Source of the DNA: a virus
Virus record (IMG/VR): IMGVR_UViG_3300036774_000031
Coordinates: 1 to 43,113 of that record
DNA length: 43,113 nucleotides
Strand: one strand, 5' to 3'
Under the pieces are notes generated by a model. It ran no database searches. It was given only the letters and a program-made list of their open reading frames with translations, and was not told the DNA's origin. The position numbers were made by a program, and so were the translations under genes. Shown piece by piece: positions 1 to 43,113 of the stretch (within the stretch, counting starts at the first letter, position 1; each line of letters begins with the position of its first letter).

Positions 1-123
1 ATACTAAGGCACTCGCCAAGCAGGTGTTCACGATCTCCTTTGTCTGGACTGCCACGCCGATTGACGCTGCAGATGCTTGGATCGTCGACATCATGCAGGG
101 AAGCCTGGCGCCTGAGGCCGCGG
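1..123. repeat. Terminal direct repeat, left copy (identical to 42991-43113)
   Basis: Read directly: the first 123 bases equal the last 123 bases. This implies a circular or terminally redundant complete genome of 42,990 unique bp. Confidence 0.95.
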
Positions 124-161
124 CCAATGATCTGCCATCCATCTATGTCGTGGGGGGATGA
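1..161 (+). CDS. 3' end of the wrap-around DUF1566-like lipoprotein gene that starts at 42564
   Basis: The frame of the 42564 ORF runs through the repeat (the codon starting at 43113 corresponds to position 123) to TGA at 159-161. The C-terminus reads ...DAADAWIVDIMQGSLAPEAAANDLPSIYVVGG. Confidence 0.7.
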   Translation, partial: TKALAKQVFTISFVWTATPIDAADAWIVDIMQGSLAPEAAANDLPSIYVVGG

Positions 162-164
162 TCC

Positions 165-359
165 ATGGAATACCTACAATCATTTTATTTGATCCTATCG
201 ATGTGCAGTATGCAGCCAGGCCCACGATGCGAACAGAAGATGTCGCAATGCTATCAGCATCACGCATTCCATAAGTCGCGAGAAGATGTTGAGTTGTGCT
301 GGTTGAATCTTTATGGCCATCAGAAAGAACGTGTCTGCCGCGGTGAATGCAAGGATTGA
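165..359 (+). CDS. Hypothetical small Cys/His-rich protein (64 aa), doubtful
   Basis: ATG at 165 with a GGGGGGA stretch a few nt upstream. 7 Cys in 64 aa. No recognisable family. A 41-aa minus-strand ORF competes for the same DNA. Confidence 0.3.
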   Translation: MEYLQSFYLILSMCSMQPGPRCEQKMSQCYQHHAFHKSREDVELCWLNLYGHQKERVCRGECKD

Positions 360-373
360 TCTGCCGGTAAAAA

Positions 374-414
374 CTGCGCTATGCTGGACGGATCATCACC
401 GCCGCATAGCGCAG
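374..414 (+). promoter_or_regulatory. Perfect 11-bp stem-loop immediately upstream of terL
   Basis: CTGCGCTATGC (374-384) pairs with GCATAGCGCAG (404-414) across a 19-nt loop. The right arm runs into AGGA (413-416), the only SD-like element before the TTG start at 422. It is followed by CATTTT. Confidence 0.45.
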
Positions 415-421
415 GATCATT

Positions 422-1762
422 TTGCAGATAGCACCGCAGCCTGGCCCGCAAACTGACTTCCTTTCGACCCAAGCCGAAATCGCCATTTATGGAGGCGCCG
501 CGGGCGGCGGCAAGAGCTATGCGCTGCTGCTTGAACCCTTGCGCCATATCGAAAATAAACGATTCGGAGGCGTAATCTTCCGACGCAACTCAGTCCAGGT
601 CCGTAACGAAGGCGGCCTTTGGGATGAAAGCGAATCCATTTATAGCCTAATCGGCGCGTATCCCCGCGAGGCCAACCTTGAATGGGTCTTTCCTGCCGGC
701 GCGCGTATGAAGTTTTCGCATCTTGAGCATGAGAAATCGGTCTATGACTGGCAGGGCGCGCAGGTGCCATTCATTGGCTTCGATGAGCTCACGCATTTCA
801 GCGAGCGACAGTTCACTTATATGCTGTCGCGGAACCGTTCGACATCGGATGTCCCTGGTTATATCCGCGCGACATGCAATCCCGACGCAGACAGTTGGGT
901 CCGCCGCTGGGTCGACTGGTACATAGACGAGGCGGGATACCCGATCAAAGAACGATCGGGCGTGCTGAGGTGGTTCATCCGCTTGGATGACACGTTAATA
1001 TGGGGGGACAGTCGCGAGGAATTGCTGGCGCGGCATGGGGCGGATCAGTTACCGAAATCATTCACATTTATACCATCGAACATTCACGACAATCGGATCC
1101 TAATGGAAAAAGATCCGGGTTATCTGGCCAACCTTCGCGCCTTATCCCGCGTTGATCGGCTGCGCCTCGAGGGCGGCAACTGGAACGTCCGCGCATCGGC
1201 CGGCATGATGTTCCAGCGCGAATGGTTCCCGATCCTAGATGCTGTCCCTGCCGGATGGATTCAATCCGTGCGGTTCTGGGATCGCGCCGCCACGCGCCCG
1301 AACGAGTCAAACAAGGATCCAGACTGGACGCGCGGGCTGAAGCTCCTCAAGTATCCTGACGGGCGGTTTATCATCGCCGACCTGAAGTCTCTGCGCGACA
1401 CGCCCGGACAGGTTGAGCGCCTCGTCAAAACCGTTGCAAGCCATGATGGACAAGCCACGCGCGTCGTTTCGCAGCAAGATCCGGGGTCAGCCGGCGTTTC
1501 CGAGGCCGAGAATTTTATTAGAATGTTGGCCGGTTTTGATGTACACGTCCAAATAATCTCCAAAGACAAGTTGACCAGGGCCAAGCCAGTGTCAGCACAG
1601 TGCGAGGCTGGTAACATCCAGGTAATCAGGGCACCATGGAATGATGAGTTGTTTACCGAACTCGAGAACTTCCCAGAAGGCAAGCACGACGACATCGTCG
1701 ACGTCCTGTCTGGCGCTTTCAACACCCTTGCCACGGGATTGTCGATCCTTGACGTCCTTTAG
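422..1762 (+). CDS. terL: Terminase large subunit
   Basis: Walker A GGAAGGGKS. Walker B-like FIGFDELTHF. C-terminal nuclease-type motifs (QQDPGSAG ... GKHDDIVDVLSGAF) typical of PBSX/Terminase_6-type TerL. TTG start, so the start is uncertain. Confidence 0.9.
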   Translation: MQIAPQPGPQTDFLSTQAEIAIYGGAAGGGKSYALLLEPLRHIENKRFGGVIFRRNSVQVRNEGGLWDESESIYSLIGAYPREANLEWVFPAGARMKFSHLEHEKSVYDWQGAQVPFIGFDELTHFSERQFTYMLSRNRSTSDVPGYIRATCNPDADSWVRRWVDWYIDEAGYPIKERSGVLRWFIRLDDTLIWGDSREELLARHGADQLPKSFTFIPSNIHDNRILMEKDPGYLANLRALSRVDRLRLEGGNWNVRASAGMMFQREWFPILDAVPAGWIQSVRFWDRAATRPNESNKDPDWTRGLKLLKYPDGRFIIADLKSLRDTPGQVERLVKTVASHDGQATRVVSQQDPGSAGVSEAENFIRMLAGFDVHVQIISKDKLTRAKPVSAQCEAGNIQVIRAPWNDELFTELENFPEGKHDDIVDVLSGAFNTLATGLSILDVL

Positions 1763-1773
1763 GAGCGTTCAGC

Positions 1774-3600
1774 ATGAGCAAGCGCGACCGTCATCGTAAC
1801 AAGTTTGGCGCCCCGATGCAACGCGAGCAAGTTGAGATAACTAAGCAAGTCACGAACGAGGCCGCGGCCGCGATGCAGAACGGCCTGGCAGATGCGCTTG
1901 GCGGCGGGATTGGCCTTGGCGGCGGATTTAACCCTATCGGATTTCCCGGCAATCAGAACTCGCCATTCGCCGAAACCATAAGCGATTCTGATACCTTATT
2001 CAAGAATATGCGCTGGTATCTGGTATCCAACTTCCGCCAGCTATTGTCCGAGGCGTATGTCGAGATCGGCCTAGTCCAAACGATTGTTGATGTCCCTGTC
2101 GACGACGGCCTGCGCGGCGGGATCGAGATCAAGTCGAAGCAACTCAGCGAGGAACAGATCGAAGAGCTTCGGCTATCGATTGATCGCGACGACGACCTGA
2201 CTATCGTTGGACAGGCAGCGAAATGGAACCGTTTGTTTGGCGGCGCCGGCATCCTGATCCTGACCGATCAAGACCCAGAGGAACCGTTAGAGGTCGAAAA
2301 GATCACGGCCGACAGCCAGCTTGAATTCCGCGCCGTCGATATGTGGGAACTATTCTGGGACAAGCAAAACACCGAAGGCTATGACCCGGCAATCCAGACG
2401 CAGGACTTCGAGTTTTACAACTACTACGGCGAACAGGTCCATAAGTCGCGCGTCATGCGCCTTAAGGGATTGTCCGCGCCATCATTCATCCGCCCGCGCC
2501 TTCGTGGCTGGGGATTCAGCGTTGTCGAGACGCTCATCCGGTCGATTAACCAATACTTGAAGGCGACTGATCTGACGTTCGAGGTGCTCGACGAGTTCAA
2601 GGTCGACGTCTACAAGATCAAAAACCTTGTCAACACACTCCTGTCCCCCAATGGCGCGCAACAGATCCAGAAGCGCATCCAGCTTGCCAACTTCCAGAAG
2701 AACTATCAAAACGCGCTGACCATGGACAGCGAGGACGACTGGGATCACAAACAGCTGTCCTTCGCTGGCATGGCCGAAGTCATGACCCAGATCCGTATGC
2801 AGGTCGCCAGCGACATGCGGATGCCGATGCTCAAACTGTTCGGCACGCCAGCGCAAGGACTTAATGCGGGCGACGAGGATAGCATCGAGGTCTATAACTC
2901 GATGGTCGAATCCCAGGTCCGCAACAAACTCAAATACGACATCCTGCGTGTCTGCGAGATCAAGTGCCAACGCCTATTTGGGATGATCCCTGACGATCTA
3001 TCCGTGCATTTCAAACCTCTGCGAGTCATGTCGGCCGAACAAGAAGAAAACGTAAAGACCCAGAAGTTCTCGCGTCTGATTCAAGCCAAACAGGCGGGCG
3101 AGATCACGCTAGAAGAATTCCGCGATAGCTGCAACAAAGGCAACCTATTTGACATCACGCTCGATACGACTGACGGCGCATTGCTGGACGTCAAAGACGA
3201 GGCGGCAGAAGGATTCAACGATCCGCTGCAAACGAAGGATGTCGACGATCCTGGGGCCAACCGTCTCGATACGCGCAAGGCACGCGCGACAGAAGTCGGC
3301 GGTGCCGGCAAGGAACCTAAGCCAGCACCGCGGTCAGCGTCAGCACCTAAGGCGAAAGCCGAAGCTGGATCTAGGCGCGAACAAGTCCGCAATTCGCCCG
3401 AATTCGACCGCGCCAGCTATGCGGCTGACGGGGGTGATGAATGGATCGATGACCGCCGACGCGAGTTCTTCGAGAATCCTGGCAAGGTCGACGAGGGACT
3501 GTGGGCTAAAGCGAAGGAGGCATCAAAGGCAGCGTTTGGTGAGATCAAATGGAAGTTCGTAACTTGGTGGTACAAAAAACAAGGCGGACATTTCGGTTAA
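1774..3600 (+). CDS. Portal protein (DUF1073-like) with a charged K/A/E-rich C-terminal extension
   Basis: 608 aa, directly after terL and upstream of the Mu F-like and scaffold genes. The DUF1073/DUF2213/DUF2184-type head-gene trio is recognised from memory. Confidence 0.75.
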   Translation: MSKRDRHRNKFGAPMQREQVEITKQVTNEAAAAMQNGLADALGGGIGLGGGFNPIGFPGNQNSPFAETISDSDTLFKNMRWYLVSNFRQLLSEAYVEIGLVQTIVDVPVDDGLRGGIEIKSKQLSEEQIEELRLSIDRDDDLTIVGQAAKWNRLFGGAGILILTDQDPEEPLEVEKITADSQLEFRAVDMWELFWDKQNTEGYDPAIQTQDFEFYNYYGEQVHKSRVMRLKGLSAPSFIRPRLRGWGFSVVETLIRSINQYLKATDLTFEVLDEFKVDVYKIKNLVNTLLSPNGAQQIQKRIQLANFQKNYQNALTMDSEDDWDHKQLSFAGMAEVMTQIRMQVASDMRMPMLKLFGTPAQGLNAGDEDSIEVYNSMVESQVRNKLKYDILRVCEIKCQRLFGMIPDDLSVHFKPLRVMSAEQEENVKTQKFSRLIQAKQAGEITLEEFRDSCNKGNLFDITLDTTDGALLDVKDEAAEGFNDPLQTKDVDDPGANRLDTRKARATEVGGAGKEPKPAPRSASAPKAKAEAGSRREQVRNSPEFDRASYAADGGDEWIDDRRREFFENPGKVDEGLWAKAKEASKAAFGEIKWKFVTWWYKKQGGHFG

Positions 3601-3624
3601 TCCCCACAATACAGGAGATCAAGC

Positions 3625-4050
3625 ATGACAGAGGGAATGATTCAGTGGTCGCCCGGGGTGACCCTAGATGCCATCGAGAAACAGGTAATTCTTAAGGCGT
3701 ATGCCTTCTATCGCCAAAACAAAACGGCGACAGCGGCGGCGCTTGGCATCTCCGTGCGCACTATCGATAATAAGTTCGAGCGATATGAAAAAGATGATCG
3801 AGAACTCGAGGGAAAAGAAAATGAACGAGCGCGCCAACGAGAAGACGACATGCTCCGCGCCAGAGGCCAGCATCCCAACCAAATTGCAGCAGCAGCCGCA
3901 CAAACTAGCAATAAAGCCACTGCCGGGGTTCACGCACAATCCGCTCCTAAAACTGCCGCGCAACCGCAAGTGTCCGTGCCTCAGCGGCAAGAAGTTCAAG
4001 GCGTGCCATCTGCCGTTACTGCCAAGGGTGGTTTCACAGGACGACGCTGA
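3625..4050 (+). CDS. Fis/NtrC-type HTH DNA-binding protein (N-terminal ~60 aa convincing, tail low-complexity)
   Basis: LDAIEKQVILKAYAFYRQNKTATAAALGISVRTIDNKFERY matches the HTH_8 (Fis-type) pattern. After ~3800 the frame becomes A/Q/P-rich and overlaps a better-looking ORF in the +1 frame. Confidence 0.6.
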   Translation: MTEGMIQWSPGVTLDAIEKQVILKAYAFYRQNKTATAAALGISVRTIDNKFERYEKDDRELEGKENERARQREDDMLRARGQHPNQIAAAAAQTSNKATAGVHAQSAPKTAAQPQVSVPQRQEVQGVPSAVTAKGGFTGRR

Positions 4051-4180
4051 AAAGTTCTCCAAACAGATGCGCCAAGATGATTTGGTGTTCATCACGAAGG
4101 AGAACGAAGCATTGATCAAGGATGCCAATGCGCGATTATCAGGAGATACCGCCAGTCAGGGAGTCGAGTCGAAGTTATGA
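3785..4180 (+). CDS. SEC-C motif protein, overlapping ORF in the +1 frame (start uncertain: ATG 3785, 3794 or 3821)
   Basis: NRKCPCLSGKKFKACH (3971-4009) matches the SEC-C metal-binding motif CPCxSGKKxKxC[CH]. The flanking sequence (PLPGFTHNPLL..., VVSQDDAEKFSKQMRQDDLVFITKENEALIKDANARL) looks protein-like. Confidence 0.5.
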   Translation: MKKMIENSREKKMNERANEKTTCSAPEASIPTKLQQQPHKLAIKPLPGFTHNPLLKLPRNRKCPCLSGKKFKACHLPLLPRVVSQDDAEKFSKQMRQDDLVFITKENEALIKDANARLSGDTASQGVESKL

Positions 4181-5135
4181 ACGCATCGAATTGCGAATCA
4201 AAAAAGTTTTCCTAGATCTGATCTATCTGCCCCTCGTCCGCGAGCTCAACGCCCCAATCAAAAAACTAAAGAATGCGAAAAGCGCATTGCTTGAAGCCAT
4301 CCAAGCCGGCCGGGTCAGTGTCCGCCAAGGGTATTGGACCGGCAAGTTCACGGCTGCGATATCGAAAGAATTGCGGGAGCTCGGCGCGACATGGGACAAA
4401 GAAATGTCCGCCTTTAGACTGCCAATGTCCATGCTGACGCCAGCAATGCGCGAGGCCGTACGTCTAAGCGAATCGCGACTCACCGATAAATTCAGACGCA
4501 TCGACGAGTATCTCGTAAAACTCCAACCAGAAATAATTGCGCAGTCAGTAAAAGTTGCCGACCTGTTTGATACCGCACTCTTGAAAGTTGACAAGGACAT
4601 AGCGCATACTTTACGTAAGATAACGATCCCCGCACAGTTGACACCTGAACAGAGAAGAAAGATTGCTGCCGAATGGCAAGACAATATGGAGCTCTGGATC
4701 AAAGATTGGTCGGCTAAGGAGATCGTTAATCTGCGCAAGGACGTGCAGAAACATATTTTCGCAGGGAACCGCTACGAACACATGATCAAGACGATCAAGA
4801 CATCATATGGCGTCAGCGAGAACAAGGCCAAATTCCTTGCTCGCCAGGAAACCAATTTGCTGATGTCGAAGTTCAAAGAAACGAGATATGCCGCCGCGGG
4901 CGTCAAAGAATATCGTTGGCAAACAGTCGTGGGCTCACCAAATCACCCCGTTAGACCTGCACACAAATCCCTCAATGGCAAGATATTTGCCTTCGATAAT
5001 CCTCCAGTGACCACAGCGCCAGACGAACCCGCGCGTCGGAACAATCCGGGCGAGGACTATAATTGTAGATGTACGGCGATCCCCCTGATCAGATTCAAGG
5101 GGCATAAAAGAGGTTCAAATGACGATATCCGGTAA
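4122..5135 (+). CDS. Head morphogenesis protein, Mu F / SPP1 gp7 family
   Basis: Position after the portal. The C-terminal HPVRPAHKSLNGKIF...NPGEDYNCRCTAIPL is the characteristic Mu F-like motif. Confidence 0.8.
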   Translation: MPMRDYQEIPPVRESSRSYERIELRIKKVFLDLIYLPLVRELNAPIKKLKNAKSALLEAIQAGRVSVRQGYWTGKFTAAISKELRELGATWDKEMSAFRLPMSMLTPAMREAVRLSESRLTDKFRRIDEYLVKLQPEIIAQSVKVADLFDTALLKVDKDIAHTLRKITIPAQLTPEQRRKIAAEWQDNMELWIKDWSAKEIVNLRKDVQKHIFAGNRYEHMIKTIKTSYGVSENKAKFLARQETNLLMSKFKETRYAAAGVKEYRWQTVVGSPNHPVRPAHKSLNGKIFAFDNPPVTTAPDEPARRNNPGEDYNCRCTAIPLIRFKGHKRGSNDDIR

Positions 5136-5430
5136 TGTCAGCGTCGTTTCATATTCGGCGACGAATGTCCCGACCAACGCATATGTGTCGATTGGCGCGA
5201 TGCCGACATCCTGCCGCGCACTTCAAATCATCGATACCAGTGGCAAGATCATCAAGATCGCGACCGGAGCGCCGGGAAGTGAGGTCGATGTCGCGACCGT
5301 CGTGCCATCAACCAACCAAACCAATTTCGGTATTGTCATCCCGATTTACATACCGGCAGGACAGCCGATATCGCTTAAGGCGGTCGATGCCACGGCAAAC
5401 AGCGGTTATAACTTGTTGAGCTTCCTTTGA
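5119..5430 (+). CDS. Hypothetical beta-rich head-module protein (103 aa)
   Basis: AAGAGG SD upstream of ATG 5119. Coupled to neighbours by overlaps. No family recognised. Confidence 0.55.
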   Translation: MTISGNVSVVSYSATNVPTNAYVSIGAMPTSCRALQIIDTSGKIIKIATGAPGSEVDVATVVPSTNQTNFGIVIPIYIPAGQPISLKAVDATANSGYNLLSFL

Positions 5431-6614
5431 TCCAAAACCAAAAAGGTCGGATCTATTACGGACTTCATTTTTACTCTGGAGTGGCAGAGTATGAAGAAGC
5501 CGGTAAAGCGCCGTATCGCGTGTTTCTGAACGAGAACACGCTGCGCCAAATGGATCCATCCTTTGCGGGTCGGCCGGTATTCGTCCTGCACGTTGATGAC
5601 GTCGAACAGAACATCGATGTCCTGCGCGCCGAGGCCGATGGCTGGGTTGTCGAATCGTTCTATAACGAGGCTGATGGCAAGCATTGGGTCAAGTTCATCG
5701 CCGTCAGCGAGAAGGCTGAACGCGCCATCAAGCAAGGCATGCGCCTATCCAATTCGTATTTCCCCAAGCAGCTTGGCCAGGGCGGCGTCTGGAACGGCGT
5801 TTCCTATGACAAGGAGATCACGGCCGGCGAATACGAGCATCTGGCACTGGTGCCAAACCCGCGTTACGACGAATCCGTCGTCATGACGCCCGAACAATTC
5901 AAAGACTACAACGAGAATCATCGACTAGAGCTCAAGAAGCTCGCGAACAATAACGACAAACGAAAGGAAACTACAATGGGGTTCAAGCTATTTGAGCGCA
6001 AGAAAGTCGAGAATGCGATTGACATCGAAAAGATGTCCGTCGTGTTGCCGAAATCTGGCGTCGAAGTGACGCTCGCCAAACTCATCAATGATGCCGACGA
6101 AGCCGAAGGCAAGGACGTCATGGCCAAGGGTGAGCATCACACCATGGTCGGCGACAAGAAGATGAGCGTCGGCAGTCTCGTCAAGAAATACAACAAGGTT
6201 TGCAGCGACCTCGAAGAACTGAAGTCGAAGCACGCCAATGATGATGATGCCAAGAAAAATGATGACGATGATGACGATGAAGAAAAGAAAAAGAAGAACG
6301 ACGAGGCGGAGCTAGAAACCGAAGTCGAGACGAAAAAGAAAAAGGTCGAAGTCGAAGGCGATAAGCATAACGACGACGATGATGACGATGAGGAAAAGAA
6401 AAAGAAGAACAAAGAAGATGAAGAGGCCAAGACGAAGGCCTTAGAACTTGCCGAGCACGAAGAGAAGGAAATCGCTGAGGCGAAAAAGAAGAATGCCAAG
6501 GAAAAGGCGGATCGTCTACGCAATGCTCAAAACAATGCGCTTAAGACGGCACCTCGTGTCGAACTATCTGAGGACCGGCTGGCGCGTGGTAAATCGCGTT
6601 ACGGATCTAACTAA
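5427..6614 (+). CDS. Scaffolding protein (DUF2213-like N-domain plus hyper-charged D/E/K C-terminal half)
   Basis: N-terminal ~160 aa (GRPVFVLHVDD..., EYEHLALVPNPRY) resembles DUF2213. The C-terminal half is coiled-coil-like with a duplicated DDDDDDEEKKKKN block. Sits upstream of the capsid gene. Confidence 0.65.
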   Translation: MIQNQKGRIYYGLHFYSGVAEYEEAGKAPYRVFLNENTLRQMDPSFAGRPVFVLHVDDVEQNIDVLRAEADGWVVESFYNEADGKHWVKFIAVSEKAERAIKQGMRLSNSYFPKQLGQGGVWNGVSYDKEITAGEYEHLALVPNPRYDESVVMTPEQFKDYNENHRLELKKLANNNDKRKETTMGFKLFERKKVENAIDIEKMSVVLPKSGVEVTLAKLINDADEAEGKDVMAKGEHHTMVGDKKMSVGSLVKKYNKVCSDLEELKSKHANDDDAKKNDDDDDDEEKKKKNDEAELETEVETKKKKVEVEGDKHNDDDDDDEEKKKKNKEDEEAKTKALELAEHEEKEIAEAKKKNAKEKADRLRNAQNNALKTAPRVELSEDRLARGKSRYGSN

Positions 6615-6643
6615 CCAATAATTTCACTTTAGGAGTTTGAACC

Positions 6644-7405
6644 ATGACAGCAGTCGTAGCCGGAGCACTCAGCCTCATCTCGATCCAATCAACCACCGCA
6701 TCCCTGTCGTCTGCCGTGGCGACGGGCGGAACCGGGCCGTATACCTATCAGTGGTACCGTTCGACGACCTCGGGTTTCACCCCAGGCGGCGGTAACCTTA
6801 TCGCTGGCGCAACGGCGCTGACGCTGAACGATAGCGGTCTAATCCCCAATACGTCCTACTTCTGGAAGGTCGTGGCAACAGACAGCCTTGCAGCGACGGG
6901 AACGTCGTCTCAACTTGCAGCATCGACCTCGGTTCCTGTCCTGAATCCTAACCAGTTTCAACTCAGCCCATTCCTCGGCCAAATCGATCTGCGCTTCGAC
7001 TACAACACGACCTCGGCGTTGATTGACGTATCGCAGTCCACGCCCCTTTATGCGGGTTCTGCAGTCAAGGTCGTCGACAGCGCCGATGGCGTGCCGAAAG
7101 TCGTTGGTTGTGCAGCGAATAGCGATGAGGTTTGGGGATTCATCAACTTCGATATCAAAACCGTGCAATTCCTTGCCGGCGTTCCCTGTGAAGTATCGCA
7201 GAAAGGAAACGTCATGTTCTTGTATGCAACGACGGCCATCAGCCGCAGCGCGCAAGTTCAGCTCGACCTAAGCACCAATGGTGGTGTGGCTGCCGTTGTG
7301 CCATCGAGCGGTGCTGATATCGTCGGTTATGCCTTCGACAAGGCAGCGGCACCAGGAGCGTTGATTCGGGTTGCTATCCAAACCCCGTCGTTTTCGAAGG
7401 CTTAA
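6644..7405 (+). CDS. Head decoration protein with N-terminal Ig/FN3-like domain
   Basis: GGTGPYTYQWYRSTTSGF...TSYFWKVVATD is an Ig/FN3-like signature. The C-terminal half resembles DUF2190-type decoration/cement proteins. Lies between scaffold and capsid. Confidence 0.5.
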   Translation: MTAVVAGALSLISIQSTTASLSSAVATGGTGPYTYQWYRSTTSGFTPGGGNLIAGATALTLNDSGLIPNTSYFWKVVATDSLAATGTSSQLAASTSVPVLNPNQFQLSPFLGQIDLRFDYNTTSALIDVSQSTPLYAGSAVKVVDSADGVPKVVGCAANSDEVWGFINFDIKTVQFLAGVPCEVSQKGNVMFLYATTAISRSAQVQLDLSTNGGVAAVVPSSGADIVGYAFDKAAAPGALIRVAIQTPSFSKA

Positions 7406-7434
7406 TTTAAACCAAACAAAGGAGAATCCGAATC

Positions 7435-8466
7435 ATGCTGCAGCCAAAAGTCTACAACTCCAAAGGTGATCCGATCATCTTGAACGCTCGTGAAGAACTC
7501 ATGGCGAACAAGATCCAACGTCAATGTAACGCACTTGGTTACGAGGTCCAGATTACGACCTTGACGACTATCGCGAAGAAAATCACGGAACAGAAGTTCT
7601 TCGAGATCCCGCCGGCCGACTATCTGCCAGTACGGGTCGGCGAAGGAACCTGGTCCACGAACCTGACGACCTATCGTTCATTCGATTTGGCCGATGAGTT
7701 CGAGACGGGCATCATCAACACGGGAGGCCAGAACAGCCGTTTGGCGACTGCCGATGCCGGCGTCGATGCGCTCAACATCAAGATCTTTCCGTGGGCCAAG
7801 GCCATCGGCTGGAGCATCTTTGATCTTGAGTTTGCTGCCAAGTCCGGCAACTGGGATTTGGTCACGGCCAAAGAACGCGCACGGAAAAAGAACTGGGACC
7901 TAGGCGTTCAGCGCGTCGCTTTCCTCGGGTCGCGCGGCCAAAACGGTGTCGGCGGTACGTGTCTTGGACTTCTCAATCAGCCTGGCGTTACGGTCAATAC
8001 GGCGGTCATCACGAAAGCCATCAGCAGCATGACCGTTGCCGAGCTCAAGACGTTCACGGCCCAAGTCATCGAAGCATATCGTGCAAACGTTCAGCGTTCG
8101 GCATGGCCATCGCACTTCATCATCCCGGAGTCGGACTACAACGGTTTGGCCAGCCAGGCATCGCCTGACTTCCCGATCAAGTCCACGCTCCAATTGATCG
8201 AAGAAATGTTCCAGGTCATCACGCGAAACAAAATGTTCAAGATCTTGCCGCTGGCCTACGGCGACAAAGCGTACAGCGGATATTCGTATCAGCAATACGT
8301 CTTGCTGAACTACGACGAAGAATCCGTGCGCATGGACATCCCGCTTGATTACACGAACACGTTGGCGAACTCGTTCGACAACTTTAACTTCCAAAATGTT
8401 GCTTATGGGCAGTTTACGGGGGTGTTGGCCTATCGACCCCTTGAGATGCTCTACTTCCAATTTTAA
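7435..8466 (+). CDS. Major capsid protein (DUF2184-like, HK97-fold expected)
   Basis: 343 aa, strong AAAGGAG SD, follows scaffold and decoration genes, and is followed by a strong intrinsic terminator. Confidence 0.75.
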   Translation: MLQPKVYNSKGDPIILNAREELMANKIQRQCNALGYEVQITTLTTIAKKITEQKFFEIPPADYLPVRVGEGTWSTNLTTYRSFDLADEFETGIINTGGQNSRLATADAGVDALNIKIFPWAKAIGWSIFDLEFAAKSGNWDLVTAKERARKKNWDLGVQRVAFLGSRGQNGVGGTCLGLLNQPGVTVNTAVITKAISSMTVAELKTFTAQVIEAYRANVQRSAWPSHFIIPESDYNGLASQASPDFPIKSTLQLIEEMFQVITRNKMFKILPLAYGDKAYSGYSYQQYVLLNYDEESVRMDIPLDYTNTLANSFDNFNFQNVAYGQFTGVLAYRPLEMLYFQF

Positions 8467-8489
8467 TTAGAGTCCGTTCCGAGCAAGGT

Positions 8490-8527
8490 GGTCGCAAGAG
8501 TTTGGACGTCTCTTGCGGCCATTTTCC
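8490..8527 (+). terminator. Rho-independent terminator after the major capsid gene
   Basis: GGTCGCAAGAG (8490-8500) pairs with CTCTTGCGGCC (8510-8520): 11 bp including one G-T pair, with a 9-nt loop, followed by ATTTTCCC. Confidence 0.7.
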
Positions 8528-8540
8528 CTAAAGGGGTTTC

Positions 8541-8975
8541 ATGGCGTACGTAAATCCCACAGTTAATGATTTCAAATCATTTTTCGTCAGGGACTTTCCC
8601 TATGGGACAGATCCTAAAACGTCTATTCTTGACTCAGATATTGCCAAGGCGCAGACATTCACGAATGTCAATTTCAATCCCGATTTATGGCAGGATCAAG
8701 GATCCTACAACATCGGTTATAACCTTCTGTCGGCGCACTATCTGGTCATGAACCTTCGCGCGAGCTCACAGGGTATTAACGGACAGTTTGCATTCCTCGA
8801 GCAATCGAAGTCGGCTGGATCGGTTAGTCAGGCATTTGCCATCCCGCAACGCGTCCTTGATAACCCGGATTGGGCCATGCTTGCTAAGACAAACTATGGG
8901 ATGGCCTATTTACAAATGGTAATCCCACAACTAGCAGGACAAATTTATGTTGTAGCGGGATCAACAAGACCATGA
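8541..8975 (+). CDS. Head-tail connector/adaptor (DUF4054-like)
   Basis: 144 aa directly after the capsid gene. The N-terminal NDFKSFFVRDFPYG pattern resembles DUF4054. Confidence 0.55.
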   Translation: MAYVNPTVNDFKSFFVRDFPYGTDPKTSILDSDIAKAQTFTNVNFNPDLWQDQGSYNIGYNLLSAHYLVMNLRASSQGINGQFAFLEQSKSAGSVSQAFAIPQRVLDNPDWAMLAKTNYGMAYLQMVIPQLAGQIYVVAGSTRP

Positions 8976-9526
8976 TTTTTACGTCTAAAATTACGACATG
9001 TAAGACATTCTCGACGTCCATCATTTCTGGGATAGAGATTGTCTGGGATCAGACAATGACCCCTTTTACAATGAGTTTTCAAGGAATTTTTGATACCGCA
9101 TGGTTTTTTATTAAGATGATATTTTTCATTTGTTTTTATCGCATGGCATTTTCGGCATACTCGATGTCCAGCATTATTTTTAAATCTTGTATTTTCTTTA
9201 TTAAATTCATGTCCAAATTTGCAGTGTGTTTTTTTGGCCTGGATGGCGGCCGGGGCCGTTCCTCGCAATATATTTTCTCTTTGCGTCACTATTTCAAGAT
9301 GATCTGGATTTACGCACGAAGGATTTCTACAAAGATGATCGAGCACCATATCTTCGGGAATGGGGCCGCGGATGAATTCATACGCAAGTCGATGCGCACC
9401 ATGTCTTTTATTGAGAAACGATATCGATCCATATCCAAATTTGTTTTTATTTCCACGCCACAGCCAACAAGTCGGTGTTTTTTCGACTTTTTCCCAGAAT
9501 GTTTCTCGCGTGTTATGAATACCCAT
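8945..9526 (-). CDS. HNH homing endonuclease (HNH_3-type) with C-terminal Cys/His zinc-loop repeats
   Basis: CWLWRG...GYG...HRLAYEFIRGPIPEDMVLDHLCRNPSCVNPDHLE...ENILRG, then THCKFGHEF...CRKCH and THCKRGHCL...CLTCR. Opposite strand to the whole structural module. Visibly AT-rich (one 60-nt line is ~33% GC). Confidence 0.85.
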   Translation of the reverse strand: MGIHNTRETFWEKVEKTPTCWLWRGNKNKFGYGSISFLNKRHGAHRLAYEFIRGPIPEDMVLDHLCRNPSCVNPDHLEIVTQRENILRGTAPAAIQAKKTHCKFGHEFNKENTRFKNNAGHRVCRKCHAIKTNEKYHLNKKPCGIKNSLKTHCKRGHCLIPDNLYPRNDGRRECLTCRNFRRKNHGLVDPATT

Positions 9527-9555
9527 AACATGTTATCTAACTGAGATCACTCACA

Positions 9556-10038
9556 ATGTCAAATGATGACGACGTAGAATCAAACTTCAAAGGCCTTGAG
9601 AATATGATCAAGGCTTTAGGCGATAAAGCGCCAATAATCCGCGTGGGTATTCTTGGCGCCAATGGTCGCAGTCAAGCTGGCAAAAAGGGCGCGCCGAGTA
9701 ATGCTCTGATCGGTGCCTGGCATGAATTCGGAACGGTCAAGATGGCTGCGCGGTCATTTCTGCGGATGCCGCTGATCGATCGACTTGACAAGGATCTCGA
9801 GAAGGCTGGCGCATTTGATGAGGACGTCCTGAAGGAAGTCGTCAAGAACAAGTCGACGCTGCCGTGGGCGCGCAAGGTTGCGACGATGGCCGAGGGGATC
9901 ATCGCCGAGGCATTCGCGACGGGCGGATTTGGCAAATGGGCGCCGCTTAAGCCGTCGACCTTGGCACGTAAGAAAAATCTGCAAATACTTGTAGAAACTC
10001 AGCAATTACGGAATTCAATCACTAGTGAGGTCCGTTAG
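9556..10038 (+). CDS. Neck/tail-completion protein (HK97 gp10-like / Mu gpG-like)
   Basis: IGAWHEFGT...ARSFLRMP and C-terminal W.PLKPSTLARKK...ILVETQQLRNSI match motifs of these families. Confidence 0.6.
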   Translation: MSNDDDVESNFKGLENMIKALGDKAPIIRVGILGANGRSQAGKKGAPSNALIGAWHEFGTVKMAARSFLRMPLIDRLDKDLEKAGAFDEDVLKEVVKNKSTLPWARKVATMAEGIIAEAFATGGFGKWAPLKPSTLARKKNLQILVETQQLRNSITSEVR

Positions 10039-10542
10039 TGGGATCGACGATCCTCAATGCAGCCGATATCCCCCTGAACTTCAAACAGGGGACTATTCCA
10101 GACGTTGGCGGCGCACTGAAGGATTGGTTCCAGGCGATGACGTTCACGCAGGTTCAAAAGCAGACGGTCGGCTTCCAGGTGCTCGAGATCGGCGTCGACA
10201 CGAATTTTTGGGGCGTGATCCAGCCGCTCAAACCACAAGCCTTGGCGATCAAGCCAGAGGGCCAGCGGTCGTGGACTTGGCTGCAACTTCATGCCGATCC
10301 ATCCTTGACACTTTTAACCGATGAAGTCGTGACCTATAATGGCGTGCAAACCCGCGTCATGGCACGTCGAGATTATACAATTTATGGATATGTCGAATAC
10401 GAACTTGTCCAAGATTGGACAGATTCGGGTCCGTCGACCTCGCCAGCGATTTACGACGGCGGAAATGCCTATACAATGGACTGGGAAATCAACCTCGACG
10501 GCGGCAATGCGTTCGTGACCGGAAGCCAGGTTGATGGAGGAA

Positions 10543-10559
<17 letters not shown>
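10038..10559 (+). CDS. Head-tail joining / neck protein (putative)
   Basis: 173 aa, GTG start overlapping the previous stop. Assignment is by position and a loose resemblance to head-tail joining proteins only. Confidence 0.4.
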
Positions 10560-14133
<3,574 letters not shown>

Positions 14134-14142
14134 GGGAAGCGC

Positions 14143-14601
14143 ATGGCAACGCGAAATATTCTTGATTATCAGGGAAACGTCATCGGTACGATGACTCTGC
14201 CCGATAGCACCACGGATAGCCAGTGGGCTTTAATCCTTGCGCCCTACGCTATTACGCCCACCCAAGTCCAAGCTAACGCCATATCAATGTCGATTTCCGT
14301 TCGTAAAGCTTATTGCGACGATCTTATGGATCGTTTTAAAAAGCAAAATATTTTAGCCGGTATTAATGGATCTCAAGGACTTTGGATGCACCATCGTCTC
14401 CGGGCTATGGCCGTTACGGCATTTGGTGTGGATTACGTCATTGATATTGTCAATATGATTGTCAGCGGTGACGTGGAACTAGGATGCATCGCTCTTCAGT
14501 ATTCAGTCCCGGACGACATGAGTCAGTCGTATCACTGGTTAAGCGCAACGCGCATTAATTGGCTGATCGCAGATCTTAAGAACTTTCTTGGATGGCCATG
14601 A
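14143..14601 (+). CDS. Hypothetical protein downstream of the fibre (possible fibre assembly factor)
   Basis: 152-aa ORF 9 nt after the fibre stop. No family recognised. Confidence 0.5.
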   Translation: MATRNILDYQGNVIGTMTLPDSTTDSQWALILAPYAITPTQVQANAISMSISVRKAYCDDLMDRFKKQNILAGINGSQGLWMHHRLRAMAVTAFGVDYVIDIVNMIVSGDVELGCIALQYSVPDDMSQSYHWLSATRINWLIADLKNFLGWP

Positions 14602-15209
14602 TTTTACCGATCATACATGACCTGATTTTCTGGCTGCTTCGGCCGCTCACTGCTCGCTTCGGGGCGTGGGAACTGCCTGTTCGCCATCGGGATATGACGG
14701 CGGATGATACTTTCTTCGTGACCGGATTGGCCAAACCTGGCGATTTGCTCTTGGCCTATAAATGGGGTGTCGCATCCAATCTAGGAATACCAGGCAAATG
14801 GAAGCACGCTGCGATGGTCGGACAGAACGGCGCGACTGTTATCGAGGCTATTGCCGCAGGCGTGCGCGAGACAGATCTGCACGACTGGTGTTTGGATCAT
14901 GATCGCGTGGCGCTGCTATCGCCTCTATTCGCTGATGGGGTCGAAGGCATATTGGCCGCTGGGTTTGCCAAAACCTTGATCGGACAACCATACGACGAAT
15001 CTTTTGAGTTTCACGAAATACGCACTAAGAATGCCGGATTTTATTGCTCGAAGGTCGTCTGGTGGTGCTGGGATCAGGTGATGTTGGCCAGCCATAAGAA
15101 AAGCCCGTTTCATCCCGAGCTCGTTCTTGGCGTTCCAACAGAGACGCCGCAAGATCTGGCGAATGAGAAAAGCGATTGGCGCATCACCTGGGTTAAAGGA
15201 ACGCTATGA
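14592..15209 (+). CDS. Permuted papain-like amidase (YaeF/YiiX, C92 / NlpC-P60 superfamily) with hydrophobic N-terminus
   Basis: KPGDLLL...WKHAAMVG..ATVIEA...GV...GQPYD...FYCSKVVWW has the His-before-Cys order typical of the permuted family. N-terminal ILPIIHDLIFWLL is hydrophobic. Confidence 0.55.
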   Translation: MAMILPIIHDLIFWLLRPLTARFGAWELPVRHRDMTADDTFFVTGLAKPGDLLLAYKWGVASNLGIPGKWKHAAMVGQNGATVIEAIAAGVRETDLHDWCLDHDRVALLSPLFADGVEGILAAGFAKTLIGQPYDESFEFHEIRTKNAGFYCSKVVWWCWDQVMLASHKKSPFHPELVLGVPTETPQDLANEKSDWRITWVKGTL

Positions 15210-15955
15210 CGCTATCTATGATGCAAACCGCTACAGCCGTGGGCGCCAACATTACGGCGTCATTCCAGGGTGTTGGCGGTATTTTGCCATATAGTTATTC
15301 GGTTTTTCCTGGGGGCGCTGGCGGATCGATTGACGCTTCGACGGGCGTCTATACGGCGCCGGCAACGATCGCATCTAGTCCGACTGATGCATATGATGTC
15401 GTCACGGTAACCGATGCGGTTAACGCGAAAGTCAGCAGCCAGATCCTTGTCGGAACGCCATTGATGCTGTTCTGCGAGATCGTCCAACGGCAAATGGGTT
15501 TGGCAAACGGTCGCGTATACGTCTGGGATCAGAAAATCAATATGCCGACCGACTCCGGTCTGTGGATTGTCGTTTCGGTTGCTAGATGTAAACCATTTGG
15601 AAATGTCAATCGTTTTGTTGATGATGGGGGCGCCGGCCAATCGCAGCAGTATGTGTCGATGAACGCCTTGCTCGACATTGACTTGATCAGCCGCGGTACG
15701 GGCGCGCGCGACCGCAAAGAAGAGTTCCTAATGGCCGTCAATAGCAACTATGCCCAATACCAGCAGGACGCCAACAGCTTCTATATTGGAAAACTTCCGG
15801 CAGGATCTTCGTTCATCAATCTGTCGGAACTTGATGGCGACGCCATCCCTTATCGATTTCGTATCAGCCTGGCCTTGATGTATGCTGTCAGCAAACAAGC
15901 CAATGCTCCGTATTACGATAATAATTTCATTTTCACGACTGCGACAAACGCATAA
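15206..15955 (+). CDS. Ig-like domain protein, putative tail terminator/sheath-proximal neck protein
   Basis: The N-terminal ~85 aa are Ig-like (LPYSYSVFPGGAGGSIDASTGVYTAP...VTVTD). Lies immediately upstream of the sheath. The function is positional inference. Confidence 0.4.
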   Translation: MTLSMMQTATAVGANITASFQGVGGILPYSYSVFPGGAGGSIDASTGVYTAPATIASSPTDAYDVVTVTDAVNAKVSSQILVGTPLMLFCEIVQRQMGLANGRVYVWDQKINMPTDSGLWIVVSVARCKPFGNVNRFVDDGGAGQSQQYVSMNALLDIDLISRGTGARDRKEEFLMAVNSNYAQYQQDANSFYIGKLPAGSSFINLSELDGDAIPYRFRISLALMYAVSKQANAPYYDNNFIFTTATNA

Positions 15956-15973
15956 TTTTGGAGGATTTCTGGC

Positions 15974-17110
15974 ATGACTCAACAACTGTCACTTACAAAC
16001 GTCATCAACATCTCAGTGTCGCAGACGCCAGTCGGTGTCAGCGCATTCAACACCAGTAACCTCGCGCTTTTTACGGGCGAGACGCCGGGGATGGGGTTCG
16101 GTTCCCTCGGCTATAAGATCTATCTAGATCCAACGGATGTTGCCACGGACTTCGGTTCCGGCAGCGTCACGTATGCCATGGCCTTAGGCGTGTTCTCGCA
16201 GCAGCCTAATATCCTGGCCGGCGGCGGATATCTGGTCATTATCCCATATCTATCTATGGAAACCATGGCGGCGGCCATTACGCGGACCTCGACTCTTGTC
16301 CAGTATTTCGGTTGCATGAGCGCCGCAATCGAATCCCAAGCCGATATGCTGGCGGCAGCGGCCGTCATCCAAGCCAATCCGATTCTAATAGGATTCTTTG
16401 TCCAACGGACGACAGGAAGCATCGCGCCAGGTGGATCGCTTGATCTTCTTCGAAGCGGTTCATTCTATCAATCGCGCGGTCTGTTCTATGGTGCGGCGGA
16501 CGATACGACGGCGCTTGTCATGCAAGCCAGCTATGCCGGTCGCGCTCTGTCGGTTAATTTCAGCGGATCGAACACGACGATCACGATGCACCTCAAGACC
16601 CTTGCCGGCGTCCAGCCAGATCCGACCATCACGCAGACCTATCTCACCGAAGCCATCACGGCCGGCGCCGACACTTATGTCAGTTTGCAGGGCGCCCCAT
16701 CGGTGTTCTGTGTTGGCGCAAACAAGTTCTTCGATCAGGTCTATAACCTCGGTTGGGCTATCGGGGCGTTGCAAGTCGCTGGATTCAATTATCTTGCGCA
16801 GGCGTCGACGAAAGTTCCTCAGACCGAGAACGGCATGAGCGGTCTCAAAGGTGCATATCGTACTGTCTGCGAACAGGGCGTATCGAATCAATACTTGGCG
16901 CCAGGGACATGGACAAGCCCAGTAACATTCGGGAACCAAAAAGACATGTTATCTAATATTTCTCAGAATGGTTATTACATTTACTCAGCCCCAATAGCAT
17001 CACAGTTGGCAGTCGATCGCGCCGCACGCAAGGCGCCCCTGGTGCAGATCGCGCTTAAAGAAGCCGGCGCAATCCAGTCGAGTTCCGTAATCGTCAACGT
17101 AAATCCATAA
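15974..17110 (+). CDS. Tail sheath protein (DUF3383-like)
   Basis: 378 aa with a GGAGGA SD. Directly precedes tube, chaperone and tape measure. The baseplate W/J/I genes indicate a contractile tail. Confidence 0.6.
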   Translation: MTQQLSLTNVINISVSQTPVGVSAFNTSNLALFTGETPGMGFGSLGYKIYLDPTDVATDFGSGSVTYAMALGVFSQQPNILAGGGYLVIIPYLSMETMAAAITRTSTLVQYFGCMSAAIESQADMLAAAAVIQANPILIGFFVQRTTGSIAPGGSLDLLRSGSFYQSRGLFYGAADDTTALVMQASYAGRALSVNFSGSNTTITMHLKTLAGVQPDPTITQTYLTEAITAGADTYVSLQGAPSVFCVGANKFFDQVYNLGWAIGALQVAGFNYLAQASTKVPQTENGMSGLKGAYRTVCEQGVSNQYLAPGTWTSPVTFGNQKDMLSNISQNGYYIYSAPIASQLAVDRAARKAPLVQIALKEAGAIQSSSVIVNVNP

Positions 17111-17134
17111 CGAATATTTTTAAGGAGGCGCTAC

Positions 17135-17596
17135 ATGCCAGCAGTTTCAATGTCAGGAAACGATACGATCTTAATAAATAATCACACTATGGTTGATTTG
17201 GCGGAGGGCAATGTCGTGGATTTGACCTTCCCGACTGATATCGCCAACGTCAAAACAGGAAAGAATGGCAATTCGATTTACGGATTAAATGAAACAGGTA
17301 AACAATGCGAAGTAAAGATCAGGGTTCTTCGGGGATCTGATGATGATAAATTTCTGAATAATCTTCTTCGTCAGCAACAATCTGGTTTCCAGAGTTTCCC
17401 GCTATTGATTGGAAGTTTCATAAAATATATCGGCGATGGTACGGGGTCATTCACGACCGATACTTATGTCATGTCTGGTGGGGTGTTTACAAAAATACCC
17501 GAGGCGAAAAGCAACGTTGAGGGTGATACGGAACAGTCTGTTTGTATTTATACAATGAAATTCAGCAACGCGCCTCGTTCAATAGGAAATGGATAA
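17135..17596 (+). CDS. Tail tube protein (DUF3277-like)
   Basis: 153 aa with an AAGGAGG SD, between the sheath and the chaperone. Confidence 0.6.
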   Translation: MPAVSMSGNDTILINNHTMVDLAEGNVVDLTFPTDIANVKTGKNGNSIYGLNETGKQCEVKIRVLRGSDDDKFLNNLLRQQQSGFQSFPLLIGSFIKYIGDGTGSFTTDTYVMSGGVFTKIPEAKSNVEGDTEQSVCIYTMKFSNAPRSIGNG

Positions 17597-17996
17597 AATG
17601 AGGGAAGTAAATCTGCCGAGTGGCGCAGTTTTGATGGTAATGCCAAGCCCGTTCGGCACAGCGAAAACGCTTTATCAGGCGATTTTAAAAGAAGTTCAGG
17701 GCATCGCAATCTCATCGACTATGGAGATGGCGACTCTTTACAAAGATCTTTTTTGCAAAGGGTTTACATCTCCGGCTGTCGAGGCCGCTCTATGGGAATG
17801 CATGAAACGGTGTACGTGCGATCAGGGTAAGGGTCAATTAAAGATCACGCCCGATACATTTGAACCCGTGGAGCGCCGCGATGACTTCATGAAGGTGTGC
17901 GTCGAGGTTGCGAAAGAGAACGTAATGCCTTTTATGAAAAGCCTCTATGCCGAGTTCGGGTCCCTTTTCGGAGCGACAGAAAATCCCCCGACGTAG
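17589..17996 (+). CDS. Tail assembly chaperone (G-like)
   Basis: 135 aa between tube and tape measure, with an overlapping -1 frame ORF at its 3' end. Confidence 0.65.
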   Translation: MDKMREVNLPSGAVLMVMPSPFGTAKTLYQAILKEVQGIAISSTMEMATLYKDLFCKGFTSPAVEAALWECMKRCTCDQGKGQLKITPDTFEPVERRDDFMKVCVEVAKENVMPFMKSLYAEFGSLFGATENPPT

Positions 17997-18166
17997 AGGC
18001 TACGGACGACGATCTTCTGGTCTATTTCAAGCTATGTAAAGCTGGATATGCATCCTCAGTTACCGAAGCCGCAGAATTCGACGCACGAACCGTATTGCAA
18101 GCACTCCATTACGAAAACTTCTGCAGTGACTATGATCATACATTCATGATGATCAACAAAGGATAG
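17897..18166 (+). CDS. -1 frame extension ORF of the tail chaperone (GT-like frameshift product)
   Basis: Open in the -1 frame relative to 17589-17996 and overlapping its last 100 nt. It ends 5 nt before the tape-measure start. This is the conserved G/GT arrangement. Confidence 0.55.
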   Translation: MRRGCERERNAFYEKPLCRVRVPFRSDRKSPDVEATDDDLLVYFKLCKAGYASSVTEAAEFDARTVLQALHYENFCSDYDHTFMMINKG

Positions 18167-18170
18167 AACC

Positions 18171-19970
18171 GTGCAAGTCGGTGAATTGTTCATAAATCTT
18201 GGAGTCAAGGGACAGGAAAAAACCATTGCTGCCCTAACTGGCATCCGCGGTGGGTTGAACGACACAACATCGAATGCGCTGGCCGCGAAGGCCGCGATTG
18301 TCGGCCTGCTTTATGCTGTCGGAAAATTGATATCCGATACTGGACAAGTTGGCACTTCCTTAACCAATGCCAATGCCACACTCGGAATGTCAACAAGACT
18401 GCTTCAGCAATACCAATATGCTGCACGTCAGGCCGGAGCATCTAATGAGGAGATGACCGGATCATTCAAGTCTCTGTCTCAGATTGCAACAGATGTCCTT
18501 CTAAAAGGAAATGCGCCGGAAGGTCTTGCCAGGATCGCGCAGGTCACCAAAATGCAAACCGGCGAGATGTTAAGACTGCTGAAGAGTGCCAGCGAAGGCG
18601 ATGTTATCCCATTGTTCAAGATTCTCGATCAATATGCCCGTCTAGAAACTAATATTGGTTATCGCAACAAAAATTTAAAGGGCATGGGAATCAGCGAGGG
18701 GATTGCGGCGGGTTCTATTAGAAATAAATTTACGCCTGAGATTTTGGAAAAGGCGCCGTTGTACGGCGACAAAGAAGTTAAATCACTAGATAACGCCCAT
18801 ATCGGATGGAAGAATCTTGCTAATACGATGGAAATGGCATTCGGGCATTTCAACGCCAAACATGGTGCAGAGATTGTCGGTGAGCTTAACAAAATAATTC
18901 CTAAAGTTATCGATCTTGCTGAGGCATTTGACAAACTAGCAACAAACCTGGGGGTGTTTGAAAAATTCGGAAAAATTATAGAGGGCTGGACGTATATTCT
19001 TCAGGGTCTATTATATATCGTCAATGAAATGAATAAGTCTGGTGAAGGTGCTCCGGGAGAAAAAAACAAACCCGGAGATACGCGTCCAGGGACCCCAAAA
19101 AGCAGGAATGCCGCGAAAGACAAAATTCTTTCCGAAGGGATTTCATCATTTCTAGGGCAGATGTTTTATGATGCCCCTGCGCCTCCGGAAAAATCGCCGT
19201 CTGGACAACGGGCAGGTACTCCACAAGAAATGCTAGGACGTTCATCTGGTGGGACTGTCGAACAATTCATGGCGGGCGGAGCTGTATACTTGGCTGGAGG
19301 CGGCGAGGCGGGGGTTGCTAAGGGTTTCCGCAATAAACCAAGTCCAGATGATGATACGACATGGAGTACCGAAGAAATAAATGCGGCCATCGCTAAAGGA
19401 AAACAATGGCAAGTAGTAGATAAAACCCAATATGGATTTCCAAGTTCATATTTATCTCCAAGTAATAAACTTTATCACCTAGGAAAAGGTGATGGGAATT
19501 TCCATTTAGTGAAACAATCGGATGATGATTACGATACGATCACTCAATCCATGCTCAAATATTATAATAAGATTCATGGACTCGCGACTGGCGGAATGGT
19601 CTATCTCGCTGGCGGCGGAAATCCATTTAAGCCACGCGGCACTGATACGATACCAGCAATGTTGACGCCCGGAGAATATGTTCTAAATACAAAAATGGTT
19701 GGCCAGATTGGTTCTGGTCCATTAGAACATTGGCGCCGCGGCGGTAAACCACCTGCGCATTTTGCTGCTGGTGGTATGACTGATTTCGCGAGCGCGATCA
19801 GTCCTACTCATCCGGCGGGGATCGGCGGCGGCGGATCTCAGAATATCAACGTAAACCAAAATCTAAATTTTCAACACGAAGGTAAGGACGCGCAGAAAAC
19901 CGGCGAATCTGTCAAACAGGCTATCCAACAGGCATATAGGCAGATGCCAGGATTAGTCCAAGGAGCGTAA
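18171..19970 (+). CDS. Tape measure protein
   Basis: 599 aa, helical N-half. Two GG.VYLAGGG motifs and a DTIPAMLTPGEYVLN motif common in tape measure proteins. Follows the chaperone pair. Confidence 0.85.
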   Translation: MQVGELFINLGVKGQEKTIAALTGIRGGLNDTTSNALAAKAAIVGLLYAVGKLISDTGQVGTSLTNANATLGMSTRLLQQYQYAARQAGASNEEMTGSFKSLSQIATDVLLKGNAPEGLARIAQVTKMQTGEMLRLLKSASEGDVIPLFKILDQYARLETNIGYRNKNLKGMGISEGIAAGSIRNKFTPEILEKAPLYGDKEVKSLDNAHIGWKNLANTMEMAFGHFNAKHGAEIVGELNKIIPKVIDLAEAFDKLATNLGVFEKFGKIIEGWTYILQGLLYIVNEMNKSGEGAPGEKNKPGDTRPGTPKSRNAAKDKILSEGISSFLGQMFYDAPAPPEKSPSGQRAGTPQEMLGRSSGGTVEQFMAGGAVYLAGGGEAGVAKGFRNKPSPDDDTTWSTEEINAAIAKGKQWQVVDKTQYGFPSSYLSPSNKLYHLGKGDGNFHLVKQSDDDYDTITQSMLKYYNKIHGLATGGMVYLAGGGNPFKPRGTDTIPAMLTPGEYVLNTKMVGQIGSGPLEHWRRGGKPPAHFAAGGMTDFASAISPTHPAGIGGGGSQNINVNQNLNFQHEGKDAQKTGESVKQAIQQAYRQMPGLVQGA

Positions 19971-19973
19971 GAT

Positions 19974-20840
19974 ATGCCAAATCTATCTGGACTATCTGCC
20001 GCAACAACTTCGGCGACCGCGTTATCGAATCTCATTCTTGTTTCACCTCAGGATGTTGTCGGTTATCAACCGCAAAATCCCCCATTCTCAGATGGTACAC
20101 CGTCGACAGCTCCGCTTAGGCCGGCGCTGCTGTTCCATTATGAGGGTGAACAGACGGCGATGCTCGAAAGCGATATCACAGACCATTACGTTGAGGACAA
20201 TACGGCGATCCAGGATCAGATTGCGTTGCGTCCCGAGACGATCACGACCCACGGATTCATCGGCGAGCTCAATGATGTGCCGACTGGCATTCTAAAATTA
20301 TTGAAGGCCGCTGCCGATAAACTCTTGATTATCGGTGCCTACACGCCAGAACTGGCCGTTGCCGCACAGATTGCCTATGCCGAAGCGACACTTGTTTATG
20401 CGGCGGCATCTAGTTTGGCAGATAGTGCGATATCGGCGTGGGATACATTGCAGAATCAGGGCGGCAACAGCGTCATTGGATCTGGAGGTTTGACGCCGCA
20501 GAAGGGTCAAAACAAGCAACAGACGATGTTCCAGCAGTTCTATGGATACTGGCGCGACCGTCGACTGTTCACGGTTCAAACTCCGTGGGCTGTATTTCAG
20601 GATATGGCGATCAAATCTCTGCGCGCGATCCAGGATGCCGAGACGCGGGTGATAACGGATTTCGAGGTCACATTCAAGATAATTAGGAATGCATCGACTA
20701 TAACATCCTCAACACTTCCTCCTGGATATCAAACAATAGGAAATGCACAGGCATCTCCTTTACAGGATCTCGGTACGTCCGCCTTAAACGCGTCTGGCGG
20801 AATTGGCGAAAGTATCTCAAGCATGGTGGCAATAGAATGA
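19974..20840 (+). CDS. Tail/baseplate protein following the tape measure (XkdP / Mu gp43 position)
   Basis: 288 aa. The motif SDITDHYVEDNTAIQDQIALRPETITTHGFIGE resembles post-tape-measure tail proteins. Otherwise positional. Confidence 0.45.
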   Translation: MPNLSGLSAATTSATALSNLILVSPQDVVGYQPQNPPFSDGTPSTAPLRPALLFHYEGEQTAMLESDITDHYVEDNTAIQDQIALRPETITTHGFIGELNDVPTGILKLLKAAADKLLIIGAYTPELAVAAQIAYAEATLVYAAASSLADSAISAWDTLQNQGGNSVIGSGGLTPQKGQNKQQTMFQQFYGYWRDRRLFTVQTPWAVFQDMAIKSLRAIQDAETRVITDFEVTFKIIRNASTITSSTLPPGYQTIGNAQASPLQDLGTSALNASGGIGESISSMVAIE

Positions 20841-21184
20841 TGTTTCTAATCCAACACATATCTAGTAGCGCATTTCAAACACAGCGGTTTTCCTTGCCGG
20901 ATGGTTCTTCATTTTCAATGACATTATCTTTTCGACCCCGCCAGATCGGATGGTTTATCAATTCATTGACATATGGATCGTTCATTCTCCAGGGACTTCG
21001 TATCACTAACAGCCCGAATATGCTTCATCAGTTCAAAAATCAGATCCCATTCGGACTTGGATGCTTTTCGACGCAGAACAGAGAACCGACTTTCCAACAG
21101 GATTTCTCATCTGGTGCATCTAAACTCTATGTCTTGAGTCAATCTGAAATTGTTCAATATTGGGAATATTTGCAGCGTGGATAA
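20837..21184 (+). CDS. Hypothetical baseplate-module protein (115 aa)
   Basis: ATGA-coupled to the upstream gene. AT-rich. No family recognised. Confidence 0.5.
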   Translation: MMFLIQHISSSAFQTQRFSLPDGSSFSMTLSFRPRQIGWFINSLTYGSFILQGLRITNSPNMLHQFKNQIPFGLGCFSTQNREPTFQQDFSSGASKLYVLSQSEIVQYWEYLQRG

Positions 21185-22034
21185 ATTTGGACGAAATTAT
21201 ATTTTAACGGTCGGTGACGAGGATAAAAACCTTGTGACGATTGAGCCGCCTTTTACAATTGAATTTGACATCACGCGTAATACTCTGACATCGGCAAATG
21301 TATGCGAAATAAATATCTACAATCTCAGTTTGGTAAAACGAAATAAACTGAAATTCAATATTTCAAATATGGGAGAATTTAGGCCAGTTGTTCTTTTGGC
21401 TGGATATGGCGATCAGCTCGTTACCATATTCAATGGAAATATTTCTCGCGCCGCATCTTTTCGCCAAGGCGTTAACATGATTACTCAGGTTTCTTGCTTC
21501 GATGGCGGGTTCGCCTTTGTGAATGGAGAAAGCAATCTTCAATTTCCCGCAGGAACTCCGACTAAAGTCGTTATTCAATCTTTGATTGATACACTTCCAC
21601 ATGTCGATAATAAAGGGGTGATCGGAACATATATCGATAAAATTCCACGCAGTGCTTCATATGCGGGAAATACGATCAAGAATTTGAAAGAAATTACCGG
21701 AGGAGGATTCTTCATTGATAACGGCAAGGCCAATGCGCTTAGAACAAATGAGTATATCCAGCAAGATCTGACGCCAAAAATTATAACATCTGATTCTGGC
21801 CTTCTTGCCACGCCGGTATTAGAACAAACCATAATGCATTTCGACATGGTATTTGAACCGCAGCTTGCACCAGGCAATGCCATCATCATGAAAAGCAGCA
21901 CGGTAAATAACTTCAATGGGCTTTACAAAATTACAGGTGTAAAACATAGAGGCATGATCTCTGGTGCTGTTTGCGGGACATTAATTACAACTGGTCAATT
22001 CTTTTTTGACAAATTATTGACGGGTGTTCATTAA
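21177..22034 (+). CDS. Baseplate hub protein (XkdQ / gp27-like)
   Basis: ~285 aa. GTG at 21177 overlaps the previous stop (GTGGATAA). Position between the tape-measure-proximal genes and the spike. The ORF track starts at 21150. Confidence 0.5.
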   Translation: MDKFGRNYILTVGDEDKNLVTIEPPFTIEFDITRNTLTSANVCEINIYNLSLVKRNKLKFNISNMGEFRPVVLLAGYGDQLVTIFNGNISRAASFRQGVNMITQVSCFDGGFAFVNGESNLQFPAGTPTKVVIQSLIDTLPHVDNKGVIGTYIDKIPRSASYAGNTIKNLKEITGGGFFIDNGKANALRTNEYIQQDLTPKIITSDSGLLATPVLEQTIMHFDMVFEPQLAPGNAIIMKSSTVNNFNGLYKITGVKHRGMISGAVCGTLITTGQFFFDKLLTGVH

Positions 22035-22810
22035 TGGCCGATATGCCTCTAAATTTGATACCTAACGATCCATCACTAAAGGATCTGTTGGATCAGTTTG
22101 GCAAGGGTTTGCTCCTAAACTTGAACTGTCATGCTATAGGACAGATCCAGGTTTTCGATCCAGAAACGCAACAGGCAACGGCGACCATTGTTTATAAAAA
22201 GACATTCTTTCAGCCTGACAAACTTACGGGCGAATATCTTCCGACGCTCGTCGACTATCCTATTCTGGTCGATTGTCCTGTCATGTGCCTTGGGGGCGGC
22301 GATGGCGCTCTAACTTTCCCCATTGCACCTGGCGATGAATGCCTTGTCCTATTCAATGATCGCGATATTGATAATTGGTTCAATGGTGCGACGGGTTCTG
22401 GCGTCAATACTCCGCGCCTACATTCCTTCGCTGATGGCATCATCCTGGTCGGCGTGCGGTCTTTGGCCAATGTCATCGTCGATTACAATGCGACGGGGGT
22501 CGAACTTCGAAACAAGCTCGGCAGCGCCAAGATCACGATCGAACCAAATGGTGACATCACTCTGACGACCATTTTTGGATTCTTTACATTCAAGGCTGAC
22601 TCCGACATCCATTTTAATACAGGTACGGTCGAAGGTCTGATCGGCCATGGTGGTCACGTCAAGTTCAAGAATGCTGCCGGCGAATACACGGCCGCCAATC
22701 TTCAGTTATTTACCGACATCCAAACAGGTCTAGATTCGATGGGTTTGCCGCTGACGATGCCGACCTTTGCGACGGATCTCATCATTGCTCAATCGTTTAA
22801 GGAACCGTGA
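22034..22810 (+). CDS. Baseplate central spike (Mu gp45 / gp138 N-domain-like, gpV-type)
   Basis: FPIAPGDECLVLFNDRDIDNWF...PRLHSFADGIILVG is the gpV/gp45 OB-fold signature. Confidence 0.7.
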   Translation: MADMPLNLIPNDPSLKDLLDQFGKGLLLNLNCHAIGQIQVFDPETQQATATIVYKKTFFQPDKLTGEYLPTLVDYPILVDCPVMCLGGGDGALTFPIAPGDECLVLFNDRDIDNWFNGATGSGVNTPRLHSFADGIILVGVRSLANVIVDYNATGVELRNKLGSAKITIEPNGDITLTTIFGFFTFKADSDIHFNTGTVEGLIGHGGHVKFKNAAGEYTAANLQLFTDIQTGLDSMGLPLTMPTFATDLIIAQSFKEP

Positions 22811-22811
22811 T

Positions 22812-23039
22812 ATGGCGCTTAATAATGGCACTGCTGATGCGATGGCGACTGCCTTCTGTGCAGCGCAGGGGATTACCGCCCCTAATGCCATTGCGGCATG
22901 GAAACTGTTCGCCGAGACGTTATACACTCATCTCAAGGCAGACATCGACATTATCATCGCAGCGACATCGATCACGACGAATGGAAGTGCGACGACGCAG
23001 GTTGGACCCCCGGCGCCCATAACGATCAATCCGGCATAG
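22812..23039 (+). CDS. Small baseplate-module protein (75 aa)
   Basis: ATG 22812 with an AAGGAA SD 8 nt upstream, 1 nt after the spike stop. The ORF-track start at 22767 would overlap the spike gene. Confidence 0.5.
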   Translation: MALNNGTADAMATAFCAAQGITAPNAIAAWKLFAETLYTHLKADIDIIIAATSITTNGSATTQVGPPAPITINPA

Positions 23040-23046
23040 GTGATGA

Positions 23047-23403
23047 ATGCGCGTTAGAGCAATCGACAACACGGGCGACTGGCTTTTCGGGAAGGGAGCA
23101 AATGACTACGTCAAGAACAACAACGCCGTCGCGCAGGAGATACAGACTCGACTTGGTGCTTTTCTTGGCGATTGTTTTTTTGACACGAATTCTGGCATAG
23201 ACTGGTTTAATTTCCTGAGCTCTAAAAACCAGATCGGTCTAAACCTTGCCATCACGGCCGTCATTCTCAACACGCCAGGCGTCAGTGGTTTGATCAACCT
23301 GTCGGCATCACTCAATGCGCAGCGCGTGTATACGGTTTCATATCAGGTCCAGACAGCCTATTCGACGATATCGGGAACATTCCAACCGAACATTCCAGGG
23401 TGA
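23047..23403 (+). CDS. Baseplate wedge protein, gpW / T4 gp25-like (XkdS position)
   Basis: 118 aa immediately upstream of the J-like gene. The NAVAQEIQTRLGAFLGDCFFDTNSGIDW pattern is typical of gp25/W-like proteins. Confidence 0.65.
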   Translation: MRVRAIDNTGDWLFGKGANDYVKNNNAVAQEIQTRLGAFLGDCFFDTNSGIDWFNFLSSKNQIGLNLAITAVILNTPGVSGLINLSASLNAQRVYTVSYQVQTAYSTISGTFQPNIPG

Positions 23404-23406
23404 CCC

Positions 23407-25092
23407 ATGCCTAATGCATTGACAGCAGCAGGATTAACGACGTCGACGCGGGCAGAATTAATTGCATTTTACACGGCCGCATTCCAACAGATCTATGGTT
23501 CAGACATCACGTTGACAAGCGATACTCCGGACGGACAGATGATGAACATCTTTGTCCAGTCAGTTCTCGATGTCGAAGATCTGCTGATGCAGGTCTACAA
23601 TATGTTCGATCCAGACAATGCTATTGGGGTCGTCCTTGATCAACGTGTGGCGATCAATGGCATCCAAAGGCAGGCTGGTACCTATACGGTGACGCCAGTT
23701 ACAATCGTCAACTCAGCTTCAGTCAATCTTTACGGTTTGGATCAGACGGTAAAACCCCCATATACCGTCGCAGACAATGCCGGCAATAGGTGGGTTCTTC
23801 AGACGACTCAGCTCGGACTCGCGGCCGGCACGCATTCATTCAACTTCCAGGCGGCGCAGATCGGCGCGCAGCTCACGATCCCTAATACGATCAATGTCCC
23901 TGTGACGGTCGTTCTTGGCGTGACGTCGATCAACAATCCCACGACTTATCTGACGCTTGGCATCAATGAAGAATCTGACGCCAACCTGAAGCTGCGCCGG
24001 CAGAAGTCCGTATCGCTTTCGTCCCAAGGATATCTTGCCGGCCTTCTTGCGGCGCTCGAGAATATCAACGGCGTTACCTCAGCCTTTGTCTATGAGAATC
24101 TGACGAACGTCACTAACGGGGATGGCGTTCCAGGGCACTCGATCTGGGTCATTGTTGCCGGCACCGGATCGGCATCTGACATTGCTGATGCGATCTATAC
24201 GAAACGTAATGCCGGATGCGGCATGTTTGGTTCCACATCATTTACGGTGATCCAAGTCGACGGCAGTCCATTCACCCTTTATTGGGATATCGTCGCCGGA
24301 CAGAATCTCTTCATGCAATTCCAGGTCACGCCTATCGATGGGGTTACGCCGCCAAACATCGCGGCAATCAGATCCGGTTTGGCGACTAATTTCAATCCAG
24401 GCGTTTATCAGGAGGTCAATATCAATGAGTTGGCAACCTTGGTGCAGTCATATGATCCCAATACGCTCGTCACGAATGCGGGATTCAGCTTGGTGCTGTC
24501 GCAGACATTGAATCTATCCGGTCTGGCGGCCAGCGGCGGATTCGTCGCCAACTATGGCGGTAATGCCTCGGCGGTGATCAACTGGAACGATTCGACGCCG
24601 ACGATACAAACAAAGATCCAGGCTATCCCCGGTCTTAGTGCTGCGACGGTTTCAGGATCGATTGCCTCGCAAACATTGACGATCGCATTAGTTGGGGTGA
24701 CAAGTGCTGTCAGTCTTATCACGGTCACCGCCAATACGCTCCTGACATCGCTGGCTGCGCCGATTCTGTTTTCATTTGTGCAGACCTATTCCAACATCCT
24801 TCTGCCATCGACAAAGAAAAATCAATTCCTAGTTGCGGCACCAGATATCATCATCTTGCCAATGCAGATCTTGCCAGCTGCATTTACGGTTCTTCATGCC
24901 ACGACGGCGCAATATTCTCAGCTTGGCGGTTACGGCGTGATGACCTACTCGATTGCCATCAACAATTCTGGCGGCACGATCAACCCGACGACAGGTTTAT
25001 ATACGGCAGGAGGAACGTTCCCAGTCATCGATACTATTCAAGTCACGGATGCGCTCGGTAACTTCATTCAAACGACTGTGAGCGTTACATGA
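23407..25092 (+). CDS. Baseplate J-like protein with C-terminal extension
   Basis: N-terminal RAELIAFYTAAFQQIYGSDITLTSDTPDGQMMNIF... is the Baseplate_J pattern. 561 aa. The extension contains a module shared with the next gene and an Ig-like end. Confidence 0.8.
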   Translation: MPNALTAAGLTTSTRAELIAFYTAAFQQIYGSDITLTSDTPDGQMMNIFVQSVLDVEDLLMQVYNMFDPDNAIGVVLDQRVAINGIQRQAGTYTVTPVTIVNSASVNLYGLDQTVKPPYTVADNAGNRWVLQTTQLGLAAGTHSFNFQAAQIGAQLTIPNTINVPVTVVLGVTSINNPTTYLTLGINEESDANLKLRRQKSVSLSSQGYLAGLLAALENINGVTSAFVYENLTNVTNGDGVPGHSIWVIVAGTGSASDIADAIYTKRNAGCGMFGSTSFTVIQVDGSPFTLYWDIVAGQNLFMQFQVTPIDGVTPPNIAAIRSGLATNFNPGVYQEVNINELATLVQSYDPNTLVTNAGFSLVLSQTLNLSGLAASGGFVANYGGNASAVINWNDSTPTIQTKIQAIPGLSAATVSGSIASQTLTIALVGVTSAVSLITVTANTLLTSLAAPILFSFVQTYSNILLPSTKKNQFLVAAPDIIILPMQILPAAFTVLHATTAQYSQLGGYGVMTYSIAINNSGGTINPTTGLYTAGGTFPVIDTIQVTDALGNFIQTTVSVT

Positions 25093-26024
25093 CCACGACG
25101 ACACAGGGGATCATCGACTATTATCCGAGTTTACTGATCATTCAGTATATCGGAAAAGCCCGCGCCAATGCCATGATGCGTGCCCTGGCGACCCCTGTCG
25201 TGATGCCGCAAACCACTGTGCAGACGATATCGTTCGCCTTGGCACCGACATCGGGATCATTCGTCGTGTCGTGGCTTGGCAATCCATCGGCCGCCATCAA
25301 TTGGAATGATAGCGCCCTGACGATCCAAGGCAAGATTCAGGCGATCCCCGGCCTATCGACGGCGACAGTCACGGGCGGCATTGCTGGTCTATCCCTATCG
25401 GTGACGTTCGCGGGGGTCACGCCGCCAGCGTCATTACTCGTCCTAGTATCGAGCAGTCTGCTTGCGACCGCTACGCCAGTTATCCCGACCATCGATGAAG
25501 TCGACGATACCCTGCCTCTGGCCATTCAGAATGACTTCAATCTCATCGGTCCGGACCCTGCCATTGGGGTCCAGCTCGATATCATCGGTAAATATGTCGG
25601 CGTCACGCGCAGTGGTAACGGCATCACTGGTTTGCCAATCACGCTTGATGATGCTGATTTCCTTTCTCTGATCCAAATGGCAATCATCCAGAATAATTCG
25701 GGAAGCTCGCTTGCAGAAATCCAAAGACATATTCATGGATTCTTTGGAAACAATGTTTTGGTGTTTGACTATACAACGATGAGTATGAGTTACTTCATCT
25801 CAAATACCGTCGGATCATTCGATATGCTTCAGCTTTTCGTTACCGAGAATCTGTTGCCGCGGCCGATGACAGTTTTGATTTCTGTGTTCTATTCTCCGGT
25901 GATCAACAATTTCTTTGGATTCAGGACTTATATCGCGCCAGCGGCCAATTCGTCGCCATTCAATAATTACACAACGCCTCAAATTTATGCATGGATCTCA
26001 TACGCCAATCTGATTTTCTACTAA
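25089..26024 (+). CDS. Baseplate wedge protein (gpI / DUF2612-like, XkdU position)
   Basis: ATGA overlap with J. N-terminal YYPSLLIIQYIGKARANAMM resembles DUF2612. Confidence 0.55.
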   Translation: MTTTTQGIIDYYPSLLIIQYIGKARANAMMRALATPVVMPQTTVQTISFALAPTSGSFVVSWLGNPSAAINWNDSALTIQGKIQAIPGLSTATVTGGIAGLSLSVTFAGVTPPASLLVLVSSSLLATATPVIPTIDEVDDTLPLAIQNDFNLIGPDPAIGVQLDIIGKYVGVTRSGNGITGLPITLDDADFLSLIQMAIIQNNSGSSLAEIQRHIHGFFGNNVLVFDYTTMSMSYFISNTVGSFDMLQLFVTENLLPRPMTVLISVFYSPVINNFFGFRTYIAPAANSSPFNNYTTPQIYAWISYANLIFY

Positions 26025-26039
26025 CCGCTGAGGGACATC

Positions 26040-26630
26040 ATGGCCAAGATAGTTCGTAAAACACAAAAGATTTTCGCTAGCACGCCTGGCACAAATCAGA
26101 TTGCACAGGTCGGCAGTTTGGCGGCCGGCACGCCGACATTTTCGACCGATCCCGACGTGATCCAACAACTCACAAACTTCCTGCAAGGATGGTTCGCCTG
26201 CGTGGTCGGCGCCAATAGTCCGGCCATCGAGGATATGAACGCCCTGCAATTCCTTTTTTCGCGTCAAATCGCATATCTGATGCAGGAAGGCGTTGCCGAA
26301 TGGGACGCCGGCACGACGTATTACATCGGCAGTTTGGTTCAAGATAGCAATGGCCTGGTGTATTGTTCCGTGGCGAACAACAACACCAACAACGCGCTGG
26401 CGACTGCCGGATTCTGGTCGCCGGCATTCGGACGCGCGACATCAACACCAGCACCGCTTGGCGCGACAGTTGTAACTGGCGAATCGTTGATGATCCCCAA
26501 TCTGTCGCTCGGATCGACACAGAACTATGCGGTGCAGGCCGGCGCATCACTTATCAGTTTCAACAGCTTGACGGTTGCGTCGGGCGGATCACTAACAGTC
26601 GCCCCAGGCGGGCAAGCGAGGGTTATTTAA
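26040..26630 (+). CDS. Tail fibre protein
   Basis: KIFASTPG.NQIAQVGSLAAGTPTFSTDPDVIQQL.NFLQGW...PAIEDMNALQFL...YLMQEGVAEWDAGTTYYIGSLV is a pattern I recognise from short tail-fibre proteins of related myophages. Confidence 0.65.
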   Translation: MAKIVRKTQKIFASTPGTNQIAQVGSLAAGTPTFSTDPDVIQQLTNFLQGWFACVVGANSPAIEDMNALQFLFSRQIAYLMQEGVAEWDAGTTYYIGSLVQDSNGLVYCSVANNNTNNALATAGFWSPAFGRATSTPAPLGATVVTGESLMIPNLSLGSTQNYAVQAGASLISFNSLTVASGGSLTVAPGGQARVI

Positions 26631-27416
26631 ATGGCAGAATTACAAGGCGACAACATCACAAATTCGGCGGGGACGGGCGCCCCAAAATTCCCATTCGGCG
26701 TCGTTACGCCGGCAAACATGCGAGCGCCTGAGGGCGGCGGCACCGTCGTACTCTCGTCTGCAGACAATACGTCGCAGGTGTTCGATCTCACAGCAAATGA
26801 GATCGTCAAGTTGCCATCGACTGGTGTGGCCGCAGGAGAAGTTTTTTATTTAGAAAACATTAACCCAAGTTCAACACTCACCCCACTAACATTGACTGTG
26901 CAAGCAGCGGACGCTTCAATTATTGATCACATTGATAAAGGACATATATATCTGATGGCTTTGTCTGCCAACCCAGGAACAGCATCAGCGTGGAGAATAC
27001 TTGACCTATATAGTTTTTTTGTTTTTGAAACCACGCTGACATTTAACAACGGCGGGTCACCGGGTCCCCTGCGAAGTTTCCTAGTATCAAGACATGACCG
27101 AGAAGTCACCATGACCGTTGGGACTACAGCGATGACGGGGACGGCGGGCACTGGGTCAACCACATTGCAAGCTGACGCAGCCTTGCCCGCCTATTATCAG
27201 GCGGCTTTTGCGGGCCCCGCAATGCTTGTGGCCGTACAAGATGGTGCAGCCCAACTTGCTCAAGTAGCTAATCCAGGACTATTCAGGATTGAGACTGGGA
27301 CAATAGCCCTATTCAGGGACCCTGCGCTGAGTACGACGTGGCCAAACGGTGCTCTTGTGGCAGGGATGAGCAATTATGCTGCTGATGCCTACACAATTTC
27401 CTACAACTTGGGTTGA
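26631..27416 (+). CDS. Second tail fibre / receptor-binding component
   Basis: ATG directly abuts the previous TAA. 261 aa, beta-rich. Last gene of the tail module. Confidence 0.5.
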   Translation: MAELQGDNITNSAGTGAPKFPFGVVTPANMRAPEGGGTVVLSSADNTSQVFDLTANEIVKLPSTGVAAGEVFYLENINPSSTLTPLTLTVQAADASIIDHIDKGHIYLMALSANPGTASAWRILDLYSFFVFETTLTFNNGGSPGPLRSFLVSRHDREVTMTVGTTAMTGTAGTGSTTLQADAALPAYYQAAFAGPAMLVAVQDGAAQLAQVANPGLFRIETGTIALFRDPALSTTWPNGALVAGMSNYAADAYTISYNLG

Positions 27417-27471
27417 GATCTGGTCCGTGCTATCATGTCAATAGCCTTTCACCATATTAAGGGGATTTACG

Positions 27472-27834
27472 ATGTTCAACGGTTGGATTTTGACCATGGT
27501 TATTTCTTTCGTGATCAAGCAAGTTTCGCATTTTGGCGGCGCGACCGACTGGGTCAAGGTCAAGGCTGATTTCGATGCCCGCATCAAGTCCATCGTGCAC
27601 CTTGGTTTCTTCAGCGACGAGCTGTCAAACCTTGCGAACCTGATGATCGACGGCGTGGCGGCGGCGCTACAAGACACGGCCGATATGAGTACGATCGTCG
27701 GATTGGCGGCGGCGCAGAATTGGTCCGGTGCCTTGGCGGCACTCAAATCCATGGTGTTGGCACAGTGGCAGCCAACATCACCCGAGGGACAGGCGGTTAT
27801 CGCCGAACTTCAAAAATTATCAATCCCGTCTTAA
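27472..27834 (+). CDS. N-terminally membrane-anchored protein (possible holin or lysis accessory)
   Basis: AAGGGGA SD. WILTMVISFVIKQV is a hydrophobic segment. First gene of the lysis-region cluster. The function is inference only. Confidence 0.4.
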   Translation: MFNGWILTMVISFVIKQVSHFGGATDWVKVKADFDARIKSIVHLGFFSDELSNLANLMIDGVAAALQDTADMSTIVGLAAAQNWSGALAALKSMVLAQWQPTSPEGQAVIAELQKLSIPS

Positions 27835-27848
27835 TCCTCCGTGGGGCG

Positions 27849-27889
27849 GGCACCTCGGCAGCGATGTCGGGGTGCCATTTTTATTGAAA
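27849..27889 (+). terminator. Weak candidate intrinsic terminator
   Basis: GGCACC (27849-54) pairs with GGTGCC (27871-76) across a 16-nt loop, followed by ATTTTTATT. The stem is short. Confidence 0.3.
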
Positions 27890-27902
27890 GGGGTTCCAGA
27901 TC

Positions 27903-29747
27903 ATGCCCGACAAAAAGCACCTTAAGAAAGAACTTTTTGCACTATTCTGGATCGCCTTCATCCTTGGCGCCATGTTGGCCTTGGGGGTGTTCCTAGTCCA
28001 GTCGTGCGGTTCGCCGAAGTCCGGCGGTGCTCCGGCCGCTCCGGCACCGACATGCGACGGTGGGTCGCCTATCGCGACGATCCGCCAATTGCCATGTCCG
28101 CCGAATCAAACGGGCGCTATCACGCAGATATGCACCGAACAGAATTGGCAGCAGTCGGCCAATACGTGCGCCGCGGTGCCGCCGCCCCCACCCGTTTGTC
28201 CGAAAACGGTGTTCACGGACATTGCGCCGATCCTGTCGACGCATTGTGCCAAATGCCATGCCGGGATCGATACTTATGCCGGCGCCAGCCAGGGAACTCG
28301 TCCTGCGGAGATCTCGAGGCGGATCGGTCTGCCTGTTGCGAACAATGACCATATGCCGGTTGGAACCGAAAATCCATTGGCGCCAGCCGACGGCCAATTG
28401 ATTCAAAAATGGGTGAGCGATGGCACGCTTAAAGATTGCACGGGGGCGACTCCGCTGCCAACGCATATCACGGTTCCGTATCTCGAGGATGCCATCGAGG
28501 CCGATTTACTCTTGCAGGCAGTTAGTGACCGACCGTTCATTGAATACCTATCAACAGCTCACGCCTTCAATGCTGGCGATAAAGGGCCTTGGCGCGAGGC
28601 GATTGATAAGGGCATCAACTCGCTGAATGCCACGAAGGATGACATTTTCCACGTTGAACCGATTGACTTGGCGCAGACTATATGGCGTCTTGACGTGCGG
28701 TCTATTGGCTTGAATCAGGCCGATCTGGCAGCCATCGATGCCGCGGACGGGATCAACCTCATCTCGAATACGACGAAAGGTCTGATCATCCGCGCTCTGT
28801 CCGGCAAACGAAAGCCGTGGTATCCAGCCGATACGTTCTTAGATATCGCCTATCGGAACAGCCAGATCTATTATCGGCTGCTTAGAATTCCCGCGACCTT
28901 TGTGCAATTTCTGAACTCGATCGGCGTCAACCAAGTCAGGTCCTTGGCGCAGCTTGACAGCCAGTTCATTGGCGGTGCGAGCTCGCCAATTGCCGAACAG
29001 AAGAACCGTTTGATCTGGCGTTTTACCGAGGACCGCACGCAGCAGGCATATTACTGGCAGACAGGTGACATCAATGGCCAGCCATCGGCCGCCAAGAACC
29101 TGTTTCAAAATCCTTTGCTTAATGGCACTGGCGGGGTCGAGATCTATCAGTTTGACGCCAGCGAGATGATCTACTCGCTGCCCAACGGTCTGCAGGGATA
29201 TGCCATCTTCAGCGGCGCCGGCAATCGTCTGGATGCCGCCCCACCCGATGTCGTCCGTGATACGCGCAGTCCCATTACATCAGTGATCTCTTTATTCTCA
29301 TGTTCAGGATGCCATCAGCAAGGTTTGATCCCGATGATCGACGAGGTCCGCGTCCACGTCATCGCCAATGCAGCGCAGTTCAATGCCAACGATGTTGAGC
29401 TCGTCAAGAAATTATACCTTCAGGACAATAGTCAAATATTCAAACGCGATAACCGCATCTTTGGATCGGCGCTGGCCAAGATCAATGTTGATCCAAACAA
29501 GCCAGATCCCCAAGCCATCATCAGCGACAGGTATCTTCTTAACTGGGACTTGAACAAGGTCGCCAGCTTCCTGCTGTTGACGCCCGCCGAGGGTCGGGCA
29601 TGCATCAACCAATCTGCAACCGGCAAACGCGACATGGGTCAATTGCTGCTGTCTGATACGGCCGTCGTGACCTTTGCGACGTTTCAATCCGTGCTGCCTG
29701 CCTTAATTGCCGACTGTCGTCTGTTTCAGGATCCTGTTGGCCAATAA
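27903..29747 (+). CDS. Secreted/lipid-anchored protein with two CXXCH haem-binding motifs (Planctomycete-type cytochrome c-like domain plus a large C-terminal domain)
   Basis: K-rich n-region, a 22-aa hydrophobic core, then VQSC. FTDIAPILSTHCAKCHAG (CAKCH at 28245-28259) ... NNDHMP ... LIQKWVSDG matches my memory of PSCyt1-type domains. A second CSGCH lies at 29301-29315. Confidence 0.55.
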   Translation: MPDKKHLKKELFALFWIAFILGAMLALGVFLVQSCGSPKSGGAPAAPAPTCDGGSPIATIRQLPCPPNQTGAITQICTEQNWQQSANTCAAVPPPPPVCPKTVFTDIAPILSTHCAKCHAGIDTYAGASQGTRPAEISRRIGLPVANNDHMPVGTENPLAPADGQLIQKWVSDGTLKDCTGATPLPTHITVPYLEDAIEADLLLQAVSDRPFIEYLSTAHAFNAGDKGPWREAIDKGINSLNATKDDIFHVEPIDLAQTIWRLDVRSIGLNQADLAAIDAADGINLISNTTKGLIIRALSGKRKPWYPADTFLDIAYRNSQIYYRLLRIPATFVQFLNSIGVNQVRSLAQLDSQFIGGASSPIAEQKNRLIWRFTEDRTQQAYYWQTGDINGQPSAAKNLFQNPLLNGTGGVEIYQFDASEMIYSLPNGLQGYAIFSGAGNRLDAAPPDVVRDTRSPITSVISLFSCSGCHQQGLIPMIDEVRVHVIANAAQFNANDVELVKKLYLQDNSQIFKRDNRIFGSALAKINVDPNKPDPQAIISDRYLLNWDLNKVASFLLLTPAEGRACINQSATGKRDMGQLLLSDTAVVTFATFQSVLPALIADCRLFQDPVGQ

Positions 29748-29771
29748 CAGATACCTAAAGGAGATGAATCC

Positions 29772-30245
29772 ATGGCGCCGACGTTCATTCGCGACGGGGA
29801 CATCACTCACCTTTATCCGCCATTTACACAGGCAGTGCGCGATGCCCTAATGACGCTGAGCGCCACAGGATTCGACATCTTTGTGTTCGAGGGTCTCAGG
29901 TCCTTCGATCAGCAGGCATTGCGGTATGCCCAAGGCCGGACGACGCCAGGATCCATCATCACGCGCGCCAGACCGGGATATTCGTGGCATCAATATGGCT
30001 GCGCCGTTGACCTGGTATTTGGCGGCGACGGCAAATGGTCGTGGTCTGGGAATTATGACGGGGTTGAGCGCATCATGCGCGTCAAAGGATTCGAGTCGCT
30101 GTCGTTCGAGCGCCCGCATTTTCAGATGACGTTCGGCCTGGACATTGACGAGGCGTTCACGCTCAATGCATCTGGCGGTCTGCCGGCCGTCTGGGGTCGT
30201 CTGGATCAACTACGGCGAGGACCTAAGGCGACGCCGTTGACCTGA
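29772..30245 (+). CDS. Endolysin, peptidase M15 (VanY / L-Ala-D-Glu peptidase type)
   Basis: GLRSFDQQ...YSWHQYGCAVDL...ERPHFQM matches the zinc-ligand pattern of M15 peptidases. AAAGGAG SD. Confidence 0.8.
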   Translation: MAPTFIRDGDITHLYPPFTQAVRDALMTLSATGFDIFVFEGLRSFDQQALRYAQGRTTPGSIITRARPGYSWHQYGCAVDLVFGGDGKWSWSGNYDGVERIMRVKGFESLSFERPHFQMTFGLDIDEAFTLNASGGLPAVWGRLDQLRRGPKATPLT

Positions 30246-30251
30246 TATTAG

Positions 30252-30524
30252 TCATTTCCCGCCCTTAATCTTGGCGAGGGCGGCGCGGGCTATCTCACCA
30301 TCTGATTCAGAACATTGTTCATATCCGTAATAGTTGAGCGCCTCCACGGCCACCGCCAGTCGGGCTTCTGCCTTTGCGAGTTTGGCGCACTCGGCAAATA
30401 ATGGCGCGAGTATTTCATTGATTGCTGCGGCATCTATGCGGCAATTGGCGATAACATCGCGTGTGTGTTTTGTATGGGCTAAGGCATTGATGATGCGCTC
30501 TGCGTAACTAAGAGTTACCTTCAT
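30252..30524 (-). CDS. Hypothetical helical protein (90 aa), last gene of the leftward operon
   Basis: ORF with a GGGGGCGGGG SD-like stretch upstream. Convergent with the endolysin, 6 nt apart. Confidence 0.55.
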   Translation of the reverse strand: MKVTLSYAERIINALAHTKHTRDVIANCRIDAAAINEILAPLFAECAKLAKAEARLAVAVEALNYYGYEQCSESDGEIARAALAKIKGGK

Positions 30525-30795
30525 CCCCGCCCCCGTTCACGCACGCGGCCCAGGCGTCTAATGCATCGCATAGGTCTACGTAGCAATTGGTGAGGGAGTC
30601 CTCATCTTCTATGGCTTGTCGTGTTTTGTCGGCGGCCTCAATCACGTCAAGCGCGGCGGCGGACGATGCATACAGATAATCCTTATAGTCCGCAAGATAG
30701 ACCCCATTACCCCAGTTTGCTTTTAGCTCCCGCGCCAGCTCAAGCGCCTTGGATATGTCTGCGCTCATGGCTTTTTCTTCAGACAATTTTTGCAT
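30508..30795 (-). CDS. Hypothetical acidic helical protein (95 aa from ATG 30795)
   Basis: GGAGA lies 8 nt upstream of ATG 30795. The ORF-track start at 30864 (TTG) is less likely. An internal MSADISKA is paralogous to the next ORF's N-terminus. Confidence 0.5.
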   Translation of the reverse strand: MQKLSEEKAMSADISKALELARELKANWGNGVYLADYKDYLYASSAAALDVIEAADKTRQAIEDEDSLTNCYVDLCDALDAWAACVNGGGDEGNS

Positions 30796-30892
30796 GTAAC
30801 ATGTCTCCAAATATTTGATGCTTTCGACACCCAAATACGGCCACAGATTGCAGAAATCCCCCAAGCGGACGGGTTTTTGGAGAAGTGCGTTA

Positions 30893-31015
30893 TCATCTTA
30901 TCCCCTCCAGTTTCGCCTGTAGCGCGGCGAGAGCTTTTTCAACATTCAGCCATCCCTCACTCCAGAATAGATTATGGTCCCCGCCTCCGTTCACGGCCTT
31001 GGATATGTCGGTCAT
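30893..31015 (-). CDS. 40-aa micro-ORF built largely from copies of neighbouring gene ends
   Basis: Hand translation: MTDISKAVNGGGDHNLFWSEGWLNVEKALAALQAKLEGIR. ATGA overlap with the upstream ORF. Below the 60-aa cutoff of the ORF track. Confidence 0.4.
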   Translation of the reverse strand: MTDISKAVNGGGDHNLFWSEGWLNVEKALAALQAKLEGIR

Positions 31016-31182
31016 GGTTCTTTCCCCGAACCATCACAGCGTTCACAAATTTCTGTTGCTACATTGTTTTTGCGACCATTATCCATAAGCCAGCCCATCA
31101 CAAGACTCATGCCGACGGTTACAACGGCAAATAGGCGGTCAATTACATATCCTTTACCATCGCAGCGTTTGCAGTCGGTCAT
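31012..31182 (-). CDS. 56-aa protein with two DnaJ-type CXXCXGXG zinc-finger motifs flanking a hydrophobic segment
   Basis: Hand translation: MTDCKRCDGKGYVIDRLFAVVTVGMSLVMGWLMDNGRKNNVATEICERCDGSGKEP. ATGA overlaps at both ends. Confidence 0.55.
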   Translation of the reverse strand: MTDCKRCDGKGYVIDRLFAVVTVGMSLVMGWLMDNGRKNNVATEICERCDGSGKEP

Positions 31183-31577
31183 AGCTCTATCTCCGAAAGT
31201 TTCGCCTGTAGCGAGGCGAGGGCTTTATTCAGTGGCTCAAAATGTTGTGCAAACATTCCTTTCAGCCAACTCTGATGGTCAAGGTCGCCATGCAACGACG
31301 CTAGAAGCAGTGGTATCTCGACATGGGACGCCTCTTTCGCCACGGCTACAAGCTCGTCCGCACAGTTGCGGAGAAGGGCGATGCCATCCATATTAGGACT
31401 GCCTTTCGCCGCTGGCACAAGTATTCCCTTTTCTTCATGTCGCGTTTCTGCATTGGCTAGGATGATGTTGCGCCCACCGTGGTCGGCAACAAGAACATCA
31501 TTGCCGCCGAAATTGCGCCATCTCCATGGTTCCGGATACATCCCCGCAATCGCCGCTGAGAGATCGTCTAAGGTCAT
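31179..31577 (-). CDS. Hypothetical protein (132 aa), loosely Ead/Ea22-like
   Basis: PWRW...GNDVLVAD.GGR.I...NMDGIALLRNCADELVAV resembles a recurring phage early-protein motif. Weak. Confidence 0.5.
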   Translation of the reverse strand: MTLDDLSAAIAGMYPEPWRWRNFGGNDVLVADHGGRNIILANAETRHEEKGILVPAAKGSPNMDGIALLRNCADELVAVAKEASHVEIPLLLASLHGDLDHQSWLKGMFAQHFEPLNKALASLQAKLSEIEL

Positions 31578-32185
31578 TCGCCTATCTCCTCGATCATTGC
31601 TATGAGGCGCTTGATTTGAGCATCCCCGGCAGCATCCCAGGCAACATTCCTGGCAGCAGCACTGGCAGCAGCCCTGGCAGCAGCACTGGCAGCAGCCCTG
31701 GCAGCAGCCCCGGCAGCATCCCAGGCAACATTCCTGGCAGCATCACCGGCAGCATTCCAGGCAGCATTCCAGGCAGCATTCCAGGCAGCATCCCAGGCAG
31801 CCTCCCTGGCAGCATCACCGGCAGCATTCCAGGCAGCAGCCCAGGCAGCCTCCCTGGCAGCAGCCAACTCCTCTGCCGTCGCTTCGCCATTCGCAAAACG
31901 CTCTGCCACATCACAAGCGGCAACGCTTCTAGGATCAGCATCTTTGACTAATTTCAATGCCTCGCGCGCGCACCATACCGCGAATAGCCTGTTAATTTTG
32001 TCGCTCAAAAATCTTGAAACAACCCACAGTTTGTCTTGGGGCGAAGGGCCATCTAGTTTCAGAATGTCTACGACTGTGCCGGTCCAACCCTCGCTGATGA
32101 ATTTCGCTGGATCATAACAAGGCGACAAGGCGCGAATGTCAGCAATGGTGCGGGTTTTTAGCTTCGCTAGGTCGTCTAAGGTCAT
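31574..32185 (-). CDS. AAW(D/N)AA tetrapeptide-repeat protein (Imm5-like helical N-domain plus ~80-aa repeat array)
   Basis: 203 aa. The N-domain ...RLFAVWCAREALKLVKDADPRSVAACDVAERFANGEATAEEL... is followed by AAWAAAWNAAGDAAREAAWDAAWNAAWNAAWNAAGDAARNVAWDAAGAAARAAASAAARAAASAAARNVAWDAAGDA. Confidence 0.65.
   Translation of the reverse strand: MTLDDLAKLKTRTIADIRALSPCYDPAKFISEGWTGTVVDILKLDGPSPQDKLWVVSRFLSDKINRLFAVWCAREALKLVKDADPRSVAACDVAERFANGEATAEELAAAREAAWAAAWNAAGDAAREAAWDAAWNAAWNAAWNAAGDAARNVAWDAAGAAARAAASAAARAAASAAARNVAWDAAGDAQIKRLIAMIEEIGE
31624..31866. repeat. 12-bp-period imperfect tandem repeat (GGCAGCATYCCA-type) inside the AAW-repeat gene
   Basis: Read directly. All three frames on both strands stay open across it. 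Confidence 0.85.
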
Positions 32186-32376
32186 CCTTCCCCCTCCTTC
32201 TCGCCGAAAGTGGCCAAGATCCGGTGGGCCATCGCCAATGCTTCGTCTGGGCTAAGGGACATGGCGCTAGGCGCCCAAAATTTCCCTTCACTATCTACAT
32301 AGGCTTTTCCCAGCCTTGCCTCGAACGGCCTCGGCGACATTTTTACAAGCGCCGCGTACTCTGATGCGAGGCTCAT
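32182..32376 (-). CDS. Hypothetical protein (64 aa)
   Basis: ATGA-coupled at both ends within the leftward operon. Confidence 0.5.
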   Translation of the reverse strand: MSLASEYAALVKMSPRPFEARLGKAYVDSEGKFWAPSAMSLSPDEALAMAHRILATFGEKEGEG

Positions 32377-32558
32377 GTTTCACGTACTCCGATAATTATT
32401 TCATTGGGATCGCGCGGTTCATATGGCGACACATTTATTAATGATCCATTTTCGTCAACCCAAATTGATTGACCATATAACAACAAATCCCGTTGATATC
32501 TTTCCAAGTCACCTTGCAAAAATAATCGTGCCTCGATTTCTTCGACTGTGATTTTCAA
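32373..32558 (-). CDS. Hypothetical protein (61 aa from TTG 32558; the ORF extends to 32717)
   Basis: The C-terminal part KITVEEIEARLFLQGDLERYQRDLLLYGQSIWVDENGSLINV looks coding. The N-terminal part of the long ORF is Arg/His-rich and overlaps a zinc-ribbon ORF in another frame. A TTGA overlap with that ORF is proposed. Confidence 0.4.
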   Translation of the reverse strand: MKITVEEIEARLFLQGDLERYQRDLLLYGQSIWVDENGSLINVSPYEPRDPNEIIIGVRET

Positions 32559-32779
32559 TGCACCCGTCCGCGTCCGGCGCCCATGCGCGGTTGATATTTC
32601 TTGACCTTTGATGATGCGATGATTTCGGCACATGTGTCGCATCGTTCGATGTCCAGCCATCGCACTTGTCCCACCATGTCGCGCCGGCACCCGTATGCCA
32701 GCCAGCATTGCGGACAAACCTTTGTATGGCCAGTGTCGGCATATCCCCTAACCCTTGCTCGTTCGTCGACGTCGGTCAC
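32555..32779 (-). CDS. Small zinc-ribbon protein (74 aa)
   Basis: CPQC...(21 aa)...CDTC. The GTG start overlaps the upstream stop (GTGA). Confidence 0.5.
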   Translation of the reverse strand: MTDVDERARVRGYADTGHTKVCPQCWLAYGCRRDMVGQVRWLDIERCDTCAEIIASSKVKKYQPRMGAGRGRVH

Positions 32780-33000
32780 GTTGTCCCTTTCTTATATTCT
32801 GAAATGTAAAACTGATCGCCGCATTGTGCGCAGATGATAGCTGTGCCGGCCGGAAACGGCGCATGATGATGCGTGTACTGCACTTGGCAATACGGGCACC
32901 ATGCCAGCCAATATTCGAACTGTCGGACGATCTGATAAATCCGCCGCTCCGGTGGTTTGAAGTCCGGCCCGACGGATTGGATTGGGCGCTTGCGTTTCAT
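32776..33000 (-). CDS. Small zinc-ribbon protein (74 aa)
   Basis: CPYC...(21 aa)...CAQC. Basic N-terminus MKRKRP. Confidence 0.55.
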   Translation of the reverse strand: MKRKRPIQSVGPDFKPPERRIYQIVRQFEYWLAWCPYCQVQYTHHHAPFPAGTAIICAQCGDQFYISEYKKGTT

Positions 33001-33254
33001 TGTTGGCGCAGTCGCTCCATCACATCATCATATGGTTTCTGTCTGATCACATCCTCGTTCTGTTGCCTGAGTTCGATTTCTGGCAGGCATAGATTGACGA
33101 CTTGTTGATTATAGCGTGCAGCCAAATGGATCAATTCATTCGACCACGTCAAATGATCGTCGTTTGACATATCGTCCGCCAGCCGATCAGCAATGGCGAT
33201 AAGCGATGCCCTGATTTTGGCTTGGGTCGTGATGGATATCATTTTATTTTCCAT
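32997..33254 (-). CDS. Hypothetical helical protein (85 aa from ATG 33254, or 81 aa from 33242)
   Basis: MENKMISITTQAKIRASLIAIADRLADD... looks coding. The upstream VTVPVT part of the track ORF is an open alternative frame of the hexanucleotide repeat. Confidence 0.5.
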   Translation of the reverse strand: MENKMISITTQAKIRASLIAIADRLADDMSNDDHLTWSNELIHLAARYNQQVVNLCLPEIELRQQNEDVIRQKPYDDVMERLRQQ

Positions 33255-33273
33255 TGAGTAAATTTTTTTGGTG

Positions 33274-33618
33274 TCAACCGTAACCGGAACCGTCACCGTA
33301 ACCGTAACCGGAACCGTCACCGTAACCGTAACCGGAACCGTCACCGTAACCGGAACCGTCACCGTAACCGTCACCGTAACCGTTACCGTCACCGGAACCG
33401 GAACCGGAACCGTTACCGTTACCGTCACCGTCACCGGAACCGTTACCGTCACCGGAACCGGAACCGGAACCGTTACCGTTACCGTCACCGTAACCGTAAC
33501 CGGAACCGTCACCGTCACCGTAACCGGAACCGTCACCGTAACCGGAACCGGAACCGTAACCGTAACCGGAACCGTAACCGTAACCGGAACCGTAACCGTC
33601 AATCGTTATTGTTGCCAT
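33274..33618 (-). CDS. (Gly-X)n low-complexity protein, 114 aa: MATITID followed by 107 residues of strictly alternating G-[Y/S/D/N]
   Basis: ATG 33618 overlaps the upstream gene's end by 13 nt. The frame stops exactly at the end of the repeat (TGA 33274-76). 17 Tyr lie in the two flanks; the centre is N/S/D-only. Confidence 0.5.
   Translation of the reverse strand: MATITIDGYGSGYGYGSGYGYGSGSGYGDGSGYGDGDGSGYGYGDGNGNGSGSGSGDGNGSGDGDGNGNGSGSGSGDGNGYGDGYGDGSGYGDGSGYGYGDGSGYGYGDGSGYG
33277..33600. repeat. ~54 tandem hexanucleotide units (GGAACC/GTAACC/GTCACC/GTTACC on the plus strand)
   Basis: Read directly. Open in three listed ORF-track frames. Confidence 0.9.
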
Positions 33619-33929
33619 ACTGGCACCGCCTCGATTGATGCGCGGGCTTTCGCCGTCACATCGATGATTTCGATTGTTTGCAGCAATTCGACGCGGTCGA
33701 CGGCACATGGGAATTTGCATTGATTTGGTTGCGATGTTCCATCTGTTGCCAATTGCGACAATGATGCGGCGCCAGCCCAATACCAGATGCGTCGCGCATT
33801 GCGCAATACGACTTCCTGTCCTTTGCGTGATTCGAGTTCGCCGGCAAACACGCCCGCCGAGTACGTCCGTGCGATCACATACTTTTTTGATGTCGATTTC
33901 TTTGCTGGTTTCTTCTTTGTCTTTTTCAC
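33606..33929 (-). CDS. Conserved phage protein of unknown function (107 aa, K-rich N-terminus)
   Basis: ARTYSAGVFAGEL...NARRIWYWAGAASLSQLA is a motif I recall from many phage genomes. Function unknown. Confidence 0.6.
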   Translation of the reverse strand: MKKTKKKPAKKSTSKKYVIARTYSAGVFAGELESRKGQEVVLRNARRIWYWAGAASLSQLATDGTSQPNQCKFPCAVDRVELLQTIEIIDVTAKARASIEAVPVWQQ

Positions 33930-33932
33930 GAT

Positions 33933-34505
33933 TCACTCCTTTGTTTGGTTTGACAATACATCCGTGATGGCAATGATCTGATCAGCCATATGTTCGGTTT
34001 GCTGTTTCACATATTGAATTGTTCGATACGATGATCCACGCATATGTTCGTATTTTTGCATATACGGACTCACATCATTGCAATGTCCGCAATCAAATCC
34101 GAAAAACCATAACGATGGATCTGATGATGCGAAATGCGGTGACGCGAAAGTTATGCCACCGTGAACGTCGACAATTTTATCCATCGTGGGGTCGTTGAAA
34201 TGTTCGCCGCATAGTAATTGAAGCATAACGGCCATTGATGGGTGCTCGCCAATCGGTTGTTCTTTTCGTTTTTCCCACATGGCGCGCAGTGATTCAATTC
34301 TGTCACTATATTGAATCCCGTGTAATGGGTTGCTTTTTGGCACACCGACATATGCACACCAGTGCAATAGCGTGGAATGGCGAACGGCCAAACACAACAA
34401 TCCCTTATATGTCCACTCTTCATAATCCGATTCGGAATCCCATGACCCTCCTTGATAATTAAGTTTTTCTTTTTTGGTTCGTTCCAAATAATCATTCGGT
34501 ATCAT
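33933..34505 (-). CDS. Conserved phage protein of unknown function (190 aa)
   Basis: VHGGITF...WFFGFDCGHCND is a motif recurrent in phage early proteins. No function known to me. Confidence 0.6.
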   Translation of the reverse strand: MIPNDYLERTKKEKLNYQGGSWDSESDYEEWTYKGLLCLAVRHSTLLHWCAYVGVPKSNPLHGIQYSDRIESLRAMWEKRKEQPIGEHPSMAVMLQLLCGEHFNDPTMDKIVDVHGGITFASPHFASSDPSLWFFGFDCGHCNDVSPYMQKYEHMRGSSYRTIQYVKQQTEHMADQIIAITDVLSNQTKE

Positions 34506-35515
34506 TTATTCGGTTCCCATGCTGACAGCCGATCCGCCGCGGCGATGATTTGGTTTGGCGTGGCGTTGTTGCGACCGGATATCAATAAGGCGAATTGTTC
34601 CGGTGTCAGTCCGAGGATTTCGGCCGATATACCGCCTGCCTTTAAAACACCGGCGGCTGCCTTTTCTAGTTCGGCGATTGCATTTTTGCGGTCCGCTGCC
34701 GTGTGAACAATGTCACCCGCCATCGGCGCATCTTCGCCTGCCAACAACGCATCGCGCTTGGATGGATCCGGCATCGCCGGCATCACCTCATAATTCATAT
34801 CGATCACCTTGGCATTCTGCTGCTCCTCATCCTCGTCGATGGCAATGGCATCGCGTATTTCAATCGATGTTGGCAGCATCTTGAACAGCCGGCGCACGAT
34901 TGTTTTTTTGGCCATTTCATCAAATGCCGTGGTCCATGGCGATGTTCGCGGGCTATTTTTGAATCCGCTCGAATATGTGTCGCGGATGTGTTCGACGTCG
35001 CCTTTGCTCATCACGTCAAATTGGATGCCGCCATCTTTGAGTTTGGCGACGGCGTAAACGAATGCGAGTTCCTGTGACTTGAATTTGGGATGATGGACAA
35101 TCTTGCTTTCGGTGCCGAGTTCGATTTCAAATACGTCGCCGTCGTAAACGCACCGCGCCTCAATCGACACGATGTTGCCGCTGCGCCGCGCCAAGTCAAC
35201 CATGCCGCGGTAACCGAGTTGCAGTTGGACCTCGCGGCCGTACGGAATCAGATAGCAATGACCTAATGCGCCGCCTGGTTCCAACCCCAACTGTGATGCC
35301 TTGACGACCGATCCGAAGAACGACATGGCGTCGCATTGCATCAACTTCGGCGTATTGCGGAGTTCCGTCAATGCCACGCGCATCATGCGATCGGTTGACA
35401 CATGTTTCGGCAGCGCGTCCTCGATGGCCTTGCGGTGCGTCCTGAATACGTCAAGGACTTCGGTAACCATCTTTGGCGGCGGCGGCGCTTTCGTGATTTG
35501 ATTTGGGGCGTTCAT
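34502..35515 (-). CDS. recT: RecT-family single-strand annealing recombinase
   Basis: LRNTPKLMQCDAMSFFGSVVKASQLGLEPGGALGHCYLIPYGREVQLQLGYRGMVDLARRSG is the classic RecT core. Confidence 0.9.
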   Translation of the reverse strand: MNAPNQITKAPPPPKMVTEVLDVFRTHRKAIEDALPKHVSTDRMMRVALTELRNTPKLMQCDAMSFFGSVVKASQLGLEPGGALGHCYLIPYGREVQLQLGYRGMVDLARRSGNIVSIEARCVYDGDVFEIELGTESKIVHHPKFKSQELAFVYAVAKLKDGGIQFDVMSKGDVEHIRDTYSSGFKNSPRTSPWTTAFDEMAKKTIVRRLFKMLPTSIEIRDAIAIDEDEEQQNAKVIDMNYEVMPAMPDPSKRDALLAGEDAPMAGDIVHTAADRKNAIAELEKAAAGVLKAGGISAEILGLTPEQFALLISGRNNATPNQIIAAADRLSAWEPNK

Positions 35516-35745
35516 TTTGGATCCCTATTCAATGCGTTAATTAATGCATCTGCTATCTCTACTGCTGCGCGGGTAGCGGTGAGAGTCGACCGCACCGGGC
35601 TTGCCGCCATCAATCCGCACAATATTTGTGCGGCAAAATATTCGCGTTTTGATAGACCTGATGCCTTGTGATGATACTCGGTTTCCGGCATGGTGAATGC
35701 CGGTTCGTCGGGCACGCATTCGTTGTCCTTGATTTCATCATCCAT
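35512..35745 (-). CDS. Hypothetical protein (77 aa from ATG 35745)
   Basis: ATGGATGA overlap with the upstream stop. MDDEIKDNECVPDEPAF...LSKREYFAAQILCGLMA. Confidence 0.5.
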   Translation of the reverse strand: MDDEIKDNECVPDEPAFTMPETEYHHKASGLSKREYFAAQILCGLMAASPVRSTLTATRAAVEIADALINALNRDPK

Positions 35746-36388
35746 TGGTTTTGCCTTTCTTTTTCTTTTCCAATTGTTCAGGGACCAGGACCGGAAATTC
35801 AACCCAATTGCCGCGCGTGATCTGCGCCGGCAAGACACCTTCCTTCAAATCGCCAGACAGCAAGTCGGCTTTGATCTTAGCGGCATCCCATCGATATTCG
35901 CGGATCATCTGCACATAATTGGGATGCTCGACGAAATCTTGGGGCGATGCCGGCCGTGTCATCTCCATTGCTGGCGGTGACGTCCGCAGACGCGCCGAGA
36001 ACATGTTACCGGGGATCTTTTCGATGTGCTGCATTGCCATTGTTTCGGCGACATACTTTTTCAGCCGTCCTTGGTTGGCGCCGATGGCGCGCGCCTTCTC
36101 CAGCAATGGTTTGGCGCACCCGCGCAGGTATGCCTCGACGTTTTCCATCCTGTCGATCACGGATTTAATGGCGTCGACCTTATCGCGGATCTGTCCAATC
36201 AGTTGCGCCGGATCAAAATTGGGGTCCTCGAGAAGTTCATCCGACCGGACGAGTTGCGCGACAAGATCTTGAAACGTGGGCGCTGGAATTTGTTGCATCG
36301 GCGGCCCTTCCCACGCGGCCCTTTCAGGTGCAACGGCGCCAGATGCCGGCGTTGGCAATTGATTTCCTACGGGGGCGGTTGTGATCAT
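35738..36388 (-). CDS. Siphovirus Gp157-like protein (recombination-module partner)
   Basis: 216 aa, helical. The pattern IDRMENVEAYLRGCAKPLLEKARAIG...LKKYVAETM...F.ARLRTSPPAMEM resembles Sipho_Gp157. Adjacent to recT, as in many phages. Confidence 0.55.
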   Translation of the reverse strand: MITTAPVGNQLPTPASGAVAPERAAWEGPPMQQIPAPTFQDLVAQLVRSDELLEDPNFDPAQLIGQIRDKVDAIKSVIDRMENVEAYLRGCAKPLLEKARAIGANQGRLKKYVAETMAMQHIEKIPGNMFSARLRTSPPAMEMTRPASPQDFVEHPNYVQMIREYRWDAAKIKADLLSGDLKEGVLPAQITRGNWVEFPVLVPEQLEKKKKGKTNG

Positions 36389-36555
36389 GACGATCCTTTC
36401 GGAAGTTGAATGATGGATGGATTCTGAATATGCTGCATCAACAGCAGTCGCACATACGCCACGACAGACAGACGCGCTTCGCGCGCCATCTTTCGCAGTT
36501 CGTCCATCTCGAATGGGTCGAGATCGACTTGGAGCATTAGTCGGCTTGGATTCAT
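36385..36555 (-). CDS. Ribbon-helix-helix (CopG/Arc-like) protein, first gene of the leftward operon
   Basis: ATG 36555 with a GAGG SD. MNPSRLMLQVDLDPFEMDELRKMAREARLSVVAYVRLLLMQHI fits a beta-strand plus two helices. Confidence 0.6.
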   Translation of the reverse strand: MNPSRLMLQVDLDPFEMDELRKMAREARLSVVAYVRLLLMQHIQNPSIIQLPKGSS

Positions 36556-36646
36556 GGTCGCCTCATATTTATGATCAAGGTAAAATCGATGGCAATCATA
36601 TATATTTTTCACAGGAAATAAACAGTAAAATAAAGGATCGCTTGAC
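36556..36646. promoter_or_regulatory. AT-rich divergent intergenic region between the leftward (RHH...) and rightward (HNH...) operons
   Basis: This is the transcription switch point by gene orientation. Candidate leftward promoter: TTGCCA-17nt-ATAAAT. No experimental support. Confidence 0.4.
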
Positions 36647-36961
36647 ATGATCCCACATGCGAAAATACGTAATGCTGTCAGGAAGTTGTGGCTTTGGTCG
36701 CCAGAACGGACTGCGGCCATGCGGGCGGCACGGCGCGGACGCGGACTTTACCTTTGCGCCATATGTCGCCAGACGCTCCGGACTCGAGATTTCAAGCCTG
36801 AAGTCGACCATATTGTGCCGGTTGGCCCGACGCCCGGCAGCCAGCGCGATCCCCACGGCGATTGGACGGCCTGGATGGCGCGGATGTTCGTCGACCAGAC
36901 TGGCCTCAGGGTCCTGTGTCCTCAGTGCCATCTGGGTTTGAAGGCGGTCGGCAAAAAATAG
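36647..36961 (+). CDS. Small HNH endonuclease
   Basis: CAICRQ...EVDHIVPV...RVLCPQCH is the HNH pattern. AAGGA SD. Confidence 0.75.
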   Translation: MIPHAKIRNAVRKLWLWSPERTAAMRAARRGRGLYLCAICRQTLRTRDFKPEVDHIVPVGPTPGSQRDPHGDWTAWMARMFVDQTGLRVLCPQCHLGLKAVGKK

Positions 36962-37021
36962 TTTATAAAAGTCCATATCTGGATATATGATGTCCCATCG
37001 ATAATCAACGGCAGGGCATAT

Positions 37022-37225
37022 ATGCAGCAGCAGACGGCGGACGATCCGTTGCTCACGCCACGCGAAGCGGCAAAACTTCTCGGCGTTAGTACGCATCAAT
37101 TGTGGAAATACGGGCGGTTGAAAAAATTTCGGGTCGTCAAATTATCGCGGCGAATGGTGCGATATCCGCGGTCTGAGATCCTGGCATTCATTCAACGTGG
37201 GATGGGTGATGCATGTGGATCATAA
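37022..37225 (+). CDS. Excisionase/AlpA-type HTH (HTH_17) DNA-binding protein
   Basis: LLTPREAAKLLGVSTHQLWKYGRLKKF..VKLSRRMVRYPRSEILAFI. Confidence 0.7.
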   Translation: MQQQTADDPLLTPREAAKLLGVSTHQLWKYGRLKKFRVVKLSRRMVRYPRSEILAFIQRGMGDACGS

Positions 37226-38016
37226 TCAATAAATGGGACAAGTTTAATCCCCGCAAGGACCTCAAAACCTCATCATGGTTTCGACTTGAGAACAACTTTT
37301 TGACGCATCCATCCCTTTGGGACCTCTCGAGTGATGGCAAAATGGTGTGGATCGGTCTGCTATGTGATGCATCGCGTCGACAAAGTTCGTGCATCGAAGC
37401 AAATTCTAAATTGTTGGCAGCCTTGCTTAAAACAACAGCATCTGTTGTCGAAGATGCATTTAGTGCCCTTCAAGATGCCGATATGATTGAAATACACACG
37501 TCACGTCCACGTAACGTCCGCGTCACGTCCGCGTCACGTCCACGTAACGCACGCGTAACACGCTGGCGCCCTACGGACATAACGGACGAACATAACGGAC
37601 GAGACGAACGAACGAACAAGACTTCCGCCGATCCCGGCGTAGGTTTCGTGGATCCAGGTAATGATCTAATCTTGGCGACCGCTTGGCTGGAGTATGCCAA
37701 GGCCGAGATGCCGTGGCGGACTGACGACAAGTCTTGGAGCCCCCAGGTGTTCGCCGCCGATCTAGCGCAGGTCCAAAAAAAGTGTGGCCTCACCGACGAG
37801 GGGATGATGCGCGTTCTCGAATTCATTCGCGCTGACGATTTCTGGCACGACAAGGCGTGCAATCCCAAAGGACTTCTCGGCAAATCAAAAAACGGTCAAC
37901 GCAAAATCGACAACATTTTAGTGCGAATGAAATCCGATTCGAAATCAAGTTCGGCATCAACGGCGGAAGCAATTCAGCGGTGGGCCGATTCACGTTCAAC
38001 CCAAGGAGATCCGTAA
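37213..38016 (+). CDS. Putative replication initiator / replisome organiser carrying internal iterons
   Basis: N-terminal W.KF...WFRLENNFL...LS.DGKMVWIGLL resembles phage replication-organiser N-domains. An iteron array lies inside the linker region. Confidence 0.5.
   Translation: MWIIINKWDKFNPRKDLKTSSWFRLENNFLTHPSLWDLSSDGKMVWIGLLCDASRRQSSCIEANSKLLAALLKTTASVVEDAFSALQDADMIEIHTSRPRNVRVTSASRPRNARVTRWRPTDITDEHNGRDERTNKTSADPGVGFVDPGNDLILATAWLEYAKAEMPWRTDDKSWSPQVFAADLAQVQKKCGLTDEGMMRVLEFIRADDFWHDKACNPKGLLGKSKNGQRKIDNILVRMKSDSKSSSASTAEAIQRWADSRSTQGDP
37497..37562. repeat. Six tandem 11-bp iterons (consensus CRCGTMACGYM), putative origin of replication
   Basis: The units are CACGTCACGTC, CACGTAACGTC, CGCGTCACGTC, CGCGTCACGTC, CACGTAACGCA and CGCGTAACACG. 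They are followed by 2 x ACATAACGGACGA (37576-37601) and an (ACGAA)3 tract. Confidence 0.6.
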
Positions 38017-38663
38017 TGGCGACAATGCAAGAGTTCGGCGCATTCATGTTTCGACTGGCGACAGCCATCCCGAGGTTTGCGCCAAATGTAAAAGATCCCG
38101 CATTGCTTGATGCGTGGTTTGCTGAGTTAGGAAAATTAGATACGCCGATGTTAAGCGGTGTTTATCGAGAGGCGATTGCGAAGTGCGACGCGTTCCCCTC
38201 GATTCGCGAGCTCCTGCAATTTGGCGGTTTGTCTCCGCAGTCCGACGAAGATAAAGGACGCGATGTTGCCGAACGCATTTGGTCGGGCATTGGAAAATTT
38301 GGATCGGTCAACGGCCGTTTAATAATCGATACGCCAGAAAAAGTTTTTGCCTTAGGAAAAAATGATGGGAGTTTAGAGAAAATAGAAAAAACGGAAGCCG
38401 ATAAAAAATGGTCGGTGATTTGCGAATACCTTGGGCCGATAGGACTGGCTGTTGTCAAAACCCAAGGCGGATGGAACCAGATTTGTAATACGGCGACGAA
38501 TGATAACCAAACAACGCTTAAAGCACAGTGGCGCGAATATGCCGCCGTCATTGTGCGAAAACAAAAATCAGGAACAATTGATCAAGCGCCGACATTCGAT
38601 TCGCTGCCAACAAAAGCGCGGCCCGAGATCGCCGCACTCTGCGAGAAAGTTTCGACGCCATGA
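38016..38663 (+). CDS. Replication-module protein (possible G39P-like helicase loader)
   Basis: TAATG overlap with the initiator. MATMQEFGAFMFRL...DAWFAELGKLDTPMLSGVYREAIAKCDAFPSIRELL loosely recalls the loader/inhibitor of G40P. Weak. Confidence 0.4.
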   Translation: MATMQEFGAFMFRLATAIPRFAPNVKDPALLDAWFAELGKLDTPMLSGVYREAIAKCDAFPSIRELLQFGGLSPQSDEDKGRDVAERIWSGIGKFGSVNGRLIIDTPEKVFALGKNDGSLEKIEKTEADKKWSVICEYLGPIGLAVVKTQGGWNQICNTATNDNQTTLKAQWREYAAVIVRKQKSGTIDQAPTFDSLPTKARPEIAALCEKVSTP

Positions 38664-38878
38664 TCGACACGCCAATCCTGACGCTGACAATCTGCCTCGA
38701 CTTTCCGTGGGACGGCAAATACTGGGAAACCGAAAGCCCGGACAAGGCGGCCGCGATTGAAACGGAGTTTTTCAACAGCGACCTCGACAACGTTCTGGAC
38801 TTTCTCGTCGAGAACCAAGACAATCTCCGGATCACCGTCAAACCAGTTGCAACCAAAAATCCCGACGCGAGGAACTAG
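38660..38878 (+). CDS. Hypothetical acidic protein (72 aa)
   Basis: ATGA-coupled ORF. Confidence 0.5.
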   Translation: MIDTPILTLTICLDFPWDGKYWETESPDKAAAIETEFFNSDLDNVLDFLVENQDNLRITVKPVATKNPDARN

Positions 38879-38880
38879 CG

Positions 38881-39066
38881 ATGGCCAAAATTCCGTGGGT
38901 CAAAACAGGCGACGGCGATTTGCCAACGATGCGCAACAGGTTCTCGCCCCGCGTCTGCTTCTGGCTTGACGTCGGCCTCCTCGTACTGATCATCGCTGGG
39001 ATCATCCAATTGATCGAAGTCGCCGTCTGGGTCGCCAAACACGTTTCGGTCGGGGTGCAAGGGTGA
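38881..39066 (+). CDS. Small membrane protein (61 aa)
   Basis: VCFWLDVGLLVLIIAGIIQLIEVAVWV is a hydrophobic segment. Confidence 0.5.
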   Translation: MAKIPWVKTGDGDLPTMRNRFSPRVCFWLDVGLLVLIIAGIIQLIEVAVWVAKHVSVGVQG

Positions 39067-39214
39067 CTCGCAGCCACGATCCGCGCTTGGATGACAAAAT
39101 GGCCGAAGGATTCGCGGCAAGTGGGTCGACCCACATCGTGCTATTTAGATTTCGTCGATTTACCTAATTCGATGTTTCGCATATCAGAATCGATATGTTT
39201 AAAAAGGATAGAAT

Positions 39215-39364
39215 ATGTTAAAATCAAACATGCAGCCCGATAAAATGCAGCGATATATTGAAGTGATCGCCACAATCGGCGCATTTCTTGTCCCCGCCCT
39301 GCTGGGGATAACCTGTGCATATCTTGTCGTTCGCAGTTGCCATTTGCTCGGGGTTTGCTCCTAA
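39215..39364 (+). CDS. Small membrane protein (49 aa)
   Basis: Hand translation: MLKSNMQPDKMQRYIEVIATIGAFLVPALLGITCAYLVVRSCHLLGVCS. AAGGA SD. AT-rich upstream region. Confidence 0.45.
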   Translation: MLKSNMQPDKMQRYIEVIATIGAFLVPALLGITCAYLVVRSCHLLGVCS

Positions 39365-39609
39365 TGGAACGACGCGACGAGGCACCAAAAATATCGGCCC
39401 TGCACATGCATCTTTTCGATGTCGTAAATCGACTTCGTCGCAGTCGCCAGCGCAGCCTTGCTTGGGCGTGCCGCGTTGCCGGATTTACCGAGCTTGAATA
39501 TATGCGCGTACGGTCGCATGTTGCCGACGATGTCGAAGCGTTCTCGTTTGATTTCCCGCAAGATTCGCTGCGTCCCAGCGACCCGATTTTCAAGAAAGGG
39601 AAACAATGA
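39364..39609 (+). CDS. Hypothetical protein (81 aa)
   Basis: TAATG overlap with the upstream micro-ORF. MERRDEAPKISALHMHLFDVVNRLRR... Confidence 0.45.
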   Translation: MERRDEAPKISALHMHLFDVVNRLRRSRQRSLAWACRVAGFTELEYMRVRSHVADDVEAFSFDFPQDSLRPSDPIFKKGKQ

Positions 39610-39932
39610 ATCCCGACGACATCCTGTTCGGTATCAGCCACGAGCTCGTCGTTCAAATCGCCGCCGGCGTGGCCGTAACCGTGATTTCGTCGATTGCAAC
39701 CGGCTTATTGGGATTCGTCGTACGGTATCTGAAACGCATCGCGCGCGAACTCGAAGAGCTCAAAGACGAGTTGGCGCAGCAGCGCATGGCCAGCACCAAA
39801 GATTTATCGGACATAAACCGCACGATTGCGGTAATGCATACGAAGGACGAGGCACAGGAACTTCGCATTGACGAGCACGCCGAACGGATCGGTAAACTCG
39901 AATGCACAAGGATACGGGGAGGGAAAAGATGA
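39606..39932 (+). CDS. Membrane-anchored coiled-coil protein (108 aa)
   Basis: Hydrophobic segment VVQIAAGVAVTVISSIATGLLGFVV, followed by a charged helical region. Confidence 0.55.
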   Translation: MNPDDILFGISHELVVQIAAGVAVTVISSIATGLLGFVVRYLKRIARELEELKDELAQQRMASTKDLSDINRTIAVMHTKDEAQELRIDEHAERIGKLECTRIRGGKR

Positions 39933-40081
39933 TTGATGTATCGGCAACGACGTTCCGTGTATTTGAAGGATCGATTGTATTTTGGTGCATTACATGTTGT
40001 TGGGCAATTGGAAAAATCATGAAAAGCATCAAAAAATTAGAATCCCTTGCCAACATCGATAAAATGGTAATTCCAAAATGA
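39929..40081 (+). CDS. Small hydrophobic Cys-rich protein (50 aa)
   Basis: Hand translation: MIDVSATTFRVFEGSIVFWCITCCWAIGKIMKSIKKLESLANIDKMVIPK. ATGA overlaps at both ends. Confidence 0.4.
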   Translation: MIDVSATTFRVFEGSIVFWCITCCWAIGKIMKSIKKLESLANIDKMVIPK

Positions 40082-41286
40082 ACGAATTCCAGCCCGACAC
40101 AGTAATGCGCGATATCGATACGATCACGCCGTATGCAAAAAATACAAAGCTGCATCCTGACGAGCAAATCGCCAAACTCGCATCCATGATCGCCGAATTC
40201 GGATGGGATCAGCCGATTGTTATCGACAAGGACGGCATCATCATAAAAGGTCACGGACGCAGATTGGCGGCGCTGCGACTCAACTTGAAACAAGTGCCGG
40301 TTGTGGTCCGGACCGATCTAAGCAAGGCGCAAGTGATGGCCGCACGGATCGCGGATAATCGCGTGGCGGAAAGCGGATGGGATACATCGCTGCTTAGTAT
40401 GGAGTTCTCTGAACTGAAAGATATGGAATTCGATCTTGATTTGCTGGGTTTTGATGCCGATGAACTCGATAAAATTCTTGAACCAACACAAGCCGGCACA
40501 GACGGATTGACTGACCCTGACGCCATACCAGAGAAAGTCGATACTAGATGCAAACCAGGCGATATTTGGATTCTCGGCAATCATCGCGTGATGTGCGGCG
40601 ACTCGACGAATGTGCAGCATGTTGAAAGACTGATGGCGGGCGAGAAGGCGGATATGGTGTTCACCGATCCGCCGTATGGGATCGACCTTGATACCGATCT
40701 CAGCAATATCAAAGCAGAGTTGAAGGGCTGGAAGGGGGCGGGCGGCAAATACAGCAAGGTCATTGGCGACGATGAACCCTATGACCCAGGGTTTATCCTA
40801 GGACTATTTCAAGATGTACCTGAGATATTCCTTTGGGGTGCTGATTATTACGCTGAAAGACTTATAGGAAAAAATGATGGTTGCTGGTTTGCTTGGGATA
40901 AAACAACAAATGAAGGCGGCGGATCAGTCTCTTGGAATTTGGGCTCAATGTTTGAGCTCTGCTGGAGTAAGAGCAAGCACAAGCGAGAAGTCGTCCGCAA
41001 GTTATGGGCCGGTTTATATGGCACCGAAACCCAAGACGTGAGAAGTCGAATCCACCCAACACAAAAACCAAACGAACTATGCCAATGGTTTATCAATAAA
41101 TTCAGCAAGGATGGGCAACTAGTCGTCGACCTATTCCTCGGCTCCGGCTCCACGCTCATCGCCTGCGAGAAGACCGGACGCCGCTGTTTCGGTATGGAAA
41201 TAGATCCTCACTACTGCGACGTGATCCTGAAACGATGGGAAGATTTTACGGGCAAACAGGCGGAGCGTGAACTGGATGCCGCGTGA
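40078..41286 (+). CDS. ParB-like nuclease domain fused to an N6/N4 DNA methyltransferase (beta-class)
   Basis: N-terminal ITPYAKNTKLHPDEQI...IIKGHGRRLAA (ParB/Srx fold). Motif IV VFTDPPYG. Motif I VVDLFLGSGSTLIACEKTGRRCFGMEID at the C-terminus. Confidence 0.85.
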   Translation: MNEFQPDTVMRDIDTITPYAKNTKLHPDEQIAKLASMIAEFGWDQPIVIDKDGIIIKGHGRRLAALRLNLKQVPVVVRTDLSKAQVMAARIADNRVAESGWDTSLLSMEFSELKDMEFDLDLLGFDADELDKILEPTQAGTDGLTDPDAIPEKVDTRCKPGDIWILGNHRVMCGDSTNVQHVERLMAGEKADMVFTDPPYGIDLDTDLSNIKAELKGWKGAGGKYSKVIGDDEPYDPGFILGLFQDVPEIFLWGADYYAERLIGKNDGCWFAWDKTTNEGGGSVSWNLGSMFELCWSKSKHKREVVRKLWAGLYGTETQDVRSRIHPTQKPNELCQWFINKFSKDGQLVVDLFLGSGSTLIACEKTGRRCFGMEIDPHYCDVILKRWEDFTGKQAERELDAA

Positions 41287-41707
41287 AACGCGATTGCTCA
41301 CCGACGCAGAAATTCGTCAAGTCGAAACGATGGCGGGCATCGGTTTGAAGGTCGAACAAATCGCGGCGGTGATTGGCATATCCAAGCCATCTTTCGATAG
41401 ACGACAAGCCGATCAACCCGGAGTTAGTGATGCAATAGAAAGGGGTCGCGCAAAGGCGGCGTCCTCTGTTTTGCAGACTTTATTCAAAATGGCTGTGTCA
41501 GGAAAATGCGTGGCGGCGACAATATTTTGGGCCAAAACCCGCGAAGGTTGGCGCGAGAAGGACAGCCTTGAAATATCCTGGCCAAATGGTGCACCTTTGC
41601 AATCTAATAAAGCGGAAATTTTGATAATTTTACCAGATAATGGCAAACAGGCGCCTAAGGCAGTAAATCAGGTCTTATCGCTAAGAGACGACGATTCGCA
41701 TCTTTGA
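41276..41707 (+). CDS. terS: Terminase small subunit (putative)
   Basis: N-terminal HTH (GLKVEQIAAVIGISKPSF) and the ATIFWAKTREGWREKD motif typical of many TerS proteins. It is separated from terL by ~1.8 kb of small genes across the circular junction. Confidence 0.55.
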   Translation: MPRETRLLTDAEIRQVETMAGIGLKVEQIAAVIGISKPSFDRRQADQPGVSDAIERGRAKAASSVLQTLFKMAVSGKCVAATIFWAKTREGWREKDSLEISWPNGAPLQSNKAEILIILPDNGKQAPKAVNQVLSLRDDDSHL

Positions 41708-41825
41708 TACGTTTTTTATCCCGCGCGCATATATGACAAATACGAGATCCATATTTGTTACGGCCTGTATATTCATGACCACGCGGACAGCGCGTTTTGC
41801 GCGCATTACCAGCGGCAGGACTCAT
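41655..41825 (-). CDS. 56-aa zinc-loop micro-ORF, antisense to the terS 3' end
   Basis: Hand translation: MSPAAGNARKTRCPRGHEYTGRNKYGSRICHICARDKKRIKDANRRLLAIRPDLLP. The same C.RGHE...R.C..C motif occurs in the C-terminal repeats of the 8945-9526 HNH enzyme. Confidence 0.35.
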   Translation of the reverse strand: MSPAAGNARKTRCPRGHEYTGRNKYGSRICHICARDKKRIKDANRRLLAIRPDLLP

Positions 41826-41978
41826 ACCTCATAACCCACCTGACAACGCCAAATCGACCAGGATCCAGCCTCCGAAAACGACTAAATCTCCAATCATTAC
41901 CGCACGATGTAAAATATAGCTAAGGTTCCGGCGCGAACCCACCGATAGGTTATTTATATAACCAATCAGGGGGTGCAA

Positions 41979-42188
41979 ATGAAATTCATCGCGGTCACCA
42001 AAATCGAACAAAAAGATGATGATTACAAAACGGCCATCGCGGTATCGGCCATTGTGTCAGTTGGCATATGTGACGAAGAAACAACATGGATTACATTGGT
42101 GAACGGTGAAAAATTTTTGGTTTACGAAATGATGATGGACATTCTGAAAGCCATGGGCATCACGCCGGTCACCATTCGGATCATTTGA
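41979..42188 (+). CDS. Hypothetical protein (69 aa)
   Basis: AGGGGG SD before ATG 41979. MKFIAVTKIEQKDDDYKTAIAV... Confidence 0.5.
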   Translation: MKFIAVTKIEQKDDDYKTAIAVSAIVSVGICDEETTWITLVNGEKFLVYEMMMDILKAMGITPVTIRII

Positions 42189-42251
42189 TTGGCAACAATC
42201 CGTCGGCGCCATGGACGGCGCCCCATAGTGAAACCCCAACAAGGAGCACAT

Positions 42252-42536
42252 ATGCGAACGATCAAATCAAAATGGGCACAAGACGCCATCCTCGAATTGG
42301 CGGCATTGGTTGAAATCCGCAGGGTCAACGAACGCAAAGAAAAAGATTTGCGCGACATGTTCAAGGACGAAATGGGTGACGACGAGCTCATGCGCGTCGG
42401 CGAATTCATCCTGATCGCATCGACACGGATCCGCACCGATTTGGACAAAAAGGCATTACAACAACGACTTGGCGATGAACTTAAGGAATTCGAAAAAAAG
42501 ACCGAATACAAAACGTTGGATGTCAAGACGGTATGA
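42252..42536 (+). CDS. Hypothetical charged helical protein (94 aa)
   Basis: AAGGAG SD before ATG 42252. The ORF-track start at 42189 is less likely. Confidence 0.5.
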   Translation: MRTIKSKWAQDAILELAALVEIRRVNERKEKDLRDMFKDEMGDDELMRVGEFILIASTRIRTDLDKKALQQRLGDELKEFEKKTEYKTLDVKTV

Positions 42537-42563
42537 ACCGACCACAATCAAAGGAGCAATGCC

Positions 42564-43113
42564 ATGAATCACATCATATCGATCATGATCGTTTTGAACG
42601 CCGGTATCCTCGCTTGCGGCACGCCAGCGCAACAGAAGGCCCGTGAGAAGGCTGTGCAAAATGCCTACAATAGTCCGGCCAATGGCGGAACGGGCACATC
42701 GACGGGCACTAGCGCCGCGACCTCAACCCAGACGGCCGCCGCGACCTCAACCCAGACGGCCGCCGCGACCTCAACCCAGACGGCCGCCGCGACCTCAACC
42801 CAGACGGCCGCCACGACCGCGCCAGCACCGTCAGGACCGACATCCTGCACCGCCACAGCATCGACGCCAGCAACCGGTATGGGAACGACCTGGCAGTATG
42901 ATCCGACACTCAGGACGTGGGCAGCAGCCAAGGCAGCGGCACCGACCGGATGGCACCTCGCGACCCGCGCTGAGGTCCTCAACCTGTTCGATACTAAGGC
43001 ACTCGCCAAGCAGGTGTTCACGATCTCCTTTGTCTGGACTGCCACGCCGATTGACGCTGCAGATGCTTGGATCGTCGACATCATGCAGGGAAGCCTGGCG
43101 CCTGAGGCCGCGG
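42564..43113 (+). CDS. Lipoprotein with AAATSTQT tandem repeats and a DUF1566 (Lcl C-terminal)-like domain; runs off the window end and finishes at 161
   Basis: AAGGAG SD. The signal peptide MNHIISIMIVLNAGILAC has a lipobox. C-terminal GWHLATRAEVLNLF...FVWTATP...AWIVDIMQG resembles DUF1566. There is no stop before 43113. Confidence 0.65.
   Translation, partial: MNHIISIMIVLNAGILACGTPAQQKAREKAVQNAYNSPANGGTGTSTGTSAATSTQTAAATSTQTAAATSTQTAAATSTQTAATTAPAPSGPTSCTATASTPATGMGTTWQYDPTLRTWAAAKAAAPTGWHLATRAEVLNLFDTKALAKQVFTISFVWTATPIDAADAWIVDIMQGSLAPEAA
42714..42806. repeat. Perfect 24-bp tandem repeat x ~4 (GCCGCCGCGACCTCAACCCAGACG)
   Basis: Read directly. Encodes AAATSTQT repeats in the lipoprotein linker. 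Confidence 0.9.
42991..43113. repeat. Terminal direct repeat, right copy (identical to 1-123)
   Basis: Read directly. Confidence 0.95.

Follow-up and report, generated by a model that had tools for sequence, protein, structure and literature searches.

Two reading frames between the portal and MuF genes

In the viral DNA analysed here (IMG/VR record IMGVR_UViG_3300036774_000031, positions 1 to 43,113; this whole stretch of 43,113 nucleotides is called the window), the interval between the portal gene and a MuF-like head morphogenesis gene can be read in two frames of the + strand, one encoding a helix-turn-helix (HTH) domain and the other a SEC-C zinc knuckle. Does this interval hold two overlapping genes, a fusion made by frameshifting, one functional frame with an idle second one, or a single gene broken by a sequencing error? 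The analysis below points to two separately initiated genes as the probable answer, overlapping each other out of phase by 230–266 nt, with the second then overlapping the MuF gene by 53–59 nt.

ORF reading placed the large terminase (422–1762) and the portal (1774–3600, stop at 3600) upstream on the + strand. The HTH gene follows at 3625–4050 (+, frame 1, 141 aa, from the ORF list). In frame 2, the + strand is free of stops from 3689 to 4180, with ATGs at 3701, 3785, 3794 and 3821; the SEC-C gene, 131 aa from ATG 3785, occupies 3785–4180 and corresponds to database protein P0001. The MuF-like gene lies in the third frame (frame 0) at 4122–5135 (+), with candidate starts at 4122 and 4128, and is followed by genes for a DUF2213-like protein, a cement protein and the major capsid protein. 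Both overlapping genes are set in a late, head-module operon on the + strand.

The DNA shared by HTH and SEC-C genes spans 3785–4050 (266 nt), or 230 nt if the SEC-C start is ATG 3821. The sequence-only reading of this locus had described three mutually overlapping frames, but the HTH gene ends at 4050 and the MuF gene starts at 4122, so these two do not meet, and the genes overlap only in successive pairs, HTH with SEC-C and SEC-C with MuF. Within the shared DNA, the conserved frame from 3785 to ~3870 is that of the HTH protein, and the SEC-C frame there encodes a low-confidence N-terminus; from ~3900 to 4050 the folded SEC-C core lies opposite a low-complexity HTH tail.

The HTH protein

The HTH gene is preceded by a Shine-Dalgarno (SD) sequence, read as AGGAG at 3612–3616 (+), 8 nt 5' of ATG 3625. 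As the sequence-only reading had proposed, its product carries a Fis/NtrC-type HTH domain at aa 14–54 (3664–3786, +), matched by Pfam HTH_8 (PF02954) with E=3.3e-5 and 24.0 bits against a gathering threshold of 22. A profile of the family matched the DNA-binding domains of ZraR, NtrC and Fis in the PDB (E=1.4e-6 to 1e-4), and by this homology the protein is predicted to bind DNA. HTH_8 was the sole Pfam match in the 141-aa protein, and the AAA+ sigma-54 interaction domain PF00158 was absent from it.

The frame was first thought simply to degenerate after ~60 aa. It instead continues as a charged helix whose end carries the conserved motif L-x-R-x-R-G (3787–3870, +, to ~aa 82), kept also in HTH homologues that have no SEC-C gene. 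Only beyond this point, at 3871–4050 (+), does an A/Q/P-rich tail begin, in −1 phase relative to the SEC-C core that it crosses. The tail, which includes QEVQGVPSAVTAK in the window, is of low complexity with a basic end, a composition that suggests disorder. The protein database holds ~45 full-length HTH homologues of 135–179 aa, and these share the tail pattern ..H.VPV.ER.EVQ.VLP......RR, which is the alternative-frame reading of the SEC-C core. HTH homologues lacking a SEC-C gene can be as short as 72–111 aa. Gene 1 would accordingly encode an N-terminal Fis/NtrC-type HTH, a charged helix up to RxRG and a low-complexity tail.

The SEC-C protein and its start

The zinc knuckle recognised in the +1 frame by the sequence-only reading proved to be a Pfam SEC-C (PF02810) match above cut-off (E=6.3e-7, 29.6 bits against a gathering threshold of 20.4). 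It has the form C-P-C-x8-C-H, CPCLSGKKFKACH, at 3971–4009 (+), preceded by a K at 3968. The family profile matches the C-terminal zinc domain of SecA (1ozb, E=3e-8), and three of the zinc-ligand positions, C63, C65 and C74, never vary among 27 sequences, while the fourth, 75, is either C or H. Homology to these zinc domains suggests that the protein binds zinc.

AlphaFold2 predicted a folded domain at aa 40–120 (3902–4145, +) with pLDDT of 86–97, and gave residues 1–38 low confidence (pLDDT ~60). In a Foldseek search with this model, 1ozb was the only PDB match, and the SecA zinc knuckle and phi1422 gp22 were its only structural matches. In the folded domain the knuckle is preceded by the motif PGFxxNPLxKLPRN. 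A protein search with the single SEC-C sequence returned only itself; the relatives came with an alignment profile, which found ~27 close family members (P0002–P0028, small proteins of ~60–240 aa). An exhaustive search gave 544 clusters at E<=1e-10, nearly all of ~60–240 aa. The family has a variable, S/T/E/K-rich N-terminus and a core of PGFxWNPLxKLPRNxxCPCxSGKKFKAC(C/H)...LPxxV...A..Y..QM..P.LxF.T.EN. Its members contain PF02810 as their only Pfam domain: the YchJ NTF2-like domain PF17775 occurred only in weak generic matches and in no true family member, and SecA motor domains were absent from family members by Pfam. Gene 2 would therefore be expected to encode a disordered N-terminus followed by a folded domain around PGFxxNPLxKLPRNxxCPCxSGKKFKAC(H/C).

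Scans of metagenome and genome collections with the SEC-C alignment yielded loci (L034–L193) that all lacked the HTH, portal and MuF context; these are SecA/YchJ-type loci, since the sole usable pattern was the generic zinc knuckle. True SEC-C genes with no HTH gene upstream do exist, at one locus adjoining terS (L197) and in phi1422 (gp22).

Three starts, at 3785, 3794 and 3821, are candidates and give a product of 119–131 aa. ATG 3785 is a conserved site with a weak SD (GAGCG); ATG 3821 has a good one, GAGGG at 3808–3812 (+), which lies 8 nt before it and is the best SD-like motif inside the HTH gene. No further ATG follows 3821 before the conserved core, so the overlap with the HTH gene is at least 230 nt. 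The site of ATG 3785 coincides with the K/R-Y-E end of the HTH domain and is used in most relatives, where the ATG is supplied by the Tyr-Glu codons TAT-GAx (TAT-GAA in the window); the GGAG found before it in most loci is supplied by the preceding Leu-Glu-Lys codons. The start of the second gene, in the +1 frame, would thus be nested in the last codons of the HTH domain. A sigma-70-like internal promoter at 3743–3771 was neither above chance nor conserved, and RNA structure around the SEC-C start, at z=0.23, was likewise rejected as a signal.

Overlap of the SEC-C and MuF genes

The MuF assignment rests on Phage_Mu_F (PF04233, E=5.9e-18), PHROG 324 (E=4e-39) and the position after the portal. 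The N-terminus of the protein contains IPPVRESSRSYERIE, and homology to its relatives sets in at residues 8–9, which indicates a start at 4122 or, more likely, at 4128, the latter having an SD of AAGGA at 4118–4122 (+) with 5-nt spacing; ATG 4122 has none. The SEC-C stop (4178–4180) lies inside the MuF gene by 59 nt counted from ATG 4122, as originally read, or by 53 nt from ATG 4128. In the region concerned, 4122–4180 (+), the MuF N-terminus overlaps the C-terminal tail of the SEC-C protein, which is not conserved. The spacing of the two genes differs among relatives, from a gap through abutting ends to an overlap of 14 to ~60 nt, and the overlap is an ordinary, non-conserved one between gene ends. 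A segment of the MuF protein of one relative (L004), EYNPLKILELPP, was considered as a relic of the SEC-C sequence NPLLKLPRN and rejected, as it aligns with the ordinary MuF N-terminus of other loci.

Both frames recur in related phages

Relatives were collected by a MuF query of IMG/VR, which gave 20 loci, and a SEC-C query, which gave 2 more in the same context; context look-ups of database proteins added L030, L032, L033, L194, L195, L196, L199, L200 and L201. A blastn search with region 3000–5200 against phage records found no match. By tblastn of both ORFs against the relative loci, both frames are conserved, and ORF reading agrees. Fifteen independent contigs allowed both frames to be read; in every one of them SEC-C lies in the +1 frame relative to HTH, and MuF identity among these loci is 38–62%. 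The outcome that would have spoken for a single HTH gene, a conserved HTH tail over an unconserved SEC-C frame, was not what we saw, because both frames are conserved.

These contigs also bear on whether an indel introduced during sequencing or assembly broke a single gene here or threw it out of frame. Taken alone, the window is compatible with that, and database protein P0249 (discussed below) shows that such indels do occur in this gene. The same two-frame layout in 15 contigs assembled independently from different samples, together with the ~45 database HTH proteins whose tail is the alternative-frame reading of the SEC-C core, makes an indel in the window an extremely improbable explanation.

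The two genes are not inseparable. In some relatives the HTH gene stands alone between portal and MuF (L004, L007, L009 and L010–14), and in two (L015, L016) neither gene is there. The closest cultured phage is Bdellovibrio phage phi1422 (portal identity 58%). A DNA-binding regulator in a head module had seemed unusual in itself, but between portal and MuF an HTH gene is a conserved feature of this phage group. The portal–MuF slot holds variable accessory genes in relatives, so a structural role is not implied for the HTH/SEC-C pair.

Selection on both frames of the shared DNA

The most serious rival to two functional genes is that in the core the SEC-C frame alone has a function, the HTH tail being tolerated read-through that stays open by composition or chance. 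The codon-position check proposed by the sequence-only reading came out in favour of this rival: over 3785–4050 the GC contents of codon positions are 0.52/0.40/0.75 in the SEC-C frame, like other genes here, and 0.75/0.52/0.40 in the HTH frame, unlike them. The main test asked whether the HTH frame really codes across the SEC-C core.

The HTH ORF crosses the SEC-C core (the zinc-knuckle codons) in 14/15 loci, the exception being L008, and in 12/15 it ends at precisely the same place, 77 nt past the first Cys codon. As a null, the SEC-C protein was held fixed and synonymous codons were resampled from the usage of each locus. The probability that the HTH frame is open over 42 core codons was 0.013–0.31 per locus by this resampling, and empirical rates of open windows in control genes were 0.02–0.32 per locus; the frame was in fact open in 11/12 of the resampled loci. 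The products over loci, ~5e-13 over the 11 open ones by resampling and ~2e-10 by the empirical rates, are too small, as are the other combined P values below, because the loci were taken as independent despite shared ancestry, although synonymous sites in control genes are near saturation. The null holds up roughly in control genes: the same relative frame of portal, MuF and terminase contained 1008 stops, where 1160 were expected. Openness of the HTH frame is thus far above expectation.

The end of the HTH frame is also fixed, by a rare codon of the other frame. Its stop TGA (4048–4050) takes its T from the Ala codon GCT and its GA from the codon that follows (4046–4050, +). GCT is used for this Ala in 13/14 loci against a usage of 0.04–0.30 (Poisson-binomial P=3.6e-9), and it is kept in L033 although no HTH stop results there. 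A similar choice is seen at the Phe of the SEC-C motif (TTC, 3995–3997, +), where TTT would give TAA in the HTH frame: TTC is used in 14/14 loci having Phe there, at a TTC usage of 0.31–0.91. Other fixed wobble bases in the SEC-C core are those of Asn AAC (12/12 loci) and Lys AAG (21/23 codons).

Synonymous constraint, which the sequence-only reading had named as a check, is raised only where the HTH ORF overlaps the SEC-C gene. It was measured as the fraction of identical codons at identical amino acids relative to the expectation for independent draws. The observed/expected ratio was 1.42 in SEC-C codons under the HTH ORF, 0.94 over the 13 SEC-C codons after the HTH stop, and 1.08 in the portal and MuF controls, where synonymous sites are near saturation. 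Similarity between loci in the HTH frame, 1.57 BLOSUM62 per site, exceeded a null already conditioned on openness (1.03 +/- 0.07; z=7.6). Conversely, given the HTH protein, in 12/12 loci the +1 frame has no stop between the conserved ATG and the core (combined P ~1e-4). What is robust in these tests is which way they point and how sharply the effect ends at the HTH stop.

Both frames are under purifying selection in the shared 230–266 nt. A non-functional HTH tail is consistent with the low complexity of the tail, with the HTH ORF of L008, which stops before the zinc knuckle, and with the HTH homologues of 72–111 aa at loci without SEC-C; since L008 and these short homologues show that the tail is dispensable, it may matter less than the statistics suggest. 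Set against the excess openness, the stop fixed by a rare Ala codon, the constraint confined to the overlap and the similarity beyond that due to openness, we consider it unlikely that the tail is idle.

A third coding layer was also considered. The minus strand has an ORF at 3664–4128, but only 8/15 loci are open there in the same phase, and it was rejected as a by-product.

Separate initiation or frameshifting

Selection on both frames leaves the question of how the second is expressed. One possibility is a programmed +1 (or −2) frameshift, or transcriptional slippage, that yields an HTH–SEC-C fusion and makes the SEC-C start irrelevant. The +1 phase relation is indeed invariant over 15 loci, both frames are open for so long that a shift anywhere in ~100–230 nt would produce a fusion, and one database protein, P0249, is an in-frame chimera of HTH (1–38) and SEC-C. 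The signals that such a shift would use are not apparent: in the shift-competent region no XXXYYYZ heptamer and no homopolymer of >=7 is conserved, three loci have no run of >=5 at all, and the zero frame lacks a stop or any other signal for pausing. A frameshift also needs neither an open HTH frame nor a fixed distant HTH stop, yet both are seen.

The homologues speak for separate proteins as well. SEC-C homologues are small stand-alone proteins with their own ATG, some with no HTH gene nearby, and alignment of homologues, which had been suggested as a way to tell fused from separate genes, showed the two to be separate. When the ten longest proteins among the best 150 SEC-C matches were scanned with Pfam, P0249 alone had HTH_8. 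It is one among 544 clusters, and its frame switch falls inside the HTH recognition region and would destroy the domain, so it is most simply explained by a 1-nt error. Taken together, we regard a fusion as a very unlikely main product of this locus; low-level frameshifting may occur beside separate initiation.

Separate initiation remains the preferred reading. The sequence-only reading had listed it too, beside recoding and an assembly indel, as a real gene in overlap with a start at 3785, 3794 or 3821. Ribosomes would initiate internally on the shared polycistronic mRNA to make the SEC-C protein, with no frameshift involved. With internal initiation, ribosomes translating the HTH gene would pass over the SEC-C start, linking the output of both genes. 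Late regulation, packaging and head assembly are candidate roles for the two proteins.

Beyond compaction, the overlap could act as a regulatory device, an idea that we think decidedly doubtful. In one version, some ribosomes may shift +1 to make an HTH–SEC-C fusion; if so, a DNA-binding domain would be linked to a zinc knuckle docking on the portal/MuF assembly, and the fusion would serve as a packaging or genome-anchoring adaptor. In the other, translation of the HTH gene may run through the SEC-C start to the strictly conserved stop site, which would set a fixed ratio or timing of both proteins during head assembly.

Annotation of the locus and its implications

Gene callers handle this overlap in opposite ways. 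A standard caller had been expected to keep 3625–4050; for the window, the protein database instead holds the SEC-C ORF 3785–4180 (P0001) and lacks the HTH ORF, probably because codon-position GC fits the SEC-C frame. At L030, L032, L033, L194 and L195 the SEC-C gene was likewise kept, with a gap of ~150 nt for the HTH gene; at L199, L200 and L201 the HTH gene was kept, with a gap in place of SEC-C. The two genes were never called together in the loci examined. Because callers report only one of them, the HTH and SEC-C families are under-recorded by about half in this phage group.

Tailed phages have few long out-of-phase overlaps in which selection is evident on both frames, and automatic annotation routinely discards such overlaps. 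The interest of this locus lies mainly in annotation and in the study of overlapping genes, a subject with general reviews (PMC8227390, PMC6195259): 15 DNA loci, ~45 HTH proteins and hundreds of SEC-C clusters make a clean test set for methods that detect dual coding. Both domains are old and stand-alone versions of both genes exist, so the overlap probably arose as two pre-existing genes extended into each other, and not by de novo birth; it would offer an example of mutual extension of two domain-bearing genes to set against de novo overprinting.

Relation to known proteins and overlapping genes

The HTH gene has a counterpart in phage phi1422, gp46, annotated in 2012 as a 'putative sigma-54-dependent transcriptional regulator' (PMC3391216). 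The two share the same domain (56% identity over aa 6–55) and the same position, gp46 lying between portal gp45 and head-morphogenesis gp47. Unlike the HTH gene here, gp46 encodes 109 aa, with no SEC-C gene in the +1 frame and no tail motif; phi1422 encodes its SEC-C homologue, gp22 (63 aa), separately, in the replication module. The name 'sigma-54 regulator' overstates phi1422-type genes, since there is no AAA+ domain, and the annotation is corrected here to HTH only.

The SEC-C knuckle, C-P-C-x-S-G-K-K-[FY]-K-x-C-[CH], resembles those of SecA, YchJ and YecA (1ozb, 1sx0, 9l6b; E=3e-8 to 3e-7). Unlike SecA and YchJ, the protein here lacks SecA or YchJ domains, and its knuckle sits in a family-specific fold without a structural match, with PGFxWNPLxKLPRN upstream and a helical region downstream.

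Programmed frameshift pairs are known from phage structural modules, such as the tail chaperones G/GT and the +1 shifts of Listeria phage PSA. Like these, the HTH/SEC-C pair has two frames of a morphogenesis operon whose relative phase is fixed. Unlike them, it shows neither slippery site nor stimulatory element, its second frame appears to have a conserved start of its own, and fusion homologues are not conserved.

Known out-of-phase overlaps in phages include phiX174 A/B/K and D/E, lambda Rz/Rz1 and MS2 L. As in these, two proteins are encoded in different frames of one DNA stretch on the same strand, one partner appears disordered or of low complexity where the other is structured, synonymous sites are constrained, and one partner is missed by gene finders. 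The HTH/SEC-C overlap differs in its setting, a ~43-kb tailed-phage genome, where long overlaps are uncommon, and in its apparent origin: HTH_8 and SEC-C are old, widespread domains, neither partner looks overprinted de novo, and the overlap looks like the mutual extension of neighbouring genes.

Other signals in and near the dual-coded stretch

The stretch shared by the HTH and SEC-C genes and the DNA just 5' of it were inspected for further coding and promoter signals. Antisense to this DNA, a minus-strand ORF of 154 aa (3664–4128) covers the entire dual-coded region. Only 8 of the 15 relatives keep the corresponding phase open, so the ORF appears to be a compositional by-product rather than a third gene. 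A sigma-70-like site, TTGGCA-17-GATAAT (3743–3771), lies shortly 5' of the SEC-C ATGs; it does not exceed chance expectation and is missing from the homologous position in relatives.

Variants of the SEC-C family

The SEC-C family comprises 544 clusters at E ≤ 1e-10, and of the ten longest proteins in its top 150 hits only P0249, a database entry of 194 aa, combined HTH_8 with SEC-C, joining HTH residues 1–38 to the SEC-C frame as an in-frame chimera. Since its frame switch is located within the HTH motif, the chimera is probably the result of a 1-nt indel in its contig. Some family members are extended at the C-terminus by a segment containing another Cys cluster (C-x2-C ... H-D-C-P-G), which may form a second metal site; examples are encoded in the related loci L199 (2568–3143) and L200 (2586–3329), and others are the database proteins P0258 and P0233.

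Genes flanking the SEC-C and MuF genes

A hot spot separates the SEC-C gene from the Mu F-like head morphogenesis gene (MuF) in relatives, with 1–4 additional genes inserted there (L002/L005, 1071–2760; L018, 2985–3992; L003, 747–1472; L194, 2157–3783; L199, 3092–3397). Among them are a gene for a PF03692-like CxxCxxCC protein, a ~120-aa ORF with LTxxDxxGNPVxL-like repeats, and enzyme-sized ORFs. Immediately 3' of the portal gene, the related locus L032 contains a 68-aa gene (2644–2850), whose product matches Pfam PF24729 (Acb2_Tad1_hairpin) in a precomputed table and may be an anti-defence sponge located between portal and MuF.

Downstream of MuF in the window, two candidate ORFs compete for the same DNA: one of 103 aa (5119–5430), which starts 17 nt ahead of the MuF stop, and one of 94 aa (5135–5419) in a different frame. 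Neither gave a Pfam match. A DUF2213-like protein follows (5427–6614), with a duplicated block that is lysine-rich and highly acidic at about 6140–6520 (KKNDDDDDDEEKKKKN...), and a long S/F-rich ORF (6137–6523) runs antisense to its gene.

Comparison with phage phi1422

In the closest cultured relative, Bdellovibrio phage phi1422, the HTH gene is gp46 (L198, 3472–3801), labelled a 'sigma-54-dependent regulator' with the HTH as the sole basis. It lies between portal and MuF, while the SEC-C homologue gp22 (L001, 4956–5147) lies between helicase and primase. The counterparts of the two genes that overlap in the window are thus unlinked in phi1422.

Follow-up and report, generated by a model that had tools for sequence, protein, structure and literature searches.

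A phage gene between lysis genes for a predicted dihaem c-type cytochrome lipoprotein with a C-terminal haem domain of no described family

The phage DNA considered here (the window, i.e., the whole stretch of 43,113 nucleotides that was analysed) carries an open reading frame at 27903..29747 on the plus strand, with an ATG start and the stop codon included, which encodes 614 aa. We hold with moderate confidence that the product is a c-type cytochrome of the periplasm, exported by Sec, anchored by lipid and carrying two covalently bound haems, and that its gene closes the late operon as moron cargo with a role as a redox auxiliary. The original prediction on this frame holds as an observation, and all sequence features that it listed for the protein were found in the translation. 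The gene and its parts are as follows.

27903..29747, plus strand: predicted gene of the dihaem c-type cytochrome lipoprotein, 614 aa
27903..28007, plus strand: signal peptide and lipobox, residues 1-35, putative lipidation at Cys35 (PS51257-type rule and Cys35 conservation)
28053..28169, plus strand: small beta module with four Cys and a Trp (C51, C65, C77, W82, C89), phage-clade-specific
28179..28193, plus strand: PPPPP linker, residues 93-97, read from the translation
28197..28439, plus strand: FoxE/PSCyt1-like class I cytochrome c domain, residues 99-179, from profile matches
28245-28259, plus strand: first haem motif CAKCH, residues 115-119
28353-28358, plus strand: Met151-Pro152 (HMP is residues 150-152)
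28461..29744, plus strand: predicted C-terminal haem-c domain, residues 187-614, about 430 aa, no family or fold match
29301..29315, plus strand: second haem motif CSGCH, residues 467-471, present in 169/169 homologues

The N-terminus reads MPDKKHLKKE, followed by a hydrophobic stretch of 22 aa (LFALFWIAFILGAMLALGVFLV) and then QSC. With K4, K5, K8 and K9 and the sequence ...GVFLVQSC35, it conforms to the PS51257-type lipobox rule, which asks for a positive n-region, an uncharged h-region and [LIVMFWSTAG]2-[LIVMFYSTAGCQ]-[AGS]-C whose Cys lies no further in than residue 35. The strict pattern fits just 26 of 166 relatives; Cys35 itself is kept in 97 of the 98 sequences covering that column, which agrees with the lipoprotein predicted originally. 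Cysteines occur at positions 35, 51, 65, 77, 89, 99, 115, 118, 179, 467, 470, 567 and 605. The small Cys/Trp module, modelled as three strands with a pLDDT of about 90 (84 for the AF2 model of the protein as a whole), is kept in the close clade and missing from distant cellular relatives. C99 and C179, which bracket the cytochrome c domain, may form a disulfide.

Two CXXCH motifs are not expected in such a protein by chance: of 200,000 shuffles that kept the composition of the protein, only 2 contained them (P about 1e-5), while the same shuffling gives a P of 0.004 for at least one. Conservation was counted in an alignment of 170 relatives, the total for each column being the sequences that cover it. 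C115, C118 and H119 are present in 135/135 and C467, C470 and H471 in 169/169 homologues, and the location of CSGCH given originally is exact. Met151 is kept in 142 of 144 relatives; Met151-Pro152 lines up with the QcrC MP and the FoxE RMP, and the region is helical in the model. Haem 1 is probably ligated by His119 together with Met151, as far as the alignment indicates; the assignment of Met151 to this haem is tentative because the two domains of FoxE exchange their Met ligands. In the C-terminal domain, Y323 (168/168), R369 (169/170), D389 (170/170) and E421 (169/170) are conserved and G474 is also among the invariant residues, with no further conserved His or Met in the domain across the same alignment. 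Since no distal His or Met is conserved for haem 2, it is probably a reactive or a sensing haem. The gene is under purifying selection (pN 0.20; pS is saturated at 0.78).

The similarity to cytochrome c emerges at the level of the family. The full 614-aa query matched no Pfam family at E<=1 and nothing in NCBIfam or PHROGs, and phmmer found nothing among PDB sequences; the isolated cytochrome domain, searched at E<=10, matched only PccH (13.4 bits vs a cut-off of 24.4, E 0.08). Close relatives score 14-18 bits with PF13442 (Cytochrome_CBB3) against its gathering threshold of 27. Among 26 relatives, 15 matched PF13442 and five matched PF07635 (PSCyt1), and a Singulisphaera homologue exceeds the PSCyt1 gathering cut-off (26.9 bits vs 22). 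The resemblance to PSCyt1 named in the original prediction is therefore borne out in relatives, and not for the query itself. The family profile (A1) matched the PDB entries of FoxE (5mab, E 2.3e-9) and QcrC (5e-5), as well as c6, CcoP and c551; among the matches listed, 60/60 are c-type cytochromes or proteins containing cytochrome c. In addition, an HMM of the small cytochromes encoded beside the gene in sister phages (see below) matches the N-terminal cytochrome domain at 2.8e-6. On these profiles, residues 99-179 are a class I cytochrome c domain related to FoxE and PSCyt1. We believe that the interpretation offered originally is supported, in particular, by cytochrome c similarity at the family level and by the conservation of both haem motifs.

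The best solved relative of this domain is FoxE (PDB 5MAB), the bihaem c-type cytochrome with which Rhodobacter ferrooxidans SW2 oxidises Fe(II). Both haem domains of FoxE align with the family profile over CxxCH ... RMPpG ... WI..GA. FoxE is described as periplasmic, with motifs of the His/Met type, a stabilising disulfide and Met ligands swapped between its domains (PMC10654088); the C99-C179 bracket in the window protein may be a counterpart of this disulfide. However, FoxE is about 290 aa long, has two such domains and works with FoxY and FoxZ as partners, whereas the window protein has one such domain, a predicted lipid anchor and an additional C-terminal haem domain of 430 aa. We do not class it as a FoxE-type Fe(II) oxidase: its FoxE-like domain is single, and no foxY-like or foxZ-like genes are found among the annotated ORFs of the window. 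The order of motifs, in which CxxCH comes first, MP next and an amphipathic helix at the C-terminus, is shared with PSCyt1 and Cytochrome_CBB3; PSCyt1 is as a rule followed by PSCyt2 and PSD1 domains, neither of which is present here (no PSCyt2 or PSD family matched the 614-aa protein).

The C-terminal domain of about 430 aa had no match in Pfam, NCBIfam, PHROGs or the PDB sequences. Structure prediction with Foldseek, named originally as a check, did not place it either: with a pLDDT of about 90 in this region, the domain has no fold match in the PDB or BFVD, the best E for the 614-aa model against both being 0.14 (noise from GAIN and Hsp70). In the model, the second haem motif sits in a mixed alpha/beta domain, which is not of the class I type. 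As judged from the searches and the model, this predicted haem-c domain falls outside the described families and folds. The bacterial dihaem cytochrome c peroxidases (CCP) and MauG resemble the proposed arrangement in logic, since there an electron-transfer haem feeds a reactive haem and a small cytochrome c is the donor; here, a putative His/Met relay haem is accompanied by a second haem lacking a fixed distal His or Met, and sister phages encode a dedicated small monohaem cytochrome c next door. The window protein nevertheless has no sequence or fold similarity to them. Cytochrome c peroxidase and DUF1111, named originally as families to compare, are not recovered: the Pfam scans of the query and of the 26 relatives gave neither PF03150 (CCP/MauG) nor PF06537 (DUF1111), and no CCP/MauG is among the PDB sequence or fold matches.

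The window is a complete-looking tailed-phage contig that encodes TerL, TerS, a portal, a major head protein, a tape measure, a baseplate and a tail fibre, together with RecT, a Gam-like protein and a ParB-methyltransferase. No lysogeny genes are among the ten early-region ORFs examined, and the window has no tRNAs. The best TerL matches are to Rhizobium phages (56%) and Methanoculleus viruses (52%), from which the host cannot be inferred. The haem gene has the following surroundings.

27472..27834, plus strand: 120-aa protein with one N-terminal hydrophobic segment, homologues at loci L003 and L090
27849..27886, plus strand: terminator-like hairpin (12-bp stem, 8 G-C pairs, 4-nt loop), then ATTTTTATTG
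27887..27893, plus strand: Shine-Dalgarno-like AAAGGGG, 9 nt before the ATG of the haem gene
29772..30245, plus strand: M15/VanY-type endolysin, 157 aa (PF02557 2e-6; phrog_6523 3e-20)

The 120-aa protein has no Pfam, NCBIfam or PHROGs match. Its homologues are a 116-aa protein encoded beside an M15_3 endolysin (L003) and a 124-aa protein encoded just downstream of a haem-gene homologue (L090); judging from this company, its gene probably belongs to the lysis cassette and would encode a holin-like or i-spanin-like product. The hairpin (dG -27.4 kcal/mol, z -2.9, equalled by 1 of 200 shuffles) lies in the 68-nt gap between this gene and the haem gene, and a promoter scan between the hairpin and the haem gene detected none. 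The endolysin begins 24 nt downstream of the haem gene and has its own ribosome-binding site, AAAGGAG; the spacing suggests that the two genes are probably co-transcribed, in which case the infected cell would probably make the haem protein and the endolysin at the same time. A moron slot within the lysis cassette, as originally described, is supported by the 120-aa homologue directly beside the M15 endolysin in L003 and by the presence of the haem gene in unrelated backbones. GC and GC3 of the haem gene match those of the phage core genes, so the gene is compositionally at home; we considered a recent foreign acquisition and dropped it for this reason.

Considering this position, it is tempting to propose a lysis function, namely an o-spanin-like outer-membrane lipoprotein that disrupts the outer membrane together with the upstream 120-aa membrane protein. 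The gene does lie between a small membrane protein gene and the endolysin, its product has a lipobox, the cassette yielded no other candidate for a spanin, and the relatives in L003, L004-L006, L082 and L102 are also near endolysin genes. An o-spanin is a small outer-membrane lipoprotein of tens to about 130 aa, its gene being paired with, embedded in or overlapping the i-spanin gene. The window protein, at 614 aa and with two haem sites, is unlike any spanin; its gene is separated from the 120-aa gene by the hairpin-containing gap, its homologues also occur in contexts far from lysis genes (L001, L081), and cellular homologues are in the thousands. Closeness to lysis genes is in any case expected for cargo at a module boundary. 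We do not count the protein among the o-spanins and regard a lysis accessory role as very improbable.

The same slot is occupied by lipoprotein morons in lambdoid and T5-like phages, and the protein could be an envelope-remodelling or superinfection-exclusion lipoprotein like Cor, Llp or Bor, which masks or alters a surface receptor and in which the haems would be structural or incidental. Such a role would suit the lipobox, the position of the gene beside tail-fibre and lysis genes and downstream of a terminator-like hairpin, and the disulfide-rich N-terminal module specific to the phage clade, a possible binding domain. The exclusion lipoproteins known to us are small and without cofactors, however, and both the absolute conservation of the haem sites and pocket residues in the 170 sequences and the tight linkage to other cytochromes indicate that redox chemistry is what selection acts on. 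We therefore consider this explanation quite unlikely, and the redox reading remains the preferred one.

The related phage loci support the view of the gene as cargo. In the flanks of eight of them (L001, L003, L082, L083, L090, L094, L100 and L102), only the 120-aa gene is common to the window. The copy in L001, which with L002 is the 73% relative of the window copy, follows a primase gene, and that in L081 lies among DnaJ and methyltransferase genes. Judging by these neighbourhoods, the haem gene moves between unrelated phage backbones as mobile cargo; its place at a module boundary, its occurrence in unrelated backbones and its cellular homologues are those of moron or auxiliary cargo.

Most loci of the phage clade, and nearly all of those in the close clade, have a gene for a small lipoprotein monohaem cytochrome c 0-56 nt downstream of the family gene. 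Genes for a YceI-like protein and a fused cytochrome-porin are also frequent, being found in most close-clade loci. In L004-L006 the family protein lacks a cytochrome c domain of its own and the small cytochrome gene stands alongside. The cytochrome-porin (344-386 aa) has a signal peptide, a single N-terminal CXXCH with the consensus FPExIRHGYxNCTSCHVSPxGGG around it and, in the AF2 model (pLDDT 83), a 16-strand barrel that Foldseek relates to OmpM1, OmpU, OmpF and OprP (8e-10 and probability 1.0 for the last). It is this partner, and not the window gene, that is comparable with Cyc2, with which it shares the signal peptide, the single CXXCH and the modelled 16-strand porin; its length is around or below the 365-aa cut-off. 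The template used for Cyc2 is OprP (2o4v), which the partner barrel matches too (PMC8406198). Nonetheless, the two signatures of Cyc2 (Keffer 2021, PMC8406198), of which AxPxFAR[Q/K][T/Y] precedes CXXCH by five residues and PxL follows it by four, are absent from the partner, and we rejected its membership in Cyc2.

None of these partner genes is found beside the window copy, its 73% relative or L090, and what is said below of an electron conduit is therefore borrowed from the sister phages. The c-type cytochromes depend on host export and maturation machinery. We presume that the 614-aa protein would be exported and lipidated at Cys35, whereupon the cytochrome c maturation system of the host would attach both haems. 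Haem 1 would serve as an electron relay; haem 2, with the invariant Tyr323, Arg369, Asp389 and Glu421, would be the probable reactive centre, catalytic or ligand-binding. Since a small cytochrome c accompanies the protein in most sister phages, frequently along with a cytochrome-porin and a YceI-like protein, it is most likely the periplasmic working part of an electron-transfer module leading from the outer membrane to the periplasm. The window copy, being without partners, would have to use host cytochromes. Candidate substrates or partners include Fe(II), peroxide or another oxidant.

A bolder proposal is that the phage clade carries a self-contained envelope electron conduit composed of the cytochrome-porin in the outer membrane, the YceI-like protein, the small cytochrome c and the dihaem lipoprotein with a new haem-c enzyme fold, the window phage having a minimal one-gene version that uses host parts. 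We put this forward as a tentative possibility. If true, infected cells would exchange electrons with an extracellular or periplasmic substrate, e.g., Fe(II) or an oxidant, which would amount to viral auxiliary metabolism for extracellular electron transfer.

The family has no fewer than 2,354 protein clusters, distributed over Planctomycetota, Verrucomicrobiota, Myxococcota, Bdellovibrionota, Hyphomicrobiaceae and further groups; where the genomic context of relatives was inspected, most of them proved to be cellular. Fusions seen in cellular members involve a Ser/Thr kinase at the N-terminus (three species of Singulisphaera), WD40, DUF4384, ricin lectin or LRR/cohesin/dockerin domains. The genes around them encode Ser/Thr kinases, a histidine kinase, ECF sigma factors, a subtilase and caspase-like proteins in which Peptidase_C14 is combined with Sel1, FGE-sulfatase, WD40 or PDZ domains. 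These are signalling contexts, not respiratory ones, and for this reason a sensor domain fits at least as well as an enzyme. The phage protein may accordingly be thought of as a haem-based periplasmic sensor module or a decoy, a free copy of which titrates or mimics a signal and so blunts a stress, defence or abortive-infection pathway of the host. The fusions and neighbours just listed speak for it, as does haem 2 without a conserved distal His or Met, which is what a ligand-binding haem would look like. The phage clade, however, has no output domain and is operon-linked to the electron-transfer partners, the small cytochrome c and cytochrome-porin being absent from about 70 cellular loci, and no specific host pathway could be tied to the window phage. 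We consider a sensor or decoy unlikely, and continue to prefer a redox auxiliary.

Phages with this gene are sparse in the collections searched. A survey of 50,697 deposited phage records gave only one partial match, and 2.9 million IMG/VR contigs gave only six distant loci; the cytochrome-porin partner, used as a query against IMG/VR, found none. In a scan of GTDB genomes for the close clade, the closest match was only 33% identical, so that neither a prophage copy nor a host came to light. The original statement that haem c proteins are essentially undescribed as phage cargo nonetheless goes too far. A soxD gene of phages, with CxxCHG motifs, is reported from two datasets only and read as auxiliary metabolism (Kieft et al. 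2021, PMC8190135); its product is likewise a c-type cytochrome on phage genomes. SoxD is part of the characterised SoxCD sulfane dehydrogenase, whereas the window protein is a predicted lipoprotein of an uncharacterised family with no sox linkage. The c-type cytochromes of phages are thus rare but precedented: they are very rarely seen on phage genomes, and soxD is the published precedent.

The significance of the observation, as we see it, is that a clade of uncultured phages keeps a predicted dihaem lipoprotein under purifying selection. The function of a widespread unnamed haem-c domain, either an enzyme or an extracytoplasmic sensor of kinase, caspase and ECF-sigma systems, is now testable, as is the question of whether phages manipulate envelope redox chemistry; the phage versions, being compact, stand-alone and operon-defined, are convenient entry points for biochemistry. 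The pairing of cytochrome and porin in the sister phages is an architecture hitherto linked to microbial iron oxidation, and the results suggest that viruses can bring their own envelope electron-transfer hardware.

The haem gene starts with ATG in the ORF listing (27903..29747, + strand) and encodes 614 aa. Its translation bears out all the sequence features described in the original prediction:

N-terminus: Lys-rich n-region
Following it: hydrophobic core of 22 residues, ending in VQSC35
C51, C65, C77, C89 and Trp82: 4-Cys/Trp module
Residues 93-97: proline linker PPPPP
Residues 115-119: haem motif 1, CAKCH
Residues 150-152: HMP
Residues 467-471 (nt 29301-29315, + strand): haem motif 2, CSGCH

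At least two CXXCH motifs occurred in 2 of 200,000 composition-preserving shuffles of the protein (P about 1e-5), and at least one in 0.4% of them. The N-terminus fits the PROSITE PS51257-type lipobox rule, and Cys35 is retained in 97/98 homologues covering the column. The 4-Cys/Trp module, a small three-stranded sheet in the AF2 model (pLDDT about 90), is restricted to the phage clade, i.e., the relatives on phage-like metagenomic contigs that resemble our protein most. C99 and C179 flank the cytochrome domain on either side and may form a disulfide, as in FoxE, where one is present (PMC10654088).

The full protein has no match in Pfam, NCBIfam or PHROGs even at E<=1 and none among PDB sequences; the isolated domain 96-186 matches PccH alone, below threshold. 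Relatives were collected by a word-indexed search (26) and by exhaustive HMMER at E<=1e-3 (2,354 representative clusters, 299 of them at E<=1e-30). Among the first 26, Cytochrome_CBB3 is matched by 15 (best 8e-6) and PSCyt1 by 5 (best 2e-7), and one Singulisphaera homologue exceeds the PSCyt1 gathering score; the proposed resemblance to PSCyt1 thus holds at the family level, while the protein itself is too diverged for the curated threshold. Searched against all PDB sequences, the family profile finds FoxE (5mab) at E 2.3e-9; this is the bihaem Fe(II) oxidase of Rhodobacter ferrooxidans, and both of its haem domains align over CxxCH...RMPpG...WI..GA; QcrC, c6, CcoP, c551 and similar proteins follow. 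All 60 of the 60 listed matches are c-type cytochromes or cytochrome-c-containing proteins, and their alignments to the profile are confined to positions of roughly 40-165, at the N-terminal end, where the cytochrome domain lies.

The 170 retrieved relatives were all aligned; among the sequences covering the column in question, C115, C118 and H119 are conserved in 135/135, M151 in 142/144, P152 in 143/144, and C467, C470 and H471 in 169/169, so that both CXXCH motifs proved invariant among the homologues. Covalent attachment of haem to the protein is what we would expect from such motifs.

The core domain (residues about 187-614) has no match in Pfam (with the query and the 26 relatives), NCBIfam, PHROGs or PDB sequences, profile searches included. 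The AlphaFold2 model built on the family alignment has mean pLDDT 84 and pTM 0.75, with the core domain mostly above 88; Foldseek with this model gave no convincing match (best E 0.14 in PDB and 0.32 in BFVD). The second CXXCH lies in the model on a helix that comes after a sheet of five strands (located between residues 353 and 437). This sheet bears several near-invariant residues, namely R369 (169/170), D389 (170/170) and E421 (169/170); outside it, Y323 (168/168), G474 (165/167) and D480 (165/168) stand out in the domain. Since the alignment shows no conserved His or Met in this domain besides H471, haem 2 apparently does not conform to the usual His/Met or bis-His type of relay haem. It may be five-coordinate, or Tyr or Lys may be a ligand, and we infer that it is a reactive or ligand-binding centre.

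The most informative result on function is provided by the partner genes in the sister phages. Nearly all close-clade loci with enough flank carry, 0-56 nt downstream on the same strand, a gene of ~100-115 aa whose lipoprotein product has a single CxxCH and an MPP motif. These small cytochromes yield an HMM that matches the N-terminal domain of the window protein at E 2.8e-6, which makes the two paralogous domains. At L004-L006 the family protein has 496 aa and lacks its own cytochrome domain, and a small cytochrome gene adjoins it; this split versus fused pattern argues that the cytochrome and core domains would work together. Most loci have two more genes, 5' or 3' of the pair: a YceI-like gene (PF04264; NF002994 4e-7) and a cytochrome-porin (about 344-386 aa), which carries a signal peptide and has its CXXCH at the N-terminal end. 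Modelled by AF2 (pLDDT 83, pTM 0.81), the latter is a long-stranded barrel of 16 strands, for which Foldseek finds OmpM1, OmpU, OmpF and OprP (2o4v; 8e-10, probability 1.0); PF07396 Porin_O_P is matched by one homologue, and the partner is otherwise not in Pfam. It shares the overall architecture of Cyc2, a fused cytochrome-porin iron oxidase (PMC8406198), but lacks the defining AxPxFAR[Q/K][T/Y] and PxL motifs; an assignment to Cyc2 proper was therefore dropped, and the likeness is one of layout only.

In the sister phages the YceI-like protein, the ~360-aa cytochrome-porin, the dihaem lipoprotein and the ~100-aa monohaem lipoprotein cytochrome c form a conserved module of 3-4 genes in two gene orders (L081 3351-7238; L085; L086/L087; L088/L089/L106; L091-L093; L095/L110; L103; L104; L009; L004-L006). 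At about 70 cellular loci with a member of the dihaem family the three partners are absent, as they are from the entire window, its 73%-identical relative L001/L002 and L090. YceI/cytochrome-porin pairs are also found where the dihaem gene is missing, on large cellular contigs, one of which is named Bdellovibrionales. Homologues of the cytochrome-porin number 232 and include some from large cellular contigs; at L166 6429-8137 it forms a pair with YceI, and at L165 7001-8095 it lies in a metal/redox-stress island with multicopper oxidase-cytochrome c, SCO1, P-type ATPase, OsmC, thioredoxin and RND efflux genes.

We presume, with moderate confidence, that the 614-aa protein is an exported dihaem redox auxiliary protein; any particular substrate is considerably less certain. 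The protein would be exported by Sec and lipidated at Cys35, the host maturation system would load the two haems, and haem 1 would pass electrons to or from haem 2, the working centre. In the sister phages electrons would move among the outer-membrane cytochrome-porin, the small lipoprotein cytochrome and the dihaem protein; the solitary copy in the window would have to rely on host partners. Because the cytochrome domain is akin to FoxE and a partner resembles Cyc2, Fe(II) oxidation is a possible chemistry; one relay haem, one open haem and a dedicated small cytochrome donor suggest a peroxidase-like reduction of an oxidant.

The strongest rival is a haem-based sensor or decoy, and it draws on the cellular relatives. 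A GTDB scan (one genome per species) gave 72 loci, whose identity to the query never exceeds 33%. They lie in Planctomycetota (Gemmatales, Pirellulales, Singulisphaera), Akkermansiaceae, Hyphomicrobiaceae/Bauldia, Myxococcota (Sorangium, in multiple copies), Bdellovibrionota, Cellvibrionaceae and Acidobacteriota. Most of the encoded proteins exceed the query in length (700-1,800 aa), and the cytochrome-plus-core module is fused in them to other domains: an N-terminal Ser/Thr kinase in three Singulisphaera species (L025-L027), and elsewhere WD40 propellers, DUF4384, ricin lectin, LRR, cohesin or dockerin. The genes that recur next to them encode Ser/Thr kinases, ECF sigma factors, a histidine kinase, subtilase, and caspase-like Peptidase_C14 proteins carrying Sel1, FGE-sulfatase, WD40 or PDZ domains (further loci with such fusions or neighbours are L012, L016, L023, L040 and L007). 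The cellular context is one of signalling or conflict systems, not respiratory; in such systems the module looks like a haem-c sensor domain that has yet to be described. The cellular relatives accordingly resemble the extracytoplasmic sensors of systems built on kinases, caspases or ECF sigma factors. In the phage clade, by contrast, there is no output domain, and the gene is accompanied by electron-transfer partners.

The 50,697 deposited phage genomes contain one partial match (18% query coverage, 35% identity), in a 595-kb uncultured phage; it lies at LR756511.1 484148-484501 of this huge phage and covers residues 416-526 around the second CXXCH. IMG/VR holds six distant loci of the family. 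Raw metagenomes yield the distinct close clade (about 600-670 aa, 31-73% identity), with the lipobox Cys in all members and the 4-Cys module in most. Its contigs are phage-like by gene content: Sipho_Gp157, tail and collar genes and an M15_3 endolysin at L003; a tape-measure-sized ORF and an SLT gene at L082; HNH and Acb5 at L083; DnaB, helicase, ligase, RtcB and tail fibre genes at L089, L095 and L100. A papain-like Peptidase_C1 gene (L003 5195-5962) lies directly 5' of the dihaem gene there.

The window is a complete-looking tailed-phage contig with TerL (phrog_979, 1e-171), portal, major head protein, tape measure, baseplate wedge, tail fibre, RecT, ParB-methyltransferase, TerS and a Gam-like protein; the ORFs scanned include no integrase or repressor. 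The flanks of the haem gene are as originally described:

27472..27834: upstream, 120-aa protein with one N-terminal hydrophobic segment, no family match
29772..30245: downstream, VanY/M15 endolysin (PF02557 2e-6; phrog_6523 3e-20)

At L003 a homologue of the 120-aa gene directly adjoins the M15_3 endolysin, and in the window the haem gene stands between the two, which is what the predicted insertion into a lysis cassette would look like. A ~120-aa protein recurs near the haem gene or endolysin in three unrelated backbones (window 27472-27834, L003 8553-8903 on the minus strand, L090 5736-6110); it has no family match and could act in lysis as a holin or in the manner of an i-spanin. For the 614-aa protein a spanin-type lysis role is excluded by its size, non-lysis-cassette contexts and cellular distribution. 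An exclusion lipoprotein would fit both the slot and the lipobox, but leaves the invariant haem pockets unexplained.

Related phages do carry the gene, in other settings: the flanks of eight phage-clade loci share with the window just the haem gene, plus the 120-aa gene in two of them, and the 73%-identical copy of L001/L002 follows a DUF5906 primase gene and a GGACT gene. Given such unrelated flanks, the haem gene is mobile cargo. Its GC and GC3 (0.55 and 0.64) match phage core genes, and comparison with the L001 homologue gives pN 0.20 and pS 0.78 (synonymous sites saturated); together these values indicate long residence in phages and purifying selection. The 68-nt gap 5' of the gene contains a strong terminator-like hairpin (12-bp stem, 8 G-C pairs, then ATTTTTATTG; dG -27.4 kcal/mol, z -2.9) and, 3' of it, an AAAGGGG ribosome-binding site, and the endolysin starts 24 nt past the stop codon; by this spacing and the hairpin, the two genes appear to be transcribed as one short unit. 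A sigma-70-like promoter was not detected between the hairpin and the haem gene; the host may use another type of promoter.

Elsewhere in the window, the closest relatives of TerL (422-1762) among deposited phages are those of Rhizobium phages (56%) and then Methanoculleus (archaeal) viruses (52%), an odd spread that gives no host assignment. The tail block at 17001-22000 has GC 0.40-0.47 versus about 0.52-0.58 elsewhere (tape-measure GC3 0.41), which suggests a module of mosaic origin. Repeats are also present:

33276-33599: AACCGT x 54 (6-nt tandem repeat), giving the (PVTVTV)n N-terminal tract of the 201-aa ORF 32997..33602 (-)
31619-31862: 12-nt tandem repeat x 20 in ORF 31574..32185 (-), phrog_18326 (unknown function), with AAWDAAWN-type repeats; the opposite strand reads GSIPGS repeats
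42713-42818: 24 nt x 4.4 copies, 98% identity, close to the contig end
13787-13952: (GCG)11 and 18-24-nt repeats within the 1200-aa ORF 10531..14133
37497-37559: 11-nt repeats, ACGTC-rich, about 5 copies, near a DnaD-like gene; these might be iterons or binding sites

The original prediction called haem c proteins essentially undescribed as phage cargo. This is too strong: SoxD with CxxCHG motifs was reported on phages in two datasets (PMC8190135). In a literature phrase search, phage-, virus- or prophage-encoded cytochrome and "phage cytochrome" were not found, and "viral cytochrome c" occurred in just one paper. Unlike the earlier cases, the present one concerns an uncharacterised family, whose main domain has no Pfam entry or structural relative, and a clade of phage lipoproteins that, in the sister phages, are linked to a cytochrome-porin. 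Haem binding and function are assigned here computationally, for a gene that stands alone in the window. We believe that the dihaem gene belongs among the c-type cytochrome auxiliary genes of phages, a class that is itself already known.

What the first reader, a model, noticed from the sequence alone, without database searches (positions are those of the whole stretch)
33274..33618. Hexanucleotide repeat array encoding a strictly alternating (Gly-X)n protein with [G/S]Y[G/S]-rich flanks
About 54 tandem 6-bp units keep three frames open.

Only one frame has all of these properties:
- An ATG (33618) overlapping the upstream gene's end.
- A 7-aa non-repeat head (MATITID).
- A stop exactly at the repeat's end.

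That frame gives 107 residues of G-[Y/S/D/N]. It has 17 Tyr confined to both flanks and a Tyr-free N/S/D core (GDGNGNGSGSGSGDGNGSGDGDGNGNGSGSGSGDGNG).

The [G/S]Y[G/S] density resembles eukaryotic low-complexity domains that form condensates or hydrogels. The GD/GN core resembles Ca-binding or antifreeze-like repeats. In a phage early operon this could be a condensate-forming or decoy protein. Alternatively the DNA repeat itself could be the functional element.
Basis: partly seen in the sequence, partly recalled or inferred. Interest (0 to 1): 0.7.

Follow-up and report, generated by a model that had tools for sequence, protein, structure and literature searches.

The report
Conserved phage Gly-X repeat protein gene
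The hexanucleotide array is a real phage gene, found in many phages, that encodes a floppy, acidic, tyrosine-rich protein in which every second residue is glycine; it is always paired with, and sometimes fused to, a small uncharacterised barrel protein (DUF6948), and nobody has studied what the pair does.

Summary
There are 54 tandem 6-bp units at 33276-33599. The minus-strand ORF 33618→33274 gives MATITID followed by 107 residues of strictly alternating G-[Y/S/D/N].

Comparative data settle the reading frame. In 91 of 95 related loci, a (G-X)n ORF follows the DUF6948 gene. The glycine codon differs between phages (GGC, GGT, GGA or GGG), so the other frames read AM, AT, TV and so on. Only G-[Ser/Tyr/Asp] is conserved.

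In 59 of 92 loci the start codon sits 13 nt inside the end of DUF6948, built on its invariant Trp codon. That overlap explains most of the "non-repeat head".

More than 25 proteins fuse DUF6948 and the repeat in one chain, in either order. Array length and unit order vary between contigs whose DUF6948 is identical.

The product is acidic (net charge -14.5) and is predicted to be disordered. DUF6948 is basic and weakly Sm-like.

The best reading is a detachable low-complexity tail for a small β-barrel protein that probably binds nucleic acid. The pair forms a two-gene early-region module. The mechanism (tuning of the partner or assembly into condensates) is inferred, not shown.

A DNA-level function and the alternative frames are rejected. 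The Ca-binding and antifreeze resemblances are not supported. I found no literature on this module.

The parts
33274..33618 (-). GX gene: ATG 33618 to stop TGA 33274-33276. The product is 114 aa, MATITID + (G-[Y/S/D/N])x53 + G. pI 4.05, net charge -14.5.
   Evidence: The frame is conserved in 91 of 95 related loci. AF2 pLDDT is 36 with no secondary structure.
33276..33599 (-). Hexanucleotide array of 54 units. On the coding strand the units are GGTTAC x17, GGTTCC x17, GGTGAC x13 and GGTAAC x6, plus edge units.
   Evidence: TRF; unit census.
33379..33489 (-). Tyr-free core, residues 44-80. It is a tandem duplication of a 20-residue (60-nt) block; GDGNGNGSGSGSGDGNG occurs at residues 44 and 64.
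33606..33929 (-). Partner gene: DUF6948 (PF22253), 107 aa, GTG start. It has a Lys-rich N-terminal tail and a basic small β-barrel core with a weak Sm-like fold match.
   Evidence: Pfam E = 3.8e-33. AF2 pLDDT 87. Foldseek against PDB gives Sm/LSm hits at E = 6e-3 to 3e-2, TM-score normalised by target length (TMt) 0.65-0.70. Median pI of 120 homologues is 9.35.
33606..33618 (-). 13-nt overlap, ATGGCAACAATAA. The GX start codon is made of the last base of the Val codon plus the TG of the invariant Trp codon of DUF6948. The overlap ends at the DUF6948 stop, TAA.
   Evidence: The same 13-nt overlap occurs in 59 of 92 loci.
33629..33632 (-). Shine-Dalgarno-like GAGG, 10 nt upstream of the GX ATG, embedded in DUF6948 codons.
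   Evidence: SD-like 4-mers lie at -17 to -5 in 59% of 88 loci, against 13% of control positions.

Best explanation
The array is the coding sequence of a real phage gene found in many phages. It encodes a ~10 kDa protein that is predicted to be disordered and is strongly acidic. Gly alternates with Tyr, Ser or Asp.

The gene is translated from its own start codon, which is embedded 13 nt inside the end of the upstream DUF6948 gene, so expression of the two genes is coupled. Together they form a self-contained two-gene module. Here it sits in the early leftward operon with RecT and a Gp157/Gam-like gene.

DUF6948 is a basic small β-barrel with an Sm-like topology and a Lys-rich tail. It is probably an oligomeric nucleic-acid-binding protein. 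The Gly-X protein is its low-complexity tail, encoded as a separate chain here and in most phages. In about 5% of relatives the tail is covalently fused at either end of DUF6948.

The proposed mechanism is inferred, not shown. The acidic, aromatic-studded tail associates with the basic partner. There it either competes with nucleic acid for the basic surface, as the acidic C-terminal tails of Hfq or SSB do, or it supplies multivalent Tyr "stickers" that drive higher-order, condensate-like assembly.

Selection acts on composition (Gly, aromatic, Ser, acidic, never basic), not on order or length. Order and length turn over quickly by replication slippage.
For: Shown by tool results:
- **Frame.** In 88 arrays the G-X frame is kept, while the dominant Gly codon is GGC in 76 loci, GGT in 16, GGA in 8 and GGG in 2. 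The +1 frame therefore reads AM, AT, AP, TV or AL, and the +2 frame reads LR, LW or FR.
- **Amino-acid-level selection.** Ser is encoded by TCN in most loci but by AGY in L020, L028, L043, L059 and L105. The dominant aromatic residue is Tyr in 78 arrays, Phe in 4 and Trp in 1.
- **Composition.** Pooled X residues are S 35.7%, Y 27.9% and D 22.1%. The median basic fraction is 0 and acidic residues are never absent. Net charge has a median of -9.5 and is never positive.
- **Linkage to DUF6948.**
  - 91 of 95 loci with enough downstream sequence have the repeat ORF after DUF6948, at 45-82% DUF6948 identity.
  - The pair is also present in five cultured or named phages: Ralstonia phage NK-7, Iodobacter phage phiPLPE, Pectobacterium phage Ymer, Vibrio phage IKEMa6-1 and Chlorobiaceae phage CV-1-33.
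  - Genes flanking the pair are not conserved.
- **Start site.** The 13-nt overlap at the invariant Trp occurs in 59 of 92 loci. SD-like motifs are enriched 59% against 13%.
- **Fusions.**
  - More than 25 distinct proteins carry DUF6948-GX or GX-DUF6948 in one chain.
  - 7 of the 150 best representatives of clusters at 50% identity are fused.
  - phrog_18306 models a fused architecture.
- **Disorder and charge complementarity.** AF2 pLDDT of the repeat protein is 36. DUF6948 has a median pI of 9.35 and Lys-rich tails.
- **Rapid turnover.** Arrays of 81 and 51 aa, and of 21 and 105 aa, sit next to 100%-identical DUF6948 proteins.
- **Partner fold.** Sm/LSm proteins are the top Foldseek hits against PDB.
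- **Modularity.** The same repeat is attached to unrelated small domains such as DUF7666 and a TIGR02996-like head.
Against: - No experiment or expression data exist.
- No physical interaction between the two proteins is shown. I could not run a complex prediction.
- The Sm-like assignment is weak: Foldseek E is about 1e-2, the TM-score normalised by query length (TMq) is about 0.47, and there is no sequence-level match to PDB. Nucleic-acid binding is therefore an inference from fold, charge and neighbourhood.
- The AF2 run on the repeat used a single sequence, which often gives low confidence anyway.
- Some fusions in metagenomic data could be frameshift errors. P0429 looks like one.
- Some length variation could be assembly collapse. 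Six of ten short-read contigs break inside the array.
- Aromatic residues are not more evenly spaced than in shuffles (mean z -0.25), which gives no extra support for a tuned sticker-spacer design.
- The high negative charge argues against phase separation of the repeat protein on its own.
Confidence: 0.45

Rival explanations
1. Anti-defence decoy or sponge. The acidic, flexible, Tyr/Ser-rich chain mimics nucleic acid or acts as a bait substrate. It soaks up a host defence protein such as a nuclease, kinase or other DNA-binding factor. DUF6948 would be a helper or an unrelated co-transcribed gene.
For: - The pair is a portable two-gene cassette set among variable flanking genes in the early region, as is typical of accessory or counter-defence genes.
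- Arrays are hypervariable next to identical DUF6948 proteins, which could reflect an arms race.
- The chain has a strong negative charge and never carries basic residues.
Against: - Hypervariability is equally well explained by slippage under composition-only selection.
- Known DNA mimics are folded proteins with patterned charge; this chain is not.
- Repeated fusion to DUF6948 in both orders argues that the primary partner is DUF6948, not a host target.
- No defence or anti-defence family was matched. The PADLOC library was not searched.
Confidence: 0.17
2. Self-sufficient condensate or hydrogel scaffold. This is the first reader's idea: the protein phase-separates on its own through [G/S]Y[G/S] contacts, as FUS-type low-complexity domains do.
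For: - There are 17 [G/S]Y[G/S] triplets in 107 residues, and Tyr is 15% of the protein.
- The chain is predicted disordered.
- The aromatic fraction is conserved (median 31% of X), with Phe or Trp replacing Tyr in some lineages.
Against: - Net charge of -14.5 and 12% Asp with no cations should oppose self-association.
- There is no Gln and little Asn family-wide.
- Aromatic spacing is not more even than in shuffles.
- Two arrays have almost no aromatic residues (L011 and L027).
- The obligate DUF6948 linkage is left unexplained.
Confidence: 0.13
3. Silk-like or amyloid β-sheet former. Strict Gly-X alternation puts all side chains on one face of a strand, as in fibroin (GAGAGS/GAGAGY), and so builds fibres.
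For: - Alternation is strict over 107 residues.
- The Ralstonia phage NK-7 homologue was automatically named "fibroin heavy chain-like protein".
Against: - Ala is only 0.6% of X, and Asp at 22% would put like charges face to face.
- AF2 predicts no strands.
- The protein is cytoplasmic, short and variable in length.
Confidence: 0.05
4. The repeat works as DNA or RNA (recombination hotspot, origin, structured RNA), or another frame is the gene. The candidate other frame is the TTG-started 201-aa V-T/V-P frame, 33602→32997, which runs into the downstream ORF.
For: - Four of the six frames are open across the array.
- The V-T frame is continuous with the downstream 85-aa ORF.
- The Chlorobiaceae phage CV-1-33 record annotates the A-M/A-L frame.
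Against: - The DNA unit differs between phages at the positions that are synonymous in the G-X frame. The alternative-frame peptides therefore change identity completely (AM, AT, AP, TV, AL...).
- The +2 frame has stops in 40 of 88 arrays.
- The downstream gene is not conserved next to the array.
- There is no Rfam match.
- There is no second copy of the array that could serve as a DGR template.
Confidence: 0.02
5. Functionless passenger: a slippage-generated ORF that is tolerated but does nothing.
For: - Length and order are unconstrained.
- In L112 the ORF has shrunk to 21 aa.
Against: - The ORF is present in 91 of 95 loci, and in cultured phages whose DUF6948 is only about 45-50% identical.
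- Composition is maintained through different codons.
- The start site and SD are conserved.
- Fusions to DUF6948 are retained.
Confidence: 0.03

Closest known systems
Acinetobacter baumannii Hfq: Sm core plus a long disordered C-terminal domain of GGFGGQ repeats ending in an acidic tip (PMC11617691)
   Same: Both combine a small Sm-type β-barrel with a long, glycine-rich, aromatic-containing, redundant repeat tail that has acidic character. In Hfq, repeat number matters for RNA binding, autoregulation and fitness. The DUF6948 partner here gives Sm/LSm proteins as its best structural matches, and some relatives carry the tail fused C-terminally.
   Different: - There is no sequence homology.
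- The fold match is weak.
- The tail here is a separate, translationally coupled polypeptide in about 95% of relatives.
- The repeat is a strict dipeptide alternation (G-X) with Tyr, Ser and Asp, not GGFGGQ.
- Acidic residues are spread along the chain instead of forming a tip.
- It is phage-encoded.
FUS-family prion-like low-complexity domains ([G/S]Y[G/S] repeats). From my own knowledge of the field.
   Same: Both have a high density of [G/S]Y[G/S] triplets, about 15% Tyr, Gly/Ser spacers and predicted disorder.
   Different: - The chain is strongly acidic (12% Asp, net charge -14.5).
- It has no Gln.
- It alternates Gly strictly.
- It is bacterial-virus encoded and only about 30-160 aa long.
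- No even aromatic patterning was detected.
- Phase behaviour is untested.
Eukaryotic SmD1/SmD3 C-terminal (Gly-Arg)n tails. From my own knowledge.
   Same: Both involve an Sm-fold protein carrying a strictly alternating Gly-X dipeptide repeat tail.
   Different: X is Arg (basic and methylated) there, and Tyr, Ser or Asp (acidic) here. The two are unrelated in sequence, and the tail is encoded in trans here.
Bombyx-type silk fibroin heavy-chain crystalline repeats (GAGAGS/GAGAGY). From my own knowledge. This is the source of the automatic name "fibroin heavy chain-like protein" on the Ralstonia phage NK-7 homologue XCO36015.1.
   Same: Both alternate Gly-X strictly, with Ser and Tyr among the X residues.
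   Different: There is almost no Ala, Asp is 22% of X, the protein is short and cytoplasmic, and no β-structure is predicted.
Sulfur globule proteins SgpA/B (Pfam PF17228)
   Same: They are Gly/Tyr-rich repetitive bacterial proteins. One fused relative (P0130) gives a weak hit at E = 0.0032.
   Different: The hit is below the Pfam threshold. The window protein gives no hit at all. Sgp proteins are exported structural proteins (my own knowledge); this protein has only a 7-residue head and no signal peptide.

Membership tests
DUF6948 (PF22253), for the upstream partner gene 33606-33929 | Match to the Pfam model above its gathering score | tested here: met
   E = 3.8e-33, 113.9 bits against a cut-off of 27, covering model positions 1-85 of 85.
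DUF6948-linked Gly-X repeat ORFs (an operational family defined in this report) | The ORF lies immediately downstream of DUF6948, and its start codon overlaps the conserved C-terminal Trp codon. | tested here: met
   The window has the 13-nt overlap, as do 59 of 92 loci.
DUF6948-linked Gly-X repeat ORFs (an operational family defined in this report) | About 40-50% Gly in alternation; X residues dominated by aromatic, Ser and acidic residues; no basic residues; stop soon after the repeat. | tested here: met
   Window protein: G 47%, Y 15%, S 15%, D 12%, no K or R. Family medians: aromatic 0.31, S/T/N 0.39, acidic 0.24, basic 0.
FUS-type prion-like low-complexity domain | Dense [G/S]Y[G/S] triplets | tested here: met
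   17 triplets in 107 residues.
FUS-type prion-like low-complexity domain | Uncharged polar composition (S/G/Q/N/Y) with very few charged residues | tested here: not met
   14 Asp, net charge -14.5, no Gln.
FUS-type prion-like low-complexity domain | Aromatic residues spaced more evenly than by chance | tested here: inconclusive
   In 61 arrays the coefficient of variation of aromatic gaps, compared with shuffles, gives mean z -0.25, with 59% of arrays below 0.
FUS-type prion-like low-complexity domain | Reversible phase separation or hydrogel formation | not testable with these tools
   Needs purified protein.
Sm/LSm/Hfq fold (for DUF6948) | Five-stranded bent β-barrel superimposable on Sm proteins | tested here: inconclusive
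   AF2 model pLDDT 87. The top 50 Foldseek hits against PDB are nearly all Sm/LSm proteins, but E is 6e-3 to 3e-2, TMq (normalised by query length) about 0.47 and TMt (normalised by target length) 0.65-0.70. In the model a helix lies between strands 3 and 4, and there is no N-terminal helix.
Sm/LSm/Hfq fold (for DUF6948) | Sequence-level similarity to Sm proteins (Sm1/Sm2 motifs) | tested here: not met
   There is no Pfam LSM hit. A profile search against PDB sequences finds nothing below E = 0.36.
Sm/LSm/Hfq fold (for DUF6948) | Ring oligomer that binds RNA | not testable with these tools
   No multimer prediction or assay was available.
Silk fibroin crystalline repeat | Strict Gly-X alternation | tested here: met
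Silk fibroin crystalline repeat | X is mainly Ala or Ser, allowing sheet stacking | tested here: not met
   Ala is 0.6% and Asp 22.1% of X residues. No strands are predicted.
RTX calcium-binding repeat | Nonapeptide GGXGXDXUX periodicity with a hydrophobic position | tested here: not met
   The period is 2 residues (6 nt), and there are no hydrophobic residues in the repeat.
Diversity-generating retroelement variable region | A second (template) copy of the repeat, and a reverse transcriptase nearby | tested here: not met
   TRF finds only one such array in the 43-kb genome. None of the 20 neighbouring proteins scanned hits a reverse transcriptase. The whole genome was not scanned.
Sulfur globule protein (PF17228) | Pfam match above threshold | tested here: not met
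   The window protein gives no hit. Relative P0130 scores 18.7 bits against a cut-off of 26.7.

The most novel reading that the evidence does not exclude
Many phages across diverse lineages carry a dedicated, stand-alone "designer" disordered polypeptide made only of Gly spacers, aromatic stickers, Ser and acidic residues. It is continually re-generated by slippage. Together with a ring-forming Sm-like partner (DUF6948), it builds a condensate or multivalent complex early in infection. That assembly organises recombination, replication or RNA control, or sequesters a host factor. This would be a compact, genetically tractable bacterial-virus model of sticker-spacer phase separation, with the low-complexity domain encoded as its own gene.
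Probability: 0.2. Interest if true: 0.8.

Novelty: new variant of a known kind. Interest (0 to 1): 0.62.

Why it matters
DUF6948 is a large phage family. Neither the full-text library nor any database I searched gave it a function.

This work shows that DUF6948 comes as a pair with a Gly-X low-complexity protein. That protein is left unannotated in Iodobacter phage phiPLPE and annotated in the wrong frame in Chlorobiaceae phage CV-1-33.

The array also breaks short-read assemblies. Six of ten contigs carrying one identical DUF6948 protein ended inside it.

If the tail-in-trans or condensate reading is right, this gives three things:
- A minimal natural system for studying how composition alone (Gly, Tyr, Ser, Asp) encodes function in disordered proteins.
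- A bacterial-virus parallel to the low-complexity tails of Sm and Hfq proteins.
- A practical annotation rule: after DUF6948, call the G-X frame from the start codon built on the Trp codon.

Cultured carriers make it testable. They are Ralstonia phage NK-7, Pectobacterium phages of the Ymer group, Iodobacter phage phiPLPE and Vibrio phage IKEMa6-1.

Tried and rejected
- Megablast of 30000-37000 against GenBank phages: no match.
- The downstream 85-aa ORF as a synteny anchor in IMG/VR: no relatives. It is not part of the module.
- Exact look-ups of the Gly-X protein and of P0001: not on record.
- Pfam and PHROGs on the Gly-X protein: only a spurious sub-threshold low-complexity hit to TrAA12, and nothing in PHROGs.
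- AF2 on the Gly-X protein: no structure.
- DUF6948 profile against PDB sequences: nothing.
- Foldseek against the viral library (BFVD): only DUF6948 or uncharacterised proteins.
- Even-spacing test for aromatic and acidic residues: no signal.
- A conserved third gene next to the pair: none. Flanking genes are mostly unknown small ORFs. The named ones are scattered RecT, ERF, AAA_24, YqaJ, DnaB, CI, Cro and CsrA hits.
- The globular domain fused to a short GYG run in L087 and 21 other proteins: no Pfam, PHROG or PDB match.
- Literature searches for DUF6948, DUF7666, "fibroin heavy chain-like" with phage, and six repeat heptapeptides: nothing relevant.
- Rfam, tRNA and promoter/terminator scans: nothing bearing on the array.
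- The head as a leader or recognition peptide: rejected. Its pattern M-[E/V/G/A/D]-x-[I/V/L]-[N/T/K] follows from the overlap with the Trp codon and stop codon of DUF6948.
- DGR and RiPP-precursor readings: rejected. There is no template copy, reverse transcriptase or modifying enzyme among the neighbours scanned.
- Host assignment: the genome scan returned only metagenome bins with inconsistent taxonomy, mostly phage-sized contigs. The host remains unknown.
Full report
**1. The observation**

Tandem Repeats Finder reports one array at 33276-33599, with period 6, 54.0 copies and score 396. Read on the minus strand, ATG 33618 opens a 114-codon ORF that ends at TGA 33274-33276. The product is MATITID followed by 107 residues in which every odd residue is Gly.

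Its properties are:
- Composition G 54, Y 17, S 17, D 14, N 6.
- pI 4.05 and net charge -14.5.
- Tyr only at residues 9-43 and 81-113.
- 17 [G/S]Y[G/S] triplets.

- Four of the six frames, not three, lack stops across the array.
- The Tyr-free core is a local tandem duplication of a 20-residue block.
- Every Gly codon is GGT and every X codon ends in C, although the rest of the genome uses GGT for only 21% of Gly and TCC for 13% of Ser. The units are therefore young copies of one another, not a codon-usage effect.
- The "head" has a trivial explanation, given in section 3.

**2. Which frame is real**

The upstream gene (33606-33929, minus strand) is a DUF6948 protein (Pfam E = 3.8e-33). I used it as an anchor and fetched three sets of loci:
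- 80 IMG/VR loci.
- 23 loci from genome bins.
- 7 loci from GenBank phages.

Of the 95 loci that have at least 150 nt after DUF6948, 91 carry a run of (G-X)≥6 starting within about 300 nt.

The decisive point is that the DNA unit is not conserved, while the peptide is:
- The dominant Gly codon is GGC in 76 loci, GGT in 16, GGA in 8 and GGG in 2.
- The other frames therefore read A-M, A-T, A-P, T-V or A-L in one register, and L-R, L-W or F-R in the other.
- The G-X frame always reads Gly alternating with Ser (35.7% of X), Tyr (27.9%) and Asp (22.1%).

Selection acts at the amino-acid level:
- Ser is TCN in most arrays but AGY in L020, L028, L043, L059 and L105.
- The aromatic residue is Tyr in 78 arrays, Phe in 4 and Trp in 1.
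- Basic residues are essentially absent, and acidic residues are never absent.

It rejects both the DNA-element idea and the 201-aa V-T frame that runs into the downstream ORF. That downstream ORF is not conserved next to the array.

**3. The start site and the head**

In 59 of 92 loci the Gly-X ORF starts exactly 13 nt before the DUF6948 stop. The start codon is formed by the last base of the codon before the invariant C-terminal Trp, plus the TG of TGG. It is ATG in most loci and GTG where that preceding base is G.

This forces the pattern of the head:
- Residue 2 takes a G-initial codon (E, V, G, A or D).
- Residue 4 takes an xTA or xTG codon read across the DUF6948 stop (I, V or L).
- Residue 5 takes an A- or G-initial codon.

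That is the observed M-[E/V/G/A/D]-x-[I/V/L]-[N/T/K...] pattern. MATITID is therefore an overlap by-product, not a leader peptide.

A Shine-Dalgarno-like GAGG lies 10 nt upstream in the window, at 33629-33632. Similar 4-mers occur at -17 to -5 in 59% of loci, against 13% of control positions. The arrangement indicates independent but coupled translation.

**4. The partner and the fusions**

Searches with the Gly-X protein and with a fused relative returned more than 25 distinct proteins in which DUF6948 and the repeat are one chain:
- **Tail at the C-terminus.** The repeat begins 2-3 residues after the VPVW motif. Examples are P0244, P0245, P0248, P0251 and P0338.
- **Tail at the N-terminus.** Examples are P0249, P0256, P0257, P0263 and P0328.

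Among the best 150 representatives of clusters at 50% identity, 7 are fused. PHROG 18306 models a head-repeat-DUF6948 architecture, and the window's DUF6948 matches its last 90 positions.

N-terminal fusions cannot arise from a frameshift error in the usual gene order, so at least those are genuine. This gene fusion and fission is the strongest evidence that the two products act together.

Genes flanking the pair are not conserved. The few with names are recombination, replication or regulatory early genes: RecT, ERF, AAA_24, YqaJ, DnaB, CI, Cro and CsrA. In the window the pair sits in the leftward operon with RecT (34502-35515) and a Gp157/Gam-like gene.

**5. Physical nature**

AlphaFold2 gives the Gly-X protein pLDDT 36 and no secondary structure. 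This was a single-sequence run, so it is weak evidence, but it fits the composition.

DUF6948 models confidently (pLDDT 87) as a five-stranded small barrel with two helices. Its best PDB matches are almost all Sm/LSm proteins, but weakly so: E = 6e-3 to 3e-2, and TM-score normalised by target length (TMt) 0.65-0.70. There is no sequence-level link.

DUF6948 proteins are basic, with a median pI of 9.35, and often carry Lys-rich N-terminal tails. Their Gly-X partners have a median net charge of -9.5 and are never positive.

**6. Rapid turnover**

Contigs encoding 100%-identical DUF6948 proteins carry different arrays:
- 81 aa in L113 and L116, against 51 aa in L122, with different first units in other samples.
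- 21 aa in L112, against 105 aa in sibling contigs.

Six of ten short-read contigs end inside the array. Some of this variation may therefore be assembly artefact. Even so, arrays bounded on both sides differ in length.

Family-wide, lengths range from 31 to 158 aa with a median of 84. Order and length are thus free, while composition is held.

**7. Mechanism**

Shown:
- The gene is real and is read in the G-X frame.
- It is coupled to DUF6948 and recurrently fused to it.
- Its product is disordered, acidic and aromatic-rich, and only its composition is constrained.

Inferred:
- The Gly-X chain is the low-complexity tail of DUF6948, usually supplied in trans.
- The tail either competes with nucleic acid for the basic barrel or provides multivalent Tyr contacts for higher-order assembly.

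The closest documented analogue is Acinetobacter baumannii Hfq. Its Sm core carries a long disordered tail of redundant GGFGGQ repeats with an acidic tip, and repeat number affects RNA binding, autoregulation and fitness (PMC11617691). The (Gly-Arg)n tails of SmD1 and SmD3 and the acidic tails of SSB are further parallels, recalled from my own knowledge.

The same Gly-X module is also attached to unrelated small domains: DUF7666, a "GAC" domain, TIGR02996-like heads and an uncharacterised 150-aa domain. This suggests a generic physical module, not a specific binding site.

**8. Rivals**

- An anti-defence decoy remains possible (0.17).
- A self-sufficient FUS-like condensate also remains possible (0.13). 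The high negative charge, the lack of even aromatic spacing and the unexplained DUF6948 link weigh against it.
- Silk-like fibres, RTX or antifreeze-like repeats, a DGR target, a RiPP precursor and a functionless ORF are each disfavoured by specific tests. These are listed in the membership table and under rejected ideas.

**9. Novelty**

No paper in the searchable library mentions DUF6948, DUF7666 or the repeat peptides.

Database records treat the gene inconsistently:
- Ralstonia phage NK-7: "fibroin heavy chain-like protein".
- Pectobacterium phage Ymer: "hypothetical protein".
- Chlorobiaceae phage CV-1-33: annotated in the wrong frame.
- Iodobacter phage phiPLPE: not annotated.

Low-complexity tails on small β-barrel proteins are a known kind of feature. 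A strictly alternating Gly-X tail, encoded as its own overlapping gene and present in many phages, is a new variant of that kind.

**10. Verdict**

The functional guesses are only partly supported. The main new fact is the DUF6948 partnership. Interest is 0.62.

Noticed in passing
window 31574-32185 (-), array 31619-31862: There is a second repeat protein three genes downstream in the same operon. A 12-bp array of 20 units encodes 4-residue repeats (AAWD, AAWN, AARE, AAGD, AARA, AASA) in a 203-aa protein that matches phrog_18326, of unknown function.
   Followed up: partly
window 37497-37618 (+): Clusters of 11-bp (CACGTCACGTC-like) and 13-bp direct repeats lie inside the ORF 37213-38016. That ORF weakly matches a DnaD-like helicase loader (phrog_186, E = 1.5e-6). 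This looks like an iteron-type origin embedded in the replication gene.
   Followed up: no
window 42713-42818: A 24-bp unit is repeated 4.4 times at 98% identity (CGCCGCGACCTCAACCCAGACGGC). It overlaps the minus-strand ORF 42665-43084, where it reads (AAAVWVEV)n. Whether that ORF is real is unknown.
   Followed up: no
window 1-123 and 42991-43113: The window begins and ends with the same 123 bases. It is therefore a circularly closed assembly of a complete phage genome of about 42,990 bp.
   Followed up: partly
L083 2264-2521 (Chlorobiaceae phage CV-1-33) and L084 1173-1409 (Iodobacter phage phiPLPE): In CV-1-33, gene_25 (QOE32032.1) is annotated in the A-M/A-L frame of the array; the conserved G-X ORF is not annotated. 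In phiPLPE, the G-X ORF lies in an unannotated gap between gp84 (DUF6948) and gp83.
   Followed up: yes
L113, L116, L122, L112 and L114-L121: Contigs with 100%-identical DUF6948 proteins carry arrays of 81, 51 or 21 aa. Six of ten short-read contigs stop inside the array, and one has a scaffold gap of Ns there. The repeat is both variable and an assembly breaker.
   Followed up: partly
L114 577-813, L117 577-813, L118 198-434, L120 508-744: A phage-encoded CsrA homologue (PF02599), an RNA-binding translational regulator, lies upstream of DUF6948 in one phage lineage, one to two genes away. CsrA also hit twice in the upstream-neighbour survey.
   Followed up: no
proteins P0124, P0126, P0140, P0190 (DUF7666); P0125 and L087 1761-2282; P0131; P0257, P0328: The same Gly-[Y/S/D/N] repeat is fused to several unrelated small domains of unknown function. 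These are DUF7666 (on either side), a ~150-aa domain found in 21 proteins, a domain with a "GAC" motif in 11 proteins, and TIGR02996-like heads.
   Followed up: partly
window 40078-41286 (+): A 402-aa protein combines a ParB N-terminal domain with an N6/N4 DNA methylase domain.
   Followed up: no
window 10980-11036 and 13787-13952, inside ORF 10531-14133 (+): There are short tandem repeats (9/27-bp, GCG x11, 24-bp and 18-bp) within a 1200-aa ORF. By size and position it is probably the tape-measure gene, but this was not checked.
   Followed up: no
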